DNA of 64,000 bases from positions 12,595-76,594 of the forward strand of contig JAJYAM010000001.1 of the NCBI GenBank assembly GCA_021779535.1, in the 5' to 3' direction. Source of the stretch: Pseudomonadota bacterium (lineage in GTDB: Bacteria; Pseudomonadota; Gammaproteobacteria; Steroidobacterales; Steroidobacteraceae). Both the position numbers and the translations under genes were made by a program. Positions within the stretch are counted from its first letter, which is position 1. Every line of letters begins with the position of its first letter. The notes beneath the pieces were generated by a model that was not told where the DNA came from, ran no database searches, and was given only the letters and a program-made list of their open reading frames with translations. Shown here in pieces: positions 1 through 64,000 of this stretch.

Positions 1-33
1 GGTCCCCGGATAGATCGCGTTTCTCTTGTGCAT
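1..33 (-). CDS. coaD: phosphopantetheine adenylyltransferase, N-terminal 11 codons only (runs off window)
   Basis: Reverse complement of 1-33 reads MHKRNAIYPGT, matching the CoaD N-terminus (xAxYPGTFDP). It starts 12 nt after the rsmD stop. Confidence 0.55.
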   Translation of the reverse strand, partial: MHKRNAIYPGT

Positions 34-44
34 GGCCTCGACGC

Positions 45-635
45 TCAGCCCTCCCGTCGCGCCAGATGATACCCCACCTCGCCGGCGAACCTGGATCGCC
101 GGAGGCTCCAGCCGGGCGGCATCGCCGGCACCCCGGCGCTGCGTGCGGTCTCGATGTAGACGAGGCCGCCGCGGACGAGCCGGTCGCCGCTCGCGAGCGC
201 CTCGATCGCGCGATCGAGCGCGCCCGAGCCGAACGGCGGATCGAGGAACGCGAGATCGAACCCGCCGGCGGCTTCGCGCCAGTACGCGTCCGCGTCGGCG
301 CAATGCACCTGCGCCCGGTCGGCGGCGCCGAGCCGCTCGAGCTGGGTCCGCAGGTTCGCGGCCGCGGCCGCCGACCGCTCGACGAAGACCACTTCGCCGG
401 CGCCGCGCGACAGCGCCTCGAGGCCGAGCGCGCCGCTCCCCGCGAACAGATCGAGGGCGCGCGCGCCGGCGACGTCGGCGCGCAGCCAGTTGAATACGGT
501 CTCACGGATCCGGTCCGTGGTCGGGCGCAATTCCGGGTGGTCGAGCACCGGGATCCGTCGACCGCGCCAGGCGCCGCCAATGATCCGCACGGAGTGGCTC
601 GGGCCGGTCCGGCGCGGGGTCTTGCGGTTCGTCAC
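45..635 (-). CDS. rsmD: 16S rRNA (guanine966-N2)-methyltransferase RsmD
   Basis: ORF 45..725. Motifs VRIIGGAWRGRRIPV, LRPTTDRIRETVFNWL, LDLFAGSGALGLEALSRGA, DPPF. GTG at 635 gives an RsmD-like length. Divergent from ftsY, as in E. coli. Confidence 0.85.
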   Translation of the reverse strand: MTNRKTPRRTGPSHSVRIIGGAWRGRRIPVLDHPELRPTTDRIRETVFNWLRADVAGARALDLFAGSGALGLEALSRGAGEVVFVERSAAAAANLRTQLERLGAADRAQVHCADADAYWREAAGGFDLAFLDPPFGSGALDRAIEALASGDRLVRGGLVYIETARSAGVPAMPPGWSLRRSRFAGEVGYHLARREG

Positions 636-694
636 GAGCCGGATGATACGCGTAAAATTCACCGCTTCCGCCGCTCTGATAAGCTCGCATCGAC

Positions 695-1651
695 ATGACG
701 AATCCAGCCAGCCCGCCGGCCGCACGGGGCTTCTTCAAGCGATTGGGCGAACGCCTGAGCACGGGATCCTCGCGGATCGCCGAGGGACTGAAGAGCATCC
801 TGCCGGGCCGCAAGATCGACGCCGAGGTGCTCGAAGAGCTCGAGGAACGCTTGATCGGCGCCGACGTCGGCGTCGAGGCGACCGCGCGGATCCTCGAGGA
901 TCTCGGCAGGCGCGTCGCGCGCAAGGAACTCGGCGACGTCGACGCGCTCGTCGGCGCACTGCGCCGCGCGATGCTCGAGATCCTCGCGCCGGTCGAGAAG
1001 CGGCTGCAGATCGGCGGTGCGAAGCCGTACGTGATCCTCGTCGTCGGGATCAACGGCGCGGGCAAGACGACCACGATCGGCAAGCTCGCGAATCGGCTGC
1101 GCACCGAAGGGCGCAGCGTGATGCTCGCGTCCGGCGACACCTTCCGCGCGGCCGCGCGCGAGCAGCTCGCGGTCTGGGCCGAGCGCAACGGGGTGCCGCT
1201 GATCGCGCAACAGGCCGGCGCGGAGCCCGCGGCGGTGATCTACGATGCGTTGCAGGCGGCGCGCGCCCGCGAGATCGACGTGCTGATCGCCGACACCGCC
1301 GGACGCCTGCACACCCAGTCGCACCTGATGGAAGAGCTGAAGAAGGTCAAGCGCGTGCTGTCGCGAATCGATCCCGGGGCGCCGCACGAGGTCCTGCTCG
1401 TGCTCGACGGCACGATCGGGCAGAACGCGCTCGCGCAGACCGCGGAATTCGACAGGAATCTGGGTGTGACCGGGCTCGTGATCACCAAGCTCGACGGCAC
1501 CGCGAAGGGCGGCGTGGTGCTCGCGATCGCGCAGAGATTCAAGATCCCGATCCGCTTCGTCGGCGTCGGCGAATCGCTGGAGGACTTCGGGGAATTCGAC
1601 GCGGCGGGCTTCGTCGACGCCCTGTTGCGGCCCGCGGGCGAGAGCGCATGA
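695..1651 (+). CDS. ftsY: signal recognition particle receptor FtsY
   Basis: 318 aa. GINGAGKTTTIGKL, DTAGRL, TKLDGTAKGG and the NG-domain layout. Confidence 0.95.
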   Translation: MTNPASPPAARGFFKRLGERLSTGSSRIAEGLKSILPGRKIDAEVLEELEERLIGADVGVEATARILEDLGRRVARKELGDVDALVGALRRAMLEILAPVEKRLQIGGAKPYVILVVGINGAGKTTTIGKLANRLRTEGRSVMLASGDTFRAAAREQLAVWAERNGVPLIAQQAGAEPAAVIYDALQAARAREIDVLIADTAGRLHTQSHLMEELKKVKRVLSRIDPGAPHEVLLVLDGTIGQNALAQTAEFDRNLGVTGLVITKLDGTAKGGVVLAIAQRFKIPIRFVGVGESLEDFGEFDAAGFVDALLRPAGESA

Positions 1652-2313
1652 TCCACTTCGATCAGGTCTACAAGCGCTACCCCAGCGGCCGCGAGGCGCT
1701 CGCCGGCGTGTCGTTCGAGGTCGCGCGCGGCGACCTCACGTTCCTGACCGGACACTCGGGTGCGGGCAAGAGCAGCATCCTGAAGCTGGTCGCGCTGATC
1801 GAGCGGCCGACCCGCGGCCGCGTGACGGTCGCGGGCCGGTCGACCACGACGATCAAGCCGCGCGCGATTCCGCAGTTCCGGCGTGAGATCGGGATCGTGT
1901 TCCAGGACAACAAGCTCCTGCTCGACCGGCCGGTCGCGGACAACGTGGCGCTGCCGCTGATCATCGCGGGCGTCCCGCGCAAGGAGATCGACAAGCGCGT
2001 GCGCGCGGCGCTCGACCAGGTCGGGCTCCTCGGCAAGGAGCGCAACCGGCCGGCGGAACTGTCCGCCGGCGAGCAACAGCGCGTCGGCATCGCGCGGGCG
2101 GTCGTCGCCAAGCCGCCGCTGCTGATCGCCGACGAGCCGACCGGCAACTTGGACCCCGATCTCGCGATCGAGATCATGCGGCTGTTCAAGCGATTCAACG
2201 ACGTCGGGGTCACGGTCGTGATCGCGACCCACGACGTGCACCTGGTCGACCGGTTCGACGCGCGCCGCATCGTGCTCGGCGAGGGCCGGGTCGCCGTGGA
2301 GACGCCGCGATGA
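1648..2313 (+). CDS. ftsE: cell-division ABC transporter ATP-binding protein FtsE
   Basis: Internal ATG of ORF 490..2313. MIHFDQVYKRYP, GHSGAGKSS, LSAGEQQRVGIARA, LLIADEPTGNLD. ATGA overlap with the ftsY stop. Confidence 0.95.
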   Translation: MIHFDQVYKRYPSGREALAGVSFEVARGDLTFLTGHSGAGKSSILKLVALIERPTRGRVTVAGRSTTTIKPRAIPQFRREIGIVFQDNKLLLDRPVADNVALPLIIAGVPRKEIDKRVRAALDQVGLLGKERNRPAELSAGEQQRVGIARAVVAKPPLLIADEPTGNLDPDLAIEIMRLFKRFNDVGVTVVIATHDVHLVDRFDARRIVLGEGRVAVETPR

Positions 2314-3230
2314 ACGTCGGCGCGTACTTCGACCGGCAGGCCCAGACCCTGGTCGGCTCGCTCGGACGCGTCGCCGAGGCACCGGTCGCGTTCCTGATGA
2401 CGATGACCGTGATCGGAATCGCGGTCGCGCTGCCGCTGTGCCTGTTCGTGTTCCTGCAGAACGCGCGGCAGGCGATGGCGGGCTGGAACGACGCGTTCGA
2501 GCTGTCGGTGTACCTGTCGAAATCGGCCACACCCGGGCGCACCAACGAGATCGCGGCGCAGATCCGCGCGCGCGACGACGTCGCGAGCGTCCGGGTGATC
2601 CTCGCGCCGCAGGCGCTCGCGGAATTTCGCCGCTATTCCGGGTTTGGCGAGGCGCTCGACGCGCTGCAGGAGAACCCCTTGCCGAACACGCTCATCGTGA
2701 CGCCGACGCCCGCGGCGAGCACCGCGGCGGGCACCGCGGCGCTGCGCACGGCACTGCGCGCGGTCCCGGACGTCGATCAGGTCCAGCTCGACACCCAGTG
2801 GGTGCAGCGGCTGATCGCGATCGTGAGTTTGCTGCGCCGCGTCGTCTGGCTCGCCGCCGGCCTCCTCGGTCTCGGCGTCGCGCTGATCGTCGGCAACACG
2901 ATTCGCCTGGACATCCAGAGCCGTCGCGCCGAGATCGAAGTGATGAAACTGGTCGGCGCGAGCGACCGCTTCGCCCGCCGGCCGTTCCTGTACGCGGGCC
3001 TGTGGTACGGATCCGGGGGCGGGGTGCTCGCGCTGCTGCTGGTCGCGATCGCGGTCGCCTGGGTGTCGGGTCCGGTGAGCCGGCTCGCGCACCTGTACGG
3101 GAGCGGGTTTGCCCTGACCGGCATCGGGTTCAAGCCGGGCGCGGTGGTGCTCCTCGCATCGGCTCTGCTCGGCTGGATCGGCGCCTGGATTGCTGCGACA
3201 CAACATATCCGCGCGATCAACCCCTCCTGA
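2310..3230 (+). CDS. ftsX: cell-division ABC transporter permease FtsX
   Basis: 306 aa with 4 predicted TM segments, in the position after ftsE. ATGA overlap with the ftsE stop. Confidence 0.9.
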   Translation: MNVGAYFDRQAQTLVGSLGRVAEAPVAFLMTMTVIGIAVALPLCLFVFLQNARQAMAGWNDAFELSVYLSKSATPGRTNEIAAQIRARDDVASVRVILAPQALAEFRRYSGFGEALDALQENPLPNTLIVTPTPAASTAAGTAALRTALRAVPDVDQVQLDTQWVQRLIAIVSLLRRVVWLAAGLLGLGVALIVGNTIRLDIQSRRAEIEVMKLVGASDRFARRPFLYAGLWYGSGGGVLALLLVAIAVAWVSGPVSRLAHLYGSGFALTGIGFKPGAVVLLASALLGWIGAWIAATQHIRAINPS

Positions 3231-3278
3231 CGGCCGTTCGCGAACGCGCCGGCGATCATTCCCGAACGCCGATCGGTT

Positions 3279-3305
3279 GAACTCCGCCCCGCTTTAGCAC
3301 TCAAA
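3279..3305 (+). promoter_or_regulatory. sigma-E (RpoE/AlgU)-type promoter upstream of rpoH: GAACTC-N16-TCAAA
   Basis: GAACTC 3279-3284, 16-nt spacer, TCAAA 3301-3305. This matches the GAACTT-N16/17-TCnAA consensus. It lies 50 nt upstream of the rpoH ATG. rpoH is a known sigma-E target in E. coli and Pseudomonas. Confidence 0.55.
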
Positions 3306-3354
3306 CCTTGCGAGTGCTATCATGCCTCGCGGCGAGAGGCGGAGGTTCACGCTG

Positions 3355-4218
<864 letters not shown>

Positions 4219-4475
4219 GGTCGCGGCCGCCGCGACGCGTCGATCACCCGCCGGATCCCGCTCGCGGATCCCGCGGTCGGACGAGCGCAAGCGCCCGTAA
4301 CGGCCACCCCCGCCGATCAACGCGTCCCGCCACGAGCGACATTTACTGATCGGGACCGGGTGTTCCGGCGACGACGGGATTGCATAGTCCGGGTGATGGC
4401 TACCCTTCGTCGCGCGAATATCACAACATAGGCATCCTCGATCTTACGATCCGTTGGCCGTTCCCGGAGCTTGGC

Positions 4476-5645
4476 ATGACCCAGAAGACTCTCGATCCCA
4501 TGGACCTGTACGACGTGCGCGGACTGCTCGACGATCAGGAGCGGCTGGTGCAGGACGCCGTCGCACGGATGGTCGACGACAAGGTGCTGCCGTCGATCGG
4601 ACGCGCGTTCGCCGACCATCGCTTCCCGCGCGAACTCGTCGGCGAGCTCGCCTCGATGGGCCTGCTCGGCAGTTCGCTCGAGGGTTACGGATGCGCCGGC
4701 ATGAACGCGGTCTCCTCGGGGCTGATCTGCCAGGAACTCGAGCGCGGGGACTCGGCGCTGCGCAGTTTCGTGTCGGTGCAGTCGAGTCTGTGCATGTACC
4801 CGGTCTACACCTACGGCTCCGAGGCGCAAAAGGAGCGGTTCCTGCCGTCGATGGCCCGCGGCGAGACGATCGGGTGCTTCGGCCTGACGGAGGCGCACGG
4901 CGGCTCGGATCCGGCGAACATGAAGACCCACGCGAAACGGCGCGGCGGCGACTGGGTGATCAACGGATCGAAGATGTGGATCACCAACGCGCCGATCGCG
5001 GACCTGTGCATCGCCTGGGCGATGACCGAGGACGGCGTGCGCGGTTTCCTGATCGAGAAGGGCACGCGCGGATTCACTGCATCCGAGATCCACGACAAGT
5101 TCAGCCTGCGCGCCTCGGCGACCGGCGCGCTGTTCTTCGACGACGTCGTCGTGCCGGAGGCCCACCGCCTGCCCGGCGCGGTCGGACTGAAGGCGCCCCT
5201 GTCCTGCCTCACCCAGGCACGTTACGGGATCGCCTGGGGCGTGATCGGCGCGGCTCAGGCCTGCCTCGCGCAGCTCATCGACTACACCAAGACGCGGGTG
5301 CTGTTCGGCCGGCCGCTCGCCGCGAACCAGCTGATCCAGGTCCGGCTCGCGGAGATGGCGCGCCGGATCACCACCGCGCAGTTGCTGGTCCTGCAGCTCG
5401 GGCGGTTGAAGGACCGCGGCGCGATGACGCCGGCGCAGGTCTCGCTCGCGAAATGGAACAACGTCCGCGCGGCACTCGACATCGCGCGCGACTGCCGCGA
5501 CATGCTCGGGGGGGCCGGCATCAGCGCCGAATACGCGCCGATCCGTCACATGCTGAACCTCGAGAGCGTCGTGACCTACGAAGGGACCGAGTCGATCCAT
5601 CAGCTCAGCATCGGCCGGGAGCTGACCGGGATCTCGGCGTTCTGA
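4476..5645 (+). CDS. gcdH: glutaryl-CoA dehydrogenase (acyl-CoA dehydrogenase family)
   Basis: 389 aa. GCFGLTEAHGGSDP, GSKMWITNAP, YEGTESIHQLSIGRELTG. Overall GcdH-like sequence. Confidence 0.85.
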   Translation: MTQKTLDPMDLYDVRGLLDDQERLVQDAVARMVDDKVLPSIGRAFADHRFPRELVGELASMGLLGSSLEGYGCAGMNAVSSGLICQELERGDSALRSFVSVQSSLCMYPVYTYGSEAQKERFLPSMARGETIGCFGLTEAHGGSDPANMKTHAKRRGGDWVINGSKMWITNAPIADLCIAWAMTEDGVRGFLIEKGTRGFTASEIHDKFSLRASATGALFFDDVVVPEAHRLPGAVGLKAPLSCLTQARYGIAWGVIGAAQACLAQLIDYTKTRVLFGRPLAANQLIQVRLAEMARRITTAQLLVLQLGRLKDRGAMTPAQVSLAKWNNVRAALDIARDCRDMLGGAGISAEYAPIRHMLNLESVVTYEGTESIHQLSIGRELTGISAF

Positions 5646-5706
5646 GCGATCGGCCGCGCGCCCGCACCGCCGGCGGCCGTTCCGGCGGGTCGGCGGGACG
5701 GGTCCC

Positions 5707-6528
5707 TCAGGCGGCGCGCTCGGCCGGTCGCGCCGCCTCCACGGCACCGACCGCCATGCGGCGCCGCAGCCGTGCGCGCGGCCAATCGACCAAGCGCAGG
5801 TGCCCGTTCATGTCCTCGACCAGCGAGGTGCAGCTCTCCACCCAGTCGCCGTCGTTGCAGTAGAGGATGCCGTCGATCTCGCGGATCTCGGCCCGGTGAA
5901 TGTGGCCGCAGACCACCGTGTCGACGCCGCGCTTGCGGGCGGCGAACGCGACCGCCTCCTCGAAGCTGCCGATGTACTCGACCGCCCGCTTGGCCTTGTG
6001 CTTCAGGTAGGCGGCGAGCGACCAGTGCGGCCGGTCGAACTTGCGGCGGATCCAGTTCACGTACGGGTTGATCGCGAGCAGGATGTCGTAGAGATCGCTC
6101 CCGAGCTTCGCGAGCCAGGGGCTGCATTTCACGACGCTGTCGAATTCATCGCCATGCAGCAGGAGCATGCGCCTGCCGTCGGCCCCGACGTGCACGTACT
6201 CGCGATGGATCTCCAGATTGCCGAACACCGCGCCGTCGAAGTCGCGGAAGACCTCGTCGTGGTTGCCCGGAACGTAGATCACCTTCGTGCCGCGCTTCGC
6301 CTTGCCGAGCACGGTGCGCACGACGTCGTTGTGGGACTGCGGCCAGAACATCGACTTTCGCATGTTCCAGACGTCGACGATGTCGCCGACCAGGAACAAG
6401 TGGTCCATTTCGATCGCGTGCAGGAATTCGAGCAATGCGTCCGCGCTGCAGCCCTTGAATCCCAGATGCACGTCGGAAATGAACACCGATCGAACCCGCA
6501 TCGGCGCGGCGCGGTCTGGTTCCGGCAT
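5707..6528 (-). CDS. LpxH-family metallophosphoesterase (UDP-2,3-diacylglucosamine diphosphatase-like)
   Basis: 273 aa from the internal ATG of ORF 5707..7365. Calcineurin-like motifs ISDVHLG, VGDIVD, PGNHDE, LHGDEFD, CGHIHR. Confidence 0.8.
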   Translation of the reverse strand: MPEPDRAAPMRVRSVFISDVHLGFKGCSADALLEFLHAIEMDHLFLVGDIVDVWNMRKSMFWPQSHNDVVRTVLGKAKRGTKVIYVPGNHDEVFRDFDGAVFGNLEIHREYVHVGADGRRMLLLHGDEFDSVVKCSPWLAKLGSDLYDILLAINPYVNWIRRKFDRPHWSLAAYLKHKAKRAVEYIGSFEEAVAFAARKRGVDTVVCGHIHRAEIREIDGILYCNDGDWVESCTSLVEDMNGHLRLVDWPRARLRRRMAVGAVEAARPAERAA

Positions 6529-6635
6529 CGTCTTCCCCCTCCTCGCGATCGGATCCCTCGCGCAGGATCGCGCAGTGCCGTGACGGATCGGTGAAGCGCG
6601 CGCGACGATTTGGCGACAGTCGGCCCCGCGCGGGC

Positions 6636-7352
6636 TCAGTCCGGGCGCTTGGGTTCGACCAGGCGGTAGCCGAAGCCGCGGACGGTATCGATCAGGGTCT
6701 CGCAACCCGCGGCGGCGAGGGCGCGGCGCAGCCGCTGCACGTTCACGTCGACGGTACGGTCGTCGACCGCGCGGCTCCCGCCCCAGGCCTGGACGCGCAG
6801 GTCCCGGCGGCTCGAGGCACGGCCCGCGCGCGTCAACAACACCTCGAGCAGCCGGTATTCGGCCCCGCGCAGCGGCAGCGGCCGGCCGCGCACCGCGATC
6901 CGGCGCGCCGCGCGATCGATCGCGAGCTCGCGGTCCCCGGACTCGGCGACGGGACCCGCGCGGCTGCGGCCGCGCAGCACCGCGGCCACCCGCGCGACCG
7001 CTTCCGGCATCGACAGCGGCTTCACGAGGTAATCGTCGGCACCCAGCTCCAGGGCGGCGACGATATCGGCCTCCGCCCGCAACGCCGACGCGACCACGAT
7101 CGGGATGCGCGCGCTCGTGCGCGCCTCGCGCAACCGCAGGAGCTTCTCGAGCGCGGAGGCGCCCGGCGCATTCCAATCGACGACGACGAGCGCCGGGGGC
7201 CGAACCCGCAACACGCGGACCGCGTCGCCGATGTCGGCGACCACGTCGGCCGCGTAGCCGGCGTTCGCGAGCGCCGTGCGCAGCGCGGCGGCGGCGACAC
7301 CGTCGGCATCGGCGATCAACACTCGGGGCGCGGTCTCGGGTGCGAGGGTCAC
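6636..7352 (-). CDS. OmpR/PhoB-family response regulator (no cognate kinase adjacent)
   Basis: 238 aa. Receiver (ADAD, VVVDWNAPG, YLVKP) plus winged-helix output (TVDVNVQRLRRAL, TVRGFGYRL). Confidence 0.9.
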   Translation of the reverse strand: MTLAPETAPRVLIADADGVAAAALRTALANAGYAADVVADIGDAVRVLRVRPPALVVVDWNAPGASALEKLLRLREARTSARIPIVVASALRAEADIVAALELGADDYLVKPLSMPEAVARVAAVLRGRSRAGPVAESGDRELAIDRAARRIAVRGRPLPLRGAEYRLLEVLLTRAGRASSRRDLRVQAWGGSRAVDDRTVDVNVQRLRRALAAAGCETLIDTVRGFGYRLVEPKRPD

Positions 7353-7408
7353 CCGGGCGATTCAAGCCGACGATTCTTACCGGCGTGTGACGTTACCGTG
7401 ACATCGAT

Positions 7409-7915
7409 TCATCCGGCACCGCGCGGCAATGCGGTGCCGTGCTCGAGCGCGAGCAGCCAGCGCTTGCGCTCGAGGCCGCCGCCGTAGCCGGTCAGCCCGC
7501 CGTCGGCGCCGATCACGCGGTGACAGGGCACGATGATCGGCAACGGATTGTGGTGGTTCGCCATGCCCACCGCGCGCGCCGCGCCGGGCCGCCCGATGCG
7601 CCGCGCGAGCGCGCCGTACGCAAGCGTCCGCCCGTACGGGATCCGCGCGAGCGCGCGCCAGACTTTTTGCTGAAACGGGGTGCCGTGCGGGGCGAGCGGC
7701 AGGTCGAACGCGCAGCGCTTGCCGTCGAAGTACTCGCGCAGCTGCCGGACCGCCTCGGGCAACGCGCCGGCGTGCGGATCCTCGACCGGGTCGTCCGCGG
7801 CGACACCCGCGGGCGGTTCGTCGGAATCGAAGAGGACCGCGAGCAGCGCCCGGCGGTCGCCGTAGAGGCGCAGTCGTCCGATCGGGCTGTCGAGATCGGT
7901 GTAATAGGTCGTCAT
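7409..7915 (-). CDS. ogt: methylated-DNA--protein-cysteine methyltransferase
   Basis: Active site IIVPCHRVIGADGGLTGYGGGLERKRWLL. The start is taken at MTTYYTDLDSPIG. Confidence 0.9.
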   Translation of the reverse strand: MTTYYTDLDSPIGRLRLYGDRRALLAVLFDSDEPPAGVAADDPVEDPHAGALPEAVRQLREYFDGKRCAFDLPLAPHGTPFQQKVWRALARIPYGRTLAYGALARRIGRPGAARAVGMANHHNPLPIIVPCHRVIGADGGLTGYGGGLERKRWLLALEHGTALPRGAG

Positions 7916-7937
7916 CACGGCTGCCTCCGTGATCACT

Positions 7938-13931
<5,994 letters not shown>

Positions 13932-14082
13932 ACCGTTCCGTGCCTTGCGGTGTCGACCGCAAAGCCTTTCAAAAACAACACACTAAACCGGTTCGGGCGC
14001 TCAATCGATCGCGCCGGCACAGGCGCTTCACGGCGCGCGTGCCTGGATATAGCACCGCATGATACTAGCGCGACGAGCGTGG

Positions 14083-14511
14083 TCAACCGGCGATGTAGCG
14101 CTCGAGTTGCTCGATGTGCTCGCTTTGCTCCCGCAACAGCGCCTTCACGAGATCGCCGATCGACAACATCCCGACGACCGCGCCGGCGTCGACGACCGGC
14201 AGGTGGCGGATGCGCTGGTTCGTGCACAGCTCCATGCACCGCTGGACGGTATCGCCGAGCCCGACCGTGATCACCGGCGCGCTCATGATCGTGGCGACCG
14301 GCGTATCGTGCGAGGAGCGATTCTGCAGGATCACCTTGCGGGCGTAGTCGCGCTCGGAGATCACGCCGAGCAGGTTGCCCCGCTCCATCACCAGGAGCGC
14401 ACCCACGTGTTGCGTCGCCATCACCTCGATCGCCCGCAGCACCGACTCCTGCGGCCCGACCGAGTAGAGCTGGCGGCCTTTGACTGCGAGCAGTTGGCCA
14501 ACGGTAGGCAT
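14083..14511 (-). CDS. CBS-pair domain protein
   Basis: 142 aa from the internal ATG of ORF 14083..14796. Two CBS repeats (GALLVMERGNLLGVISERD; HLPVVDAGAVVGMLSIGD). Confidence 0.8.
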   Translation of the reverse strand: MPTVGQLLAVKGRQLYSVGPQESVLRAIEVMATQHVGALLVMERGNLLGVISERDYARKVILQNRSSHDTPVATIMSAPVITVGLGDTVQRCMELCTNQRIRHLPVVDAGAVVGMLSIGDLVKALLREQSEHIEQLERYIAG

Positions 14512-14612
14512 CGCGTTATCCCTCCGCGCACGATCCGGCGAACCGGCAACATCCGGAGCGGCGATGCGCTCCTTGGATCCGACTATACTCCGGACATCAT
14601 GCGAGAGAAATC

Positions 14613-16703
14613 GTGACCGATGCCGGCGATTCGCCGATCCCGGCACCGATCGCCGCGATCCGGCCGCGGCGGCTGACGTCCCCGTTCGGCGACCGCATCG
14701 ATTCCTATTACTGGCTCCGCGACGACGACCGCGAAGACCCACAGATCCTCGCTTACCTCGCGGCCGAGAACGCGTACCGCCGTGCGACGATGGCACGGAC
14801 CGCGGACCTCGAGACGCGGGTGTACGCGGAGATCGTCGCGCGACTGCCGCGCAGCGATGCGAGCGTCCCCTATTTCAAGCAGGGGTTTTGGTACTACGAC
14901 CGCTTCGACCCCGATGCGGAACATCCCGTGTTCCTGCGCCGGCGCGGATCGATGGACGCGCCGGAGGAGACGATGCTGGACGCGAATCGACTCGCGTCGG
15001 GGCACGACTACTTCCAGATCGGCGCGGCGGAGGTCTCCCCGGACGGCCGGTTGCTCGCCTATTGCGAGGACACGGTCGGACGGCGCCAGTACCGGCTGCG
15101 GATTCGGGATCTTTCGACCGGCGTCACGTTGCCGACCGTGATCGAGGACGTGGAGGCGGATCTCGCGTGGGCCGGCGACAGCCGCACGCTGCTCTACGTC
15201 GCGAAGGACCCCGCGACCCTGCTCGGGGTGTACGTGCGCAAGCACCGGGTGGGCACCGATCCGCGGGACGACGCGCTGGTCTTCGAGCAGACGGACCGCA
15301 GCTTCTACACCGGCGTGTCGCAATCCAAATCGGAACGCTTCCTGTTCATCCACATGGAGAGCACCGTCGCCTCGGAGTGGCGCTACGCGCGCGCCGACGA
15401 TCCGGCGCTCGAATTTCGCGTGTTCCTGCCGCACCAGCGCGATCACGAGTACCAGATCGAGCACGCCGGCGACGGCTTCCTGATCCGCAGCAACTGGAAC
15501 GCACCGAATTTCCGCATTCTGCAGGCGCCGGCCGAGACGCCGTCGGACCGGGCGACCTGGCGCGAGCTCGTCCCACACCGGGAAGGAGCGTTCGTGCACG
15601 ATTTCGAGCCGTTCGCGCGCTTCGTCGCGGTGTCGCTGCGGACCGGCGCATTGCGGCGGATCGAGATCGTGCCGCTGGCGCCGGCCGGGGCGGAACCCGG
15701 GCGCACCGGGCCGTTCCTGGTCGACGCGGAGGAAACCGCCTTCACGATGGATTTCGGCGACAATCCGGCCGTCGACGGCGACGTGCTGCGCTACACCTAC
15801 ACCTCGCCGACGACACCGAAGACGACCTACGATCTCGACGTGCGTCGCGGCACGCGCACGCTGCTGAAGCGGGACGAGGTCGTCGGCGACTTCGACCCCG
15901 CCCGTTACCAGGCCGAGCTCGATTTCGTCGCGGCGGCGGACGGCGCGCGGATCCCGGTGACGCTGGTGCGCCGCCGGGACACGCCGCTCGACGGCACCGC
16001 ACCGTTGCTGCTGTACGCCTACGGCGCCTATGGGCTGTGCGTCGATCCGACGTTCTCGGTCTCGCGGCTGAGCCTGCTCGACCGTGGCTTCGTCCACGCG
16101 ATCGCGCACGTCCGCGGCGGCCAGGAAATGGGTCGCGCCTGGTACGATGCCGGCCGCACGCACCACAAGCGCAATTCGTTCACCGACTTCATCGACGTCA
16201 CCCGCGCGCTCGTTGCGCGCGGCGTCGCAGCCCCGGATCGCGTGATCGCAATGGGCGGCAGCGCCGGCGGTTTGCTGGTCGCGGCGGTCGCGAACATGGC
16301 CCCGGCGCTGTACCGCGCGATCGTCGCGCAGGTCCCGTTCGTCGACGTGGTCACCACGATGCTCGACGAGAGCATTCCGCTGACGACCAACGAACGCGAC
16401 GAATGGGGCGATCCCACCGTTCGCGAGGACTACGAGTACATGCGGTCGTACTCGCCGTACGACAACGTGCGCGCGCAAGCCTACCCCGCGATGCTGGTCA
16501 CGACCGGCTTGTGGGACAGCCAGGTGCAGTACTTCGAGCCGGTCAAATGGGTCGCGAAGCTGCGCGCGACGAAGACCGATCGCAACCCGTTGTTGCTGCA
16601 CGTCGAAATGGATGCGGGACACGGCGGCAAGCCCGGCCGCTTCGAGCACTTTCGCGACACCGCGATGGAATTCGCGTTCGTCATCGATTGCGCCGGCCGC
16701 TGA
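14613..16703 (+). CDS. ptrB: oligopeptidase B (protease II, S9 family)
   Basis: 696 aa. N-terminal DxYYWLRDD, catalytic GGSAGGLL, C-terminal MDAGHGG. GTG start. Confidence 0.9.
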   Translation: MTDAGDSPIPAPIAAIRPRRLTSPFGDRIDSYYWLRDDDREDPQILAYLAAENAYRRATMARTADLETRVYAEIVARLPRSDASVPYFKQGFWYYDRFDPDAEHPVFLRRRGSMDAPEETMLDANRLASGHDYFQIGAAEVSPDGRLLAYCEDTVGRRQYRLRIRDLSTGVTLPTVIEDVEADLAWAGDSRTLLYVAKDPATLLGVYVRKHRVGTDPRDDALVFEQTDRSFYTGVSQSKSERFLFIHMESTVASEWRYARADDPALEFRVFLPHQRDHEYQIEHAGDGFLIRSNWNAPNFRILQAPAETPSDRATWRELVPHREGAFVHDFEPFARFVAVSLRTGALRRIEIVPLAPAGAEPGRTGPFLVDAEETAFTMDFGDNPAVDGDVLRYTYTSPTTPKTTYDLDVRRGTRTLLKRDEVVGDFDPARYQAELDFVAAADGARIPVTLVRRRDTPLDGTAPLLLYAYGAYGLCVDPTFSVSRLSLLDRGFVHAIAHVRGGQEMGRAWYDAGRTHHKRNSFTDFIDVTRALVARGVAAPDRVIAMGGSAGGLLVAAVANMAPALYRAIVAQVPFVDVVTTMLDESIPLTTNERDEWGDPTVREDYEYMRSYSPYDNVRAQAYPAMLVTTGLWDSQVQYFEPVKWVAKLRATKTDRNPLLLHVEMDAGHGGKPGRFEHFRDTAMEFAFVIDCAGR

Positions 16704-16755
16704 CGGGGCGGCGCCGGACCCGCTCCGCGGTGACGATTCCGGTCAGGCGCGGACG

Positions 16756-17529
16756 TCAACGACCGTGCGGACGCACCACGATGCACGATTGGGCCTGCGC
16801 GCGCAGGCGCCGGCAGATCAGCGCCGCGCGCGCGCGGCTGAGTCCGCGGACCTGCAGCCGGTAAAGGCGTCCCGCTTTGGTGCGCAGCGGGCTGACCCGG
16901 GGATGCAGGCCCCGCAGAAGGTGTCCGTCGCGCGCGACGAGGGCCCGCCAGTGACGCAACGCGGCGGACGCGCCCGAGCGGAATGCGCCGAGTTGTACCC
17001 CGTAGGCGCCTGCGGTCCGCTCATGACGCACGACCCGATGCGCCACGGCCGGGTGCGTGCGCCGCGTGCTCGACGGTCGCGACGTCGTCTCGGCACCCGC
17101 TGCCGCCGGTTTCGACCCGGCGGGGCCGGTCGCCGCGCCGGTGGCGGCCGCGGCGGCGGCCGATGCCGGCGACACCCCGCCGCTCGACGCCGGCGCATTG
17201 GGCGGCGACGCGAGCGCGAAGTTCTCGATCCGGATCCGCGCCTCCTCGGCCCACTTGCCTTGCGGGTGTTGTCTCAGAAACGCCTGATAGCCTTCAGGCG
17301 TGTTCGTCGCACTCGCCTTCTGCCAATCCTGATCCTCTTCGACCTGCGCGAGGCGTGCCTCGGCCTGGGCCACGAACGATCCGTTCGGATATTTCGCCAG
17401 GTACTGCTCGTAGGATTGCACGGTGTTCGTGGCGCGCACCTTGGCCCAGTCGCTTTGCTCGCGGTGGCAGCCCGCGAGACCGAGGGTCAGGAGGCAAAGG
17501 CCGGTGGCGATCCAGGGTGTTCGTTGCAT
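16756..17529 (-). CDS. lipoprotein with two W..TNT..Y..(F/Y)L repeats and a C-terminal SPOR domain
   Basis: 257 aa. Lipobox LGLAGC, an Ala/Ser/Gly linker, and a SPOR-like C-terminus (YGVQLGAFRSG...LYRLQVRGLSRARAALICRRL). Confidence 0.75.
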   Translation of the reverse strand: MQRTPWIATGLCLLTLGLAGCHREQSDWAKVRATNTVQSYEQYLAKYPNGSFVAQAEARLAQVEEDQDWQKASATNTPEGYQAFLRQHPQGKWAEEARIRIENFALASPPNAPASSGGVSPASAAAAAATGAATGPAGSKPAAAGAETTSRPSSTRRTHPAVAHRVVRHERTAGAYGVQLGAFRSGASAALRHWRALVARDGHLLRGLHPRVSPLRTKAGRLYRLQVRGLSRARAALICRRLRAQAQSCIVVRPHGR

Positions 17530-17558
17530 CGTCGTTCTCGCTCAGGGGAGTCGTGGGA

Positions 17559-18974
17559 TCATTGAACCGTACCGGCCTCGACCGAGAACTCGACACGGTT
17601 GTTCGCGGCCGCGGCCTCGTTCCACTCGCCGGCGGTCAAGGTCGCCGTGCGGGCCGGATAGGGCGTTGCCACGTGGGCGCTGGAGCCGTCCTGAATCGCG
17701 ACCGAGATCGCGCCGCCGGAGCGCTCACGCACGCCGGCGATCAGGTTGCCGAAGGCGAGCGATTGCCGTTGTTGTCCGGAGAGCGACTCCTCGAACGGAT
17801 TACCGACCGCATCGCATTGTGCGGCGGGCAGGTTCGGTTTCGCGGGCACGTAGCCGTCGGTCGGGTTGCCCGTGAGGCAGAACAGACCGGGATAGCTCGT
17901 CACCTTGACGACGCCGTGAAAGCCTTGGGCCTCGAGCTGCGCCAGCAAGCCGCGCATCGCGTCGAGCCGGCCGCGGTCGAGCGGCACTTCGCCGTACGGC
18001 ACCGTGACGACGCGGCCGTCCGCAGCGGTGCCCGTCGCCGCCGCGGTCGAGGTCGCGATGCCCGCGGCCGCGCCGGCACCCGACGGCGTCGCGCCGGCAC
18101 CCGTCGATGTCGCGCCGGAAGCCGCGGTCGCACCCAGGGCCGACGCGCTCGCGAGCGCGGCCGTGAGCCGCGCGGTGGCGCGATCGAGATCGGCGCGCGC
18201 GCGATCGAGGGGGATCGCGGCGGTCGACAGCGTCGCGATCCGGGCCTGCGACGCCGCGAGGCGCGCGCGCGTCCCCATCCAAAGCACGCCGAAGACGATC
18301 GCGGCGAGCGCCACGGCCGCGGTCGCGGCGATCCACGGCCACGGCGGTCGCTGCGGCGGCGGCATCGGCGGCGCGGGCTCGACCGGCGACTTCACCGCGT
18401 GATCGCGGACCTCGCCGACGATCCGCGTCGCGAAACTGTCGAGACTCGCGACGACGAACCGGCGCAAGTCCGCCGACTGCTCGCGAATCGCCGTTTCGAT
18501 CCGCTTGGTCGAGTCCGCGGCCGCGGGCGGCGCCGGCGGCTTCGCCGCGCCCGGCGCCTCGAGGTCGACCGGCGCGAGCACCGAGCCTTCCGCGTCGCGC
18601 CGCTCCGGCAACAAGTGCAGTTCGTACAGCACCTTCGAGACGTCGACCGGTCGAACCTGTTTCGGCAACACGCCGAACGCGCCGAGCGCGCGGGCCTGAC
18701 CGACGTACAACTCCCCTTCCTGCGAGGTGTACATCATGATCGGGACCGTCGCGTTGCGCGGATCCGCCTTGATCACCTTCACGGCCTGCAACCCGTCCAT
18801 GCCGGGCATCAAGTGATCCATGAAGATCGCGTCGGGTCGCTGGTGTTCGAGGTACTGGATCGCCTGCTCGGCGGACTCGGCCATGTCCACCTCGATCCCG
18901 TACTTCTCGAGCATCCGGCTCAACACGACGCGAGCCGACTTCGAGTCGTCGACGATCAGCGCCCGCTTGCGCAT
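17559..18974 (-). CDS. CheY-like receiver - single TM - periplasmic OmpA-like(?) domain protein
   Basis: Receiver motifs LIVDDS, IFMDHLMPGMDG, MMYTSQ, LPKQ. TM segment PWPWIAATAAVALAAIVFGVLWMG. The C-terminus ends NNRVEFSV, resembling the NRRVE end of OmpA/MotB domains. Start taken at MRKRALIVDD (18974); the ORF opens at 19019. Confidence 0.75.
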   Translation of the reverse strand: MRKRALIVDDSKSARVVLSRMLEKYGIEVDMAESAEQAIQYLEHQRPDAIFMDHLMPGMDGLQAVKVIKADPRNATVPIMMYTSQEGELYVGQARALGAFGVLPKQVRPVDVSKVLYELHLLPERRDAEGSVLAPVDLEAPGAAKPPAPPAAADSTKRIETAIREQSADLRRFVVASLDSFATRIVGEVRDHAVKSPVEPAPPMPPPQRPPWPWIAATAAVALAAIVFGVLWMGTRARLAASQARIATLSTAAIPLDRARADLDRATARLTAALASASALGATAASGATSTGAGATPSGAGAAAGIATSTAAATGTAADGRVVTVPYGEVPLDRGRLDAMRGLLAQLEAQGFHGVVKVTSYPGLFCLTGNPTDGYVPAKPNLPAAQCDAVGNPFEESLSGQQRQSLAFGNLIAGVRERSGGAISVAIQDGSSAHVATPYPARTATLTAGEWNEAAAANNRVEFSVEAGTVQ

Positions 18975-19028
18975 CCGGGTTCCCGCGTCATCGGCACAGC
19001 CTCCCTCGGCCGCCCCCATCGCCCGGCG

Positions 19029-19241
19029 TCAGCTCGCTTCCGGTGGCCCCGATTCCCTGTTCTGATCGATCCAGGTCAGCGCGGCCTCGACGTCCTGGAG
19101 CTCGCTCGCGGTGAATCCGGAAACCCGGGCGCCGGGCGATTCCGCCTTCTTCCTGGACAACTCCGCCTCCGCGATCCGATGCACCCACACGAGGCCGCGG
19201 CGGACCTTGGCGGTGAATTTCTGCTGTTTCTCGTCGCTCAT
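19029..19241 (-). CDS. hypothetical 70-aa protein
   Basis: GGAGG lies 7 nt upstream of the ATG. It sits on the same strand between the ABC-2 permease and the receiver gene. I recognised no family. Confidence 0.45.
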   Translation of the reverse strand: MSDEKQQKFTAKVRRGLVWVHRIAEAELSRKKAESPGARVSGFTASELQDVEAALTWIDQNRESGPPEAS

Positions 19242-19283
19242 TCTGCGCCTCCAGTGTAGTACCCCGGTTCCGGCCGCCCGAAG

Positions 19284-20072
19284 TCAGTCGCGAATGCCGA
19301 CGCCCCGGTTCATCAGCACGACCGCCAGCGAGAACATGCCGACGGCGGCGATGACCATGATCGCGTAAGCCAGCCGCAAGTCGACGTCGGCCGTGCCGAG
19401 GAAACCGTACCGGAATGCGCTCACCATGTACAGGATCGGATTCGCGTGGGACGCGTCGAGCGCCCACGGGGGCAGCATCCGGATCGAGTAGAAGACGCCG
19501 CCGAGGTAGGTCAGCGGCGTCAGGATGAACGTCGGGAACCAGGAGATCTGATCGAAGTTCTTCGCGAGCATCGCGTTGATGAATCCGCCGAGCGCGAACA
19601 CGAAGCTCGTGAGGAACGCGGCCGAAACGATCAGCACGGGGTGCAGCACGCCGAGGCGCGTGAAGAACAGCGACACGATCGTGACGACGGTTCCGACCAT
19701 GAAGCCCCGGATCACGCCGCCGAGCGCGTAGCCGAGCACGATCAGCCAGTTCGGCAGCGGCGCGACCAGGAGCTCCTCGAGGTACTTGCCGAACTTCGCG
19801 CCGAAGAACGAGGACACGACGTTGCCGTAGGAATTCTGGATCACCGACATCATGATCAGGCCGGGCGCGATGAACTGCATGTAGTCGTGCCCGCCGACCT
19901 GACCGACGCGGCGGCCGATCAGGCTGCCGAAGATCACGAAGTACAGTGTCGAGGTGACCGCGGGCGGCAGCAGCGTCTGCCCCCAGATGCGCACGATCCG
20001 GCCGAATTCGCGGATCAGGGTCGTCCGGAATCCGATCCAACGCGCGGCCGCGCGGCCGGCCGGGGCGGTCAT
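19284..20072 (-). CDS. ABC-2 type transporter permease (YadH-like)
   Basis: 262 aa with 6 predicted TM segments. ATGA overlap with the upstream ATPase stop. Confidence 0.85.
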   Translation of the reverse strand: MTAPAGRAAARWIGFRTTLIREFGRIVRIWGQTLLPPAVTSTLYFVIFGSLIGRRVGQVGGHDYMQFIAPGLIMMSVIQNSYGNVVSSFFGAKFGKYLEELLVAPLPNWLIVLGYALGGVIRGFMVGTVVTIVSLFFTRLGVLHPVLIVSAAFLTSFVFALGGFINAMLAKNFDQISWFPTFILTPLTYLGGVFYSIRMLPPWALDASHANPILYMVSAFRYGFLGTADVDLRLAYAIMVIAAVGMFSLAVVLMNRGVGIRD

Positions 20073-21010
20073 GTGAGCGCCTCGGCCGCGCCGGCCCGGC
20101 CCCGGGAGTCGACCAGGCGCACGAACAATTCCTCGAGGCGATTGACCTTGTTGCGCATGCTGTCGATCTCGATTCCCTGCTCGCTCAGCTGTGCGAACAC
20201 CCGGTTGAGGCTCTGGCCGCGCGAGACCTCGACCTCGAGGGTGTGATCGTCCGCGAGCACCGCGCGAAACCCCTCGAGCCGGGGCACCGCGGTGCGCGCC
20301 TCGCGCAGGTTCAGCACGAAGGTCTCCGCCTGCAATTTGCGCAGCACGTTGGCCATGCTGTCCCGCTCGATGATCCGGCCGCCGTCGATGATCGCGACGT
20401 TCCGGCACAGGTTCTCCGCTTCCTCGAGATAATGCGTGGTCAGGATGATCGTGGTGCCTTCGCCGTTGATCAGGCGCAGGAACTCCCACATCGACCGGCG
20501 CACTTCGATGTCCACGCCGGCGGTCGGCTCGTCGAGGATCAGCAGTTCCGGCTGGTGCATCAGCGCCCTCGCGATCATCAGCCGCCGCTTCATGCCGCCG
20601 GACAGGGAGCGCGCGATCGAGCGGCGCCGATCCCAGAGCTGCAGTTGCTTCAGGTAGACCTCGGCGCGCTGTTTCGCGACGTGGCGCGGAATGCCGTAGA
20701 AGCCCGCCTGGTTCACGACGATCGTCTGCACGGACTCGAACTGGTTGAAATTGGCTTCCTGCGGCACGACGCCGATGCAGGATTTCGCGATCTCGAGCTC
20801 GCGATCGATGTCGTGGCCGAAGACCTCGACGACGCCGCTGGTCTTGGTCACGAGCGAGGTGACGATCCCGATCGCGGTCGTCTTGCCCGCGCCGTTCGGC
20901 CCGAGCAACGCGAAGAAGTCTCCGCGTTCGACCTCGAGGTCGATGCCCTTCAAGGCCTTGATGCCGTTCTTGTAGGTCTTGGTGAGCTGCCGGAGCACGA
21001 GCGCGCGCAT
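20069..21010 (-). CDS. ABC transporter ATP-binding protein (YadG-like)
   Basis: 313 aa. GPNGAGKTT, LSGGMKRRLMIARAL, LLILDEPTAGVD. Confidence 0.9.
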   Translation of the reverse strand: MRALVLRQLTKTYKNGIKALKGIDLEVERGDFFALLGPNGAGKTTAIGIVTSLVTKTSGVVEVFGHDIDRELEIAKSCIGVVPQEANFNQFESVQTIVVNQAGFYGIPRHVAKQRAEVYLKQLQLWDRRRSIARSLSGGMKRRLMIARALMHQPELLILDEPTAGVDIEVRRSMWEFLRLINGEGTTIILTTHYLEEAENLCRNVAIIDGGRIIERDSMANVLRKLQAETFVLNLREARTAVPRLEGFRAVLADDHTLEVEVSRGQSLNRVFAQLSEQGIEIDSMRNKVNRLEELFVRLVDSRGRAGAAEALT

Positions 21011-21102
21011 AGAGGCGCGAACTGTAACCGCGCGGGGTACGCTCCGCAACGACCGGGCGGGTGACGGGCGCCGCTCCGCGGCGCGCGCGCCCGCGGGAAC
21101 CT

Positions 21103-21675
21103 CTAGCGCAACCGCGTCGCGACCGCGAGTTGCAGCCCGTAGAGCTGGATCCGGCGCAGCCGGGTTCGGTCGGCGCTTTCGGCCGCCTCCGCGAGTCCCG
21201 CCCAGAACGCCGTGCAGCGCGGCCAGCGCGGAGCCAGGTCCGGCGCCTCGGCATCGGCGATCCGCGTGAGCCGCACGAACGTCGCGTCCGCGAATGCCGC
21301 GGCGGTGCGCGGACCCATCCCGAGCGCGACGCGCGCCTGCAGATTCGCGCTCGTCGCCAGGTGCCACGCGTAGATCAGCGCGAGCCGCACGAACGTGACG
21401 ACCGCCGGGTTCGAGGCGCCGGACTCCGCGACCCGGTCGGGCAAGGCGGTATCGAGACGCGTTCGCCAATAGGCGTCGTCTTCGAAGTGCAGATCGAACA
21501 GGGCGTAGGGGCAATCGGCGATCGCGGCCTTGCGGGCGGGCGGGAGCGCGAGGATCTCCGGGTCCGCGACGCCGTCGAGATCGAGGAAGCCGAGATTCAG
21601 TTCGCGCAGCGTCCGGCCGGTCTCGCCGGTGATCGGCGTCTCGCGAGTCCAAGGTTCGATGATCGGATCTTGCAT
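21103..21675 (-). CDS. hypothetical protein, possible FlhD-like partner of the divergent FlhC-like gene
   Basis: 190 aa from the internal ATG. By eye, the C-terminal half (VTFVRLALIYAWHLATSANLQARVALGMGPRTAAAFADATFVRLTRIADAE) lines up with the E. coli FlhD core ([49 protein letters not shown]). This match is weak and unverified. Confidence 0.4.
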   Translation of the reverse strand: MQDPIIEPWTRETPITGETGRTLRELNLGFLDLDGVADPEILALPPARKAAIADCPYALFDLHFEDDAYWRTRLDTALPDRVAESGASNPAVVTFVRLALIYAWHLATSANLQARVALGMGPRTAAAFADATFVRLTRIADAEAPDLAPRWPRCTAFWAGLAEAAESADRTRLRRIQLYGLQLAVATRLR

Positions 21676-21758
21676 CGTCCGCCCCCCCCGAGGGGGCCGC
21701 TCGGCGCGCTCGTGCGCATTTCCCGACGAACGCGCGGCGAATCGCGACGTCGACCCCC

Positions 21759-21787
21759 TTGGCAAGCACGCTAACTTTGTGATTAAT
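21759..21787 (+). promoter_or_regulatory. sigma-70-like promoter TTGGCA-N17-ATTAAT in an AT-rich divergent intergenic region
   Basis: Conspicuously AT-rich patch (about 21770-21835) in a GC-rich genome, 60 nt upstream of the FlhC-like ATG. A second candidate is TTGTCA (21790)-N16-GAAAAT. Confidence 0.4.
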
Positions 21788-21846
21788 TTTTGTCAAATTT
21801 TTTGAGGCTGAGAAAATAGCGATTTCCCACCGTTTTGGAGGGTGCC

Positions 21847-22419
21847 ATGAGGGTTTCCGACGACCGATATACCCGGGACCGGCTGCGCTTCGATCTGGCG
21901 ATGCGGTTGATCCGCCACGAAGCACGCACCTGCACGATCCGCCTGTGGACCGGGCTCAGCGACGACCGGATCCGCAAGCTCTACCGCAGCTACGTCGAAG
22001 AGCGCGACCGCACCGATCTGCCGCGGCACCGCGGCAAGTCGCCGCGCCAGACGGCGTTCTTCTTCCGCAGCCCGGAGCTGCACTTCCAGGCGGCGCAGCT
22101 CGCGAGCCTGTACATCCTGCTCGGCCTGCTCGGCACGACGCCGGCCGGCGTCGAATCGCATTACCGAATCGGCACCGTCGAGTCGGGCGTGCTGCTATGC
22201 CGCGCGTACGAGGTCTACGTCGACCTGCACGAACCGGCGCGGATCTCGTTCGAGCATGCCTGGTTCCTGCTCTGGGCGCTCGCACGGCACACGGAGATCG
22301 GCCTCGCCCGCTGCGAGCGCTGCGGAGGGCTGCGGCTGCGCGACGTTCTCGCCGGCCGCGACGCCCCGTGCGCGAACTGCCGCGCGCCCTCGGCGCTCGG
22401 CGCGCGGCGGGGCTGCTAG
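21847..22419 (+). CDS. FlhC-family transcriptional regulator-like protein
   Basis: 190 aa. DLAMRLIRHEARTCTI..LSDDRIRKLYRS aligns with FlhC QLAMELITLGARLQML..LSRGRLIKLYKE. SFEHAWFLLWAL..CERCGG-x15-CANC aligns with LTRAWTLVRFV..CNCCGG-x16-CSLC, the four-Cys Zn site. GGAGG lies 5 nt before the ATG at 21847. Confidence 0.7.
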   Translation: MRVSDDRYTRDRLRFDLAMRLIRHEARTCTIRLWTGLSDDRIRKLYRSYVEERDRTDLPRHRGKSPRQTAFFFRSPELHFQAAQLASLYILLGLLGTTPAGVESHYRIGTVESGVLLCRAYEVYVDLHEPARISFEHAWFLLWALARHTEIGLARCERCGGLRLRDVLAGRDAPCANCRAPSALGARRGC

Positions 22420-22430
22420 AATTCGCGGCG

Positions 22431-23369
22431 ATGGCGCGCCGTATCACGTTCGCTGGACCCTATCTCGATCGCGCCGCGCACCTTCGCCAGGATCCGGCCG
22501 GGTTCGACGCGGCGCTGGCCGAGCCCGGGAGCTGCGCGACCCTCGTCTGCGAGTCGCGAAGCCTGGTCCGCGACGTCGACACCGACGCCCCGCGCGCCGC
22601 GCTCATGGAGCTCGTGCGCCTGCCCGACGCCGTGCGCCGCGCCGAAGCACTCACGCTGCTCGGCCGATTCGCCGACCGGCCGTGTTTCGCGGTGGAGGTC
22701 GCCCCGACCGATGCGCTGCCGACGCCCGCCGGGACGCGTTTCGAGGATTTGCGCGCGATCGCCGGCCGGCTGCCCGCGGCCGATGCCGGGCTGCTCGGCT
22801 ACGCACGCGCGATGGTCGGCTGGCGGCGACGGCACCGGTTCTGCGGGGTCTGCGGTTCGCCGACCCGCCCGGTCCGGGGCGGGCACGTGCTCGCGTGCAC
22901 CCGCCCGACCTGCGGCACCGAGCAATTCCCCCGGATCGATCCGGCGATCATCGTGCTGGTCGACGACGACGGCGGGCGGGCCCTGCTCGGTCGGCAGGCG
23001 AGCTGGCCCGCCGAACGTTATTCGACGATCGCCGGCTTCGTGGAGCCCGGCGAGGCGCTGGAGGATGCGGTCGCGCGCGAGGTGCGCGAAGAGACCGGCA
23101 TCGAGATCGAGCGAACCGAGTACTTCGCGTCCCAGCCCTGGCCTTTCCCGGCGTCGCTGATGCTCGGTTTCACCGCGCGGGCCGCGACCCACGCGATCCA
23201 CCGCAGCGATCACGAACTCGAGGACGCCCGCTGGTTCACCCGCGAGCAAGTCGCCGCCGGCGGCGTTCGGTTGCCGCCGCGCCAGTCGATTTCGTTCAGT
23301 CTGATCGAACGCTGGTTCGACGCCGCCGGCGGCCCGCCGTTGCGGGCGACCCCGGGAGCGCGGTTCTGA
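22431..23369 (+). CDS. nudC: NAD+ diphosphatase (NADH pyrophosphatase)
   Basis: Zn ribbon CGVCGS..ACTRPTCG, Nudix box GFVEPGEALEDAVAREVREETGI, and the SQPWPFPASLM motif. Confidence 0.9.
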   Translation: MARRITFAGPYLDRAAHLRQDPAGFDAALAEPGSCATLVCESRSLVRDVDTDAPRAALMELVRLPDAVRRAEALTLLGRFADRPCFAVEVAPTDALPTPAGTRFEDLRAIAGRLPAADAGLLGYARAMVGWRRRHRFCGVCGSPTRPVRGGHVLACTRPTCGTEQFPRIDPAIIVLVDDDGGRALLGRQASWPAERYSTIAGFVEPGEALEDAVAREVREETGIEIERTEYFASQPWPFPASLMLGFTARAATHAIHRSDHELEDARWFTREQVAAGGVRLPPRQSISFSLIERWFDAAGGPPLRATPGARF

Positions 23370-24157
23370 CACCGTTCGCGCCCGGGGGCCTCCCGAGCTT
23401 CCTGTTCGTCGCGATCGCGGCGGGTGGCGCCGGCTTCGTCGACTCGATGGCCGGCGGCGGCGGGCTGATCCAGCTGCCGGCGCTGCTCACCGCGTATCCG
23501 GCCGAGGCGCCGGCGACCCTGCTCGGCACCAACAAGCTCGCGGGGATCCTCGGCACGACGACCGCGGCCGTGCGCTATGCACGGGCGGTGCGCATCGACT
23601 GGCGCACGGTGCTGCCCGCGATCGCGATCGCGCTGCCCTGCAGCCTCCTCGGCGCCAGCCTGGCGAGCGTGCTCTCGCCGGCCACGTTCCGGGTGCTGGT
23701 GCCGATGATCCTCGCGGCGGTGCTGATCTACGTGCTCGCACGGCGCGATCTCGGCGCGAACCATGCGCCGCGTCCGCTGTCACCCGGCCAGCGCGCGGCC
23801 GCATTCGCCGGTGTCGCGGCGATCGCGGCCTACGACGGCTTCTTCGGGCCCGGGACCGGCAACTTTCTGATGCTGCTGTTCGTGCGGGTGTACGGCTTCG
23901 ACTTCTTGAACGCGGCCGCGAGCGCCCGCTGGGTGAACGTCGCGACCAACGCCGGCGCGCTGCTCTACTTCGGCTCCCATCGCCGGATCGCGTGGGGACT
24001 TGCGCTCGCGATCGGCGGGTGCAACGTCCTCGGGAGCGTCCTCGGCGCGCACACGGCGCTACGTCACGGCAGCCGCTTCGTGCGCATCGCGTTCGTGATG
24101 GTCGTCGGCGCGCTGATCGCGAAGACGGCCTGGGACGCCGGTTTGGCGATCCGTTGA
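23366..24157 (+). CDS. TSUP (TauE/SafE, YfcA-like) membrane transporter; start codon uncertain
   Basis: FVDSMAGGGGLIQLPALL and GTNKL motifs, with multiple TM segments. There is no ATG/GTG/TTG in frame between the nudC end and the conserved motif. CTG at 23366 is used as a placeholder start. Confidence 0.7.
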   Translation: MTPFAPGGLPSFLFVAIAAGGAGFVDSMAGGGGLIQLPALLTAYPAEAPATLLGTNKLAGILGTTTAAVRYARAVRIDWRTVLPAIAIALPCSLLGASLASVLSPATFRVLVPMILAAVLIYVLARRDLGANHAPRPLSPGQRAAAFAGVAAIAAYDGFFGPGTGNFLMLLFVRVYGFDFLNAAASARWVNVATNAGALLYFGSHRRIAWGLALAIGGCNVLGSVLGAHTALRHGSRFVRIAFVMVVGALIAKTAWDAGLAIR

Positions 24158-24211
24158 GCCGTGCGCGCGGCTGCGGCGGCCCGCCGACCGGGCCGGGCCG
24201 CCGCCGGCCGA

Positions 24212-24610
24212 TCAATTCACGGCGAGATCGGAAGGAGCCGCCGGCAGCAAGGTTCCGACCGGCGCGACACTCGGCGCGGGCGCGGGCGTCGGCGCGGCGG
24301 GCGGTGCCGCACTCGCAGCCGGTGCCGGCTTGGGTCGCGCGATCACGTTCCGGCGCTTCACCGCCCGCTGTGCGGTCTTTTTCGGCACGGCCGCTTTCTT
24401 GACGGCCTTTCGGGCGAGCTTCTTCGCGGCGGGACGGGCGGCCTTCTTGGCGACCTTGCGCGCGACTTTTCGCACGGTCTTGCGCGCGACCTTGCGTACG
24501 GTCTTGCGTACGGTCTTGCGCGCGGTCTTGCGCGCGGTTCGCCGCACGGTCCGCTTCGCGCGCTTCGCGACGTTCCTTCCCTGCTTTTTCGTCTTCGATT
24601 TCTTAGCCAT
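24212..24610 (-). CDS. histone H1-like / AlgP-type Lys-Arg-Ala-rich basic repeat protein
   Basis: 132 aa from MAKKSKTKKQ. Tandem (A/V)RK(T/V) tetrapeptides followed by a Pro/Ala tail. Confidence 0.7.
   Translation of the reverse strand: MAKKSKTKKQGRNVAKRAKRTVRRTARKTARKTVRKTVRKVARKTVRKVARKVAKKAARPAAKKLARKAVKKAAVPKKTAQRAVKRRNVIARPKPAPAASAAPPAAPTPAPAPSVAPVGTLLPAAPSDLAVN
24443..24538. repeat. 12-nt-periodic tandem coding repeat (cggtcttgcgcg-like units)
   Basis: About 8 imperfect units encode ARKT/VRKT/VRKV/ARKV inside the H1-like gene. Confidence 0.7.
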
Positions 24611-24783
24611 GTTCAAACGTCTCCTCGCGGGTCGAGTCAACACGAGCTGGGCCACGGTACGCGTCGCAGAGTAGCCCCGGAGCGCATCGCTTGTCATCTG
24701 GTTCCAACGCCCGCGCGGTGGTGATAAATACTGCTCGCGACCGACCGGCGCGAAGCGCCGCCTGAACCCCGGGAGGGTTGAAC

Positions 24784-25299
24784 ATGAAGACCGCCGATCT
24801 CGTCGATGAACACGATGACCGGGTGCGCCTCTGCGACCGGCCCTGGCGGCGATTCGGCCGGGTGCGGTCGTTCTGGGGACCGGTGGCGACGGTGCGCTGC
24901 TTCGAGGACAACGCGCTGCTCAAGAAAGCCCTCCAGGAACGCGGCGATGGCCGGGTGATGGTCGTCGACGGCGGGGGTTCGACTCGGTGCGCGCTGATCG
25001 GCGACCAGATCGCCGCGATCCTCGCGGCGGGCGGCTGGGCGGGCATCGTGCTCAACGGCGCGATTCGCGACTCCGCCGAGATCGACGCAATGCCGGTCGG
25101 GGTGTTCTGCCTCGGGACGACACCGAAGAAGAGCGCGAAGGACGGCGGCGGGCACCGGAACGTTCCGATCGAGTTCGGCGGCGTCGAGTTCCGGCCCGGT
25201 GCGTACGTCTACTGCGACGCCGACGGCGTGCTGGTGTCCGCCGAAGCGCTGCTCGCACGCCCGGGAGGGTCGCTGGAGTTGCACGCGGGGATCCCGTAG
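24784..25299 (+). CDS. rraA: ribonuclease E activity regulator RraA (RraA/HMG-aldolase family)
   Basis: VRCFEDNALLKKAL..GRVMVVDGGGSTRCALIGD..GAIRD. GGGAGGG lies 6 nt upstream of the ATG at 24784. Confidence 0.85.
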   Translation: MKTADLVDEHDDRVRLCDRPWRRFGRVRSFWGPVATVRCFEDNALLKKALQERGDGRVMVVDGGGSTRCALIGDQIAAILAAGGWAGIVLNGAIRDSAEIDAMPVGVFCLGTTPKKSAKDGGGHRNVPIEFGGVEFRPGAYVYCDADGVLVSAEALLARPGGSLELHAGIP

Positions 25300-25328
25300 G
25301 CTGCGCGCTGCCGACTCCGCGAGCACCG

Positions 25329-25979
25329 ATGGCCGAAGACAACGTCCCCGAAACCGTTCGCCCACTGCACGACGTGTGGCTGCGTCCCCGCCGCGTCGCC
25401 CGCGAACTGGCGTCGGCGCCGGTCGGGCTCGCCGACTACCTGCTCGGCGCCGCGCAAGGCATCCTCAACTGGCTCGTGCTGAGCCGCGTGCAATCGGTCG
25501 GAGCGAGCGCGGGGGTCGCGACGATCCTCGGGCGCGCGCTGGTCGCCGGCCCGCTCGCCGGCATCCTCGGCATGTACTTGATGGCCGCGGTCTACCTGCG
25601 GCTCGGCCGGCGCCTCGGCGGCACCGCCACTCGTGCGCAACTCGTGCACGTCCTCGCGTACAGCGGGGCTCCGATGCTCGTCTCGCTGCTGCTGTGGTTG
25701 GTGACCGCCGCGCTGGCCGGACGCGCGGTGTTCCTCGCGAGCCCCGGCGCGGGCGTCGAGCCGTTCATACTGGTGGTGCTGCGCCTGCAAATCATCGCCC
25801 ACGGGATCCTGGTCGGCTGGAGCCTGTTGCTGCAGGTGATGGGCCTGAGCGAGGCGGAACGCCTGCCGATCGGCCGCGCGTTCGGGGTCTGGGTCCTCGG
25901 CCAGGCCCTCGTGCTGCTCGCGTTGATGCTGTTGCGGATCCTGTTGCTCTCCGTGCACGCCCACCCGCTGCACCCTTGA
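25329..25979 (+). CDS. Yip1-like multi-pass membrane protein
   Basis: 216 aa with 5 hydrophobic segments. The family assignment is tentative. Confidence 0.5.
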   Translation: MAEDNVPETVRPLHDVWLRPRRVARELASAPVGLADYLLGAAQGILNWLVLSRVQSVGASAGVATILGRALVAGPLAGILGMYLMAAVYLRLGRRLGGTATRAQLVHVLAYSGAPMLVSLLLWLVTAALAGRAVFLASPGAGVEPFILVVLRLQIIAHGILVGWSLLLQVMGLSEAERLPIGRAFGVWVLGQALVLLALMLLRILLLSVHAHPLHP

Positions 25980-26065
25980 GGCCGCGCGCGGCCGGCGGTG
26001 CCGCGCCGATCGCCGGTCCCCGCGCGCCGCGCGCCGTTCCCCGCGGAACGGGGCGTTTGACAGCG

Positions 26066-26104
26066 GATGCATTTTTATGCAGCATGGCTGCGAATTTATG
26101 CACG
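26066..26104 (+). promoter_or_regulatory. tandem ARG boxes (ArgR operator)
   Basis: Two 18-mers spaced 21 bp start to start: gaTGCATttttATGCAgc (26066-26083) and gcTGCGAatttATGCAcg (26087-26104). Each is an imperfect palindrome of the TGnAT-W4-ATnCA type, and they lie immediately upstream of argR. Confidence 0.7.
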
Positions 26105-26114
26105 CCCCGACCCC

Positions 26115-26576
26115 ATGCTCCGCCCGATGACCGATTCGACCGACACGTCCGCGCGGCGCAGTCTGCTCGCGAAGATCCTGCGCGAGCGCACGATCGAGCG
26201 TCAGGCCGAGCTCGTCGAGGTCCTGCGCAAGCGCGGGCATCGCGCGACCCAGTCGAGCGTGAGCCGGGACTTGCGCGAACTCGGCGTCGCGAAACTCGGC
26301 CGCCGCTACGTGCTCACCGACGAGGCGGCCCGCTCGATCGGCGACTTCTCGGCGCTGCGCCCGTTCGTGACCTCCCGGGTCACCGCGGGCGCGAACCTCA
26401 CGGTGCTGAAGACGAAGATCGGCACGGCGCAGAGCGTCGCGGTCGCGATCGACGCGGCCGCGTGGCCGGAGGTCGTCGGCACCCTGTCCGGCGACGACAC
26501 GATATTCATCGCCACCCGCGGCGCGCGCGAGCAGCGCTGCCTCTGCGAACGCCTGCTCGCGATCTTCGGTCGGTAG
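26115..26576 (+). CDS. argR: arginine repressor ArgR
   Basis: Winged-helix N-terminus (LLAKILRERTIERQAELVEVLRKRGHRATQSSVSRDLRELG) and C-terminal oligomerisation domain (TLSGDDTIFI). The start may be 26115 or 26127. Confidence 0.85.
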   Translation: MLRPMTDSTDTSARRSLLAKILRERTIERQAELVEVLRKRGHRATQSSVSRDLRELGVAKLGRRYVLTDEAARSIGDFSALRPFVTSRVTAGANLTVLKTKIGTAQSVAVAIDAAAWPEVVGTLSGDDTIFIATRGAREQRCLCERLLAIFGR

Positions 26577-26584
26577 GGAAACCC

Positions 26585-27811
26585 ATGACAGCGAACGCCT
26601 CGACGGGCACCGGGCCCATCCTTCTCGCGTTTTCCGGCGGACTCGACACCTCGTTCCTCGTGCCCTGGCTCACCGAGACCTACGGCCGGCCGGTGATCAC
26701 GGTCACCGTCGACACCGGCGGGATCGACGCCGAAGCGGCACGCCGGCTCGCGGACCGGGCCGGGGCGCTTGGCGCGATCGATCACCGGCTGGTCGACGCG
26801 CGCACCGGCTACTTCGAGCAGGTGCTGAAGTACCTGATCATGGGGAACGTCCGGCGCGGACAGCTCTATCCCCTGTGCGTCGGCGCCGAACGCGTGCTGC
26901 AGGCGCAGACCATCGCGCAACTCGCGGTCGCGATGAACACCCGGTCGGTCGCGCACGGCTGCACGGCCGCCGGCAACGATCAGGTGCGCTTCGAGGTCGC
27001 GCTGCGCACGCTCGCGCCGGACCTGGAGATCATCGCGCCGGTCCGCGACCGCGCGTTCAAGCGGCCCGAGCAGCTCAAGTATCTCGAGGAACGCCGGCTG
27101 CCGATTCCGCCGTTCGGCGCCGCGTATTCGGTGAATCGAGGACTCTGGGGCGTGACGATCGGCGGCAAGGAGACGCTGACCTCGGCGGGCTCGATTCCGG
27201 AGTCGGCCTGGGTCCTGTCGAAGGACGCGTTCTCGAGCCCGCGCGCGAGCGCCCGCCACGTGATCGGCTTCGAACGCGGCGTGCCGGTCTCGCTGGACCA
27301 CGAACGGCTGACGCCGGTCGCGGTGATCGAGCGCCTCGAGACGCTCGCGGGCCCGTACGGGATCGGCCGCGGGATCCACCTCGGCGACACCGTGATCGGG
27401 ACGAAGGGCCGGGTCGCGTTCGAGGCACCGGCGGCGGAGGTGCTGCTGACCGCGCATCGCGAGCTCGAAAAGCTGGTGCTGACCGCGAAGCAGGCGCGGA
27501 TCAAGGAAATGCTCGCGCAGCCCTACGGCGACCTGGTCCACGAGGGCCAGCACCTCGACCCCGCGTGCCGCGACATCGAGGCGCTGCTCGAGTCCTCGCA
27601 GTCGCGCGTGACCGGAGAGGTCACCGTGCTGTTGCGTCCCGGCTCGGCGTTCGTCGAGGGCGTCGTGTCCGATTTCTCGCTGATGGCGGCCTCGAAGGGC
27701 GTCTACGGCGAGTCCGCCGGCGAATGGACGCCGGCCGACGCGCTCGGCTATTCGAAGATCCTCGCGTTGCCCGGGATCTTCTACCAGCGAGCCGGGGGCT
27801 GCGCGCGATGA
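26585..27811 (+). CDS. argG: argininosuccinate synthase
   Basis: 408 aa. AFSGGLDTS, HGCTAAGNDQVRFE. Confidence 0.9.
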   Translation: MTANASTGTGPILLAFSGGLDTSFLVPWLTETYGRPVITVTVDTGGIDAEAARRLADRAGALGAIDHRLVDARTGYFEQVLKYLIMGNVRRGQLYPLCVGAERVLQAQTIAQLAVAMNTRSVAHGCTAAGNDQVRFEVALRTLAPDLEIIAPVRDRAFKRPEQLKYLEERRLPIPPFGAAYSVNRGLWGVTIGGKETLTSAGSIPESAWVLSKDAFSSPRASARHVIGFERGVPVSLDHERLTPVAVIERLETLAGPYGIGRGIHLGDTVIGTKGRVAFEAPAAEVLLTAHRELEKLVLTAKQARIKEMLAQPYGDLVHEGQHLDPACRDIEALLESSQSRVTGEVTVLLRPGSAFVEGVVSDFSLMAASKGVYGESAGEWTPADALGYSKILALPGIFYQRAGGCAR

Positions 27812-28896
27812 GCGGCATGCGCACGGTGCTCGTCGACAAGCTCGCGTCGGTCACGCAGGCTTGCGGTTTGTCGCACGAAGTCCGGATCTCCCCGGACATC
27901 GCCTGCGAGGAGGGCAACCTCGTCGTCGTCGAGGTCTTGAACGACAAGTCGACCTACAACACGCTCGAGCTGACGAGCGGACGGATGGCGAAGGTGTCGC
28001 GCGGGGACATCGTGGTCGGCGCGCTCGGCCACCGCCGGGCGCTGTTCGGGTATTCCGGCCACATTCCGCCGAGCCTCGCGCCGGGGGACGTGATCCAGAT
28101 GCTCAACATCGGCGGCGTGCTCGGCATCTGCGACTCGGCGACGCCGGACAAGGGCAAGCCCTTCGACTGTCGGGTGCTCGGCGCCGTGCTGACGTTCCCG
28201 TATCTCGGCGAGCGAATCGGAATCCCTGCGAAAGCGGGTTACCAGCGCCTCGATCAGGCCGCGCCGCTCGACGCGCGCGGCGTGCCGGTCGTCGCGCTCG
28301 CGGGCACGTGCATGGAGGCCGGCAAGACCGCGGCCGCGGCGGCGATCATCGCGAGGATGCGGCACCGGGGCCTGGTCGTGGACGCGTTCAAGGCGACCGG
28401 CGTGTCGCTGCGCAGGGACATCCTCGCGTTCGAGGACGCGGGTGCCCGGCGCACGATGATCTTCACCGATCTCGGGGTCGTCACGACGACCGAGAAGAAC
28501 GGACCGGCGTTGACCCGCACGATGCTGACCGAAATGGCCTCGGGGACCCCGGATGCGATCGTGTTCGAGCTCGGTGACGGCCTGCTCGGCGCGTACGGCG
28601 TCGAAGCGATCCTGCAGGACGCGGCGATCAAGCAGGCGCTGACCGCGGTCGTGCTTTCCGCGAACGATCCGGTCGCCGCGTGGGGCGGGGTGAAGCTGCT
28701 GCGCGAGCATTTCGCGATCGAGCCCTGCGTCGTGACCGGCCCCGCGACCGACAACCAGGTCGGCGTGCAGATCATCCGCGACCGGATGGGCCTCGCGGCG
28801 TTCAACGCGATCAGCAATCCGGGCGCGCTCGGCGACCACATCCTCTCCGGACTCCGGATCCCGCGCCTCGCCGAGGCGCGGGTCGCCGCCGAATGA
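27808..28896 (+). CDS. uncharacterised two-domain protein with a DTBS/CobQ/DUF1611-like P-loop, embedded in the arg operon
   Basis: 362 aa. ATGA overlaps with the argG stop (27808-27811) and the argC start (28893-28896). P-loop-like VVALAGTCMEAGKTAAAAAII at about residue 170, and a Walker-B-like AIVFELGDGLLG. Confidence 0.8.
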   Translation: MSGMRTVLVDKLASVTQACGLSHEVRISPDIACEEGNLVVVEVLNDKSTYNTLELTSGRMAKVSRGDIVVGALGHRRALFGYSGHIPPSLAPGDVIQMLNIGGVLGICDSATPDKGKPFDCRVLGAVLTFPYLGERIGIPAKAGYQRLDQAAPLDARGVPVVALAGTCMEAGKTAAAAAIIARMRHRGLVVDAFKATGVSLRRDILAFEDAGARRTMIFTDLGVVTTTEKNGPALTRTMLTEMASGTPDAIVFELGDGLLGAYGVEAILQDAAIKQALTAVVLSANDPVAAWGGVKLLREHFAIEPCVVTGPATDNQVGVQIIRDRMGLAAFNAISNPGALGDHILSGLRIPRLAEARVAAE

Positions 28897-29954
28897 GCGC
28901 GCGAACCCCGGCGTACGTGCTCGGCGGCACCGGTTATGTCGCCGGAGAGGTCCTGCGGTTGATCGCCGGGCATCCGCAGCTCGAACTCGGCGGCATCCTG
29001 TCGGAGAGCCACTCCGCCGCGCCGATCGGCGAAGCGTTCCCGCACCTGCTCGGCGCCTACGGCGACCGGCGGTTCGCGGGGATCGACGAGATCGACGCCG
29101 CGATCCGCGCCGCGTCCGCGGCCGCGCTGTTCTCGGCGGCCCCGCACGGCGCGGCGGCGGCGACGATCGACCGGCTGCTGTCGGCGGCGGAGGCGGCCGG
29201 CACGCGGATCCACTGCGTCGACATCTCGGCGGACTTCCGGTACCGCAGCGCCGCCGCGTACGGCGCGGTCTACGGCCACGCGCACGCCGCGCCGGCACGC
29301 ATCGCGGAGTTCACCTGCGCGCTGCCCGAGCATCTCGGCACCGCGCCGACGCCGCACATCGCCCACCCCGGCTGCTTCGCATCCGCGATCCTGCTCGCGA
29401 TCGTCCCGCTCCTCGCCGCCGATCTGGTCGAGCCCGTCCTGTTCGCGAGCGGCGTCACGGGCAGCACCGGCTCCGGACGCAAGCCGGTCGACGGGACGCA
29501 CCATCCGCGCCGTCACGGCGATCTGTACGCGTACAACCCGCTCACCCACCGTCACGTGCCGGAGATCCTCGCGTGCGCCGAGGCCGCGACCGGCGTCGCG
29601 GCGGAATTGCATTTCGTCCCGCACTCGGGACCGTTCGCGCGCGGGATCCACGTGACGGTGCAGGCGCGGCTGCGCCGGCCGAGCAGCGGTGCGAGCGTGC
29701 GCGAGGCGATCGCGGCGTACTACGCCGGCCAGCCGTTCGTCCAGGTCGTGGGCGGGCCGCCGCGCATCAAGGACGTCGTCGCGAGCAACTACGCGCATCT
29801 CGGCGTCGCCGCCGACGGCGCGACGGTCGCCGTGATGTCGGTGCTCGACAACCTGACGAAGGGGGCGGCCGGCGGCGCGATGCAGTGGATGAACCGATTG
29901 TTCGGGTTCGAGGAGGCCGCCGGACTCACGGCCCCCGCGCCCGGCTGGACTTGA
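28893..29954 (+). CDS. argC: N-acetyl-gamma-glutamyl-phosphate reductase
   Basis: 353 aa. GGTGYVAGEVLRL, active-site HPGCFASA, LDNLTKGAAG. Confidence 0.9.
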   Translation: MSARTPAYVLGGTGYVAGEVLRLIAGHPQLELGGILSESHSAAPIGEAFPHLLGAYGDRRFAGIDEIDAAIRAASAAALFSAAPHGAAAATIDRLLSAAEAAGTRIHCVDISADFRYRSAAAYGAVYGHAHAAPARIAEFTCALPEHLGTAPTPHIAHPGCFASAILLAIVPLLAADLVEPVLFASGVTGSTGSGRKPVDGTHHPRRHGDLYAYNPLTHRHVPEILACAEAATGVAAELHFVPHSGPFARGIHVTVQARLRRPSSGASVREAIAAYYAGQPFVQVVGGPPRIKDVVASNYAHLGVAADGATVAVMSVLDNLTKGAAGGAMQWMNRLFGFEEAAGLTAPAPGWT

Positions 29955-29963
29955 GGCCGACCG

Positions 29964-31133
29964 ATGGCGACCGCGACGAATTCCTCGACCGACACGCCCG
30001 CGAGCCACCTGGCCCGCGTGTTCGCCCAGTACCCGATCGACGTCGTGAGAGGCGACGGCGTTTGGATCCTGGCACGCGATGGACGCAAATTCCTCGACTT
30101 CTACGGCGGCCACGCGGTCGCGGGCTTGGGCTACGGTCATCCGCGCTGGCTCGCCGCGCTCGAACGCCAGGCACGGCAGATCGCGTTCCAGACGAACGCG
30201 CTGCCGATTGCGATACGCGAGCGGGCGGCCGCGAAACTCGCGAAATTCACCGGTCTTGGCCTCGACACCGTGTTCTGGGTCAACAGCGGCGCGGAAGCGA
30301 ACGAGAACGCGCTGCGAATGGCGTTCAAGATCACCGGCCGCACCAAGGCGGTCGCGCTCGAGCACGGCTGGCACGGCCGGACCGCGGCCGCCGGCGCGGT
30401 CACCTGGGGCGCGATCGAGAAGTGGTACGCGTTCCCGCGCCGCCCGTTCGACGTCGCGTTCGCCCCGCGCGCCGACCCGGCCGCGATCGACTCGATCGTC
30501 GACCGGGACACCGCGGCGGTGATCGTCGAGCCCGTTCAAGGCGTCGGCGGCGCCTACGACCTGGGCAAGCCGATGCTCGAGGCCCTGCGCCGGCGCTGCG
30601 ACGAGACCGGCGCGCTGCTGATCTTCGACGAAGTGCAATGCGGAATGGGGCGCACCGGGAGCGCGTTCGCCGCGAATCACTACGGCATCGCGCCGGACAT
30701 GCTGACCTCGGCGAAGGCGCTCGGCAACGGCTTTCCGGTCGCGGCGCTGCTGATGTCGCGACGGGTCGCGCGACAGGTCCAGACCGACGACATGGGCACG
30801 ACGTTCGGCGGAGGCCCGATGGCCTGCGCGGTCGCCGAAGCGGTGATCGATGCGATCGAGTCGGAATCGCTGCTCGCGAACGTGCGCACCGTATCGGCGT
30901 ACCTGCGCGCCCATTGCCGCGTCGGCCCGGTGACCGGTGTCCAAGGTCTCGGCTTCCTGCTCGGCTTGCGGACCAGCCGGCCGGCCAAGGAGGTACAGGC
31001 CGCGCTGATCGACAAGCAGATCCTGGCGGGCACGAGCGGCGATCCGCACGTGCTGCGGCTGCTGCCCGCGTACATCCTGACCGAAGGACACGTCGATCGG
31101 CTGTGCGAAGCGCTCGCGCAGATCAGCCCATGA
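29964..31133 (+). CDS. argD: acetylornithine aminotransferase (class-III PLP aminotransferase)
   Basis: 389 aa. NSGAEANE, LIFDEVQCGMGRTG, TSAKALGNG. Confidence 0.9.
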   Translation: MATATNSSTDTPASHLARVFAQYPIDVVRGDGVWILARDGRKFLDFYGGHAVAGLGYGHPRWLAALERQARQIAFQTNALPIAIRERAAAKLAKFTGLGLDTVFWVNSGAEANENALRMAFKITGRTKAVALEHGWHGRTAAAGAVTWGAIEKWYAFPRRPFDVAFAPRADPAAIDSIVDRDTAAVIVEPVQGVGGAYDLGKPMLEALRRRCDETGALLIFDEVQCGMGRTGSAFAANHYGIAPDMLTSAKALGNGFPVAALLMSRRVARQVQTDDMGTTFGGGPMACAVAEAVIDAIESESLLANVRTVSAYLRAHCRVGPVTGVQGLGFLLGLRTSRPAKEVQAALIDKQILAGTSGDPHVLRLLPAYILTEGHVDRLCEALAQISP

Positions 31134-32125
31134 GACGCTTCCTCGACCTCGCCGATTTCACCCGCGAAGAGATCCTCGATCTGCTCGCGCTCGCGCAGTC
31201 CTTGCAGGATGCGCCGCAGCCGCGCGCGCTCGCCGGCAAGACACTCGGCCTGCTGTTCTTCAATCCGAGCTTGCGGACGCTGGCGTCGTTCCAGGCGGGC
31301 ATGGCCCGCCTCGGCGGCAGCTCGTTCGTGATCACGCCGGGACAGGGAACCTGGCAGCTCGAGACGCGGATGAACGCGGTGATGAACGGCGGCGCGGCCG
31401 AGCACATCCGAGAGGCGATTCCCGTGCTCGCGTCCTACTGCGATGCGCTCGGCGTGCGCGCGTTCGCCGAGGGCCGCAACCTCGATCTCGACCTCGGCGA
31501 GTCGCTGTTCCGCACGATCGATGCGCTGTGCGAGAAACCGCTCGTGAACCTCGAGTCCGCCGTCAATCACCCCTGCCAGGCGCTCGCCGACTGGCGAACG
31601 CTCGACGAGATCGGCGTGCCGCGCCGCGGAAAATTCGTGCTCAGCTGGGTCTACCACCCGCGGCCCCTGCCGCTCGCGGTCCCGGCCGCGACGCTGCACA
31701 TGGCGGCGCTGCGCGGGATGGAGGTCGTGGTGCTGCGTCCGCCGGGATTCGCGCTGCCGCCGGCCATCATGGAGAAGGCGCACCGCGCGGCCGCGGCGTC
31801 CGGCGGCAGCGTCTCGGAGACGGACGACCGGGCCGCCGCGCTCACCGGCGCCCAAGTGCTCTATGCGAAGGAATGGGGCACGACGACCTATTACGGGGAC
31901 GTCGAGGCCGATTCGCGGTTGCGCGCCGAGCTCGGGCAATGGTGCGTGCGCGAACGCTGGTTCGATGGCGCGGCCCCGGACGCGAAACTGATGCACTGCC
32001 TGCCGGTGCGTCGCAACGTCGCCGTCGCCGACGAGGTGCTGGACGGCCCACGGGCCGTCGTCAAGCGCGAAGCATTCAACCGTCTCGTGGTGCAGATGGC
32101 CGTGCTGCACCGCTTGCTCGCCTGA
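31130..32125 (+). CDS. N-acyl-L-ornithine carbamoyltransferase (ArgF', probably the N-acetylornithine type)
   Basis: 331 aa. FFNPSLRTLASF replaces the OTCase STRTR motif. HPCQALAD and HCLPVRRN are present. ATGA overlap with the argD stop. Confidence 0.8.
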   Translation: MRRFLDLADFTREEILDLLALAQSLQDAPQPRALAGKTLGLLFFNPSLRTLASFQAGMARLGGSSFVITPGQGTWQLETRMNAVMNGGAAEHIREAIPVLASYCDALGVRAFAEGRNLDLDLGESLFRTIDALCEKPLVNLESAVNHPCQALADWRTLDEIGVPRRGKFVLSWVYHPRPLPLAVPAATLHMAALRGMEVVVLRPPGFALPPAIMEKAHRAAAASGGSVSETDDRAAALTGAQVLYAKEWGTTTYYGDVEADSRLRAELGQWCVRERWFDGAAPDAKLMHCLPVRRNVAVADEVLDGPRAVVKREAFNRLVVQMAVLHRLLA

Positions 32126-32160
32126 GCGATCGCGGCGTCCCCTGGGAGTCCTGAGCCATC

Positions 32161-33108
32161 ATGATCAGCAGTCGACCGGATCCATCCATCGCCGTCCGCG
32201 CGCTGAAAAGCGCGACGCCGTACATTCGCATGTACAAAGGCAAGGTATTCGTGATCAAGGCGGGCGGCGCCGTCTTCAGCGATCGGGAGTCGACCCGCGC
32301 GCTGATCGAGCAGGTGGCCATCCTGCACCAGGTGGGCATCCGCACCGTGCTCGTGCACGGCGGCGGGCCGCAGCTCGACAGCATACAGGCGGCGCTCGGG
32401 GTCGAGACGCGCATGGTCGGCGGCAGGCGCGTGACGGACCAGAATTCGATCGAAGCGATCGCGATGGTGCTGAACGGGCTGATCAACACCCGGATCCTCG
32501 CGACCTGCCGGGAACTCGCGATCGAGGCGATCGGCCTGAGCGGCGTCGACGCGGGCCTGATCCGCGCTCACAAGCGCCCCCCCGTGCGCTCGCCGGACGC
32601 CGGCGGCGACCCGGTCGACTACGGCTTCGTCGGCGACATCGACACGGTCGACACCGCGGCGCTCGTGAAGCTCCTCGATGACGGCCTGATGCCGGTCGTG
32701 AGCCCGCTGTCCGCGGACGATCGAGGCACGCTCCTCAACGTCAACGCCGATACGGTCGCGGCGGCGATCGGCGCGAGTCTCGCCGCCGAGAAGCTCGTGC
32801 TGTGCACCGGCGCACCGGGGATCCTCGAGCGCCGGGACGATCCGAGATCGCTGGTCTCGTATACCGACCTCAAGGGATTGAAGCGGCTTCACGACCAAGG
32901 CAGTCTCGCCGACGGGATGCTGCCGAAGGCGGCCGCGATCGAGAACGCGATCCGCGGCGGCGTGCGCCGGGTGCACGTGATCACCTACAAGTCTCCCGAC
33001 AGCCTGCTCGCGGAAGTGTTCACGAACGAAGGGACCGGCACGCTCGTGGTGGCCGACCTGAACGCGCTGACGCCGGCCGAGCAGCAGGGCGCGGCCCGCC
33101 ACCCATGA
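32161..33108 (+). CDS. argB: acetylglutamate kinase (monofunctional, no GNAT extension)
   Basis: 315 aa. FVIKAGGA, LVHGGGPQ, NVNADTVA. Confidence 0.9.
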   Translation: MISSRPDPSIAVRALKSATPYIRMYKGKVFVIKAGGAVFSDRESTRALIEQVAILHQVGIRTVLVHGGGPQLDSIQAALGVETRMVGGRRVTDQNSIEAIAMVLNGLINTRILATCRELAIEAIGLSGVDAGLIRAHKRPPVRSPDAGGDPVDYGFVGDIDTVDTAALVKLLDDGLMPVVSPLSADDRGTLLNVNADTVAAAIGASLAAEKLVLCTGAPGILERRDDPRSLVSYTDLKGLKRLHDQGSLADGMLPKAAAIENAIRGGVRRVHVITYKSPDSLLAEVFTNEGTGTLVVADLNALTPAEQQGAARHP

Positions 33109-34295
33109 GCCGCCTCTGGGACAAGGGGAAGCCGCTCGACGCGAAGGTGCTCGCGTACACCGCGGGCGACGATCACGCGCTCGACGACCGCCTGGTGCGC
33201 TACGACGTCGAGGCGTCGATCGCGCATGCCGAGATGCTCGCCGCGCAGGGGCTGCTCGACGCGGCGGACCTGGCGGCGATCCGCGAAGCCCTGCTCCAGA
33301 TCGGCGCCGAGCATGCGCGCGGCGAATGGCGCGTCGCGCTCGAGGAAGAGGACGGCCAGACGGCGATCGAGATCCGCCTGACCGCGCGGATCGGGGCGAC
33401 CGGCGGCCGCATCCACGCGGGCCGATCCCGCAACGACCAGGTGCTCGCGGCCTTGCGGCTCTACCTGCGAGACGCGGCCGATGGACTGCGCGAAGGCGCC
33501 CTTGCGGTCGCGGATGCGCTGTCGCAACTCGCGGCGCGTCAGGGCTCGGTGCGGCTGCCCGGCTACACGCACATGCAGCAGGCGATGCCGAGCAGCGTCG
33601 GTCTCTGGGCCGAGGGCTTCGCGGCCGAGATTCGCGACGACGCGCAAGGGCTGCGCGAGACCGCGCGCCGGGCCGGCAAGAACCCGCTGGGCTCGGCGGC
33701 CGGCTACGGCACGCCGAACCTGCCGATCGACCGTGAGGCGACGCGCCGGCGCCTCGGGTTCGGCGAGATCCACACGCCGGTGACCGCGGTGCAGCTCTCG
33801 CGGGGCAAGGCCGAGGCCCAATTGCTCTTCGAGATCACCCTGCTGGCGCAGGACCTCGGCCGGCTCGCGGCGGACTTGCTGCTCTTCTACACGCAGGAGT
33901 TCGGGTTCGTGAGCCTGCCGGAGGAATTCACGACCGGCTCGTCGATCATGCCGCAGAAGCGCAACCCCGACGTGTTCGAGCTCGTCCGCGGACGCGGCGC
34001 GGTCGCGCACGCGGCGCTCGACGAGGTGCTGCGAATCACCGAGAAGCTGGGTTCCGGTTATCACCGCGACCTGCAGCTGATCAAGCCGCCGTTGTTCCGC
34101 GCGATCGACTCCTGCGCACGGACGCTCGACATCTTGCCGAGCGCGCTCGCCGGCGTGCGGTTCCATCCCGAGCGCATCCGGCTGGACCCGACGATCGACG
34201 CGGCCGCCCGGGCGAACGCCCTGGTCGTCGCCGAGGGGATCCCGTTTCGCGAAGCGTACCGGCGGATCGCGGCCGAGTTGCGCGAAGAACGCTAG
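33105..34295 (+). CDS. argH: argininosuccinate lyase (short, 396 aa)
   Basis: GRSRNDQV and the signature GSSIMPQKRNPD. ATGA overlap with the argB stop. Confidence 0.9.
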   Translation: MSRLWDKGKPLDAKVLAYTAGDDHALDDRLVRYDVEASIAHAEMLAAQGLLDAADLAAIREALLQIGAEHARGEWRVALEEEDGQTAIEIRLTARIGATGGRIHAGRSRNDQVLAALRLYLRDAADGLREGALAVADALSQLAARQGSVRLPGYTHMQQAMPSSVGLWAEGFAAEIRDDAQGLRETARRAGKNPLGSAAGYGTPNLPIDREATRRRLGFGEIHTPVTAVQLSRGKAEAQLLFEITLLAQDLGRLAADLLLFYTQEFGFVSLPEEFTTGSSIMPQKRNPDVFELVRGRGAVAHAALDEVLRITEKLGSGYHRDLQLIKPPLFRAIDSCARTLDILPSALAGVRFHPERIRLDPTIDAAARANALVVAEGIPFREAYRRIAAELREER

Positions 34296-34355
34296 CCGCC
34301 GCCGGCGCGGCATGCGCGACCGCGCCGCGACCGCGGTGCGGGCTATACTGAAACG

Positions 34356-34520
34356 ATGAAACTCCTGTGCGTGGCGGCCGCCGCCGCCTTGTTGACCGCC
34401 TGCGGCCAGCGCGGGCCGCTCGTGCTCCCCGACCGCAGCGCGCATCCCGCGGTCGTGACTCCCGCGCCCGCCGCCGCGGCGTCGGCCCCGTCCGCCGCGG
34501 GCGGCGCGCACGAGCCTTGA
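34356..34520 (+). CDS. lptM: small lipoprotein LptM (YifL/LppL family), 54 aa; not in the supplied ORF track
   Basis: My translation: MKLLCVAAAAALLTAC|GQRGPLVLP..., with lipobox LLTAC followed by the family signature C-G-x-(K/R)-G-P-L-x-L-P, then a Pro/Ala tail. Confidence 0.75.
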   Translation: MKLLCVAAAAALLTACGQRGPLVLPDRSAHPAVVTPAPAAAASAPSAAGGAHEP

Positions 34521-34546
34521 CGGCGTCGCGCGACGCAGGACCGACC

Positions 34547-37312
34547 GTGGCCGCGCCGAAACTCCTGCTCGTCGACGGATCCTCTTATCTGTATCGCGCA
34601 TTCCATGCGCTGCCGCCGCTCACGAACTCCCGCGGCGAGCCGACCGGTGCGGTGCTCGGCGTCGTGAACATGCTCAACAAGCTGATCAAGGATGAGAAGC
34701 CGGACCGGGTCGCGGTGGTCTTCGACGCGCCCGGCCGCACCTTCCGCGACGAGTTGTTCGAGCAATACAAGGCCCACCGGCCGCCGATGCCGGATGCGCT
34801 GCGCGCGCAGGTACAGCCACTCCTCGACGTCGTCGCGGCGATGGGTTTGCCGGTGCTGCGAATCCCGGGAGTCGAAGCCGACGACGTGATCGGTACGCTC
34901 GCGAAGCGCGCGGTCGCCGGCGGGTTCGTGGTGTCGATCTCCACCGGCGACAAGGACATCGCGCAACTCGTCGGCCCGAACATCGACCTCGTGAACACGA
35001 TGAGCGGCACGCGGCTCGACCCGGAAGGCGTCAAGGCGAAGTTCGACGTCCTCCCGGAACAGATGGTCGACTACCTCGCGCTGGTCGGCGATGCGTCCGA
35101 CAACATACCGGGCGTCTCCGGCGTCGGCCCGAAAACGGCCGCGAAATGGCTGGCGCAATACGGCTCGCTCGACGCGATCGTCGAACACGCCGGCGAGATC
35201 GCCGGCAAGGTCGGCGACAACCTGCGCGCCGAATTGCAGACGCTCGAGCTGTCGCGCCGGCTCGCGACGATCGTGACCGACGTGCCGATCGACGCGGGAC
35301 CGGAGACGCTGCGCGCGGCGCCACCGAATCGGGAGGCGCTGCGCGCGCTGTATGCGACGCTGGAATTCCGGTTGTTGCTGAAATCGCTCGACGACACCGG
35401 CGCGGTCGCGCCGGACCGCACCGCGGCCGCAGCCGCAACCGCAACCACCGTCGCGGCCACGGCCACGGCCACGGCCGCGCCGGCGCTCGGCGTGAGCGAC
35501 CTGCGACGATACGAGACCGTGACCGACCGGGCGGCGCTCGACGCCTGGCTCGCGAAGCTCGCGGTGGCGCCGCTGGTGTCCTTCGACACCGAGACCGACG
35601 ACCTGAACTATCTGCGGGCGCGGATCGTCGGCCTGTCCTTCGCGGTGACGCCGGGCGAAGCCGCGTACGTGCCGGTTGCTCACGACTACGTGGGGGCGCC
35701 CACGCAACTCGAGCGGGATGCGGTCCTCGGCGCGCTGCGGGCGTGGCTCGAGGATCCCGCGCGGGCGAAGGTCGGGCACCACCTGAAATACGACGCGCAC
35801 GTTCTGGCGAACCACGGCATCGCCCTCGCGGGCCAGCGGTACGACAGCATGCTCGAGTCGTACGTGCTGAACAGCACCGCGAGCCGTCACGACATGGACT
35901 CGGTCGCGGCGAAATATCTCGGGATCCGGACGATCCACTTCGAGGACGTCGCCGGCAAGGGGGCGAAGCAGATCAAGTTCAATCAGGTCGACGTGGCGCG
36001 CGCGGCCGAGTACGCCGCCGAGGACGCCGACGTGACCCTGCGATTGCATCGCGAGCTCTGGCCGCGAATCGAGGCGGTGCCCGCGCTGCGAACGCTCTAC
36101 GAAACGATCGAGCAGCCGCTCGTCGACGTGCTCTATCGCATGGAGCGCGCCGGCGTGCTGATCGACCCCGGCCGCCTGCGGACCCAGAGCGGCGAGCTCG
36201 CGCAGCGAATGGGCGAGGTGCAGCAAGCGGCGCACCGCGCGGCCGGCACGCCGTTCAATCTCGAATCGCCGAAGCAGCTCCAGGAGATCTTGTTCGGCCG
36301 GTTGGCGATTCCGCCGATGCGCAAGACGCCGACCGGCCAGCCGTCGACGGCGGAGGACGTGCTCGAGGAACTCGCGCTGGAGCACGAGCTGCCGCGCCTG
36401 ATTCTCGAGTATCGCGGCCTCGCGAAGCTCAAGTCGACGTACACCGACAAGCTGCCGGAGCAGATCGAGCCGTCGACCGGACGAATTCATACGTCCTATC
36501 ACCAGGCGGTCGCGGCGACCGGACGTCTGTCCTCGTCCGATCCGAACTTGCAGAACATCCCGATCCGGACGCCCGAAGGCCGCCGCATCCGTCGCGCATT
36601 CATCGCGCCGGAGGGCTTCGTGCTGGTCGCGGCGGACTATTCCCAGATCGAACTGAGAATCATGGCGCACCTGTCGGGCGATGCGGCCCTGCTGAGCGCG
36701 TTCGCGCAGGACCGGGACGTGCATCGCGCGACCGCGGCCGAAGTCCTCGGCCTGCCCGAGGATGCGGTCACCGCGGAGCAGCGCCGATCGGCGAAGGCGA
36801 TCAATTTCGGGCTGATCTACGGGATGTCGGCGTTCGGCCTCGCACGCCAGCTCGGGATCGGCCGCGCGGATGCGCAGGCCTACGTCGATCGATATTTCGA
36901 ACGGTATCCGGGCGTGAAGCGCTACATGGACGAGACGCGCGCACTCGCCCGCGAACGCGGATACGTCGAGACCGTGTTCGGTCGGCGCCTCTATCTGCCC
37001 GACATCCGTTCGAGCAATCCGTCGCAGCGGCAATATGCGGAACGCAGCGCGATCAACGCGCCGATGCAGGGAACCGCCGCCGACGTGATCAAGCGCGCGA
37101 TGATCGACGTCGACGCCTGGATCCGCCGGGAGCAGGTGCGCGCGCGCTTGATCATGCAAGTCCACGACGAACTCGTGCTCGAGGTCGCCGCGGACGCGGC
37201 CGACCCTGTCACGCAGGAACTGCGCGACCGGATGGCGGGCGCCGGCGGATCCTTGCGGGTCCCGCTCAAGGTCGACGTGGGCCGGGGCGACAACTGGGAC
37301 GAAGCGCACTGA
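34547..37312 (+). CDS. polA: DNA polymerase I
   Basis: 5'-nuclease N-terminus KLLLVDGSSYLYRAFHALP, 3'-5' exonuclease domain, and polymerase motifs DYSQIELRIMAH and QVHDELV. GTG at 34547 is the likely start within ORF 34367..37312. Confidence 0.95.
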   Translation: MAAPKLLLVDGSSYLYRAFHALPPLTNSRGEPTGAVLGVVNMLNKLIKDEKPDRVAVVFDAPGRTFRDELFEQYKAHRPPMPDALRAQVQPLLDVVAAMGLPVLRIPGVEADDVIGTLAKRAVAGGFVVSISTGDKDIAQLVGPNIDLVNTMSGTRLDPEGVKAKFDVLPEQMVDYLALVGDASDNIPGVSGVGPKTAAKWLAQYGSLDAIVEHAGEIAGKVGDNLRAELQTLELSRRLATIVTDVPIDAGPETLRAAPPNREALRALYATLEFRLLLKSLDDTGAVAPDRTAAAAATATTVAATATATAAPALGVSDLRRYETVTDRAALDAWLAKLAVAPLVSFDTETDDLNYLRARIVGLSFAVTPGEAAYVPVAHDYVGAPTQLERDAVLGALRAWLEDPARAKVGHHLKYDAHVLANHGIALAGQRYDSMLESYVLNSTASRHDMDSVAAKYLGIRTIHFEDVAGKGAKQIKFNQVDVARAAEYAAEDADVTLRLHRELWPRIEAVPALRTLYETIEQPLVDVLYRMERAGVLIDPGRLRTQSGELAQRMGEVQQAAHRAAGTPFNLESPKQLQEILFGRLAIPPMRKTPTGQPSTAEDVLEELALEHELPRLILEYRGLAKLKSTYTDKLPEQIEPSTGRIHTSYHQAVAATGRLSSSDPNLQNIPIRTPEGRRIRRAFIAPEGFVLVAADYSQIELRIMAHLSGDAALLSAFAQDRDVHRATAAEVLGLPEDAVTAEQRRSAKAINFGLIYGMSAFGLARQLGIGRADAQAYVDRYFERYPGVKRYMDETRALARERGYVETVFGRRLYLPDIRSSNPSQRQYAERSAINAPMQGTAADVIKRAMIDVDAWIRREQVRARLIMQVHDELVLEVAADAADPVTQELRDRMAGAGGSLRVPLKVDVGRGDNWDEAH

Positions 37313-37433
37313 GGTCCGTTCCCGCACCCCGCCGGTGGCGCGGCCGATCACCCGCGCCGCGGCTCGACATGGCGATAAAATTCTCGTTGTTTCATGAAGT
37401 TATATCGCGGGGCCGATCTTCTTCGAATCGCCC

Positions 37434-37461
37434 GGAACTTTCCCTGGGCGGCCCCCTCTAA
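37434..37461 (+). promoter_or_regulatory. sigma-E (RpoE/AlgU)-type promoter GGAACTT-N16-TCTAA
   Basis: GGAACTT 37434-37440, 16-nt spacer, TCTAA 37457-37461. It lies in the polA-engB intergenic region with no CDS downstream. Confidence 0.6.
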
Positions 37462-37467
37462 CTTCGT

Positions 37468-37584
37468 GAGCGACCCAATCGCTCCCCGCTCCTCTCCCTG
37501 AGCGGGTTGACCCGGTCTGTCATCCCCATGCCGGGTTGGTCTGCCCCGGTGGCTGCTTAACGGCGACCATCGGGGCTTTTTTTT
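37468..37584 (+). ncRNA. predicted about 117-nt sRNA at the polA-engB locus (positional equivalent of Spot42/ErsA)
   Basis: Bounded by the sigma-E promoter and an intrinsic terminator. Three perfect stem-loops: GAGCGA/TCGCTC 37468-37484; CCCGCTC/GAGCGGG 37485-37506 with loop CUCUCCCU; ACCCGG/CCGGGT 37510-37536 with a C-rich loop. Confidence 0.55.
37544..37584 (+). terminator. rho-independent terminator
   Basis: CCCCGGTGG (37544-52) pairs with CCATCGGGG (37567-75) with one G-U pair, followed by C and T8 (37577-84). Confidence 0.8.
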
Positions 37585-37593
37585 GCGCGTGGG

Positions 37594-38199
37594 TTACGCG
37601 GCGCCCTCGCCCTCGCCCTCGAGCCACTGCGAGAGCACGTCCCGCGCCGCGTCGATGCCCTGCCGCCCGTGAGCGGAGAACAGCTGCGCGCCGATGTCCG
37701 TGCCCGCGCATTCGGCCTGCGTCGCGCGCAACACCCGGATCGCCTCCTGACGGCCGAGCTTGTCGGCCTTGCTGAGCAGCACGTGCGCGCGCCGCCCACG
37801 CCCGAGCGCCCAGTTGAGCATCGCACGATCGAGCTCGCCGAGACCACGGCGCGCATCGACGATCAGCAGCAAACCGACCAGGGATTCCCGGCGCGCGAAG
37901 TAATCCCGCATCAACTCGTGCCAGCGGTCGCGCACCGCGGCGGGCACTTTCGCGAAACCGTAGCCCGGCAGATCCACGAGACGCCGGTCGGTCGCGAGTT
38001 CGAAGAAATTGATCAACTGGGTCCGGCCCGGCGTCCGACTCACCCGCGCGAGCCCCGACCGGCCCGTCACCGCGTTGATCGCGGTCGATTTACCCGCGTT
38101 CGAGCGCCCGGCGAACGCGACCTCGCGGCCGGTGTCGGCCACCAGCTGGCCGACACTCGCCGCACTTGTCAGGAATTTCACGTTCGCATAAGTCGACAT
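37594..38199 (-). CDS. engB: ribosome-biogenesis GTPase EngB/YihA
   Basis: 201 aa. GRSNAGKST, DLPGYG, SKADK. Confidence 0.9.
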   Translation of the reverse strand: MSTYANVKFLTSAASVGQLVADTGREVAFAGRSNAGKSTAINAVTGRSGLARVSRTPGRTQLINFFELATDRRLVDLPGYGFAKVPAAVRDRWHELMRDYFARRESLVGLLLIVDARRGLGELDRAMLNWALGRGRRAHVLLSKADKLGRQEAIRVLRATQAECAGTDIGAQLFSAHGRQGIDAARDVLSQWLEGEGEGAA

Positions 38200-38284
38200 G
38201 ATGGGTCGTTAGACGTAAATTATTGAGCGTAGTGTACAATTTACGGCCTCGAATGGTTCGGAATAGCATGGGGAAGAGCGCATC

Positions 38285-38893
38285 ATGAAGCGGTTGCTGA
38301 TCATCGGAATAGCGCTCGCCGGCGCGGTCGCCGGCGGCACGGCCCTCTCTGCGGGAAACGCCCAGGCGGGCGCCACCAAAGCCGTCGTGTGTCGTGCCTG
38401 CCACGGCGCGAACGGCAACAGCGTGAACCCGCAATGGCCGAGTTTGGCCGGCCTCGGTGCCGCGTACATCACCTATCAGCTGCAGAGCTTCAAGAGCGGC
38501 GCTCGGCAGAATCCGATCATGTCGGCGAACGCCGCCGCGTTGACGCCGCAGGACATGGAAGATCTCGGCGCCTACTTCGACAGCCTGCCGAACACCGGCC
38601 TGCAAGCCGACCCGCGGTACTGGAAGGCCGGCGAAGCGCTGTACCGAGGCGGCGACGCGTCCGACGGTATTCCGGCGTGCATGGGTTGCCACGGCCCGAC
38701 CGGCGCCGGCAACGAGCCGGGCAAGATCCCGGCGCTGCGCGGACAGCATGCGACCTACGTGATCACGCAGCTGCAGAATTACGCGAGCGGCGCGCGCGCG
38801 ACCGATCCGAACGCGATCATGCGCACGATCGCGAAGCGCTTGACGCCCGACCAGATGCGTGACGTGGCCGACTACACGAAGGGGTTGCGCTGA
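38285..38893 (+). CDS. dihaem cytochrome c4
   Basis: 202 aa. Signal peptide and two CxxCH sites (CRACHG, CMGCHG). Confidence 0.85.
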   Translation: MKRLLIIGIALAGAVAGGTALSAGNAQAGATKAVVCRACHGANGNSVNPQWPSLAGLGAAYITYQLQSFKSGARQNPIMSANAAALTPQDMEDLGAYFDSLPNTGLQADPRYWKAGEALYRGGDASDGIPACMGCHGPTGAGNEPGKIPALRGQHATYVITQLQNYASGARATDPNAIMRTIAKRLTPDQMRDVADYTKGLR

Positions 38894-39750
38894 TGCTCCG
38901 CGCGACTCGTATCGCCTGGGTGCTCGGGCTCGGCCTGCTCGTCGCCGCGTGCGCGAAACATCCCACCGGCGGCGCCGCCAACCCGGCCGGCACGACCGCG
39001 GCCACGCAGCCGTCGTCGATGTCGCTCGCAGCCTCCACGGTGGGGCAGCTGAACGAGCGCTCGGAGACCGTCGACAAGGCGAAAGGCAATACCGGCGAGC
39101 ACAATCCGCTCTACGAAGCGGTCGCCGCCGTCTCCGACACCGCGCAAGCGGAGTCGCTGTCCGGACCGTCGATGTGGCAGGAGGGCGTGAACTACACGCG
39201 CCTGGTACCGGCGCAACCGACGTTCGCGCCGCCCGGCCAGGTCGAGGTGATCGAGTTCTTCTGGTACGCCTGCCCGCACTGCTACGCGCTCGATCCCATC
39301 ATCGAGGCCTGGCTCAAGACGAAGGCCCCGTACATCTCGTTCTATCGAATCCCGGTGATGTGGGGACCGAGTCAACGCGCCCTCGCGCGTCTCTATTACA
39401 CCCTGCAGAGCCTCGGTAAGATCGACCAGCTGCACACGGCGATCTTCAACGAGATCCACGTGAACAACGATCCGCTGACCGGGAACACCGACGCGCAGTC
39501 GGAGCAGATGCAGCTCGCCTTCGTGACCAAGCACGGCGTCTCCGCGCAGGCGTTCCAGAACGCGTACCGTTCCTTCACGGTCGAGACCGATCTGCGGCAC
39601 GCCGACGAAGAGATGGAGCGCTACCACATCACCGGCGTGCCGACGTTCGTGATCAACGGCAAGTACGTCGCCGACGTCGGTACCGCGGGCGGCGAACAAC
39701 GCCTGATGAGCCTCGTCAGCGACCTCGCGGCGCTCGAGCACAAGCACTGA
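38893..39750 (+). CDS. dsbA: thiol:disulfide oxidoreductase DsbA with lipobox and a long N-terminal linker
   Basis: FFWYACPHCY active site and VPTFVINGKY. The N-terminal LLVAAC lipobox plus an extension of about 90 aa is atypical for DsbA. Confidence 0.85.
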   Translation: MLRATRIAWVLGLGLLVAACAKHPTGGAANPAGTTAATQPSSMSLAASTVGQLNERSETVDKAKGNTGEHNPLYEAVAAVSDTAQAESLSGPSMWQEGVNYTRLVPAQPTFAPPGQVEVIEFFWYACPHCYALDPIIEAWLKTKAPYISFYRIPVMWGPSQRALARLYYTLQSLGKIDQLHTAIFNEIHVNNDPLTGNTDAQSEQMQLAFVTKHGVSAQAFQNAYRSFTVETDLRHADEEMERYHITGVPTFVINGKYVADVGTAGGEQRLMSLVSDLAALEHKH

Positions 39751-39757
39751 CCGCCTC

Positions 39758-39786
39758 GGCCGCGGCGAGCCCGGGGCGCCGCGGCC
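39758..39786 (+). terminator. GC-rich hairpin after dsbA (possible terminator, weak T-tract)
   Basis: GGCCGCGGCG (39758-67) pairs with CGCCGCGGCC (39777-86), a perfect 10-bp stem, followed by CTTTCCC. Confidence 0.35.
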
Positions 39787-39815
39787 CTTTCCCTCCCGAG
39801 ACCCTCGGAGTCCGC

Positions 39816-40400
39816 ATGGGCAAAGGGCGTCTGGAAGCCTTCAGTGACGGCGTGATCGCGATCATCATCACGATCATGGTGCTGGAACTGAAACCGCCGA
39901 GCGGCGCCGGCTTCGCGGCGCTCGCCGCGATCGTACCGACCTTCCTCAGCTACGTGCTCAGCTTCCTCTACGTCGGGATCTACTGGAACAACCACCACCA
40001 CATGCTGCACGCCGTTCGCAGCGTGAGCGGCGCCGTGCTTTGGGCCAATCTGCACCTGCTGTTCTGGTTGTCGCTGATCCCGTTCGCCACCGGCTGGATG
40101 GACCGCAACGACTTCGCGACCGCTCCCGTCGCCGTGTACGGGGTGGTGCTGCTGATGGCCGCGGTCGCCTACTTCAACCTCGCCCGCTGTCTCGCGGCCG
40201 CCAACGGCCGCGATTCGCCGCTCGCGCTGGCCTTCGGCCGCGACCTCAAGGGACTGCTGTCGATCGCGCTGTATGCGGCCGGGATCGCGGCGTCTTTCGC
40301 CTCCACGCGTGCGGCGCTCGGCATCTACGTGCTGGTCGCCGGCATCTGGTTCGTGCCCGACCCGCGCATCGAGGGATCCGCTTGGAAATCGCTCCCCTGA
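39816..40400 (+). CDS. TMEM175-family (DUF1211) potassium channel homologue
   Basis: 194 aa. Signature RLEAFSDGVIAI at the N-terminus and 6 TM segments. Confidence 0.8.
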   Translation: MGKGRLEAFSDGVIAIIITIMVLELKPPSGAGFAALAAIVPTFLSYVLSFLYVGIYWNNHHHMLHAVRSVSGAVLWANLHLLFWLSLIPFATGWMDRNDFATAPVAVYGVVLLMAAVAYFNLARCLAAANGRDSPLALAFGRDLKGLLSIALYAAGIAASFASTRAALGIYVLVAGIWFVPDPRIEGSAWKSLP

Positions 40401-40780
40401 TCGTCCATCGCGGCGGCTGCCATTGCGGCCGGGTGCGCTTCGAGGTGCTCGCGCCGGCGCGGCTCGAGGTCGCGGAGTGCAACTGCTCGATCTGCACGAA
40501 GGCGGGGTTCCTCCACCTGATCGTGCCGGCGGAACGCTTCACCCTGATCCAGGGTCGCGAGACGCTGCAGAGCTACCGATTCAACACCGGCAGGGCCGAA
40601 CACCTGTTCTGCCGGATCTGCGGCGTGAAATCATTCTATGTGCCGCGGTCGCATCCTGACGGGTTCAGCGTGAACGCGCGCTGCCTCGACGACGCCACGG
40701 TCGAGTCGATGAACGTGACCGCGATCGACGGACGCCACTGGGAGCGCGCGTTCCCTGCCGGGCGGGGCGAGTTCGACTGA
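40382..40780 (+). CDS. GFA-family (glutathione-dependent formaldehyde-activating-like) Zn protein
   Basis: GGCHCGRVRF, CNCSIC, FCRICG. The start is uncertain; TTG at 40382 overlaps the upstream gene end. Confidence 0.7.
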   Translation: MEIAPLIVHRGGCHCGRVRFEVLAPARLEVAECNCSICTKAGFLHLIVPAERFTLIQGRETLQSYRFNTGRAEHLFCRICGVKSFYVPRSHPDGFSVNARCLDDATVESMNVTAIDGRHWERAFPAGRGEFD

Positions 40781-40842
40781 GACCGCGGATCCCGACGCCG
40801 CCGGCCGGCCTCGAGGGCCCCATCGGAATGAGGCGCTGGTGA

Positions 40843-41534
<692 letters not shown>

Positions 41535-41636
41535 CGGCCCCGCCGACGCGCGATCGGCGGCATGCCGCGCGACGCGGCCGACCCGTCCGGCGCCCGGCGG
41601 ATCCACATCGCCGGGATCCCGCCCGGCGACCGCACG

Positions 41637-42011
41637 TCACGACCCTCCGGCGGGACGTCGGTGGCGCAGCACCCGCCGGTACACCGCCGCGTTCACGGCG
41701 ATCACCAGCGCCGCGAGACCGAATTGCATCGTTCGCGTGAGCCCGGCCGGGTAGATGATCGCGAGCAAATAATGCTCGATGAAACTGCCCTGATACCCGG
41801 CCTGCCCCGCGCGCACGCGCAGCGCGTTCTCCCAAACCGTCAGCGGGCAGATCCGGCCGCTGAGCTCGACGTACGCTCCCCAAGCGGCCGCCGGCAGATG
41901 CACGACCGCCCAGGCGCGATGCCGGATCGCGAGCCAGCCGCCCAGCATCACGAACACGATGAACGCGAGGTGCACGAGGAGTACCGACTCGGCGGCGAGT
42001 GCATAGAACAT
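41637..42011 (-). CDS. DUF2784-like small membrane protein
   Basis: 124 aa from MFYALAAESV, with 3-4 TM segments and a GRICPLT motif. Confidence 0.55.
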   Translation of the reverse strand: MFYALAAESVLLVHLAFIVFVMLGGWLAIRHRAWAVVHLPAAAWGAYVELSGRICPLTVWENALRVRAGQAGYQGSFIEHYLLAIIYPAGLTRTMQFGLAALVIAVNAAVYRRVLRHRRPAGGS

Positions 42012-42148
42012 CGCGCATCTCCAGACTGGGCCCCCCGGGAGCGCGGCGCCGCCCCCGAAGGAGTGGGGAATTCTAACCCGCGCTCGCCGGGCGCGGTGTC
42101 GAGCGAGCACGCCGGTGCGCGCCGACCGGCACTGACGGGGCCCGGCTA

Positions 42149-42177
42149 TTCCGTCGTCGGCCGGCTGTCGCTATACT
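42149..42177 (+). promoter_or_regulatory. sigma-70-like promoter TTCCGT-N17-TATACT
   Basis: It ends 39 nt upstream of the cytochrome c5 GTG. A TATACT hexamer is rare in this GC-rich DNA. Confidence 0.35.
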
Positions 42178-42216
42178 CGAACGATAATCATTTTTGGCCT
42201 ATTTCAGCGAGTCACC

Positions 42217-42726
42217 GTGTCCAACGCCGAAACCTCGGATTCTCACTTCCTGAACTTGTTCAGCGTCATGCTCGGAATTCTGATCGTCACCGCGATCGGT
42301 TTGTTTGCGCTGGCCCGATCCCTCGGTCGAGTCCAGCTGAAGGATCAGATGACCCAGGCGACGTATCTCAGCGCGGTGCAAAACAATATCGCTCCGTTCG
42401 CCCGGGAAGCCATTGCGGGGCAAGACAACTCCGCGCTCACGATGTCGCCGGCGGCTCCGCCCGCCGCACCCGCGGCGAACATACCGAAGACGGGAGAGGC
42501 CGCCTTCCAGCAAGTCTGCTCGTCCTGCCATGGGCTCGGGCTCAACGGCGCGCCGAAGGCCGGCGACAAGGCCGCATGGGCACCGCGCATCGCGCAAGGC
42601 ATGGCGGTGCTCTACCAGCACGCCGAGCACGGCTACAAGGCGATGCCGCCCCGGGGTGGTACGAACTGGCCGGACGCGACGATCCGCGCCGCGGTCGATT
42701 ACATGGTATCGCTCGCGAAGAAATGA
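42217..42726 (+). CDS. membrane-anchored cytochrome c5 (class I c-type cytochrome)
   Basis: 169 aa. N-terminal TM anchor, Pro/Ala linker, CSSCHG haem site, and a distal Met in KAMPPRGG. Confidence 0.8.
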   Translation: MSNAETSDSHFLNLFSVMLGILIVTAIGLFALARSLGRVQLKDQMTQATYLSAVQNNIAPFAREAIAGQDNSALTMSPAAPPAAPAANIPKTGEAAFQQVCSSCHGLGLNGAPKAGDKAAWAPRIAQGMAVLYQHAEHGYKAMPPRGGTNWPDATIRAAVDYMVSLAKK

Positions 42727-42744
42727 CCGCCTCGGGCCAGCTCG

Positions 42745-44256
42745 TCACACGAGTGCCCGGTCCAACGCGCGAAGCTGAATGGCCTCGGCGACGTGCATCG
42801 CCTCGATCCGCGTAGAGCCTGCGAGGTCGGCACAGGTGCGCGCGAGTTTCAGCACCCGCTGATGCGCCCGCACCGACAGCCCGAGTCGCTCGTACGCGCG
42901 GGCGGCGAGGGCGGCGGCGACACGATCGAGCCCGCAGTGGACCGGGACCTCCGCCGGCTCGAGCCGCGCATTGGTTTTGCCTTGGCGTTCGATCTGTGCG
43001 CACCGCGCACGGCTGACCCGCTCGGCGACCGCGGCAGTTCGTTCGTCCGCCACCGCACCGCGCCCATCGACGGCGACCTCGGCCGCCGAGGGCATCGCGA
43101 GCTCCACGTGAATGTCGATCCGATCGATCAACGGGCCCGACACCCGCGCACGATAGCGGCGGATTTGCTCGGCGGTGCAGCGGCAGCGGCCGCGGGTATC
43201 GCCGTGGTATCCACAGGGGCAAGGATTCATCGCGGCGACGAGCTGAAACGCGGCGGGCCATTCGTAGCAGCGCTTCGCGCGGGACAGTACGACCGTCCCG
43301 CTCTCGAGCGGCTCGCGCAACGCTTCGAGGGCATTGCGCGGAAATTCCGGGAGCTCGTCGAGGAACAGCACGCCCCGGTGTGCGCGGGAAATCTCCCCCG
43401 GCCGGGAGCCGCTGCCGGTCAGCGCCGCGACCGACGCGGTGTGGTGCGGCGCGCGAAAGGGGCGCGCGGGGAAGCCGCCGGGACGCGCGCCTGCGGCGGA
43501 CTCGAGGCTCGCCACCTCGAGCCGCTCGCACCCGTCGAGGGGCGGAAGAATGCCTCCGAGCCGTTCGGCGAGCATCGTCTTGCCGGTTCCCGGCGGACCG
43601 ATCATCAACAGTCCGTGCTCGCCGGCCGCGGCGATCTCGAGCGCGCGCTTGGCCCACCGCTGGCCGCGCACGTCCGCGAGGTCCGCGAACGGCGGCGCCG
43701 CGGCGCGGGTCGGCGGCGGCGGCGGCGGTAGCGAGTCGTTATCCAGCATCGCCGCGCGCAGCTGTGGCAGATCGCGCGCCATGCGGATCCGCGCGCCGGG
43801 CACCAGGCCCGCCTCCAGCGCGTTCGCGGCGGGCACGATCAATTCCCGGCCGTCCGCCGCGCCGGCGATCAGCGCGGGTAACAGTTTCGTCGTTTCCCGC
43901 AGCTCGCCACCGAGCGACAGCTCGCCGTAGAACTCGCGGCTCGCGGTGCATTCGGCCGGCAACTGTCCCGTCGCGGTCAGCACGCCGACCGCGATCGGCA
44001 AATCGAACCGCCCGCCTTCCTTGGGTAGATCAGCGGGCGCAAGATTCACGGTGATTCGCGCGGCCGGAAACTCGAAACCCGCGCTCACCAGCGCGGCGCG
44101 AACGCGTTCGCGGCTCTCGCGCACCACCGTCTCGGGCAAGCCGACGATCGCGAACTGAGGCAAGCCCGCACCCAGGTGCACCTCGACGCGCACCAGCGGT
44201 GCGGCGAGCCCGAGCGGGGCTCGGCTCAAGGTCGCGCTGACGGCGGCACGGCGCAC
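42745..44256 (-). CDS. comM: YifB/ComM-family Mg-chelatase-like AAA+ ATPase
   Basis: 503 aa. Lon-like N-domain (VEVHLGAGLPQFAIVGLPE), GPPGTGKTM, GVLFLDELPEF. Confidence 0.9.
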   Translation of the reverse strand: MRRAAVSATLSRAPLGLAAPLVRVEVHLGAGLPQFAIVGLPETVVRESRERVRAALVSAGFEFPAARITVNLAPADLPKEGGRFDLPIAVGVLTATGQLPAECTASREFYGELSLGGELRETTKLLPALIAGAADGRELIVPAANALEAGLVPGARIRMARDLPQLRAAMLDNDSLPPPPPPTRAAAPPFADLADVRGQRWAKRALEIAAAGEHGLLMIGPPGTGKTMLAERLGGILPPLDGCERLEVASLESAAGARPGGFPARPFRAPHHTASVAALTGSGSRPGEISRAHRGVLFLDELPEFPRNALEALREPLESGTVVLSRAKRCYEWPAAFQLVAAMNPCPCGYHGDTRGRCRCTAEQIRRYRARVSGPLIDRIDIHVELAMPSAAEVAVDGRGAVADERTAAVAERVSRARCAQIERQGKTNARLEPAEVPVHCGLDRVAAALAARAYERLGLSVRAHQRVLKLARTCADLAGSTRIEAMHVAEAIQLRALDRALV

Positions 44257-44309
44257 TTTCGGTCCTCGCGCAAGCCCCGACTCGGCGCCGCACCCGGCGT
44301 GGAGCGAGT

Positions 44310-44567
44310 TCAGGCCGGCCGGGTCTTCGCTTCCAGTTCCGCGAGCCGGGCCTCGATCGCGGCCAGTTGTTCGCGCGCGCGGGCGAGCGCCGCCGACTGT
44401 ACGTCGAAATCCTGGCGCGTGACGATGTCGAGCTTCGCGAGCTGCGCCTGCAACACCGTCTTGAAATTCGCCTCGAGGTCGCGTGCGAGCGCCCGCATGG
44501 GCGGGGGCACCACCTCCGCGAGCCGGCGCGCGATCTCATCGAGCGCGATCGAATCGGTCAAACTCAT
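44310..44567 (-). CDS. ubiK: ubiquinone biosynthesis accessory factor UbiK (YqiC family)
   Basis: 85 aa. TVLQAQLAKLDIVTRQDFDVQSAALARAREQLAAIEARLAELE closely parallels E. coli UbiK. Confidence 0.85.
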   Translation of the reverse strand: MSLTDSIALDEIARRLAEVVPPPMRALARDLEANFKTVLQAQLAKLDIVTRQDFDVQSAALARAREQLAAIEARLAELEAKTRPA

Positions 44568-44694
44568 CGGAACCTCCGTGAAAATCCGTTGTGGCGCTCT
44601 CCGTTGATGCGCGGCTCGCCCCGCGCGCCCCGCCTCGGTGCGCGCCTCGCGGTCGCGATCCGCGCAAGTCCTTGATCGACAACGATCACGGACA

Positions 44695-44710
44695 TGGCAC
44701 GGAAGCTGCA
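44695..44710 (+). promoter_or_regulatory. sigma-54 (RpoN) promoter TGGCACG-N4-CTGCA
   Basis: TGGCACGGAAGCTGCA matches the consensus TGGCACG-N4-TTGCA at 15 of 16 defined-spacing positions. It ends 74 nt upstream of the P-II-like ATG. Confidence 0.6.
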
Positions 44711-44783
44711 GTTCCTCGGACGATGGTACTCGCAACCCGGGTCGGAAACGCTCCGCTTAACTGATGCGAACGGCAAGGAATGG

Positions 44784-45122
44784 ATGATATTGATCAGCGC
44801 AATCGTAAGGCCTTTCAAGCTCGAGCCGCTACGTCGCGCGATCGTGGATCTCGGCGTCCAAGGCATTACGGTGACCGAGGTTCACGGCGATCCGGGCGAC
44901 CCGGAATCCCTCGACACCCAACGCGCGGACGACCGCGCCACCGGATTGCGGCCGCTGGCAAAGATCGAAATCGCGGTCGACGACTCGATCGGCGAACCGG
45001 TGATCGAAGCGATCTGCAACCTCGCGCGGACCGGCCGCGCCGGGGATGGCGAGCTTTGGGTGGAGGGGCTCCAGGACGCGCTGCGGATCCGCACCGGCGA
45101 ACGCGGCCGGGAGGCGATCTGA
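44784..45122 (+). CDS. divergent P-II (GlnB/GlnK-fold) paralogue with a non-canonical T-loop
   Basis: 112 aa. MILISAIVRPFKLEPLRRAIVDLGVQGITVTEV and ARTGRAGDGELWV..LRIRTGERG align with P-II. The T-loop is HGDPGDPESLDTQRADDRATGLRP, which lacks the Tyr51 context [15 protein letters not shown]. Confidence 0.75.
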   Translation: MILISAIVRPFKLEPLRRAIVDLGVQGITVTEVHGDPGDPESLDTQRADDRATGLRPLAKIEIAVDDSIGEPVIEAICNLARTGRAGDGELWVEGLQDALRIRTGERGREAI

Positions 45123-45205
45123 CCGTCCTCGCTCGCACGCGCTAAAGTTTGGGAAGATCTCGCGCCGGCATTCGACACACCCCCCGTCGGCGCGTATTTC
45201 CTGGC

Positions 45206-45241
45206 GGCGAACCTCGCCATTCGGCGAGTTCGCCGTTTTTT
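45206..45241 (+). terminator. rho-independent terminator
   Basis: GGCGAACCTCGCC, loop attc, GGCGAGTTCGCC (one bulge), followed by G and T6. Confidence 0.7.
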
Positions 45242-45319
45242 CAATTCAATGACACGGCGCGAGATCCTCGGCGTTTATAACCCAGCCGCCCGGCGATCGC
45301 CAATGACGCGATGCCGCAA

Positions 45320-45347
45320 TTGGAAGATATTTTTTCATTGATACACT
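45320..45347 (+). promoter_or_regulatory. sigma-70-like promoter TTGGAA-N16-TACACT
   Basis: AT-rich patch 38 nt upstream of the canonical P-II ATG. Confidence 0.4.
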
Positions 45348-45372
45348 GCAGTCTCATTCCGCGAACATCTGA

Positions 45373-45723
<351 letters not shown>

Positions 45724-45745
45724 TCGCCCCCCGAGGAACGGGATC

Positions 45746-46213
45746 ATGAAGCGCGTTTTGTTGTTCGCCGCCCTGCTCGGATGGTCTGCGCTCGCATCCG
45801 CGACCGTCTACCGGTGGGTCAATGCCAAAGGTCAGCTCCAATACGGGGACTCCCCGCCGGTCGGCGTGCACGCGACGGTCGTGCACTTGCTCGGAGCGGC
45901 CGTGCCGCCGGCACCGGCGAGCGCGGCGGCGACGAACCCGACGCTCTCCAACGCCGCCTTCGCGGCCCAGGCCCTCGCGCAGAGCAAGGCCGAGCGCGAA
46001 CGGCAATCGGTCGCTGCGGACGTCGCGACCGCGCACCAGGCGCAATGCGCCAACGCGAAGCAGCACTACGAAGATCTGATCAACGGCCGGCACATGTATT
46101 CGCTCGGCGCCGGCGGCAAACGCCATTATCTTTCGTCGGCCGAGATCGACGCCGCGCGCCTCGACGCGAAGAAGCAGGTCGACACGCTCTGCGGCAGCGG
46201 CCAGTCGATGTAG
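45746..46213 (+). CDS. DUF4124 domain secreted protein
   Basis: Signal peptide, then the VYRWVNAKGQLQYGDSPP motif. Confidence 0.7.
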   Translation: MKRVLLFAALLGWSALASATVYRWVNAKGQLQYGDSPPVGVHATVVHLLGAAVPPAPASAAATNPTLSNAAFAAQALAQSKAERERQSVAADVATAHQAQCANAKQHYEDLINGRHMYSLGAGGKRHYLSSAEIDAARLDAKKQVDTLCGSGQSM

Positions 46214-46334
46214 CGGCCGCGCGATCGCGGCCGGCACGTCGTCCGCCCGCCGCCGCGCGACCCCTTTGCCGCGAAGGCTTCGAGCGCTTAACCTAGCGCG
46301 CTTCGAACGGATCCCGCGGGAAAGGGTGACAACG

Positions 46335-47222
46335 ATGCGTATCGGCTTCGTCGGGTTGGGCGCGATGGGGGCGCCGATGGCGCGCAATCTGCACCGCGCG
46401 AGCCTCTTGGCCGGGGTGTGGAACCGCACCCAGGGCAAGGCGGCCGCGCTCGCGGCCGAGCTCGGCTGCAACGCGTACCCGACCCTCGCGGATCTCGCCG
46501 CCGATTGCGACGTCGTCGGCATCTGCGTGTCGGCGGACGCGGATCTGCGCGAAGTCGTCGCCGGATTGAGCCCGGGGCTCGGCGCCGGCAAGATCGTGAT
46601 CGATTTTTCGACCGTCGGCGCGGGCACCGCGCGCGCATTGCATGCGCGACTCGCGGCCGGCGGCGTCGGCTTCCTGGATTGCCCCGTCAGTGGCGGGATC
46701 GAAGGCGCGAGACAGGGAACGCTCGCGATCATGGCGGGCGGCGACGAGGCGGTGTTCGAACGCGCCCGACCGGTTCTCGAGGCGGTCGGGCGCAAGATCG
46801 CCCACCTCGGCCCGAGCGGCGCCGGCCAGGCGACGAAGGCGACCAACCAGATCATGTGTGCCGGGATCATCCAGGCCGTCGCCGAGGCGATGGCGTTCGC
46901 GCAGGCGGAAGGCCTGCCGCTCGAGCGGGTGATCGACACGCTCGGCCAAGGAGCGGGATCGAGCTGGTACTTCGTGAACCGTGCGCCCTACATGGCGAAG
47001 GGACAGTATCCGGCCGGCTTCCGCGTGCGCTTGCACGAGAAGGACCTGCGAATTTGCCGCGAGATGGCGGCGGCGCACGGCGCGCGCCTTCCGGTCGTCG
47101 AGTCGACGCTCGCCGAATATGCGGCGCTGATCCGCGACGGCCACGGCGACGAGGACATCTCGACGATCTACCGTTCGAAATCGGCGCTGTTCGCCGACGC
47201 CGACGGCAAGCCCGGCGCCTGA
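46335..47222 (+). CDS. NAD(P)-dependent 3-hydroxyisobutyrate dehydrogenase-family oxidoreductase
   Basis: IGFVGLGAMGAPMARNL, DCPVSGG, GAGQATKATNQ. Confidence 0.8.
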   Translation: MRIGFVGLGAMGAPMARNLHRASLLAGVWNRTQGKAAALAAELGCNAYPTLADLAADCDVVGICVSADADLREVVAGLSPGLGAGKIVIDFSTVGAGTARALHARLAAGGVGFLDCPVSGGIEGARQGTLAIMAGGDEAVFERARPVLEAVGRKIAHLGPSGAGQATKATNQIMCAGIIQAVAEAMAFAQAEGLPLERVIDTLGQGAGSSWYFVNRAPYMAKGQYPAGFRVRLHEKDLRICREMAAAHGARLPVVESTLAEYAALIRDGHGDEDISTIYRSKSALFADADGKPGA

Positions 47223-47230
47223 ACGCGGCC

Positions 47231-48160
47231 ATGACCGCCGCGCCGCTGCGCATCGCGACCCGCAAGAGCCCGCTGGCGCTGTGGCAGGCCGAGCACGTCG
47301 CCGCGCGGCTGCGCGCCGCCCACCCCGGCGTGGACGTCGTGCTGCTGCCGATGTCCACCAAGGGCGATCAGATTCTCGACCGCAGCCTTGCGGCGATCGG
47401 CGGCAAGGGCTTGTTCATCAAGGAGCTCGAGATCGCACTCGAGGAGCGCCGCGCGGATCTCGCGGTGCACTCGATGAAGGACGTGCCCGCCGATCTGCCG
47501 GCGCAATTCACGATCGGCGCGATCCTCGAGCGCGCCGATCCCCGCGACGCGCTCGTCGCCCCCCGGGCCGGCGCGCTCGAAGCGCTGCCGAGCGGCGCGC
47601 GCGTCGGCACCTCGAGCCTGCGCCGGCGCGCCCAACTCCTCGCCGCGCGCCCGGACCTGCGGATCGAGGCGCTGCGCGGAAATTTGAACACCCGCGTCCG
47701 ACGGCTCGACGAGGGTTCGCTCGATGCGATCGTGCTCGCGTGCGCCGGCCTCGCACGGCTCGGCTGGGAGCAGCGGATCGCGGCCCGGTTGCCGCTCGAG
47801 GTATCGCTGCCGGCGGTCGGCCAGGGCGCGATCGGCGTCGAATGCCGTGCGGACGACACGACGATCCTGGCGCGCCTCGCGGCGCTCGAGCACCCGCCGA
47901 CGCGCGTGGCGGTGGACGCCGAGCGGGCATTCTCGCGCCGCCTCGGCGGCGGTTGCCAGTCGCCGGTCGCCGCCCATGCGACGCTCGACGGCGGGCGCCT
48001 CGGGCTCCGCGGGCTCGTCGCCTCGACCGACGGGCGCCGGGTGCTGCGGGATGGGCTGAGCGGCACCGCCGACGCGGCCGCGGCGCTCGGGGAAGCGCTC
48101 GCGCAGCGGATGCTCGCGGCGGGGGCGCGCGAACTCCTCGACCTCCTCGCCGAGGGCTGA
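47231..48160 (+). CDS. hemC: hydroxymethylbilane synthase
   Basis: LRIATRKSPLALWQAEHV, GGKGLFIKELE, GTSSLRR, GGGCQSP. Confidence 0.95.
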   Translation: MTAAPLRIATRKSPLALWQAEHVAARLRAAHPGVDVVLLPMSTKGDQILDRSLAAIGGKGLFIKELEIALEERRADLAVHSMKDVPADLPAQFTIGAILERADPRDALVAPRAGALEALPSGARVGTSSLRRRAQLLAARPDLRIEALRGNLNTRVRRLDEGSLDAIVLACAGLARLGWEQRIAARLPLEVSLPAVGQGAIGVECRADDTTILARLAALEHPPTRVAVDAERAFSRRLGGGCQSPVAAHATLDGGRLGLRGLVASTDGRRVLRDGLSGTADAAAALGEALAQRMLAAGARELLDLLAEG

Positions 48161-48165
48161 GCGCG

Positions 48166-48963
48166 ATGCGCCGGCTGGCGGGTGTCGGCGTACTCGTGAC
48201 CCGGCCACAGGCGCAGTCGGCGCAGTTGTGCCGGCTGCTCGAAGAGCGCGGCGCGGTCGCATTCGCATTGCCCGCGATCACGATCGATGCGCTGGCGGTG
48301 CCCCCCGAGCTCGGGAGACGCATCGGCGCGCCGGACGCGTTCGACCTCGTGGTGTTCACCAGCGCGAACGCGGTGCGGCACGGGGCCGGACTGCTCGGGC
48401 CGCGACGCGATCTCGCGATCGCCGCGATCGGCCCGGCGACGCGGCGTGCGCTGGATCTCGCGGGCCACCGGGTCGCGATCACGCCGCGCGGCGGGTTCGA
48501 TTCCGAGCATCTGCTCGCCGAGCCCGCGCTGCAGGATCTCGGCGGGCAGCGCGTGCTGCTCGTCAAGGGCGTCGGCGGCCGCGACCTGCTCGCGCGCGAG
48601 CTCGCCGCGCGCGGCGCGCGCGTCGAAACGGTCGAGGTCTATCGTCGCGCGCCGGCGTCGCCCGACCCCGCGCGGCTTCGCGAACTCGAGGCGCGGCTCG
48701 GCGCCGGGGCGCTGCAGGTCGTCACGGCGACCAGTCTCGAGGTCGCGGCGGCACTGCTCACGATGTCGACGCCGCCGGTGCGCGCGGCGCTGGATCGGCT
48801 GCACTGGCTGGTCCCCGCCGGGCGGGTCGCGAACGCGCTCGCATCCCTCGGGATCGCCGGGCCCCGGATCGAAGCGACGTCGCCGCAGGACCCGGCGCTC
48901 GTCGATGCGCTGTCGCGCTGGGCGACCGGCCGCTCCGGCGGCTACTCGAACGATTCGAAATAG
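48166..48963 (+). CDS. hemD: uroporphyrinogen-III synthase
   Basis: 265 aa in the position after hemC. VLVTRPQAQ..FTSANAV. Confidence 0.8.
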   Translation: MRRLAGVGVLVTRPQAQSAQLCRLLEERGAVAFALPAITIDALAVPPELGRRIGAPDAFDLVVFTSANAVRHGAGLLGPRRDLAIAAIGPATRRALDLAGHRVAITPRGGFDSEHLLAEPALQDLGGQRVLLVKGVGGRDLLARELAARGARVETVEVYRRAPASPDPARLRELEARLGAGALQVVTATSLEVAAALLTMSTPPVRAALDRLHWLVPAGRVANALASLGIAGPRIEATSPQDPALVDALSRWATGRSGGYSNDSK

Positions 48964-49958
48964 AGCCGATCGGGATCGACCCCCCGCATCGGGAAGGTGC
49001 GGCGCACGGCCTCGATCATCGCCGGCGGACCGCAGGCATACACGTCGAGCTCCGCGAGCGACGCATGGTCGGCGAGCACCGCGTCGTGCACGAATCCGCG
49101 CCGACCGGTCCAATCCGCCTCGGGCTCCGACAGCACGGGCACGTAGCGCAGCTGCGGCGTACGCCGTGCGATCTCGCGGATTCTCGCGTCCGCGTAGAGA
49201 TCGGCCGCGCCCCGCGCGCCGGCGTACAGGCGCACCTCGCGCCGCGCGCCGCGTTCGACGACGTGCCTCAGGATCGCCTGGATCGGCGCATAGCCCGTGC
49301 CGCCCGCAACGAGCAGCAGCGGTGCGGCGTCCGGCGCCGGGCCGACATCGGGCGGATGGTAGCGGAACGAGCCGCGCGGACCTTCGATCGTGAGCAGCCG
49401 CCCGGTCGGGTCGGCCGCGAACAGCGACTCGGTGAACGCTCCGCCCGCCACGCGGCGCACGTGCAGCTCGATCAATCGGGCATCGTGCGGCGGACACGCG
49501 ATCGAGAAGCTGCGTCGACGGCCTTGCGGCAGCAGGACGTCGAGATACTGGCCGGGCAGGAACGCGAAATCCGCGACGGGCGGCAGGCGCAGATACAGCG
49601 CGGCCAGGTCGCGCCCGAGATGCTCGATGCGCGCGATCCGGCACGGCAGGCGCTGCACCGTCACCTCGTCCGGATGACGCACTTCGTCGACGTCGAGCTC
49701 GAGGTCGCCGCTCGCGCGCGCGCGGCACATCAAGATCAGCCCGTCGGCGGCATCCTGCGGACCCAGGCCGAGCGGCGGCCCGTCGGGGTAGTCGACCTCG
49801 CCGCGCAGCAGCCGCGCGCGGCAGGCACCGCAGTTGCCACGCCGGCAGCCGTGAGCGAGTCGCACGCCGGCGGCGATCGCCGCATCGAGCAGCGACGCGC
49901 CCGCATCGACGCGGAACGTGCGCCCGGAGCGGCCGAGGCTCACGCGCACGGCCGGCAC
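48942..49958 (-). CDS. 2Fe-2S ferredoxin / FAD / NAD(P)-binding oxidoreductase (FNR-like reductase)
   Basis: C-x4-C-x2-C (CRRGNCGAC) plus LMC, RRSFSIA, LLLVAGGTGYAPI. GTG at 49958 is chosen because it avoids overlap with parA. The 3' end overlaps the hemD end by 22 nt (convergent). Confidence 0.8.
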   Translation of the reverse strand: MPAVRVSLGRSGRTFRVDAGASLLDAAIAAGVRLAHGCRRGNCGACRARLLRGEVDYPDGPPLGLGPQDAADGLILMCRARASGDLELDVDEVRHPDEVTVQRLPCRIARIEHLGRDLAALYLRLPPVADFAFLPGQYLDVLLPQGRRRSFSIACPPHDARLIELHVRRVAGGAFTESLFAADPTGRLLTIEGPRGSFRYHPPDVGPAPDAAPLLLVAGGTGYAPIQAILRHVVERGARREVRLYAGARGAADLYADARIREIARRTPQLRYVPVLSEPEADWTGRRGFVHDAVLADHASLAELDVYACGPPAMIEAVRRTFPMRGVDPDRLYFESFE

Positions 49959-50004
49959 TCGCGTCCGGGGCGCGCGGGCGGGCCGCGCGGGGTCGGTTCG
50001 CGTC

Positions 50005-50643
50005 TCAGGGTTGGCTGCGCTTGCTGTCGAGCCAGGCGCAGATCGGTTCCCATTGCCGCCAGTCCGGCCAGGCGAGGTACTCGGGCAATTCCAGGACGCC
50101 CATTCCGCGCGAGTAGGCACGCACGTAGTTCTGCGCCTCGCGCAGCGCGCCGAGGTACGGCACCTTCAGGTGCTTGAGGTAACGCTCGAGTTCCTCGTAG
50201 ATCAGCGTGTATTCGCGGACCCGGTTCGCGACCACCGCGAGACGCGCCTGCTTGCGCGAGACCTTGCCGATCTCCTGCAATTCGGCCATGAAGTGTCCGC
50301 AGGCCTTGATGTCGATCGTCGAAGGCAGGACCGGGACCAGGATCGTCTCGGCGCGTCGGACGAGTTCGTTGAGCTCCGTGCCGTGCACTCGCGCCGGAGC
50401 GTCGATCACCAGCACTTCCGTGTTGCGGGGAACGTTGCGTATGCCTTCCTCGTAGGCCGGTACGCCGGTGATCGCGGGCAGATCGTGCGGGCGCGTCGCG
50501 AGCCAATCGAGGCTCGAGCGCTGCGGGTCGTAATCGGCGATGCAGGTCTCGTGTCCGTCGCGCGCGAAGAACACCGCGAGGTTCGTCGCGATCGTGCTCT
50601 TGCCGCAACCGCCTTTCGCGTTCAGGACCATGATGTGGCGCAT
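50005..50643 (-). CDS. orphan ParA/MinD-family ATPase
   Basis: 212 aa. Deviant Walker A LNAKGGCGKST and a Walker B-like VLVIDAP. No ParB or centromere-like repeats are nearby. Confidence 0.85.
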   Translation of the reverse strand: MRHIMVLNAKGGCGKSTIATNLAVFFARDGHETCIADYDPQRSSLDWLATRPHDLPAITGVPAYEEGIRNVPRNTEVLVIDAPARVHGTELNELVRRAETILVPVLPSTIDIKACGHFMAELQEIGKVSRKQARLAVVANRVREYTLIYEELERYLKHLKVPYLGALREAQNYVRAYSRGMGVLELPEYLAWPDWRQWEPICAWLDSKRSQP

Positions 50644-50763
50644 GCGCTTCCCGCCTCCACTGTTCCGTGGCCATTCCCGGCCGAGGCAAGGCTAAGTCGG
50701 GGGCTCCGATTCCGCAAGCCCTCGCGCTCGCGTCCCGGGGAGCGCATCGGCTATCCTCGGTGG

Positions 50764-51600
50764 ATGCGCCTCGACTTCTGGAAGATGCAAGGACTCGGCA
50801 ACGATTTCCTGGTCTTCGATGCGCCCGCCGGCTTTCGCGGGCGGGCGATCGACGCGGCGCTGTTGCGTCGTCTCGCGCACCGCCACACCGGGATCGGCTT
50901 CGACCAGGCGCTGATGCTCGAGCCGCCGCGCGACCCGGCGACGCGCGGCTACTATCGGATCTTCAACGCCGACGGCGGCGAGGTCGAACAGTGCGGCAAC
51001 GGCGCGCGCTGCGTCGCGGCCTTGCTGTACGCGCGCGATCCGGCGCGGGGCCGCGAGTTCGCGCTCGGGAGCCCGGGGGGCACGGTCCGCGCGCGAATCG
51101 GCGATGACGGTCGCGTGTCGGTCGAGATCGGCGTGCCGGATTTCGACCCGCGGTCCCTGCCGATGCAGGCGCCGTGCGCAGCGCCGTCGTATCCGATCCG
51201 CATCGGCGATCTCGAGGTCCGCGTCGGCGCCGTGTCGGTCGGCAATCCGCACGCCGTCGTCTACGTCGAGGACGTCGAGTCCGCGCCGGTCGCCACGCTC
51301 GGACCCGCGATCGAGGGGCACCCGGCGTTCCCGCGGCGAGTGAACGTCGGCTTTCTGCAAATCCACGACCGAGGTCACGTCTCGCTGCGGGTGTTCGAAC
51401 GCGGCGCCGGCGAGACTCTCGCCTGCGGAACCGGCGCCTGCGCCGCGGTCGCGGTCGCCCGCCGGCACGACCGCCTCGACGCCGACGTCGACGTGGATCT
51501 GCGCGGCGGACGCGCCCACGTGCGCTGGCCGGGCGAGGGCGAGACCGCCTGGCTCACGGGACCCGCAATTGTCGTTTTCACCGGTTCGATCGAGATATGA
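50764..51600 (+). CDS. dapF: diaminopimelate epimerase
   Basis: FWKMQGLGNDFLV, QCGNGARC, ETLACGTGACA. Confidence 0.95.
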   Translation: MRLDFWKMQGLGNDFLVFDAPAGFRGRAIDAALLRRLAHRHTGIGFDQALMLEPPRDPATRGYYRIFNADGGEVEQCGNGARCVAALLYARDPARGREFALGSPGGTVRARIGDDGRVSVEIGVPDFDPRSLPMQAPCAAPSYPIRIGDLEVRVGAVSVGNPHAVVYVEDVESAPVATLGPAIEGHPAFPRRVNVGFLQIHDRGHVSLRVFERGAGETLACGTGACAAVAVARRHDRLDADVDVDLRGGRAHVRWPGEGETAWLTGPAIVVFTGSIEI

Positions 51601-51667
51601 TGCGGCTTTCCACCGGGAGCGAGCACCGATGACGACCCATTCCGTGCGCGGAGTGAAGGAAGACGCG

Positions 51668-52336
51668 ATGACCGACGACCGGGTCGCGGATTACCTGCAG
51701 ACGAACCCCGATTTCTTCGAACGCAACGCGGCACTGCTCGCGAAGCTGCGGCTGCCGCACCTGCGGGATCGGACCGCGACGGTGAGCCTGGTCGAACGCC
51801 AGGTCGAGGTGCTGCGTGAGCGCAATCAGGCGCTCGAACGGCGACTGAAGGAGCTCGTCGACGTCGCGCGCGCGAACGACGCGCTCGCCGATCGGATCCA
51901 CCGGCTCGCGCAGCGCCTGATCCGCGCCGGCGACCTGCCGGCGACCGTCGCGGCGATCGAGACGTCGATGCGCGAGGACTTCGAGGCGATGCACTCGGTG
52001 CTGGTGCTGTTCCTGCCGGCGGGGAACGCGCTCGAGAGCGCCGGGCTGCGCTTCCTGCGCATCACCGAGCCGGCCGACGCGAACATGAAGTCCTTCGAGT
52101 CGCTGCTCGCGTCGGGCAAGCCGCGATGCGGCCAGATCCGCGATTCGCAGCGTGACTATCTGTTCGGCGCCGACACCGTCGAGATCGGGTCGGTCGCGCT
52201 GACCCCGCTCGGACCGAAGGGAAACCTCGGGCTGCTCGCGATCGGGGCGAGCGACGCGGAACGGTTCCACCCGGCGATGAGCACCGATTTCCTGATCCGG
52301 ATCGGTGACTTGATCGCGCACGCGCTGACGCGCTGA
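51668..52336 (+). CDS. DUF484 (YigA) family protein
   Basis: VADYLQTNPDFFERNAALL, a coiled coil, and a GAF-like C-terminus. Conserved dapF-yigA-xerC position. An alternative start is at 51629. Confidence 0.8.
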   Translation: MTDDRVADYLQTNPDFFERNAALLAKLRLPHLRDRTATVSLVERQVEVLRERNQALERRLKELVDVARANDALADRIHRLAQRLIRAGDLPATVAAIETSMREDFEAMHSVLVLFLPAGNALESAGLRFLRITEPADANMKSFESLLASGKPRCGQIRDSQRDYLFGADTVEIGSVALTPLGPKGNLGLLAIGASDAERFHPAMSTDFLIRIGDLIAHALTR

Positions 52337-52365
52337 GCCGCGCCGAGCCGCGGCGGGAGCGCGCC

Positions 52366-53265
52366 CTGAACGCCGCGCTGCACGACTGGATCGGGCGCTT
52401 CTGCGCGCACCTGCGCCTGGAACGGCGCATGAGCCCGCACACCGCGGCCGCCTACCGGCGCGACCTGGAAGCGCTCGCCGGGCATCTCGAGCGGCGCGGA
52501 TCCACGGATTGGCGCAAGCTCGACGGGGCCGCGATACGCGCGTTCGCGGCGGCCGAGCACGCCGCGGGCCTGGCGCCGCGCAGCGTGCAACGGCGCTTGT
52601 CCGCGATCCGCAGCTTCTACGGGTATCTGTGCCGCGAAGCCGCGGCCGAAGGCAACCCGGCCGAGGGGGTGCGCGCGCCGCGCGGCGAGAAACGCCTGCC
52701 CTCGACCCTCGACGTCGATCAGATGGCACGGCTCCTGTCGTTCCGCGCGGACGACCGCTTGTCGGCGCGCGACAAGGCGATCATGGAGCTCCTGTACTCC
52801 TCGGGTCTGCGGCTCGCGGAGCTCGCCGGCCTGAACCGCCGGGACGTCGATCTCGCCGACGCAACCGTCCGCGTGCTCGGCAAGGGCGCCAAGACGCGCA
52901 TCGTCCCGGTCGGTCGCGCCGCCCGCGCCGCGCTCGCGGCCTGGTTCGGCGAGCACCCGGGCGGCGCCGGGCAGGCGCTGTTCCTCAGCCGCGACGGGCG
53001 CCGGCTCTCGCCGCGCGCGATCCAGCAGCGGGTCGCGCTCTGGGCGCGACGGCAAGGCATCGCCGTGCGCGTGCATCCGCACCTGTTCCGGCACTCGTTC
53101 GCGACGCACCTGCTCGAATCGAGCGCGGACCTGCGCGGCGTGCAAGAGCTCCTCGGCCATGCGAACATCGGTACGACGCAGATCTACACGCATCTCGACT
53201 TCCAGCATCTCGCGAACGTGTACGACGCCGCGCATCCGCGCGCACGGCGACGCACGCGGCCTTGA
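52366..53265 (+). CDS. xerC: tyrosine recombinase XerC (start codon uncertain)
   Basis: [44 protein letters not shown]-terminal homology ([19 protein letters not shown]) extends upstream of the first ATG at 52429, and no ATG/GTG/TTG is in frame there. CTG at 52366 is a placeholder. Confidence 0.85.
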
Positions 53266-53286
53266 AATCCGCCGTTTCGCCCTCAT
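53261..53286 (+). promoter_or_regulatory. sigma-32 heat-shock promoter CTTGAAA-N13-CCTCAT upstream of hslVU
   Basis: It matches CTTGAAA-N13/15-CCCCATnT with one -10 mismatch. It overlaps the xerC stop codon and ends 35 nt upstream of the hslV ATG. Confidence 0.55.
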
Positions 53287-53320
53287 CGAGCCTGATTCTC
53301 GGCCGACCGAGCCCGCCAAC

Positions 53321-53881
53321 ATGAACCTAGACGACCCTTTCCAGCACCGCCCCGGCGCGATGCTCGGCACGACGATCCTCGCGGTACGGCGCGGCGGGCA
53401 CGTCGCGCTCGGCGGCGACGGCCAGGTGACCCTCGGCCAGACCGTGATCAAGAGCAATGCGCGCAAGGTGCGCCGCCTCTACGACGGCAAGGTGCTCGCG
53501 GGATTCGCCGGCGGCACCGCCGATGCGTTCACGCTGTTCGAGCGCTTCGAAGGCAAGCTGGAGAAATACGGCAACCTCACCCGGGCGGCGATCGAGCTCG
53601 CGAAGGACTGGCGCACCGACCGCAGCTTGCGCCGGCTCGAAGCGCTGCTGTGCGTCGCCGACGCGGAACGTACGTACATGATCTCGGGAACCGGCGACGT
53701 GCTCGAGCCCGAGCACGACCTGATCGCGATCGGTTCGGGCGGCGCGTTCGCGCAAGCCGCGGCGCTCGCGTTGCTGCGTTCGACCGAGCTCGGCGCCCGC
53801 GAGATCGTCGAGCGTGCGCTCGGCATCGCCGCCGAGATTTGCATCTACACGAACCGGCATTTGACGATCGAGGAGCTCTAG
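53321..53881 (+). CDS. hslV: ATP-dependent protease subunit HslV
   Basis: [39 protein letters not shown] short propeptide precedes the catalytic Thr. An alternative start is at 53360. Confidence 0.9.
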
Positions 53882-53886
53882 CGCCG

Positions 53887-55215
53887 ATGTCGCAAATGAC
53901 CCCGCGCGAGATCGTCGAGGAACTCGACAAGCACATCGTCGGCCAGCACGACGCGAAGCGCGCGGTCGCGATCGCGCTGCGCAATCGCTGGCGGCGCAGC
54001 CGCGTCGACCCGGCGCTGCGCGCCGAAATCACCCCGAAGAACATCCTGATGATCGGCCCGACCGGCGTCGGCAAGACCGAGATCGCGCGGCGCCTCGCGA
54101 AGCTCGCGCAGGCACCGTTCGTGAAGGTCGAGGCGACGAAGTTCACCGAAGTGGGCTATGTGGGTCGCGAAGTCGACTCGATCGTCCGCGATCTGGTCGA
54201 GATCTCGGTCAAGACCACTCGCGAGCAGGAAGTCGAGCGGGTGCGCTACCGCGCCGCCGACGCCGCCGAGGAGCGGCTGCTCGACGCGCTGTTGCCGAGC
54301 TCACGAACGGACGGATCGGCCGATTCCTCGCCGCGCGATCCGGAGACCCGGCAACGGTTGCGCAAGATGCTGCGCGAGCATGCGCTCGACGACCGGGAGA
54401 TCGAGATCGAGGTGCGCGCGCCGACCACGGGCGTCGAGATCATGGCGCCGCCGGGGATGGAGGAGATGACGCAGCAGCTGCAATCGATGTTCCAGAGCCT
54501 CGGCGGCGGGCGCCCCCGTCAACGCAAGCTGAAGATCCCGGAGGCGCTGAAACTCCTCACCGAGGAAGAAGCGGGCAAGATGATCGACGAGGAGGAGCTG
54601 AAGGCGCGCGCGGTGCAGAGCGCGGAGCAAAACGGGATCGTATTCATCGACGAAATCGACAAGATCGCGCGCCGCCAGGAGACCACCGGTGCGGACGTAT
54701 CCCGCGAAGGCGTCCAGCGCGACCTGCTGCCGCTCGTCGAGGGCTGCACCGTGAACACCAAGTACGGCGCGGTGAAGACCGATCACGTGCTGTTCATCGC
54801 GTCCGGCGCGTTTCACATGTCGAAGCCCTCCGACCTGATCCCGGAACTGCAGGGCCGGCTGCCGATCCGCGTCGAGCTGCGATCGCTGTCGGTCGAGGAC
54901 TTCGTGCGGATCCTGACCGAACCGGACGCGTCCTTGTGCCGCCAGTACGCCGCCCTGCTCGCGACGGAAGGCGTCGCGCTGGAGTTCGACGCCGCCGGCG
55001 TGCGCCGCCTCGCCGAGGTCGCGTTCGAGGTCAACGAACGAACCGAGAACATCGGCGCGCGCCGCCTGCACACCGTGATGGAGCGCCTGCTCGAGTCGGT
55101 GTCGTTCGAGGCCGCCGATCGCGGCGGCACGCGGGTCGTCGTCGACCAGGACTACGTCGAGCGGCATCTCGGCGAGCTCGCCCGCGACGAGGATCTATCG
55201 AGGTACATCCTGTGA
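53887..55215 (+). CDS. hslU: ATP-dependent protease ATPase subunit HslU
   Basis: [43 protein letters not shown]. Confidence 0.95.
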
Positions 55216-55574
55216 ACAAGACGCCCACCCCGACCGAGATCAAGCTGCGCACCGCGTCGCGCATTCTCGAGATCGCATTCGACGACGGCGCGCACTTCGA
55301 GCTCCCGTTCGAGTACCTGCGCGTGTTCTCACCGTCCGCCGAGGTCAAGGGCCACGGCGGTGGCGAAGGGGTGCTCGTGACCGACAAGGAAGCGGTCGGG
55401 ATCCGCGGCGTGCACCCGATCGGCCAGTACGCGCTGCGCCTCGACTTCGACGATGGTCACGATACCGGCCTGTATAGCTGGAGCCTGCTGTACGACCTCG
55501 GGCGCAACCGCGCCGCCAACTGGTCGCGCTACCTGGAGCGCTGCGCCGCGGCGGGGCGGCCGCGGCGGGTCTGA
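55212..55574 (+). CDS. DUF971 family protein
   Basis: 120 aa. GTGA overlap with the hslU stop. [28 protein letters not shown]. Confidence 0.75.
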
Positions 55575-55628
55575 TTCCGCGGCCGAAACGGCTACAATGG
55601 CGCGATTTCGGCGGGCGGTGAACGCGAG

Positions 55629-56381
55629 ATGAACGAACCACGACGAACGGTCGATTTCGGCTTCGAGACGGTCGACTGGGCGGAGAAGGCCCGCCGCGTC
55701 CGGTCGGTATTCGAGAACGTCGCCGGCAAGTACGACTTGATGAACGACCTGATGTCGTTCGGAGTGCATCGGCTCTGGAAGCGCTTCACGCTCGCGGTCG
55801 CCGGCTTGCGTCCCGGCCAGACCGCGCTCGACGTCGCCGGCGGCACCGGCGACCTCACGATCGGCCTCGCGCGCCAGGTCGGCAAGGGCGGACGCGTGAT
55901 CCTCTCCGACATCAACGCGGCGATGCTGCTGCGCGGCCGCGACCGGATACACGACCACGGGATCGCCGGAAACGTCGATTGCGTCGTCGCGAACGCCGAG
56001 GCATTGCCGTTCGCCGACGGCGCTTTCGATTGCGTGACGATCGGCTTCGGGCTGCGCAACGTCACCGACAAGGCGGCCGCGCTCGCGTCGATGCACCGGG
56101 TCCTGAAGGTCGGGGGACAGCTCCTGGTGCTCGAATTCTCGAAGCCGACGCTCCCGGCGCTCGGCAAGGTGTACGACCTGTACTCGTTCAACGTGCTGCC
56201 CGCGCTCGGCGCCGTCGTCGCGCACGACGCGCCGAGCTACCGGTACCTCGCGGAATCGATCCGGATGCATCCGGATCAGGAAACCCTGCTGGAGATGATG
56301 CGGACCGCCGGATTCGTTCACGCCCGCTATCACAACCTGAGCGGTGGAATCGTCGCGTTGCACCGCGGCTTCAAGATCTGA
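55629..56381 (+). CDS. ubiE: demethylmenaquinone/ubiquinone C-methyltransferase UbiE
   Basis: [38 protein letters not shown]. Confidence 0.95.
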
Positions 56382-56384
56382 CCG

Positions 56385-57011
56385 ATGCCGGCCACTCCTC
56401 CTTGGCTCGCCGCGCTCGAGAGCGTCCTGAACCGTAACATCGGCGGTCAGGCGCGCGCCGAGCGGCTGGCCCGCCGCCTCGCCGGCAAGTCCCTGCAGGT
56501 CGATCTCGACGGCGTGATCCGGGTGCGCGCGATCTGCCTCGCCGGCCGGCTCGCGTTGTCGACGGGCGACGACGGCGCGGCCGACGCCGTGATCGCCGGG
56601 CCGCCGGGCGCGTTGTTGCGGCTGATCACCGCGGAGCACGACCGCCCCTTGGGCAGCGGATCGCTGCACGTGCGCGGCGACGCCGAGGTCGCCGCGACCT
56701 ACCGGGAACTGCTCGCGCTCGCGCGGCCCGATCCGGAAGAGGAGGCGGCGCGGCTCGTCGGCGACGTCGCCGCGCGCCGCCTCGGCAACGTCGCGCGCGC
56801 GGCCGGAACGTGGCTGTTCCGCGGCGTGCGCAGCTTCGGCGAGAACGTCGCGGAGTACCTCCGGGAAGAGAGCCGCGACGTCGTCGGCAGGCCGGAAGTG
56901 GAGGAGTTCGTGCGCGCGGTGGACGAGTTGCGCGAAGCGACCGACCGCGTCGAGGCGCGGCTCGAGCGACTGCGGCCTCCCGCGCCGCGCCGCGGACCGG
57001 ACGCGGTATGA
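56385..57011 (+). CDS. ubiJ: ubiquinone biosynthesis accessory factor UbiJ (SCP2 domain)
   Basis: 208 aa between ubiE and ubiB. SCP2-like N-terminal half and a coiled-coil C-terminus. Confidence 0.7.
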
Positions 57012-58669
57012 TCCGCGGCCGGGTGGTCGTTCGGCTCCTCGAGATCCAACGCGCCCTCGTCCGTCATGGACTCGACGAGCTCGTCCGCGCGACCCACCTG
57101 TACCGCCCGTTCCGCTTCGTCGCGTACCTGTCGCCCTGGACGTGGTTCCAGCGCAGCGCCGGCACCACCCGGGGCGAGCGGTTGCGGCTCGCGCTCGAGG
57201 AGCTCGGGCCGATCTTCGTGAAGTTCGGCCAGGCGTTGTCGACGCGCCGCGACCTGCTGCCGCTCGACATCGCCGACGAGCTCGCGCTGCTGCAGGACCG
57301 GGTGCCGCCGTTCGACAGCGCGATCGCCGTCGCGACGATCGAGGCGACGTTCGGGCGCAAGCTCGAAGAGGTCTTCGCCGAGTTCGATCGGACGCCGCTC
57401 GCCGCCGCCTCGATCGCCCAGGTGCACGCGGCGCGGCTGCACGACGGTTCGGAAGTCGTCGTGAAGATCCTGCGTCCGGGGATGCGCGAAACGATCGAGC
57501 GCGACCTCGAGGTGCTCGCGGCGCTCGCGGCGCTCGCCGACCAGTACTGGAGCGAGGCCCGGCGGCTGCGGCCGCGCGAGGTCGTCGAGGAGTACCGCAA
57601 GACGATCCTCGACGAGCTCGATCTGATGCGCGAAGCGGGCAACGCATCGCAGCTGAAGCGCAATTTCCAGGGCTCGAGCCTGCTGTACGTCCCCGAGGTC
57701 TACTGGGACCTGTGCCGGCCGGACGTGATGGTGATGGAGCGGATCCACGGGATCATCGTCAACCGCATCGAGGAGCTCCGGGCGCGCGGAACGAACATCC
57801 CGAAGCTCGCCGAGAACGGCGTCGAGATCTTCTTCACGCAGGTGTTCCGGCACAATTTCTTTCACGCCGACATGCATCCGGGAAACATCTTCGTGCAGGT
57901 GGACGACCCGGACAATCCGCGTTATGCCGCGGTCGACTTCGGGATCGTCGGCACGCTCGAGCCGCGCGACCAGCATTACCTCGCCGAGAACTTCATGGCG
58001 TTCTTCGATCGCGACTACGCGCGCGTCGCGGCGCTGCACGTCGAATCCGGCTGGGTGCCGAGCGGCACGCGGGTCAGCGAGCTCGAGTCGGCGGTGCGCA
58101 CGGTCTGCGAGCCGATCTTCAACAAGCCGCTGAAGGACATCTCGTTCGCGCAGGTGTTGCTGCGCCTGTTCGAGACCGCGCGGCGCTTCGACATGCGGAT
58201 CCAGCCTCAGCTGATCCTGCTGCAGAAGACCTTGCTCAACATCGAGGGGCTCGGTCGCCAGCTGTATCCGGAGCTCGACCTGTGGAAGACCGCGCAACCG
58301 ATCCTGCGCGCGTGGATGCGGGATCGGGTGAGTCCGCGAACGCTGCTCCGCGCGATGCGCGCGCAACTCCCCGATGCGATCGAAACCCTGAAGCAGGTCC
58401 CGAAGATCGTGAAGACCGGGATTCGCGCCGCGGCCGACGACGGCTTCCGCTGGCCGGTCCAGAGCGCCGAGATCGCCGAGCTGCGCGAGGAACTGCGCCG
58501 GCTCGAATCCCGCCGGGACACCGCGATCCTCGGCGGCGTGCTCTGGCTCGCGGGTCTGATCTGGCTCGCGGCGGGCGCGCCGGTCCCGGCGGTCGGCTGG
58601 GGACAGCTGCTCGCCGGCGCCGCGATCTTCGCGCGCCTGCGCTGGACCCGGCCCAGGGCCGACGGCTGA
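57008..58669 (+). CDS. ubiB: ubiquinone biosynthesis regulatory kinase-like protein UbiB
   Basis: [39 protein letters not shown], and two C-terminal TM segments. ATGA overlap with the ubiJ stop. Confidence 0.95.
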
Positions 58670-58681
58670 GCGCCGGTTCGT

Positions 58682-58996
58682 TCAGCGCGCAGGCGCGTCG
58701 GCCTCCATCCCGCAGCGCCAGCACGCGGTGAACTGCGGTTCGAGCCGTTCGCCGCAGCGCCGGCAGGTCCACGCCTCGCCCTCGACCGGCCGCTGCGCAC
58801 GCCGCAGCACCCCGAGCGCGCGCGCCTCGTCGATCTCGTCGACCAGCAGCTGCGGCCAGGTCTCGAACATCGGCAGGTCGCCCGCCGCGCCGGCGAGGAA
58901 CTGATTGCGGATCTCGCTCGGGATCCCGGCCGCGGTCAACAGGTTCCGTGCGTGCGCGACATCGGGCAGCGTCGCCGCCCGATACACCCGTTTCAT
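58682..58996 (-). CDS. DUF2007-like protein with C-terminal Zn-ribbon
   Basis: 104 aa. N-terminus like a putative signal-transducing fold. CRRCG..x9..CWRCG. Confidence 0.6.
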   Translation of the reverse strand: MKRVYRAATLPDVAHARNLLTAAGIPSEIRNQFLAGAAGDLPMFETWPQLLVDEIDEARALGVLRRAQRPVEGEAWTCRRCGERLEPQFTACWRCGMEADAPAR

Positions 58997-59030
58997 CGCG
59001 CACGCCGCCGGGCGCGTTCCGCCCGCCGCA

Positions 59031-59800
59031 TCAGCGCAGCGACGCGAGGAACGCGCGCGGGTCTTCGCCGCGCTCGAGCGCCTCGACCAGCGCCGATCCG
59101 ACCACGACGCCGTCGACGTGGCCGGCGAACCGCGCGACCTGTTCCCGCGTGCGGATGCCGAACCCGGCGCACACCGGTACCGGCGCCGCCCGGCGCACCC
59201 GGTCCATGTAAGCGAGCACGTCCGCCGGGACTTCGGCCGACGCGCCGGTGGTCCCCGTCATCGTGACCGCGTACACGAAGCCCCGGGCGTCGGCGCAGAG
59301 GCGCTCGAGCCGCTGCGGCGGCGTCACCGGCGTGACCATTTGCACGAGCGCGAGCCCTTCGCGATCGAGCGCGCCCCGCAGCTCCGCCCGTTCCTCGAAC
59401 GGCAGGTCGGGCACGATGAAACCCGCGACCCCGGCCGCGGCGGCCGCTCGCGGCAACCGCTCGAGCCCGTAGGCGAGCAGCGGATTCAGATAGCTCATCA
59501 ACAGGATCGGCGCACCGCCCGCGGCGGTGACCGCCGCGACCTCGCCGAGGATCCACGGCAGGGTCACGCCGTTCGCGAGCGCGGCGAAGCTCGCCCGCTG
59601 GATCGTCGTGCCATCGGCCATCGGGTCGCTGAACGGCACCCCGACCTCGACGACGTCGGCGGCCGCGGCGACCGCGGCGAGGTCGTCGCGGAACCGGTCC
59701 CGGCTCGGAAAACCGGCCGTCAGGAACCCGACCAACGCGGTCCGACCGCTGCGACGCGCGGCCGCGATCGCGGCGCCGATCGCCTCGTGCGGCGCGATGC

Positions 59801-59804
<4 letters not shown>
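59031..59804 (-). CDS. trpA: tryptophan synthase alpha chain
   Basis: VEVGVPFSDPMADGTTIQ, GFGI. ATGA overlap with the trpB stop. Confidence 0.95.
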
Positions 59805-61020
<1,216 letters not shown>

Positions 61021-61024
<4 letters not shown>

Positions 61025-61623
61025 GGGTCCGTCTCCAGCCGGGACGCCGCCTCGCGCACCGCCCGGACGAATTGCTCGATCTTGTGCGGATCCTTCACGC
61101 CCGGCTCCGATTCGACGCCGCTGCTCACGTCGACACCGAACGGCCGCACCGCGCGGATCGCATCGGCGACGTTGTCCGCGGTCAGGCCGCCCGCGAGGAT
61201 CAGTTCGGTCTGGCGCGCGAGTTCCGCGGCCCGGCCCCAATCGGCGATCTCGCCGATCCCGCTGGTCGGTCCCTCGAACAAGATCCGCGCCGGCATCGGA
61301 TGCGGCGACTGGCGGCCGAAGCGCACGACCGGCAGCAGCTTCACCCCGGGGGCGATCCGCAGCTCGCGCAAGTCCTCGAAATCGGTCTGGAAATAATCCG
61401 GCCGCAGCGTCCGGCAGATCTCGTCCACTTTCATCTGCAGCGGATGTTGCGCGACCGCGAACCGGAGCAGGCCGGGCGGCGCGAGCGCGGCGAGTTGCGC
61501 CGCCTGCCCGGGCGTGACCTGGCGCGGGCTGGGCGCGAATACGAAGCCGATCGCGTCGACGTTCGCGGCCGCGGCCGCGGCGACCGCGTCGGCGCTCGTG
61601 ATTCCACAGATCTTGATCCACAT
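61021..61623 (-). CDS. trpF: phosphoribosylanthranilate isomerase
   Basis: MWIKICGIT, DVSSGVE. ATGA overlap with the trpB start. Confidence 0.9.
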
Positions 61624-61632
61624 GGCGCCAGT

Positions 61633-62466
61633 CTAGCCGTTTTGCACCGGATCGGTTCGCGCGGCACGCAGTACCGAGCGGATCCAGTCCGCCGGATCCG
61701 GGTGAGTCATCAGCGCCGAACCGACGAGCGCGAGCCGATAACCGAGCCGCCGCAGGCGCCGGGCATCCTCCGCGGTCGCCACGCCGCTCTCGGCCACCGC
61801 GGGCGCCGCCGCCGGCAGCGACGAGGCCAGCGCGGCGAAACGCGTCGGCACCACCGCGAGGGTTTGCAGATCCCGGCAGTTCAACCCGACGAGCAGCGTC
61901 CCGCGGCCGGTGCGGTGGCGCACGATCTCGTCCGCGCGCGCGAGCTCCCCGGCATCGAACGCCTCGAGCAGCACGAACAGACCGCAACGCTCGGCGGCGT
62001 CGATCAGCTCCGCGCACTGCGCGGCCGACAGCATCCTGAGGATCAGCAGCACCCCGCCCGCGCCCGCGGCTCGCGCCTCGAGCACCTGGTACGGATCGAC
62101 CAGGAAATCCTTGCGCATCGCCGGGACGCCGAGCGGGCGCAGCGCGGCCGCGACGGCCTCGAGATGCTCGAGCGCGCCATCGAAACGGGTCGGCTCGGTG
62201 AGCACGGAGACCGCGGCGGCGCCCGCGCGCGCGTACTCGCGGGCGCGCGCGAGCCAATCGTCGCCGTCGGCCGCGAGCACGCCGGCGGCCGGCGAGCGGC
62301 GTTTGATCTCCGCGATCACGTCGAAACCCCCGGCCGCGAGCGCGAGCGGCGGCGCCGGCGGCATCGCCGCCATGCGCCGTTCGAGCGCCGCCGCCGGCTC
62401 GGTCGTGCGCGCGGCGTGCACCCGCGCGCGGCTCGCACGCCCCATCGCGTCGAGAAACCCGCTCAT
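61633..62466 (-). CDS. trpC: indole-3-glycerol-phosphate synthase
   Basis: IAEIKRRSP, VLTEPTRFDG, MRKDFLVDPYQ, ESG. Confidence 0.9.
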   Translation of the reverse strand: MSGFLDAMGRASRARVHAARTTEPAAALERRMAAMPPAPPLALAAGGFDVIAEIKRRSPAAGVLAADGDDWLARAREYARAGAAAVSVLTEPTRFDGALEHLEAVAAALRPLGVPAMRKDFLVDPYQVLEARAAGAGGVLLILRMLSAAQCAELIDAAERCGLFVLLEAFDAGELARADEIVRHRTGRGTLLVGLNCRDLQTLAVVPTRFAALASSLPAAAPAVAESGVATAEDARRLRRLGYRLALVGSALMTHPDPADWIRSVLRAARTDPVQNG

Positions 62467-63491
62467 CCGTCCCCCGACCGGCCGTCGCGCGCGGCGGCGT
62501 ATCGCACGAACTCGGCGAGCCAGTCGCCGGCGCGCCCGCGATCGACCGCCTGCCGGGCGTGCTCGATCCCCTCGGCCAGCGTCGCCGCGCGCCCTGCGAC
62601 GTGCAGCGCGATGCCGGCTTGCAGCGCGAGCGCGTCCCGGTGCGGCCCGCGGTCGCGGCGCTCGAACACCGCGCGCAGCGCGGCGGCGTTTTCCCGGGCC
62701 GTGCCGCCGGCGAGGTCGGCCGGCGTGCAGCACGGCAGGCCGAACTCCAAGGGATCGATCCGTCGCGTCACGATCCGGTCGTCGCCGACCTCGTGGGCGT
62801 CGAACGGGCCGATCGGCGTCGCCTCGTCCCAGCCGGCCGCGCCGTGCACGACCCAGGCGCGCTCGATGTCCGTGCCGAGCAGGGTGCGCGCGATCAGCTG
62901 CGCGGTCGGCGCGTCGTACGCGCCGATCACCCGGAACCGCGGCGCCGCGGGGTTCGTCAGCGGCCCGAGCAGGTTGAACACCGTGCGCACGCCGAGTGCA
63001 CGGCGCACCGGCGCGATCACCGCCATCGCCGGATGGAAGTACGGGGCGAACAGGAACGTGAAGCCGGTGCGCTCGAGGCACTGCGCGGCCGCGTCCTCGT
63101 CGAGCGGCAGCTGCAAGCCGAGCGCCTCGATCACGTCGGCGCTCCCGCAGCGGCTCGACACGGAACGGTTCCCGTGCTTCACGACGGGCAGACCGCACGC
63201 CGCCGCCAGCAACGCCGCGCCGGTCGACAGATTCAGGCTTCCGGAGGCGTCGCCGCCCGTGCCGACGATGTCGACCGCATCGAACCGCGGTGGCAGCTTC
63301 GGTCGGCGGGCGAGCGCGCGCATCGCGCGCGCGAAACCCCGCAACTCGTCGGCGGTGACCCCCTTCGCGCGCAGGGCCGCGAGCACCGCCCCCGCGAACG
63401 CCGGCGGGGTCTGCGGCTCGGCCAGCGCCTCGAGCAACTCGACCGCTCGCGCCTCGTCGAGATCGCGCCGCTCGAGCAGCGCTTCGAGCAT
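62463..63491 (-). CDS. trpD: anthranilate phosphoribosyltransferase
   Basis: DIVGTGGDASGSLNLST, KHGNRSVSS. An alternative GTG start is at 63509. Confidence 0.9.
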   Translation of the reverse strand: MLEALLERRDLDEARAVELLEALAEPQTPPAFAGAVLAALRAKGVTADELRGFARAMRALARRPKLPPRFDAVDIVGTGGDASGSLNLSTGAALLAAACGLPVVKHGNRSVSSRCGSADVIEALGLQLPLDEDAAAQCLERTGFTFLFAPYFHPAMAVIAPVRRALGVRTVFNLLGPLTNPAAPRFRVIGAYDAPTAQLIARTLLGTDIERAWVVHGAAGWDEATPIGPFDAHEVGDDRIVTRRIDPLEFGLPCCTPADLAGGTARENAAALRAVFERRDRGPHRDALALQAGIALHVAGRAATLAEGIEHARQAVDRGRAGDWLAEFVRYAAARDGRSGDG

Positions 63492-63511
63492 CTCCCGCGC
63501 CGTCGACACCG

Positions 63512-64000
63512 TCAGCCCTTCAGGAAATTCGCCATGATCCGCGGGCCTTCGGGCGTGAGCACGCTCTCGGGGTGGAACTGCACGCCCTCGATCGGCAGCG
63601 TCCGGTGACGCACGCCCATGATTTCGCCTTCCGGCGTGCGGGCGGTGATCTCGAGCGCATCGGGAAACGCCGCGGGCTCCGCGATCAGCGAATGATAGCG
63701 TCCGGCGGCGAACCCCTGCGTCACGCCCGCGAACACGCCTCGGCCGTCGTGCGAGACCGGCGATACCTTGCCGTGCATCAAGCGGCCGGCGCGCACGACC
63801 CGGCCGCCGAACGCCTCGACGAGCGCCTGGTGCCCGAGGCACACGCCGAGGATCGGCCGGCGGCCGGCGAAGGCTTCGATCATCGCGAGCGACACGCCGG
63901 CGTCGCGCGGCGTACCCGGTCCCGGCGAGATCACCAGGTGGCTGTGATCCATCGCGAGCGCCTCGTCGACGCGGATCGCGTCATTGCGGCGGACGTCGAC
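63512..64000 (-). CDS. trpG: anthranilate synthase component II (glutamine amidotransferase), 5' end outside the window
   Basis: LVISPGPG, GVCLGHQ, GVQFHPES. The reading frame stays open to position 64000. Confidence 0.9.
   Translation of the reverse strand, partial: VDVRRNDAIRVDEALAMDHSHLVISPGPGTPRDAGVSLAMIEAFAGRRPILGVCLGHQALVEAFGGRVVRAGRLMHGKVSPVSHDGRGVFAGVTQGFAAGRYHSLIAEPAAFPDALEITARTPEGEIMGVRHRTLPIEGVQFHPESVLTPEGPRIMANFLKG

Follow-up and report, generated by a model that had tools for sequence, protein, structure and literature searches.

The window analysed here, that is, the whole 64-kb stretch of DNA from a Steroidobacteraceae genome, carries an arginine operon with the gene order argR-argG-X-argC-argD-argF'-argB-argH, where X encodes a protein with no assigned family. 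The composition given for this operon in the initial annotation is confirmed by NCBIfam, which identifies all seven arg genes around X, as listed below.

26068..26102, forward strand: two ARG-box-like palindromes 5' of argR (from the sequence)
26115..26576, forward strand: argR, arginine repressor (NCBIfam TIGR01529, E 3e-30; gene call in an identical contig)
26585..27811, forward strand: argG, argininosuccinate synthase (NCBIfam; gene call in an identical contig)
27808..28896, forward strand: gene X, 362 aa, two domains (ORF and ATGA overlaps, homologues, AF2 model)
28893..29954, forward strand: argC (TIGR01850, above the cut-off)
29964..31133, forward strand: argD, N-acylornithine aminotransferase (NCBIfam)
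31130..32125, forward strand: argF', N-acylornithine carbamoyltransferase (NF003384, above the cut-off)
32161..33108, forward strand: argB, N-acylglutamate kinase, 315 aa (NCBIfam; catalytic motifs intact, without a GNAT domain)
33105..34295, forward strand: argH, argininosuccinate lyase, short form of 396 aa (NCBIfam; gene call in an identical contig)

The palindromes, TGCATTTTTATGCA (26068-26081) and TGCGAATTTATGCA (26089-26102), start 21 bp apart, and a comparable palindrome was found 5' of argR in 59 of 92 related loci. ArgB is monofunctional, as had been noted, and the ArgA models matched it through the kinase domain only. Moreover, tblastn disclosed no ArgE/M20, ArgA-type GNAT or ArgJ within the 64-kb window, in keeping with the earlier description of an operon devoid of argA, argJ and argE.

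Re-reading of the sequence also bore out the position of the 362-aa ORF between argG and argC, with an ATGA overlap at both ends: the argG stop and the X start at 27808-27811, and the X stop and the argC start at 28893-28896. X is a genuine gene rather than a fortuitous open frame such as GC-rich DNA produces, because a homology search recovered more than 6,500 relatives (the nearest ones with 80-100% identity), the AF2 model reached a pLDDT of 95.3, and the 4-bp gene overlaps recurred in distant X loci. Clustering at 50% identity divides the family into 1,448 groups, and its full-length members extend to identities as low as about 30%. Searches against Pfam and NCBIfam assigned no family to X and revealed in it no GNAT, ArgJ (PF01960) or Peptidase_M20 domain, the M20 genes described below being separate neighbours, and a sequence-only search of the PDB yielded no match.

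The carbamoyltransferase provides information on the acyl group used by this pathway. Ala90 of ArgF' occupies the position of Glu92 in the Xanthomonas N-acetylornithine transcarbamylase (AOTCase), and the best PDB match of ArgF' was the E92A mutant (PDB 3L02), so that the enzyme is predicted to be specific for N-succinylornithine. The residue at position 92 was not Glu in any of the 107 ArgF' proteins adjoining X (A in 77, V in 19, T in 6, Q in 2, and I, S and P in one each), which suggests that the X-linked pathway is of the succinyl type and that its acyl group is probably succinyl rather than acetyl. An acetyl group, as in the N-acetylglutamate synthase initially proposed, is thus at odds with the signature of ArgF'.

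The protein encoded by X is made up of two domains, whose main features are the following.

27808..28281, forward strand: N-terminal domain, residues 1 to about 158 (all-beta by DSSP on the models)
28282..28893, forward strand: C-terminal SIMIBI/BioD-like P-loop domain, residues about 159-362 (Foldseek, profile search, hhalign)
28303..28329, forward strand: extended Walker A loop GTCMEAGKT, G166-T174, with G-x5-GKT spacing (from the sequence)
28390..28392, forward strand: invariant Lys195 in the motif K-x-T-G (family alignment, hhalign to BioD)
28567..28581, forward strand: Walker-B-like motif E254-L-G-D-G258 (family alignment, hhalign to BioD)

In the N-terminal domain, S14, G36, E54, G74, R76, P87 and G103 are conserved across the family, and Foldseek found no structural relative of this domain in the PDB (best E about 1, TM at most 0.43). 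The P-loop and the Walker-B-like motif had been recognised before, and both were located in a SIMIBI/BioD-like fold, the latter within AIVFELGDGLLG (residues 250-261). G172 and K173 of the Walker A loop are invariant in the family, whereas T174 is conserved in at least 90% of its members. The Foldseek matches of the C-terminal domain included SRP54/FtsY, BioD and HypB (E 8e-6 to 2e-4), and inspection of the family consensus revealed no NKxD GTPase motif. A possible equivalence between the CAxDxVGAWG motif of X and the DTFRAAA motif of SRP GTPases was rejected (E about 50, wrong motif order).

BioD (dethiobiotin synthetase) and the CobQ-type enzymes of the SIMIBI class use ATP to activate a carboxylate or carbamate, which is then attacked by an amine. 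When the PDB was searched with the X profile, BioD was retrieved at 1.5e-4, and hhalign aligned X with E. coli BioD with 75% probability over 102 columns. Both proteins share an alpha/beta P-loop fold (Foldseek E about 1e-5) and the extended P-loop G-x5-GK[TS], with G166-T174 of X aligned to G8-T16 of BioD; furthermore, K195, 22 residues past the P-loop Lys, corresponds to BioD Lys37, and E254, in the motif hhhE-G-x-G, to BioD Glu115. These BioD-like catalytic residues are invariant in the X family, which suggests that an ATP-dependent ligase mechanism is possible. X differs from BioD in belonging to another pathway, in its additional 158-aa beta domain and in having Met169 in place of Thr11, and no more than about 100-230 residues can be aligned, with 12-18% identity. 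The BioD family model was absent among the Pfam and NCBIfam matches of X, and AAA_26 was weakly matched by 7 of 45 family members.

We found X in arg clusters at about 170 loci of several phyla, and it also occurs in Acidobacteriota and Planctomycetota. One set consisted of the best 80 genome loci, which all belong to Steroidobacteraceae species and thus carry no taxonomic breadth; X lay in the arg cluster of each and the full operon was present in 59 of them. The other was composed of 80 diverse metagenome loci, whose X proteins showed 42-55% identity to an archaeal-type member and also lay in arg clusters. In six genomes only an X-argC-argB mini-cluster was kept, which would represent the first three steps of the pathway. 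In addition, a single ORF of 673 aa in four contigs from four samples fuses X to an amino-acid-kinase domain of the ArgB/ArgA type. Elsewhere this domain is fused to GNAT (the classical ArgA, whose architecture the X fusion mirrors) and to ArgJ, both of which make N-acetylglutamate. However, the Gly-Gly and Asn motifs are no longer present in the kinase domain of the X fusion, which may therefore reflect regulation and not a product-substrate relation. A gene for an M20 ArgE-like protein was present in the X cluster of 21 of the 80 metagenome loci, where the deacylase step is thus already provided for, but absent from the Steroidobacteraceae operons. No ArgA candidate was found in the latter or in their 10-kb flanks, and no GNAT in the 80 metagenome loci or, by Pfam, among 10 candidates 5' of argG, a region where the ORF scan is noisy in GC-rich DNA. 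L096 and L177, two related archaeal-type genomes, carried X, a GNAT resembling the short N-acetylglutamate synthases (S-NAGS) and an M20 gene in one arg cluster.

That a protein of this kind could be an N-acylglutamate synthase is not a new idea, and the functional prediction should be credited to the GapMind 2026 preprint, which proposed it for ACG33_RS14135 of Steroidobacter denitrificans, encoded at the equivalent operon position. According to this work, S. denitrificans grows in minimal medium without a recognisable ArgA, no ArgE was found in it, and X-type proteins and ArgA homologues never occur in one genome (GapMind 2026). Like X, ACG33_RS14135 is a hypothetical protein without a Pfam domain, encoded within the arg cluster of a Steroidobacteraceae bacterium next to a succinyl-type ArgF'; judged by taxon and operon, the two are probably orthologues. 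The preprint is based on a structural match to DgcN and contains neither the fusion and the mini-clusters nor the BioD-like residues, the novel N-terminal domain or the co-occurrence with GNAT.

We believe, with moderate confidence, that X functionally replaces ArgA and makes N-succinyl-L-glutamate in an N-succinyl arginine pathway. This interpretation is supported by the fact that the remaining steps have ordinary homologues while the window lacks ArgA, ArgJ and ArgE, and by the context conserved across phyla, the X-argC-argB mini-clusters, the X-kinase fusion and the co-occurrence with M20 genes. The proposed reaction and pathway position would be those of classical ArgA, S-NAGS and BT3761, the Bacteroides GNAT that acts as N-succinylglutamate synthase and whose gene also adjoins argG in a succinyl-type arg operon, although X is unrelated to all of them in sequence and fold. 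X would be co-translated with argG and argC from an operon probably repressed by ArgR, and its product would be taken up successively by ArgB, ArgC, ArgD and the succinyl-type ArgF'. The beta domain, with its invariant R76 and conserved E54, may bind glutamate, and the BioD-like domain may handle the acyl donor, either succinyl-CoA, by analogy with DgcN, or succinate activated by ATP to an acyl phosphate. The phosphoryl-transfer residues of BioD that X keeps (K173/T174, K195 and E254) would speak for the acyl phosphate. A more specific proposal, put forward tentatively and in our opinion rather unlikely, is that X is an ATP-dependent succinate:L-glutamate ligase that works as BioD does, through succinyl phosphate, and not an acyl-CoA transferase, and that its beta domain has a fold not seen previously.

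The initial annotation had envisaged X as a distant relative of the DUF1611 proteins acting as an N-acetylglutamate synthase. DUF1611 consists of PF17396 and PF07755, and one of its members, DgcN (PDB 7XRJ), is a D-glutamate N-acetyltransferase. The resemblance includes a similar length and two-domain layout, a C-terminal P-loop domain with a GT(D/C)xxxGK loop, an x-A-T-G motif past strand 2 and, if X acts as proposed, glutamate as substrate; moreover, PF07755 gave weak sub-threshold matches (0.044 for X; 27 of 45 family members, best E 1.3e-5) and a Foldseek match to 7XRJ has been reported (E 1.4e-7, rmsd 5.6 A; GapMind 2026). Nevertheless, PF07755 scored only 13.6 bits with X (cut-off 25), along residues 159-198, as compared to 156 bits with phage AD1_017, a genuine DUF1611 protein; CbiA and MobB gave scores no lower than those of DUF1611, and PF17396, the Rossmann-like N-terminal domain, did not match the all-beta domain of X. 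When X was compared by hhalign to a DUF1611 alignment seeded from phage AD1 gene 017 and including DgcN, only 44 P-loop columns aligned, with 9.5% probability versus the 75% obtained with BioD, to which X would therefore be closer. The DUF1611 invariants (TGQTG, D..D-F..G..E, EGQG and conserved histidines) had no counterparts among those of the X family, and DUF1611 proteins carry R, C or L where X has Lys195. With the AF2 model, 7XRJ was outside the best 50 Foldseek matches (E up to 1.8e-4), which featured SRP54/FtsY, BioD and HypB instead, so that the published match was not reproduced. No DUF1611 gene was detected when 2.4 Mb of loci were scanned for motifs. Considering this weak link and the succinyl-type residue of ArgF', a divergent acetyl-CoA-dependent N-acetyltransferase of the DgcN type is the least likely of the roles examined for X.

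It had also been suggested that X could supply either of the two missing activities, and only the part concerning the first step is supported. As a deacylase, X would hydrolyse N-succinylcitrulline or, like ArgJ, return the succinyl group to glutamate, in which case both gaps would be closed together; the lack of an M20 ArgE gene in Steroidobacteraceae operons, and of ArgE in S. denitrificans (GapMind 2026), would fit this role. However, the M20 ArgE/DapE-type genes that often lie beside X, in the metagenome loci as well as in L096 and L177, argue against such a function of X; it is linked to the early steps encoded by argB and argC through the fusion and the mini-clusters, and a BioD-like P-loop fold is without precedent in an amidohydrolase or an Ntn-type transferase. 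A deacylation role is thus very improbable. We regard as doubtful, but clearly more plausible than the latter, that X has some other nucleotide-dependent role particular to arginine operons of this kind, for example as an arginine-responsive regulator or a partner of ArgB/ArgC, in channelling or assembly, or in activating the acyl donor, and that the true ArgA is another protein, for instance a GNAT. SIMIBI P-loop proteins are often regulators or chaperones and not enzymes, and the nearest structural matches of X include the regulatory GTPases SRP54/FtsY, HypB and MobB. In addition, the degenerate kinase domain fused to X resembles the regulatory domain of classical ArgA, and L096 and L177 have an ArgA-like GNAT in the same operon, so that X is not required there to fill the ArgA gap and a simple replacement of ArgA fails in places. 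Against this, every remaining step has an ordinary enzyme and the searches of operons, flanks and metagenome loci described above yielded no ArgA candidate or GNAT, nor was ArgA found in the S. denitrificans genome (GapMind 2026); the P-loop spacing and the Lys37 equivalent are those of BioD, and the NKxD motif was not seen in the consensus. We retain synthesis of N-succinyl-L-glutamate as the preferred role of X.

If this role is correct, arginine biosynthesis would have for its first committed step a family of enzymes related neither to GNAT-type ArgA nor to ArgJ, and the pathway gap would be closed in Steroidobacteraceae, many Acidobacteriota (Blastocatellia), Planctomycetota and some archaeal-type genomes. 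These groups are abundant soil and sediment microbes. Genome-based predictions of auxotrophy would improve, and a large family of hypothetical proteins without a Pfam model would receive a function. An N-acylation driven by ATP and not by CoA, a possibility raised by the BioD-like residues, would represent new enzymology, and the ligase would be a third, mechanistically new start of arginine biosynthesis, independent of succinyl-CoA.

Two apparent X-ArgC fusions were discarded: P0171 contained many out-of-frame stretches, and P0284 came from a 4x long-read contig in which a single indel where the genes overlap in ATGA would be enough to join them. Similar assembly errors were observed in L094.

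In the window, the uncharacterised gene X encodes a 362-aa protein between argG and argC, and the initial annotation, which had described it as coupled to both neighbours within an arginine operon, is confirmed here by the sequence and by the NCBIfam assignment of the operon. The ATG of X overlaps the argG stop in an ATGA at 27808-27811, and its own stop overlaps the argC ATG in another at 28893-28896. The gene calls agree with those on identical metagenome contigs; except for X and the palindromes, the following assignments are from NCBIfam.

26068-26102, two ARG-box-like palindromes (TGCATTTTTATGCA and TGCGAATTTATGCA), starts 21 bp apart, directly upstream of argR
26115-26576, argR
26585-27811, argG
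27808-28896, + strand, X, ORF of 362 aa
28893-29954, argC
29964-31133, argD
31130-32125, argF' (N-acylornithine carbamoyltransferase)
32161-33108, argB, 315 aa, matched by ArgA models through the kinase domain only
33105-34295, argH

A tblastn search of the whole 64-kb window disclosed no ArgE/M20 deacylase, ArgA-type GNAT or ArgJ. A palindrome similar to those before argR was present at the same place in 59 of 92 related loci, and this recurrence makes it probable that the operon, including X, is repressed by arginine; the motifs also suggest that the whole operon may be autoregulated by ArgR. The window argH product is short (396 aa, the argH model being matched only to position 384 of 455), with Lyase_1 present and ASL_C2 absent; ArgH is likewise short (400-404 aa) in the related archaeal-type genomes L096 and L177, and full-length with ASL_C2 in loci L010 and L095.

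X is a genuine protein, conserved but unnamed. Over 6,500 homologues were found, and the nearest of them (80-100% identical, from Steroidobacteraceae and Gammaproteobacteria MAGs) are all labelled "hypothetical". An exhaustive search gave 1,448 clusters when grouped at 50% identity, and relatives of about 30% identity were still full-length. Among the relatives with a taxonomic name are Acidobacteriota (Blastocatellia), Planctomycetota and an archaeon-labelled MAG. X passed no Pfam or NCBIfam model, the top scores being those of MobB (E 0.013) and DUF1611_C (E 0.044). In a 45-sequence alignment, the motifs GTCMxxGKT, K-x-T-G-V, ELGDGxLGxYGV, CAxDxVGAWG and GPxTDN were conserved, and G36, P87, G103, G172, K173, K195, G198, G212, G223, E254, G256, D287 and G311 were invariant. 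The AlphaFold2 model was confident (pLDDT 95.3, pTM 0.92) and depicted an all-beta domain (residues 1 to about 158) followed by an alpha/beta P-loop domain (about 160-350). Foldseek against the PDB matched the C-terminal domain alone, to SRP54/FtsY, BioD and HypB (E 8e-6 to 2e-4, about 215-235 columns); the N-terminal domain, modelled separately (pLDDT 93.7), found no structural relative there (best E about 1, TM at most 0.43) and is predicted to be novel.

It had been proposed that X is a distant relative of DUF1611 and of its member DgcN. We obtained DUF1611 reference sequences via gene 017 of Dickeya phage AD1, whose protein passes PF07755 (156 bits) as well as PF17396 (the model of the "Rossmann-like" N-domain) and retrieves DgcN (7XRJ, E 3e-51), 2OBN and 2G0T. 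In this jumbo phage (L179), AD1_017 (8016-9071) encodes a full DUF1611 protein and is flanked by genes for a methyltransferase and an asparagine-synthase-like protein. The proposed homology was not supported: hhalign between the X family and the DUF1611 alignment gave a probability of 9.5% (E 0.0034) over 44 columns covering only the P-loop, against 75.5% (E 2.4e-5) over 102 columns for E. coli BioD; the DUF1611 invariants TGQTG, D..DF..G..E, EGQG and two histidines are absent from X; and 7XRJ was outside the Foldseek top 50 for X, although the GapMind 2026 preprint gives it E 1.4e-7. CbiA and MobB score level with DUF1611_C among X-family members. On the basis of hhalign and the motifs, we reject X as a DUF1611 member and attribute the likeness to a generic BioD-type P-loop core. 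The X loop G166-T174 aligns to BioD G8-T16, and the invariant K195 and E254 to Lys37 and Glu115; in BioD, these elements hold the ATP gamma-phosphate and Mg2+. At the position of that lysine, in contrast, DUF1611 has R, C or L.

The link of X with arginine genes extends well beyond the window. Among the best 80 loci from Steroidobacteraceae species genomes, 59 had the full operon, and six (L046, L048, L055, L061, L071 and L083) carried only (argR-)X-argC-argB, with no argG, argD, argF' or argH in the 10-kb flanks of these reduced clusters. In 80 diverse metagenome loci (42-55% identity to an archaeal-type X member), X was always in an arg cluster, typically in the order argG-X-argC-argD-argF'-argB(-M20-argH), and 21 of these clusters had their own M20 ArgE-like gene. 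Moreover, X was joined to an ArgB/ArgA-type amino-acid-kinase domain in a genuine 673-aa ORF found on four contigs from four samples (L004, 9860-11881, and L005-L007), whose first 47 residues the gene caller had dropped. The fused kinase domain has K-I-A-D for K-x-G-G and AVASD for NVNAD and, with these glycines and asparagines lost, may be non-catalytic, as in classical ArgA. The fusion gene is solitary: it belongs to no arg operon, and an arginase-family gene is oriented divergently from it. Fusions of ArgJ (PF01960) with an ArgB-like amino-acid kinase (about 700 aa; proteins P0288 and P0289) were retrieved solely through the kinase part of the query, and apparent X-ArgC fusions were rejected as assembly artefacts.

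The proposal that X is the missing first enzyme of the pathway proved plausible in its role, but not in the DUF1611 homology or in the acetyl group. The best match of the window ArgF' was 3L02, the E92A mutant of the Xanthomonas N-acetylornithine transcarbamylase, and its residue 90, equivalent to position 92, is Ala. Across 107 X-linked clusters this position was A (77), V (19), T (6), Q (2) or I, S and P (one each), and never Glu. Since a residue other than Glu there points to N-succinylornithine specificity (Shi et al. 2007, as cited in the preprint), succinyl rather than acetyl is indicated. The role itself is already known as a prediction: the GapMind 2026 preprint treats Steroidobacter denitrificans ACG33_RS14135, almost certainly the X orthologue, so that the hypothesis had been published. 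It reports that this organism grows in minimal medium, that ArgA and ArgE are not recognisable in its genome and that homologues are virtually always in arg operons, and it adds the weak Foldseek match to DgcN and the ArgF' position-92 pattern. Our analysis adds the kinase fusion, the reduced clusters, an N-domain that appears novel, the set of BioD-like catalytic residues and a GNAT counter-example.

We believe, with moderate confidence, that the most parsimonious role of X is the formation of N-succinylglutamate, because all steps but the first have an ordinary enzyme, the fusion and the reduced clusters tie X to argB and argC, and ArgE candidates co-occur. As for chemistry, analogy with DgcN suggests that X could be a succinyl-CoA transferase, while the conservation of BioD-type phosphoryl-transfer residues makes an ATP-dependent succinate-glutamate ligase a serious, if unlikely, alternative. 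In the Bacteroides succinyl pathway, the first step is carried out by an unrelated GNAT, BT3761. A different, auxiliary role for X is the less likely rival reading; its possible sign is that L096 and L177 hold a GNAT, X and an M20 gene inside one arg cluster, the GNAT being upstream of argG in L096 (8193-8666) and between the M20 gene and argH in L177 (14258-14761). These GNATs, 45% identical to each other, come closest to short N-acetylglutamate synthases and to the GNAT portion of ArgH-ArgA fusions, with every match under the family cut-offs. Neither the 80 metagenome loci, nor 10 upstream regions searched with Pfam, nor the Steroidobacteraceae flanks yielded a GNAT of this kind. Its presence beside X in L096 and L177 could also reflect redundancy or a displacement in progress.

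Elsewhere in the window, a 161-aa ORF (24212-24697, - strand) is extremely Lys/Arg/Ala-rich and histone-H1-like, with repeated ARKTVRK/VARK units; in the identical contig L001, where it is called as 132 aa, it has no Pfam match. ARAGORN located two tRNA genes, the first not reported and the second reported by Rfam at the gathering threshold:

11391-11465, + strand, tRNA-Cys(GCA)
40844-40920, - strand, tRNA-Arg(CCG)

What the first reader, a model, noticed from the sequence alone, without database searches (positions are those of the whole stretch)
37434..37584. Predicted sigma-E-dependent sRNA between polA and engB (locus of Spot42 in enterics and ErsA in Pseudomonas)
The 281-nt polA-engB spacer has no ORF. 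It contains a near-consensus extracytoplasmic-stress promoter (GGAACTT-N16-TCTAA, 37434-37461). About 7 nt downstream begin three perfect stem-loops, followed by a strong intrinsic terminator with T8 (37544-37584). This defines a transcript of about 117 nt. Two loops are pyrimidine/C-rich (CUCUCCCU; UCUGUCAUCCCCAUG), which suits pairing with purine-rich Shine-Dalgarno regions. In E. coli this intergenic position carries spf (Spot42). In P. aeruginosa it carries ErsA, which I recall is AlgU/sigma-22-dependent. The flanking synteny here (polA / engB / cytochrome c4 / dsbA) is the Pseudomonas one.
Basis: partly seen in the sequence, partly recalled or inferred. Interest (0 to 1): 0.6.

Follow-up and report, generated by a model that had tools for sequence, protein, structure and literature searches.

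The report
Envelope-stress small RNA beside polA
The gap between the polA and engB genes holds a real, strongly conserved gene for a roughly 118-base regulatory RNA that seems to be switched on by the cell-envelope stress factor sigma-E; it belongs to an already catalogued but functionally unexplained RNA family (anti-hemB/ncS04), and that family now appears to include the Xanthomonas virulence regulator sX13.

Summary
GGAACTT-N16-TCTAA lies at 37434-37461. Three perfect hairpins and a terminator with T8 follow (37468-37584).

The RNA is real. It is present in 22 of 24 same-genus genomes, 90 of 151 genomes of the order and 46 of 151 families of the class. 33 of its 36 base pairs show compensatory changes.

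Conservation starts exactly at the -35 element. The promoter hexamers are invariant while the spacer varies. The same motif precedes the genome's own rpoE-rseA-rseB operon and sits upstream of bepA-like and rseP genes.

No Spot_42 or ErsA-like Rfam match was found. The closest family is Rfam anti-hemB (RF02837; 47.0 bits against a cut-off of 49.5, E 5e-10). In Burkholderia cenocepacia this family is ncS04, which is expressed and binds Hfq. A broader model built here also detects sX13 of Xanthomonadaceae (38.7 bits).

Two loops are invariant across the class: CCUCCCU, which resembles the ribosome's anti-Shine-Dalgarno sequence, and CCCC. I infer a sigma-E-induced, trans-acting RNA that pairs with G-rich ribosome-binding sites. 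Targets are unknown, and my target scan was uninformative.

It is a new member of a known family. Sigma-E control and the sX13 link appear unreported in the searchable literature. No expression data could be obtained.

The parts
37434..37440 (+). -35 element GGAACTT of a sigma-E (RpoE/AlgU) type promoter
   Evidence: Read. Invariant in all 24 aligned relatives while the 16-nt spacer varies. Present at the same offset in 71 of 113 family loci.
37457..37461 (+). -10 element TCTAA, 16 nt after the -35 element
   Evidence: The genome's own rpoE has GAACTTT-N16-TCTAT.
37467..37584 (+). Predicted primary transcript of about 118 nt. The start is inferred to lie 6-7 nt after the -10 element; the 3' end is taken at the end of the T8 run.
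   Evidence: Covariance model R1 matches full length here and in relatives. Fold z = -5.5. The start is inferred, not mapped.
37468..37484 (+). Stem-loop 1 (6 bp, loop CCCAA). The sequence is variable but the pairing is kept.
   Evidence: All 6 pairs show compensatory changes across the order (helix 1).
37485..37506 (+). Stem-loop 2 (7 bp). Loop CUCUCCCU at 37492-37499 carries the family-invariant C-rich motif (CCUCCCU in most members). Candidate seed against Shine-Dalgarno or G-rich sites.
   Evidence: Loop letters are invariant across genus, order and class alignments. 5 of 7 pairs covary.
37510..37536 (+). Stem-loop 3 (6 perfect bp, extendable). The 15-nt loop contains the invariant CCCC (37524-37527). 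Second candidate seed.
   Evidence: All 9 modelled pairs covary (helix 4).
37543..37584 (+). Intrinsic terminator: a 10-bp GC-rich stem with an inner 4-bp stem, then T8. It ends 10 nt from the engB stop codon on the other strand.
   Evidence: 9 of 10 stem pairs covary (helix 5).
34367..37312 (+). polA, upstream neighbour on the same strand. The true start is probably about 60 codons inside this frame.
   Evidence: NCBIfam PRK05755, 1200 bits, aligned from residue 65.
37594..38199 (-). engB/yihA, convergent neighbour. It is the commonest neighbour of this RNA family in both gamma and beta lineages, although Comamonadaceae members lack it.
   Evidence: TIGR03598, 207 bits. tblastn of the flanks in 35 order loci and 80 named loci.

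Best explanation
The spacer carries a stand-alone gene for a trans-acting small regulatory RNA of about 118 nt. RNA polymerase carrying the envelope-stress sigma factor RpoE (sigma-E, the AlgU/sigma-22 type) starts transcription about 6-7 nt after TCTAA. The transcript folds into three short hairpins and ends at a strong intrinsic terminator with a U8 tail.

Two apical loops present C-rich single strands (CUCUCCCU and ...AUCCCCAUG) that are conserved from this genus out to Betaproteobacteria. I infer that these loops pair with G-rich stretches, chiefly Shine-Dalgarno regions (AGGGAGG or GGGG), of several mRNAs and lower their translation. Envelope stress would thereby be converted into post-transcriptional repression.

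In evolutionary terms the RNA belongs to the anti-hemB (RF02837)/ncS04 family and is a distant relative of sX13.

Shown here: the gene, its structure, its conservation, the promoter motif and that motif's association with rpoE.
Inferred: sigma-E dependence, the transcription start, the pairing mechanism and any role of Hfq.
For: Real RNA gene:
- blastn finds it in 22 of 24 same-genus genomes.
- Model R1 finds one full-length copy in 90 of 151 genomes of the order and in 46 of 151 families of the class.
- On 34 distinct sequences, 92.9% of cells are paired against 30-45% when partners are slid. 33 of 36 pairs carry double changes, and 0 of 500 shuffles reach this.

Own promoter:
- Similarity to relatives starts at window 37431-37434, which is the -35 element. 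The 120 nt upstream, after polA, is unconserved.
- GGAACTTT and TCTAA are invariant while the 16-nt spacer is free.
- 71 of 113 loci have a strong match at the same offset.
- In Betaproteobacteria the RNA keeps this promoter although polA is not the upstream gene, so it is not merely a polA 3' UTR.

Sigma-E assignment:
- The genome has a bona fide rpoE (TIGR02939, 305.7 bits against a cut-off of 236) followed by rseA and rseB.
- rpoE is preceded by GAACTTT-N16-TCTAT.
- The relaxed motif also lies upstream of a bepA-like protease gene and rseP. From my knowledge of the E. coli regulon, both are classical sigma-E regulon members.

Family:
- RF02837 scores 47.0 bits, E 4.9e-10, full length.
- Two genomes of the same family exceed the cut-off (56.2 and 53.1 bits). 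A Paraburkholderia RNA scoring 83.5 bits to RF02837 is also found by R1.
- B. cenocepacia ncS04 is this family. It is 105 nt, was detected by TSS mapping and northern blot, and co-purifies with Hfq (PMC5688073, PMC4603805).
- In the Paraburkholderia orthologue, a start 6-8 nt after the -10 element gives 105-107 nt.

Mechanism by analogy:
- sX13 acts through C-rich loops on G-rich mRNA motifs (PMC3771888).
- The broad model R2 scores a true sX13 at 38.7 bits, E about 1e-7.
- Hfq is encoded in this genome.
Against:
- In B. cenocepacia, ncS04 levels did not change significantly in biofilm, stationary phase, starvation, osmotic stress, low pH or low iron (Table 2 of PMC5688073). That does not look like a strongly inducible stress RNA, although no classical sigma-E inducer was tested.
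- The genome has five further ECF-type sigma paralogues, and related ECF factors can read similar motifs.
- In some lineages the promoter is replaced by a sigma-70-like one: Comamonadaceae and one family of the order. Sigma-E control is therefore not universal in the family.
- My duplex-energy target scan over 3336 crude gene starts found nothing beyond what shuffled loops give, and no enrichment of signal-peptide proteins.
- sX13 works without Hfq, whereas ncS04 binds Hfq. The chaperone requirement here is open.
Confidence: 0.72

Rival explanations
1. The structured region is only the 3' untranslated tail and terminator of polA. Any small RNA arises by read-through and processing, independent of sigma-E.
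For: No intrinsic terminator is visible between the polA stop (37312) and the hairpins. polA transcripts probably do run into this terminator, so a processed 3'-UTR species could coexist with the primary transcript.
Against: Conservation begins at the -35 element and not at the polA stop. The promoter hexamers are invariant at a fixed distance from SL1. In Betaproteobacteria the same RNA with the same promoter lies next to a different upstream gene on the other strand. A primary transcription start was reported for ncS04 in B. cenocepacia.
Confidence: 0.05
2. It is a cis-acting antisense or leader element that controls heme synthesis (hemB). This is what the family name implies, and a 2026 preprint proposed it.
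For: In many Betaproteobacteria the motif lies next to hemB (Weinberg 2007, PMC1950547; preprint 10.64898/2026.09.01.748597).
Against: Here hemB is on another contig (C65:26679-27641), and polA occupies the neighbouring position. The neighbour shared across most gamma and beta lineages is engB, not hemB. Predicted pairing of the loops with the hemB start region is unremarkable: -10.2 kcal/mol for loop A against a genome mean of -9.4, and about 2 sd below the genome mean for loop B. Weinberg 2007 already judged the terminator-bearing strand to be a non-coding RNA.
Confidence: 0.04
3. It is a genuine small RNA, but the promoter is read by a different ECF sigma factor, or is effectively constitutive, rather than by the RpoE envelope-stress factor.
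For: There are five additional ECF-like sigma genes in the genome. ncS04 was not significantly regulated in seven conditions. sX13 is described as constitutively expressed. Some lineages have swapped in sigma-70-type promoters.
Against: The motif matches the one in front of the rpoE-rseA-rseB operon of the same genome. It also resembles those upstream of the bepA-like gene and rseP. GGAACTT-N16-TCTAA is, from my knowledge, the RpoE/AlgU group consensus. ErsA, at the same position in Pseudomonas, is experimentally sigma-22 dependent.
Confidence: 0.15
4. The RNA does not act by pairing with specific mRNAs. It acts as a decoy: its anti-Shine-Dalgarno-like loop titrates a G-rich RNA or an RNA-binding protein, or competes with 16S rRNA in a general way.
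For: The invariant loop CCUCCCU contains the CCUCC core of the 16S anti-SD (my knowledge). It is conserved over a very wide taxonomic range in which individual target sites would be expected to drift. No specific target stands out in my scan. The sX13 authors left open whether the 4G motif binds RNA, protein or the ribosome.
Against: sX13 loop mutations and compensatory target mutations point to direct pairing for at least some targets (PMC3771888). ncS04 binds Hfq, which is typical of pairing RNAs.
Confidence: 0.1

Closest known systems
anti-hemB RNA (Rfam RF02837, 'Burkholderia RNA 7'), which is ncS04 of Burkholderia cenocepacia J2315
   Same: It is the best Rfam match: 47.0 bits, E 4.9e-10, all 81 model positions. 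The shared features are the SL2 with its CCUCCCU-type loop, the SL3, the terminator, the convergent position at the 3' end of engB with cytochrome c4 beyond, and a sigma-E-like promoter in Paraburkholderia, Pandoraea, Cupriavidus, Dechloromonas and others. A chain of homologues links the two.
   Different: The score is 2.5 bits below Rfam's cut-off. The upstream neighbour is polA on the same strand instead of a divergent hemB. The Rfam model lacks SL1, which is conserved as a structure here. The host is a gammaproteobacterium whose nearest named relatives are Steroidobacteraceae MAGs, not a betaproteobacterium.
sX13 of Xanthomonadaceae (Rfam RF02232)
   Same: It lies downstream of polA, is about 115 nt long, and has hairpins with C-rich apical loops and a GC-rich terminator. 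It is experimentally a trans-acting regulator that uses C-rich loops against G-rich mRNA motifs. Cross-detection supports a relationship: the sX13 model finds members of this family at 30-38 bits, R1 finds a true sX13 at 20.4 bits, and the broader R2 finds it at 38.7 bits.
   Different: RF02232 scores only 19.5 bits here and finds nothing in 151 genomes of the order. The one sX13 locus I examined has no GGAACTT-N16-TCTAA and no engB nearby. sX13 is reported as constitutive and Hfq-independent.
ErsA of Pseudomonas aeruginosa
   Same: It occupies the same polA-engB spacer, is transcribed by the envelope-stress sigma factor AlgU/sigma-22, has three stem-loops, and is Hfq-assisted (PMC8575079, PMC8395346).
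   Different: ErsA pairs through a U-rich unstructured domain between SL1 and SL2. This RNA has no such domain, and its conserved single strands are C-rich loops. I could not test sequence homology because I had no ErsA sequence or model.
Spot 42 (spf) of Enterobacterales and Vibrionales (Rfam RF00021)
   Same: It has the same position: polA, then spf, then a convergent yihA/engB in E. coli K-12. Its length is similar and its terminator is GC-rich.
   Different: There is no RF00021 match in the spacer at E up to 10 or in the genome. R1 and R2 score the E. coli spf at only 11.1 and 20.5 bits, with SL2 skipped and the terminator carrying the score. From my knowledge, spf has a CRP-repressed sigma-70 promoter. 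It also encodes the small protein SpfP, whereas this RNA has no conserved reading frame.
Sigma-E-dependent small RNAs of enterics and Vibrio (MicA, RybB, MicL, VrrA)
   Same: They have the same regulatory logic as proposed here: a sigma-E promoter drives a short Hfq-type RNA that damps synthesis of envelope proteins (my knowledge of the E. coli system).
   Different: There is no sequence or structural relationship and no Rfam hit. Their seeds are 5'-terminal single strands, not apical C-rich loops. Outer-membrane protein targets are not shown here.
alpha-r7 / Atu_C7 small RNAs of Rhizobiales (RF02501)
   Same: They are also encoded next to polA and have three hairpins with C-rich loops, as the sX13 authors noted. 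A true sX13 locus hits RF02501 at 33.6 bits, E 5e-4.
   Different: RF02501 gives no hit on this window's RNA at E up to 10. Any relationship would be indirect, through sX13.

Membership tests
anti-hemB (Rfam RF02837) | Covariance-model score at or above the curated gathering score (49.5 bits) | tested here: not met
   47.0 bits, E 4.9e-10, model positions 1-81 of 81. Relatives in the order score 35-48 bits. Two genomes of the same family score 56.2 and 53.1, above the cut-off. This is an operational threshold missed by 2.5 bits. Homology is supported by the E-value and by the chain of intermediates.
anti-hemB (Rfam RF02837) | Hairpin with the conserved C-rich loop (CCUCCCU flanked by CCCGCU/GAGCGGG), followed by a second hairpin and a terminator with a U-run | tested here: met
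   The exact pattern CCCGCT-N3-4-CTCCCTGAGCGGG is shared with Paraburkholderia, Cupriavidus, Variovorax, Dechloromonas and others.
anti-hemB (Rfam RF02837) | Location beside hemB, on the strand antisense to it | tested here: not met
   hemB is on contig C65. polA is the neighbour here. The literature already reports members decoupled from hemB.
anti-hemB (Rfam RF02837) | 3' end convergent with engB, with cytochrome c4 beyond it | tested here: met
   engB plus cytochrome c4 flank the RNA in most order loci and in Rhodocyclaceae, Burkholderiaceae and Gallionellaceae loci. Comamonadaceae loci lack them.
sX13 (Rfam RF02232) | Covariance-model score at or above 50 bits | tested here: not met
   19.5 bits, E 0.15 on a 401-nt search. 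0 of 151 genomes of the order match.
sX13 (Rfam RF02232) | Gene downstream of polA, with apical C-rich (4C/5C) loops | tested here: met
   The remote homology signal is R2 against a true sX13 at 38.7 bits.
ErsA (Pseudomonas) | Position in the polA-engB spacer and an AlgU/sigma-22 (sigma-E type) promoter | tested here: met
   Position, promoter motif. Promoter activity here is inferred, not measured.
ErsA (Pseudomonas) | Sequence or structure homology to ErsA | not testable with these tools
   I had no ErsA sequence or model. No Rfam family of that name appeared among the matches at E up to 10.
ErsA (Pseudomonas) | U-rich unstructured seed domain between SL1 and SL2 | tested here: not met
   SL1 and SL2 abut with no spacer (37484/37485). 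The fold shows no U-rich single strand other than the terminator tail.
Spot 42 (Rfam RF00021) | Covariance-model match at or above 80 bits | tested here: not met
   No match at E up to 10 in the spacer. No match in the genome, while the E. coli control rings.
Sigma-E regulon promoters | GGAACTT-N16-TCNAA-type motif shared with the autoregulated rpoE promoter of the same genome | tested here: met
   rpoE has GAACTTT-N16-TCTAT upstream of rpoE-rseA-rseB. Similar motifs lie upstream of the bepA-like gene and rseP.
Sigma-E regulon promoters | Transcription depends on RpoE in vivo or in vitro | not testable with these tools
   This needs experiments.

The most novel reading that the evidence does not exclude
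The small RNAs encoded at the polA/engB junction throughout Proteobacteria may be diverged descendants of one ancient gene. They are anti-hemB/ncS04 in Betaproteobacteria, this RNA in Steroidobacteraceae-like and many other gamma lineages, sX13 in Xanthomonadaceae, and possibly ErsA in Pseudomonas, Spot 42 in enterics and alpha-r7 in Rhizobiales. The ancestral form would have been a sigma-E-controlled RNA with anti-Shine-Dalgarno-like C-rich loops. Later lineages would have swapped the promoter (sigma-70 in Comamonadaceae, CRP control in enterics) and the seed (U-rich in ErsA).
Probability: 0.3. Interest if true: 0.75.

Novelty: new member of a known kind. Interest (0 to 1): 0.5.

Why it matters
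Anti-hemB has been catalogued since 2007, and in Burkholderia it is known to be expressed and to bind Hfq. It still has no known regulator, target or function, and its name steers people towards heme synthesis.

Three testable leads come out of this locus and its relatives:
1. A conserved sigma-E-type promoter places the RNA in the envelope-stress response.
2. The commonest neighbour is engB, not hemB, and hemB can be unlinked. That argues against a cis role in heme synthesis.
3. The family reaches far beyond Betaproteobacteria, to roughly 30% of sampled families of the class, and connects to sX13, whose C-rich loops are experimentally shown to act on G-rich mRNA motifs.

If these hold, knowledge from sX13 and ErsA can be transferred to a very widespread orphan RNA. 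The long-noted puzzle of a 'small RNA next to polA' would then gain an evolutionary explanation.

Tried and rejected
- Rfam at gathering thresholds found nothing in the spacer, only a tRNA elsewhere in the window.
- Spot_42 gave no match in the spacer, the genome or 151 class genomes, while the E. coli control was positive. Scoring the E. coli spf locus with my models gave 11.1 and 20.5 bits. The terminator carries those scores, so I treat them as inconclusive.
- sX13 was not found in 151 genomes of the order.
- I ran a target prediction. Crude gene calling by GC3 gave 3336 starts. I then computed duplex energies of the two loops against -45..+24 of each start. Shuffled loops gave equal or better energies. 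The top 25 hits showed no excess of signal-peptide proteins (8-12% against 8.5% background). I rejected this scan as uninformative in a 70% GC genome.
- Pairing with the hemB start region is unremarkable.
- The only AUG in the RNA (37528) would give a 10-codon frame. It has no Shine-Dalgarno sequence, and neither the AUG nor the stop is conserved in relatives, so a dual-function small ORF is rejected.
- The simple terminator and sigma-70 scanners found nothing in the spacer, which is a limit of their patterns.
- Literature searches found no paper in the held library that links anti-hemB/ncS04 to RpoE or to sX13. Subscription journals were not covered.
- I could not name the exact taxon. The nearest named loci are MAGs labelled Steroidobacteraceae, with PolA 64-72% identical.
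Full report
**What is in the sequence**

polA ends at 37312 on the + strand and engB/yihA runs 37594-38199 on the - strand (NCBIfam). The 281-nt spacer therefore lies between convergent genes. Beyond engB come a dihaem cytochrome c and a DsbA-like protein.

- GGAACTT at 37434-37440, a 16-nt spacer, and TCTAA at 37457-37461.
- Three perfect hairpins at 37468-37484, 37485-37506 and 37510-37536.
- A GC-rich terminator at 37543-37576, followed by T8.

The 118-nt RNA folds into exactly these four hairpins (-60.3 kcal/mol, z = -5.5; no shuffle folds as well). The strict promoter pattern occurs three times in the 2.93-Mb genome against 0.5 expected.

**Is it a real RNA gene?**

blastn finds the element in 22 of 24 genomes of the same genus. 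The two genomes without it are 81% and 58% complete. It is single copy in this genome.

In the alignment of 24 relatives, similarity begins at the -35 element. The 120 nt between the polA stop and the promoter are not conserved.

A covariance model built from the genus (R1) finds one full-length copy in 90 of 151 genomes of the order. It also finds the RNA in 46 of 151 families sampled across the class.

On 34 distinct sequences from the order, 92.9% of cells form standard pairs, against 30-45% when the partners are slid. 33 of 36 pairs show changes on both sides, and none of 500 shuffles reaches the observed values. That alignment was fitted to the model, which favours the structure. The independent MAFFT/RNAalifold analysis of the genus gives the same four helices, with compensatory changes in SL1, SL2 and the terminator.

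The loop of SL2 (CCUCCCU in most members, CUCUCCCU here) and CCCC in the loop of SL3 are invariant from genus to class. The stems vary freely.

**Promoter**

GGAACTTT and TCTAA are invariant in the genus while the spacer letters vary. I examined 113 distinct family loci (order sample plus named genomes):
- 71 have a strong sigma-E-like match at the same offset from SL1.
- 8 have a weak match.
- 13 carry a sigma-70-like TTGAAA-N17-TAAATT instead. These are mainly Comamonadaceae; one family of the order has TTGAAC-N17-CATAAT but fell below this tally's score cut-off.
- 21 could not be classified by my simple rule.

The genome encodes a genuine RpoE (TIGR02939, 305.7 bits against a cut-off of 236), followed by RseA and RseB homologues. 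Upstream of rpoE lies GAACTTT-N16-TCTAT.

Relaxed versions of the motif also precede a BepA-like protease gene and rseP. From my knowledge of the E. coli regulon, both are classical sigma-E members. The strict motif also sits about 70 nt upstream of a mannose-1-phosphate guanylyltransferase-like gene.

This makes RpoE the most likely reader of the promoter, but it is an inference. Five other ECF-like sigma genes exist in the genome.

**What family is it?**

At gathering thresholds Rfam reports nothing in the spacer. With E-value thresholds the best match is anti-hemB (RF02837): 47.0 bits against a cut-off of 49.5, E 4.9e-10, covering the whole model, which starts at SL2. sX13 is a distant second (19.5 bits), and no Spot_42 match appears.

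Relatives in the order score 35-48 bits to anti-hemB. Two genomes of the same family pass the cut-off (56.2 and 53.1 bits). A Paraburkholderia RNA scores 83.5 bits to RF02837 and is also found by R1. The lineage thus straddles Rfam's threshold and belongs to the same evolutionary family.

A pattern scan of named genomes found the SL2 core in two groups:
- Gammaproteobacteria: Steroidobacteraceae MAGs (the closest to the window, with PolA 64-72% identical), Rudaea and Immundisolibacter.
- Betaproteobacteria: Variovorax, Hydrogenophaga, Polaromonas, Cupriavidus, Paraburkholderia, Caballeronia, Pandoraea, Dechloromonas, Azoarcus, Methylophilaceae, Gallionellaceae and MAGs labelled Bordetella.

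**What the literature says about the family**

Weinberg et al. (2007) proposed that the terminator-bearing strand is a non-coding RNA (PMC1950547).

In B. cenocepacia J2315 the RNA is ncS04. It is 105 nt, lies between BCAL0264 and BCAL0265 in the arrangement '<- -> <-', is detected on northern blots and co-purifies with Hfq. It was unchanged in seven tested conditions (PMC4603805, PMC5688073).

In the Paraburkholderia orthologue, a start 6-8 nt after the -10 box gives 105-107 nt. This is consistent with ncS04's mapped length, although the species differs.

A 2026 preprint associates the family with low-salinity isolates and suggests antisense control of hemB. I found no paper in the held library that links the family to RpoE or to sX13.

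**Genomic context**

In most genomes of the order the arrangement is polA >, RNA >, < engB, cytochrome c4 >. In Rhodocyclaceae, Burkholderiaceae, Gallionellaceae and others, engB and cytochrome c4 are kept but polA is not adjacent. In Comamonadaceae neither is nearby.

The constant partner is therefore engB. In this genome hemB is on another contig, which rules out a cis effect on hemB here. The terminator ends 10 nt from the engB stop codon. On the engB strand the hairpin is preceded by A8 but not followed by a U-run, so at best it is a weak terminator for engB.

**Relation to sX13, ErsA and Spot 42**

The sX13 model finds nothing in the order. In the class sample it finds one true sX13 (103 bits) and nine sub-threshold hits of 30-38 bits. 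At least six of the nine are members of the present family, downstream of polA or beside engB, and three of those loci carry tandem pairs.

R1 scores the true sX13 at 20.4 bits. A broader model (R2, 89 sequences) scores it at 38.7 bits, E about 1e-7 with rough calibration, aligned end to end. I read this as remote homology. The sX13 authors had described sX13 as confined to Xanthomonadaceae, and they asked whether the polA locus of other bacteria also encodes small RNAs (PMC3771888).

The E. coli spf locus scores only 11.1 bits with R1 and 20.5 bits with R2. SL2 is skipped and the terminator carries the score, so the result is inconclusive.

ErsA shares the position and the sigma-22 promoter. 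It uses a U-rich single-stranded seed that is absent here, and I had no ErsA sequence to test.

**How it probably works**

RpoE-dependent transcription would raise the RNA under envelope stress. The two invariant C-rich loops are the only conserved single strands, so they are the likely seeds.

CCUCCCU is complementary to AGGGAGG and contains the CCUCC core of the 16S anti-Shine-Dalgarno sequence (my knowledge). Pairing at ribosome-binding sites and translational repression is therefore the most economical model, and it is what was shown for the C-rich loops of sX13.

Hfq is present and binds the Burkholderia homologue, but sX13 does not need it.

My attempt to predict targets failed. In this 70% GC genome, shuffled loops pair as well as the real ones, and the top hits are not enriched for exported proteins. 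The targets remain unknown.

**Verdict**

The RNA is not new in kind: it is a twilight member of a catalogued family.

Two things appear new relative to the searchable literature. One is the conserved sigma-E-type promoter of this family. The other is its extension across many gammaproteobacterial families, with a link to sX13. Both are computational inferences that need the experiments listed above.

Noticed in passing
L196:1203-1315(-) and 1499-1613(-); L201:1495-1621 and 1734-1873; L202:1490-1628 and 1674-1807: In several other families of the class the RNA gene is tandemly duplicated. In each copy whose upstream sequence I examined there is a sigma-E-like promoter. G320 and L209 (1501-1622 and 1717-1822, both -) also show two adjacent hits.
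   Followed up: partly
L049, L052, L057 (one family of the order); L092, L093, L097, L098, L101 and other Comamonadaceae loci: The promoter has been replaced. The RNA is kept, but GGAACTT-N16-TCTAA gives way to sigma-70-like TTGAAC-N17-CATAAT or TTGAAA-N17-TAAATT. In Comamonadaceae the engB/cytochrome c4 context is lost as well.
   Followed up: partly
L194:1499-1630(-): A true sX13 locus (103 bits to RF02232) also matches the Rhizobiales family Atu_C7 (RF02501) at 33.6 bits, E 5e-4. This hints at a link between sX13 and the alpha-proteobacterial polA-locus RNAs.
   Followed up: no
many family members, e.g. L042, L044, L053, L056, L059, L196: In many relatives the apical loop of the terminator also carries CCCC(C)U, giving a third C-rich loop. 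In this window that loop is UUAA.
   Followed up: no
G000:C65:70387(-) and G000:C82:5342(+); outside the window: Sigma-E-like promoter motifs sit in front of a mannose-1-phosphate guanylyltransferase-like gene and a BepA-like M48 protease gene. In the latter the -10 box ends only 9 nt before the ATG, so that mRNA may be nearly leaderless.
   Followed up: partly
window 37375-37407: An AT-rich patch (ATAAAATTCTCGTTGTTTCATGAAGTTATATCG) lies just upstream of the -35 element in an otherwise 70% GC region. It could be an UP-like element or a regulator site. It is not conserved in sequence, although relatives are also A/T-rich at this position.
   Followed up: no
window 34367-34560: The longest polA frame starts about 64 codons before the region that aligns to the DNA polymerase I models, so the real start codon is probably further downstream.
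   Followed up: no
G000:C34:14901-14965(-); outside the window: There is a second, weak anti-hemB match in the genome (22.6 bits, E 0.007). It is probably only a terminator-like hairpin.
   Followed up: no
window 40847-40920 (-): A tRNA gene is the only Rfam match at gathering score in the 64-kb window.
   Followed up: no
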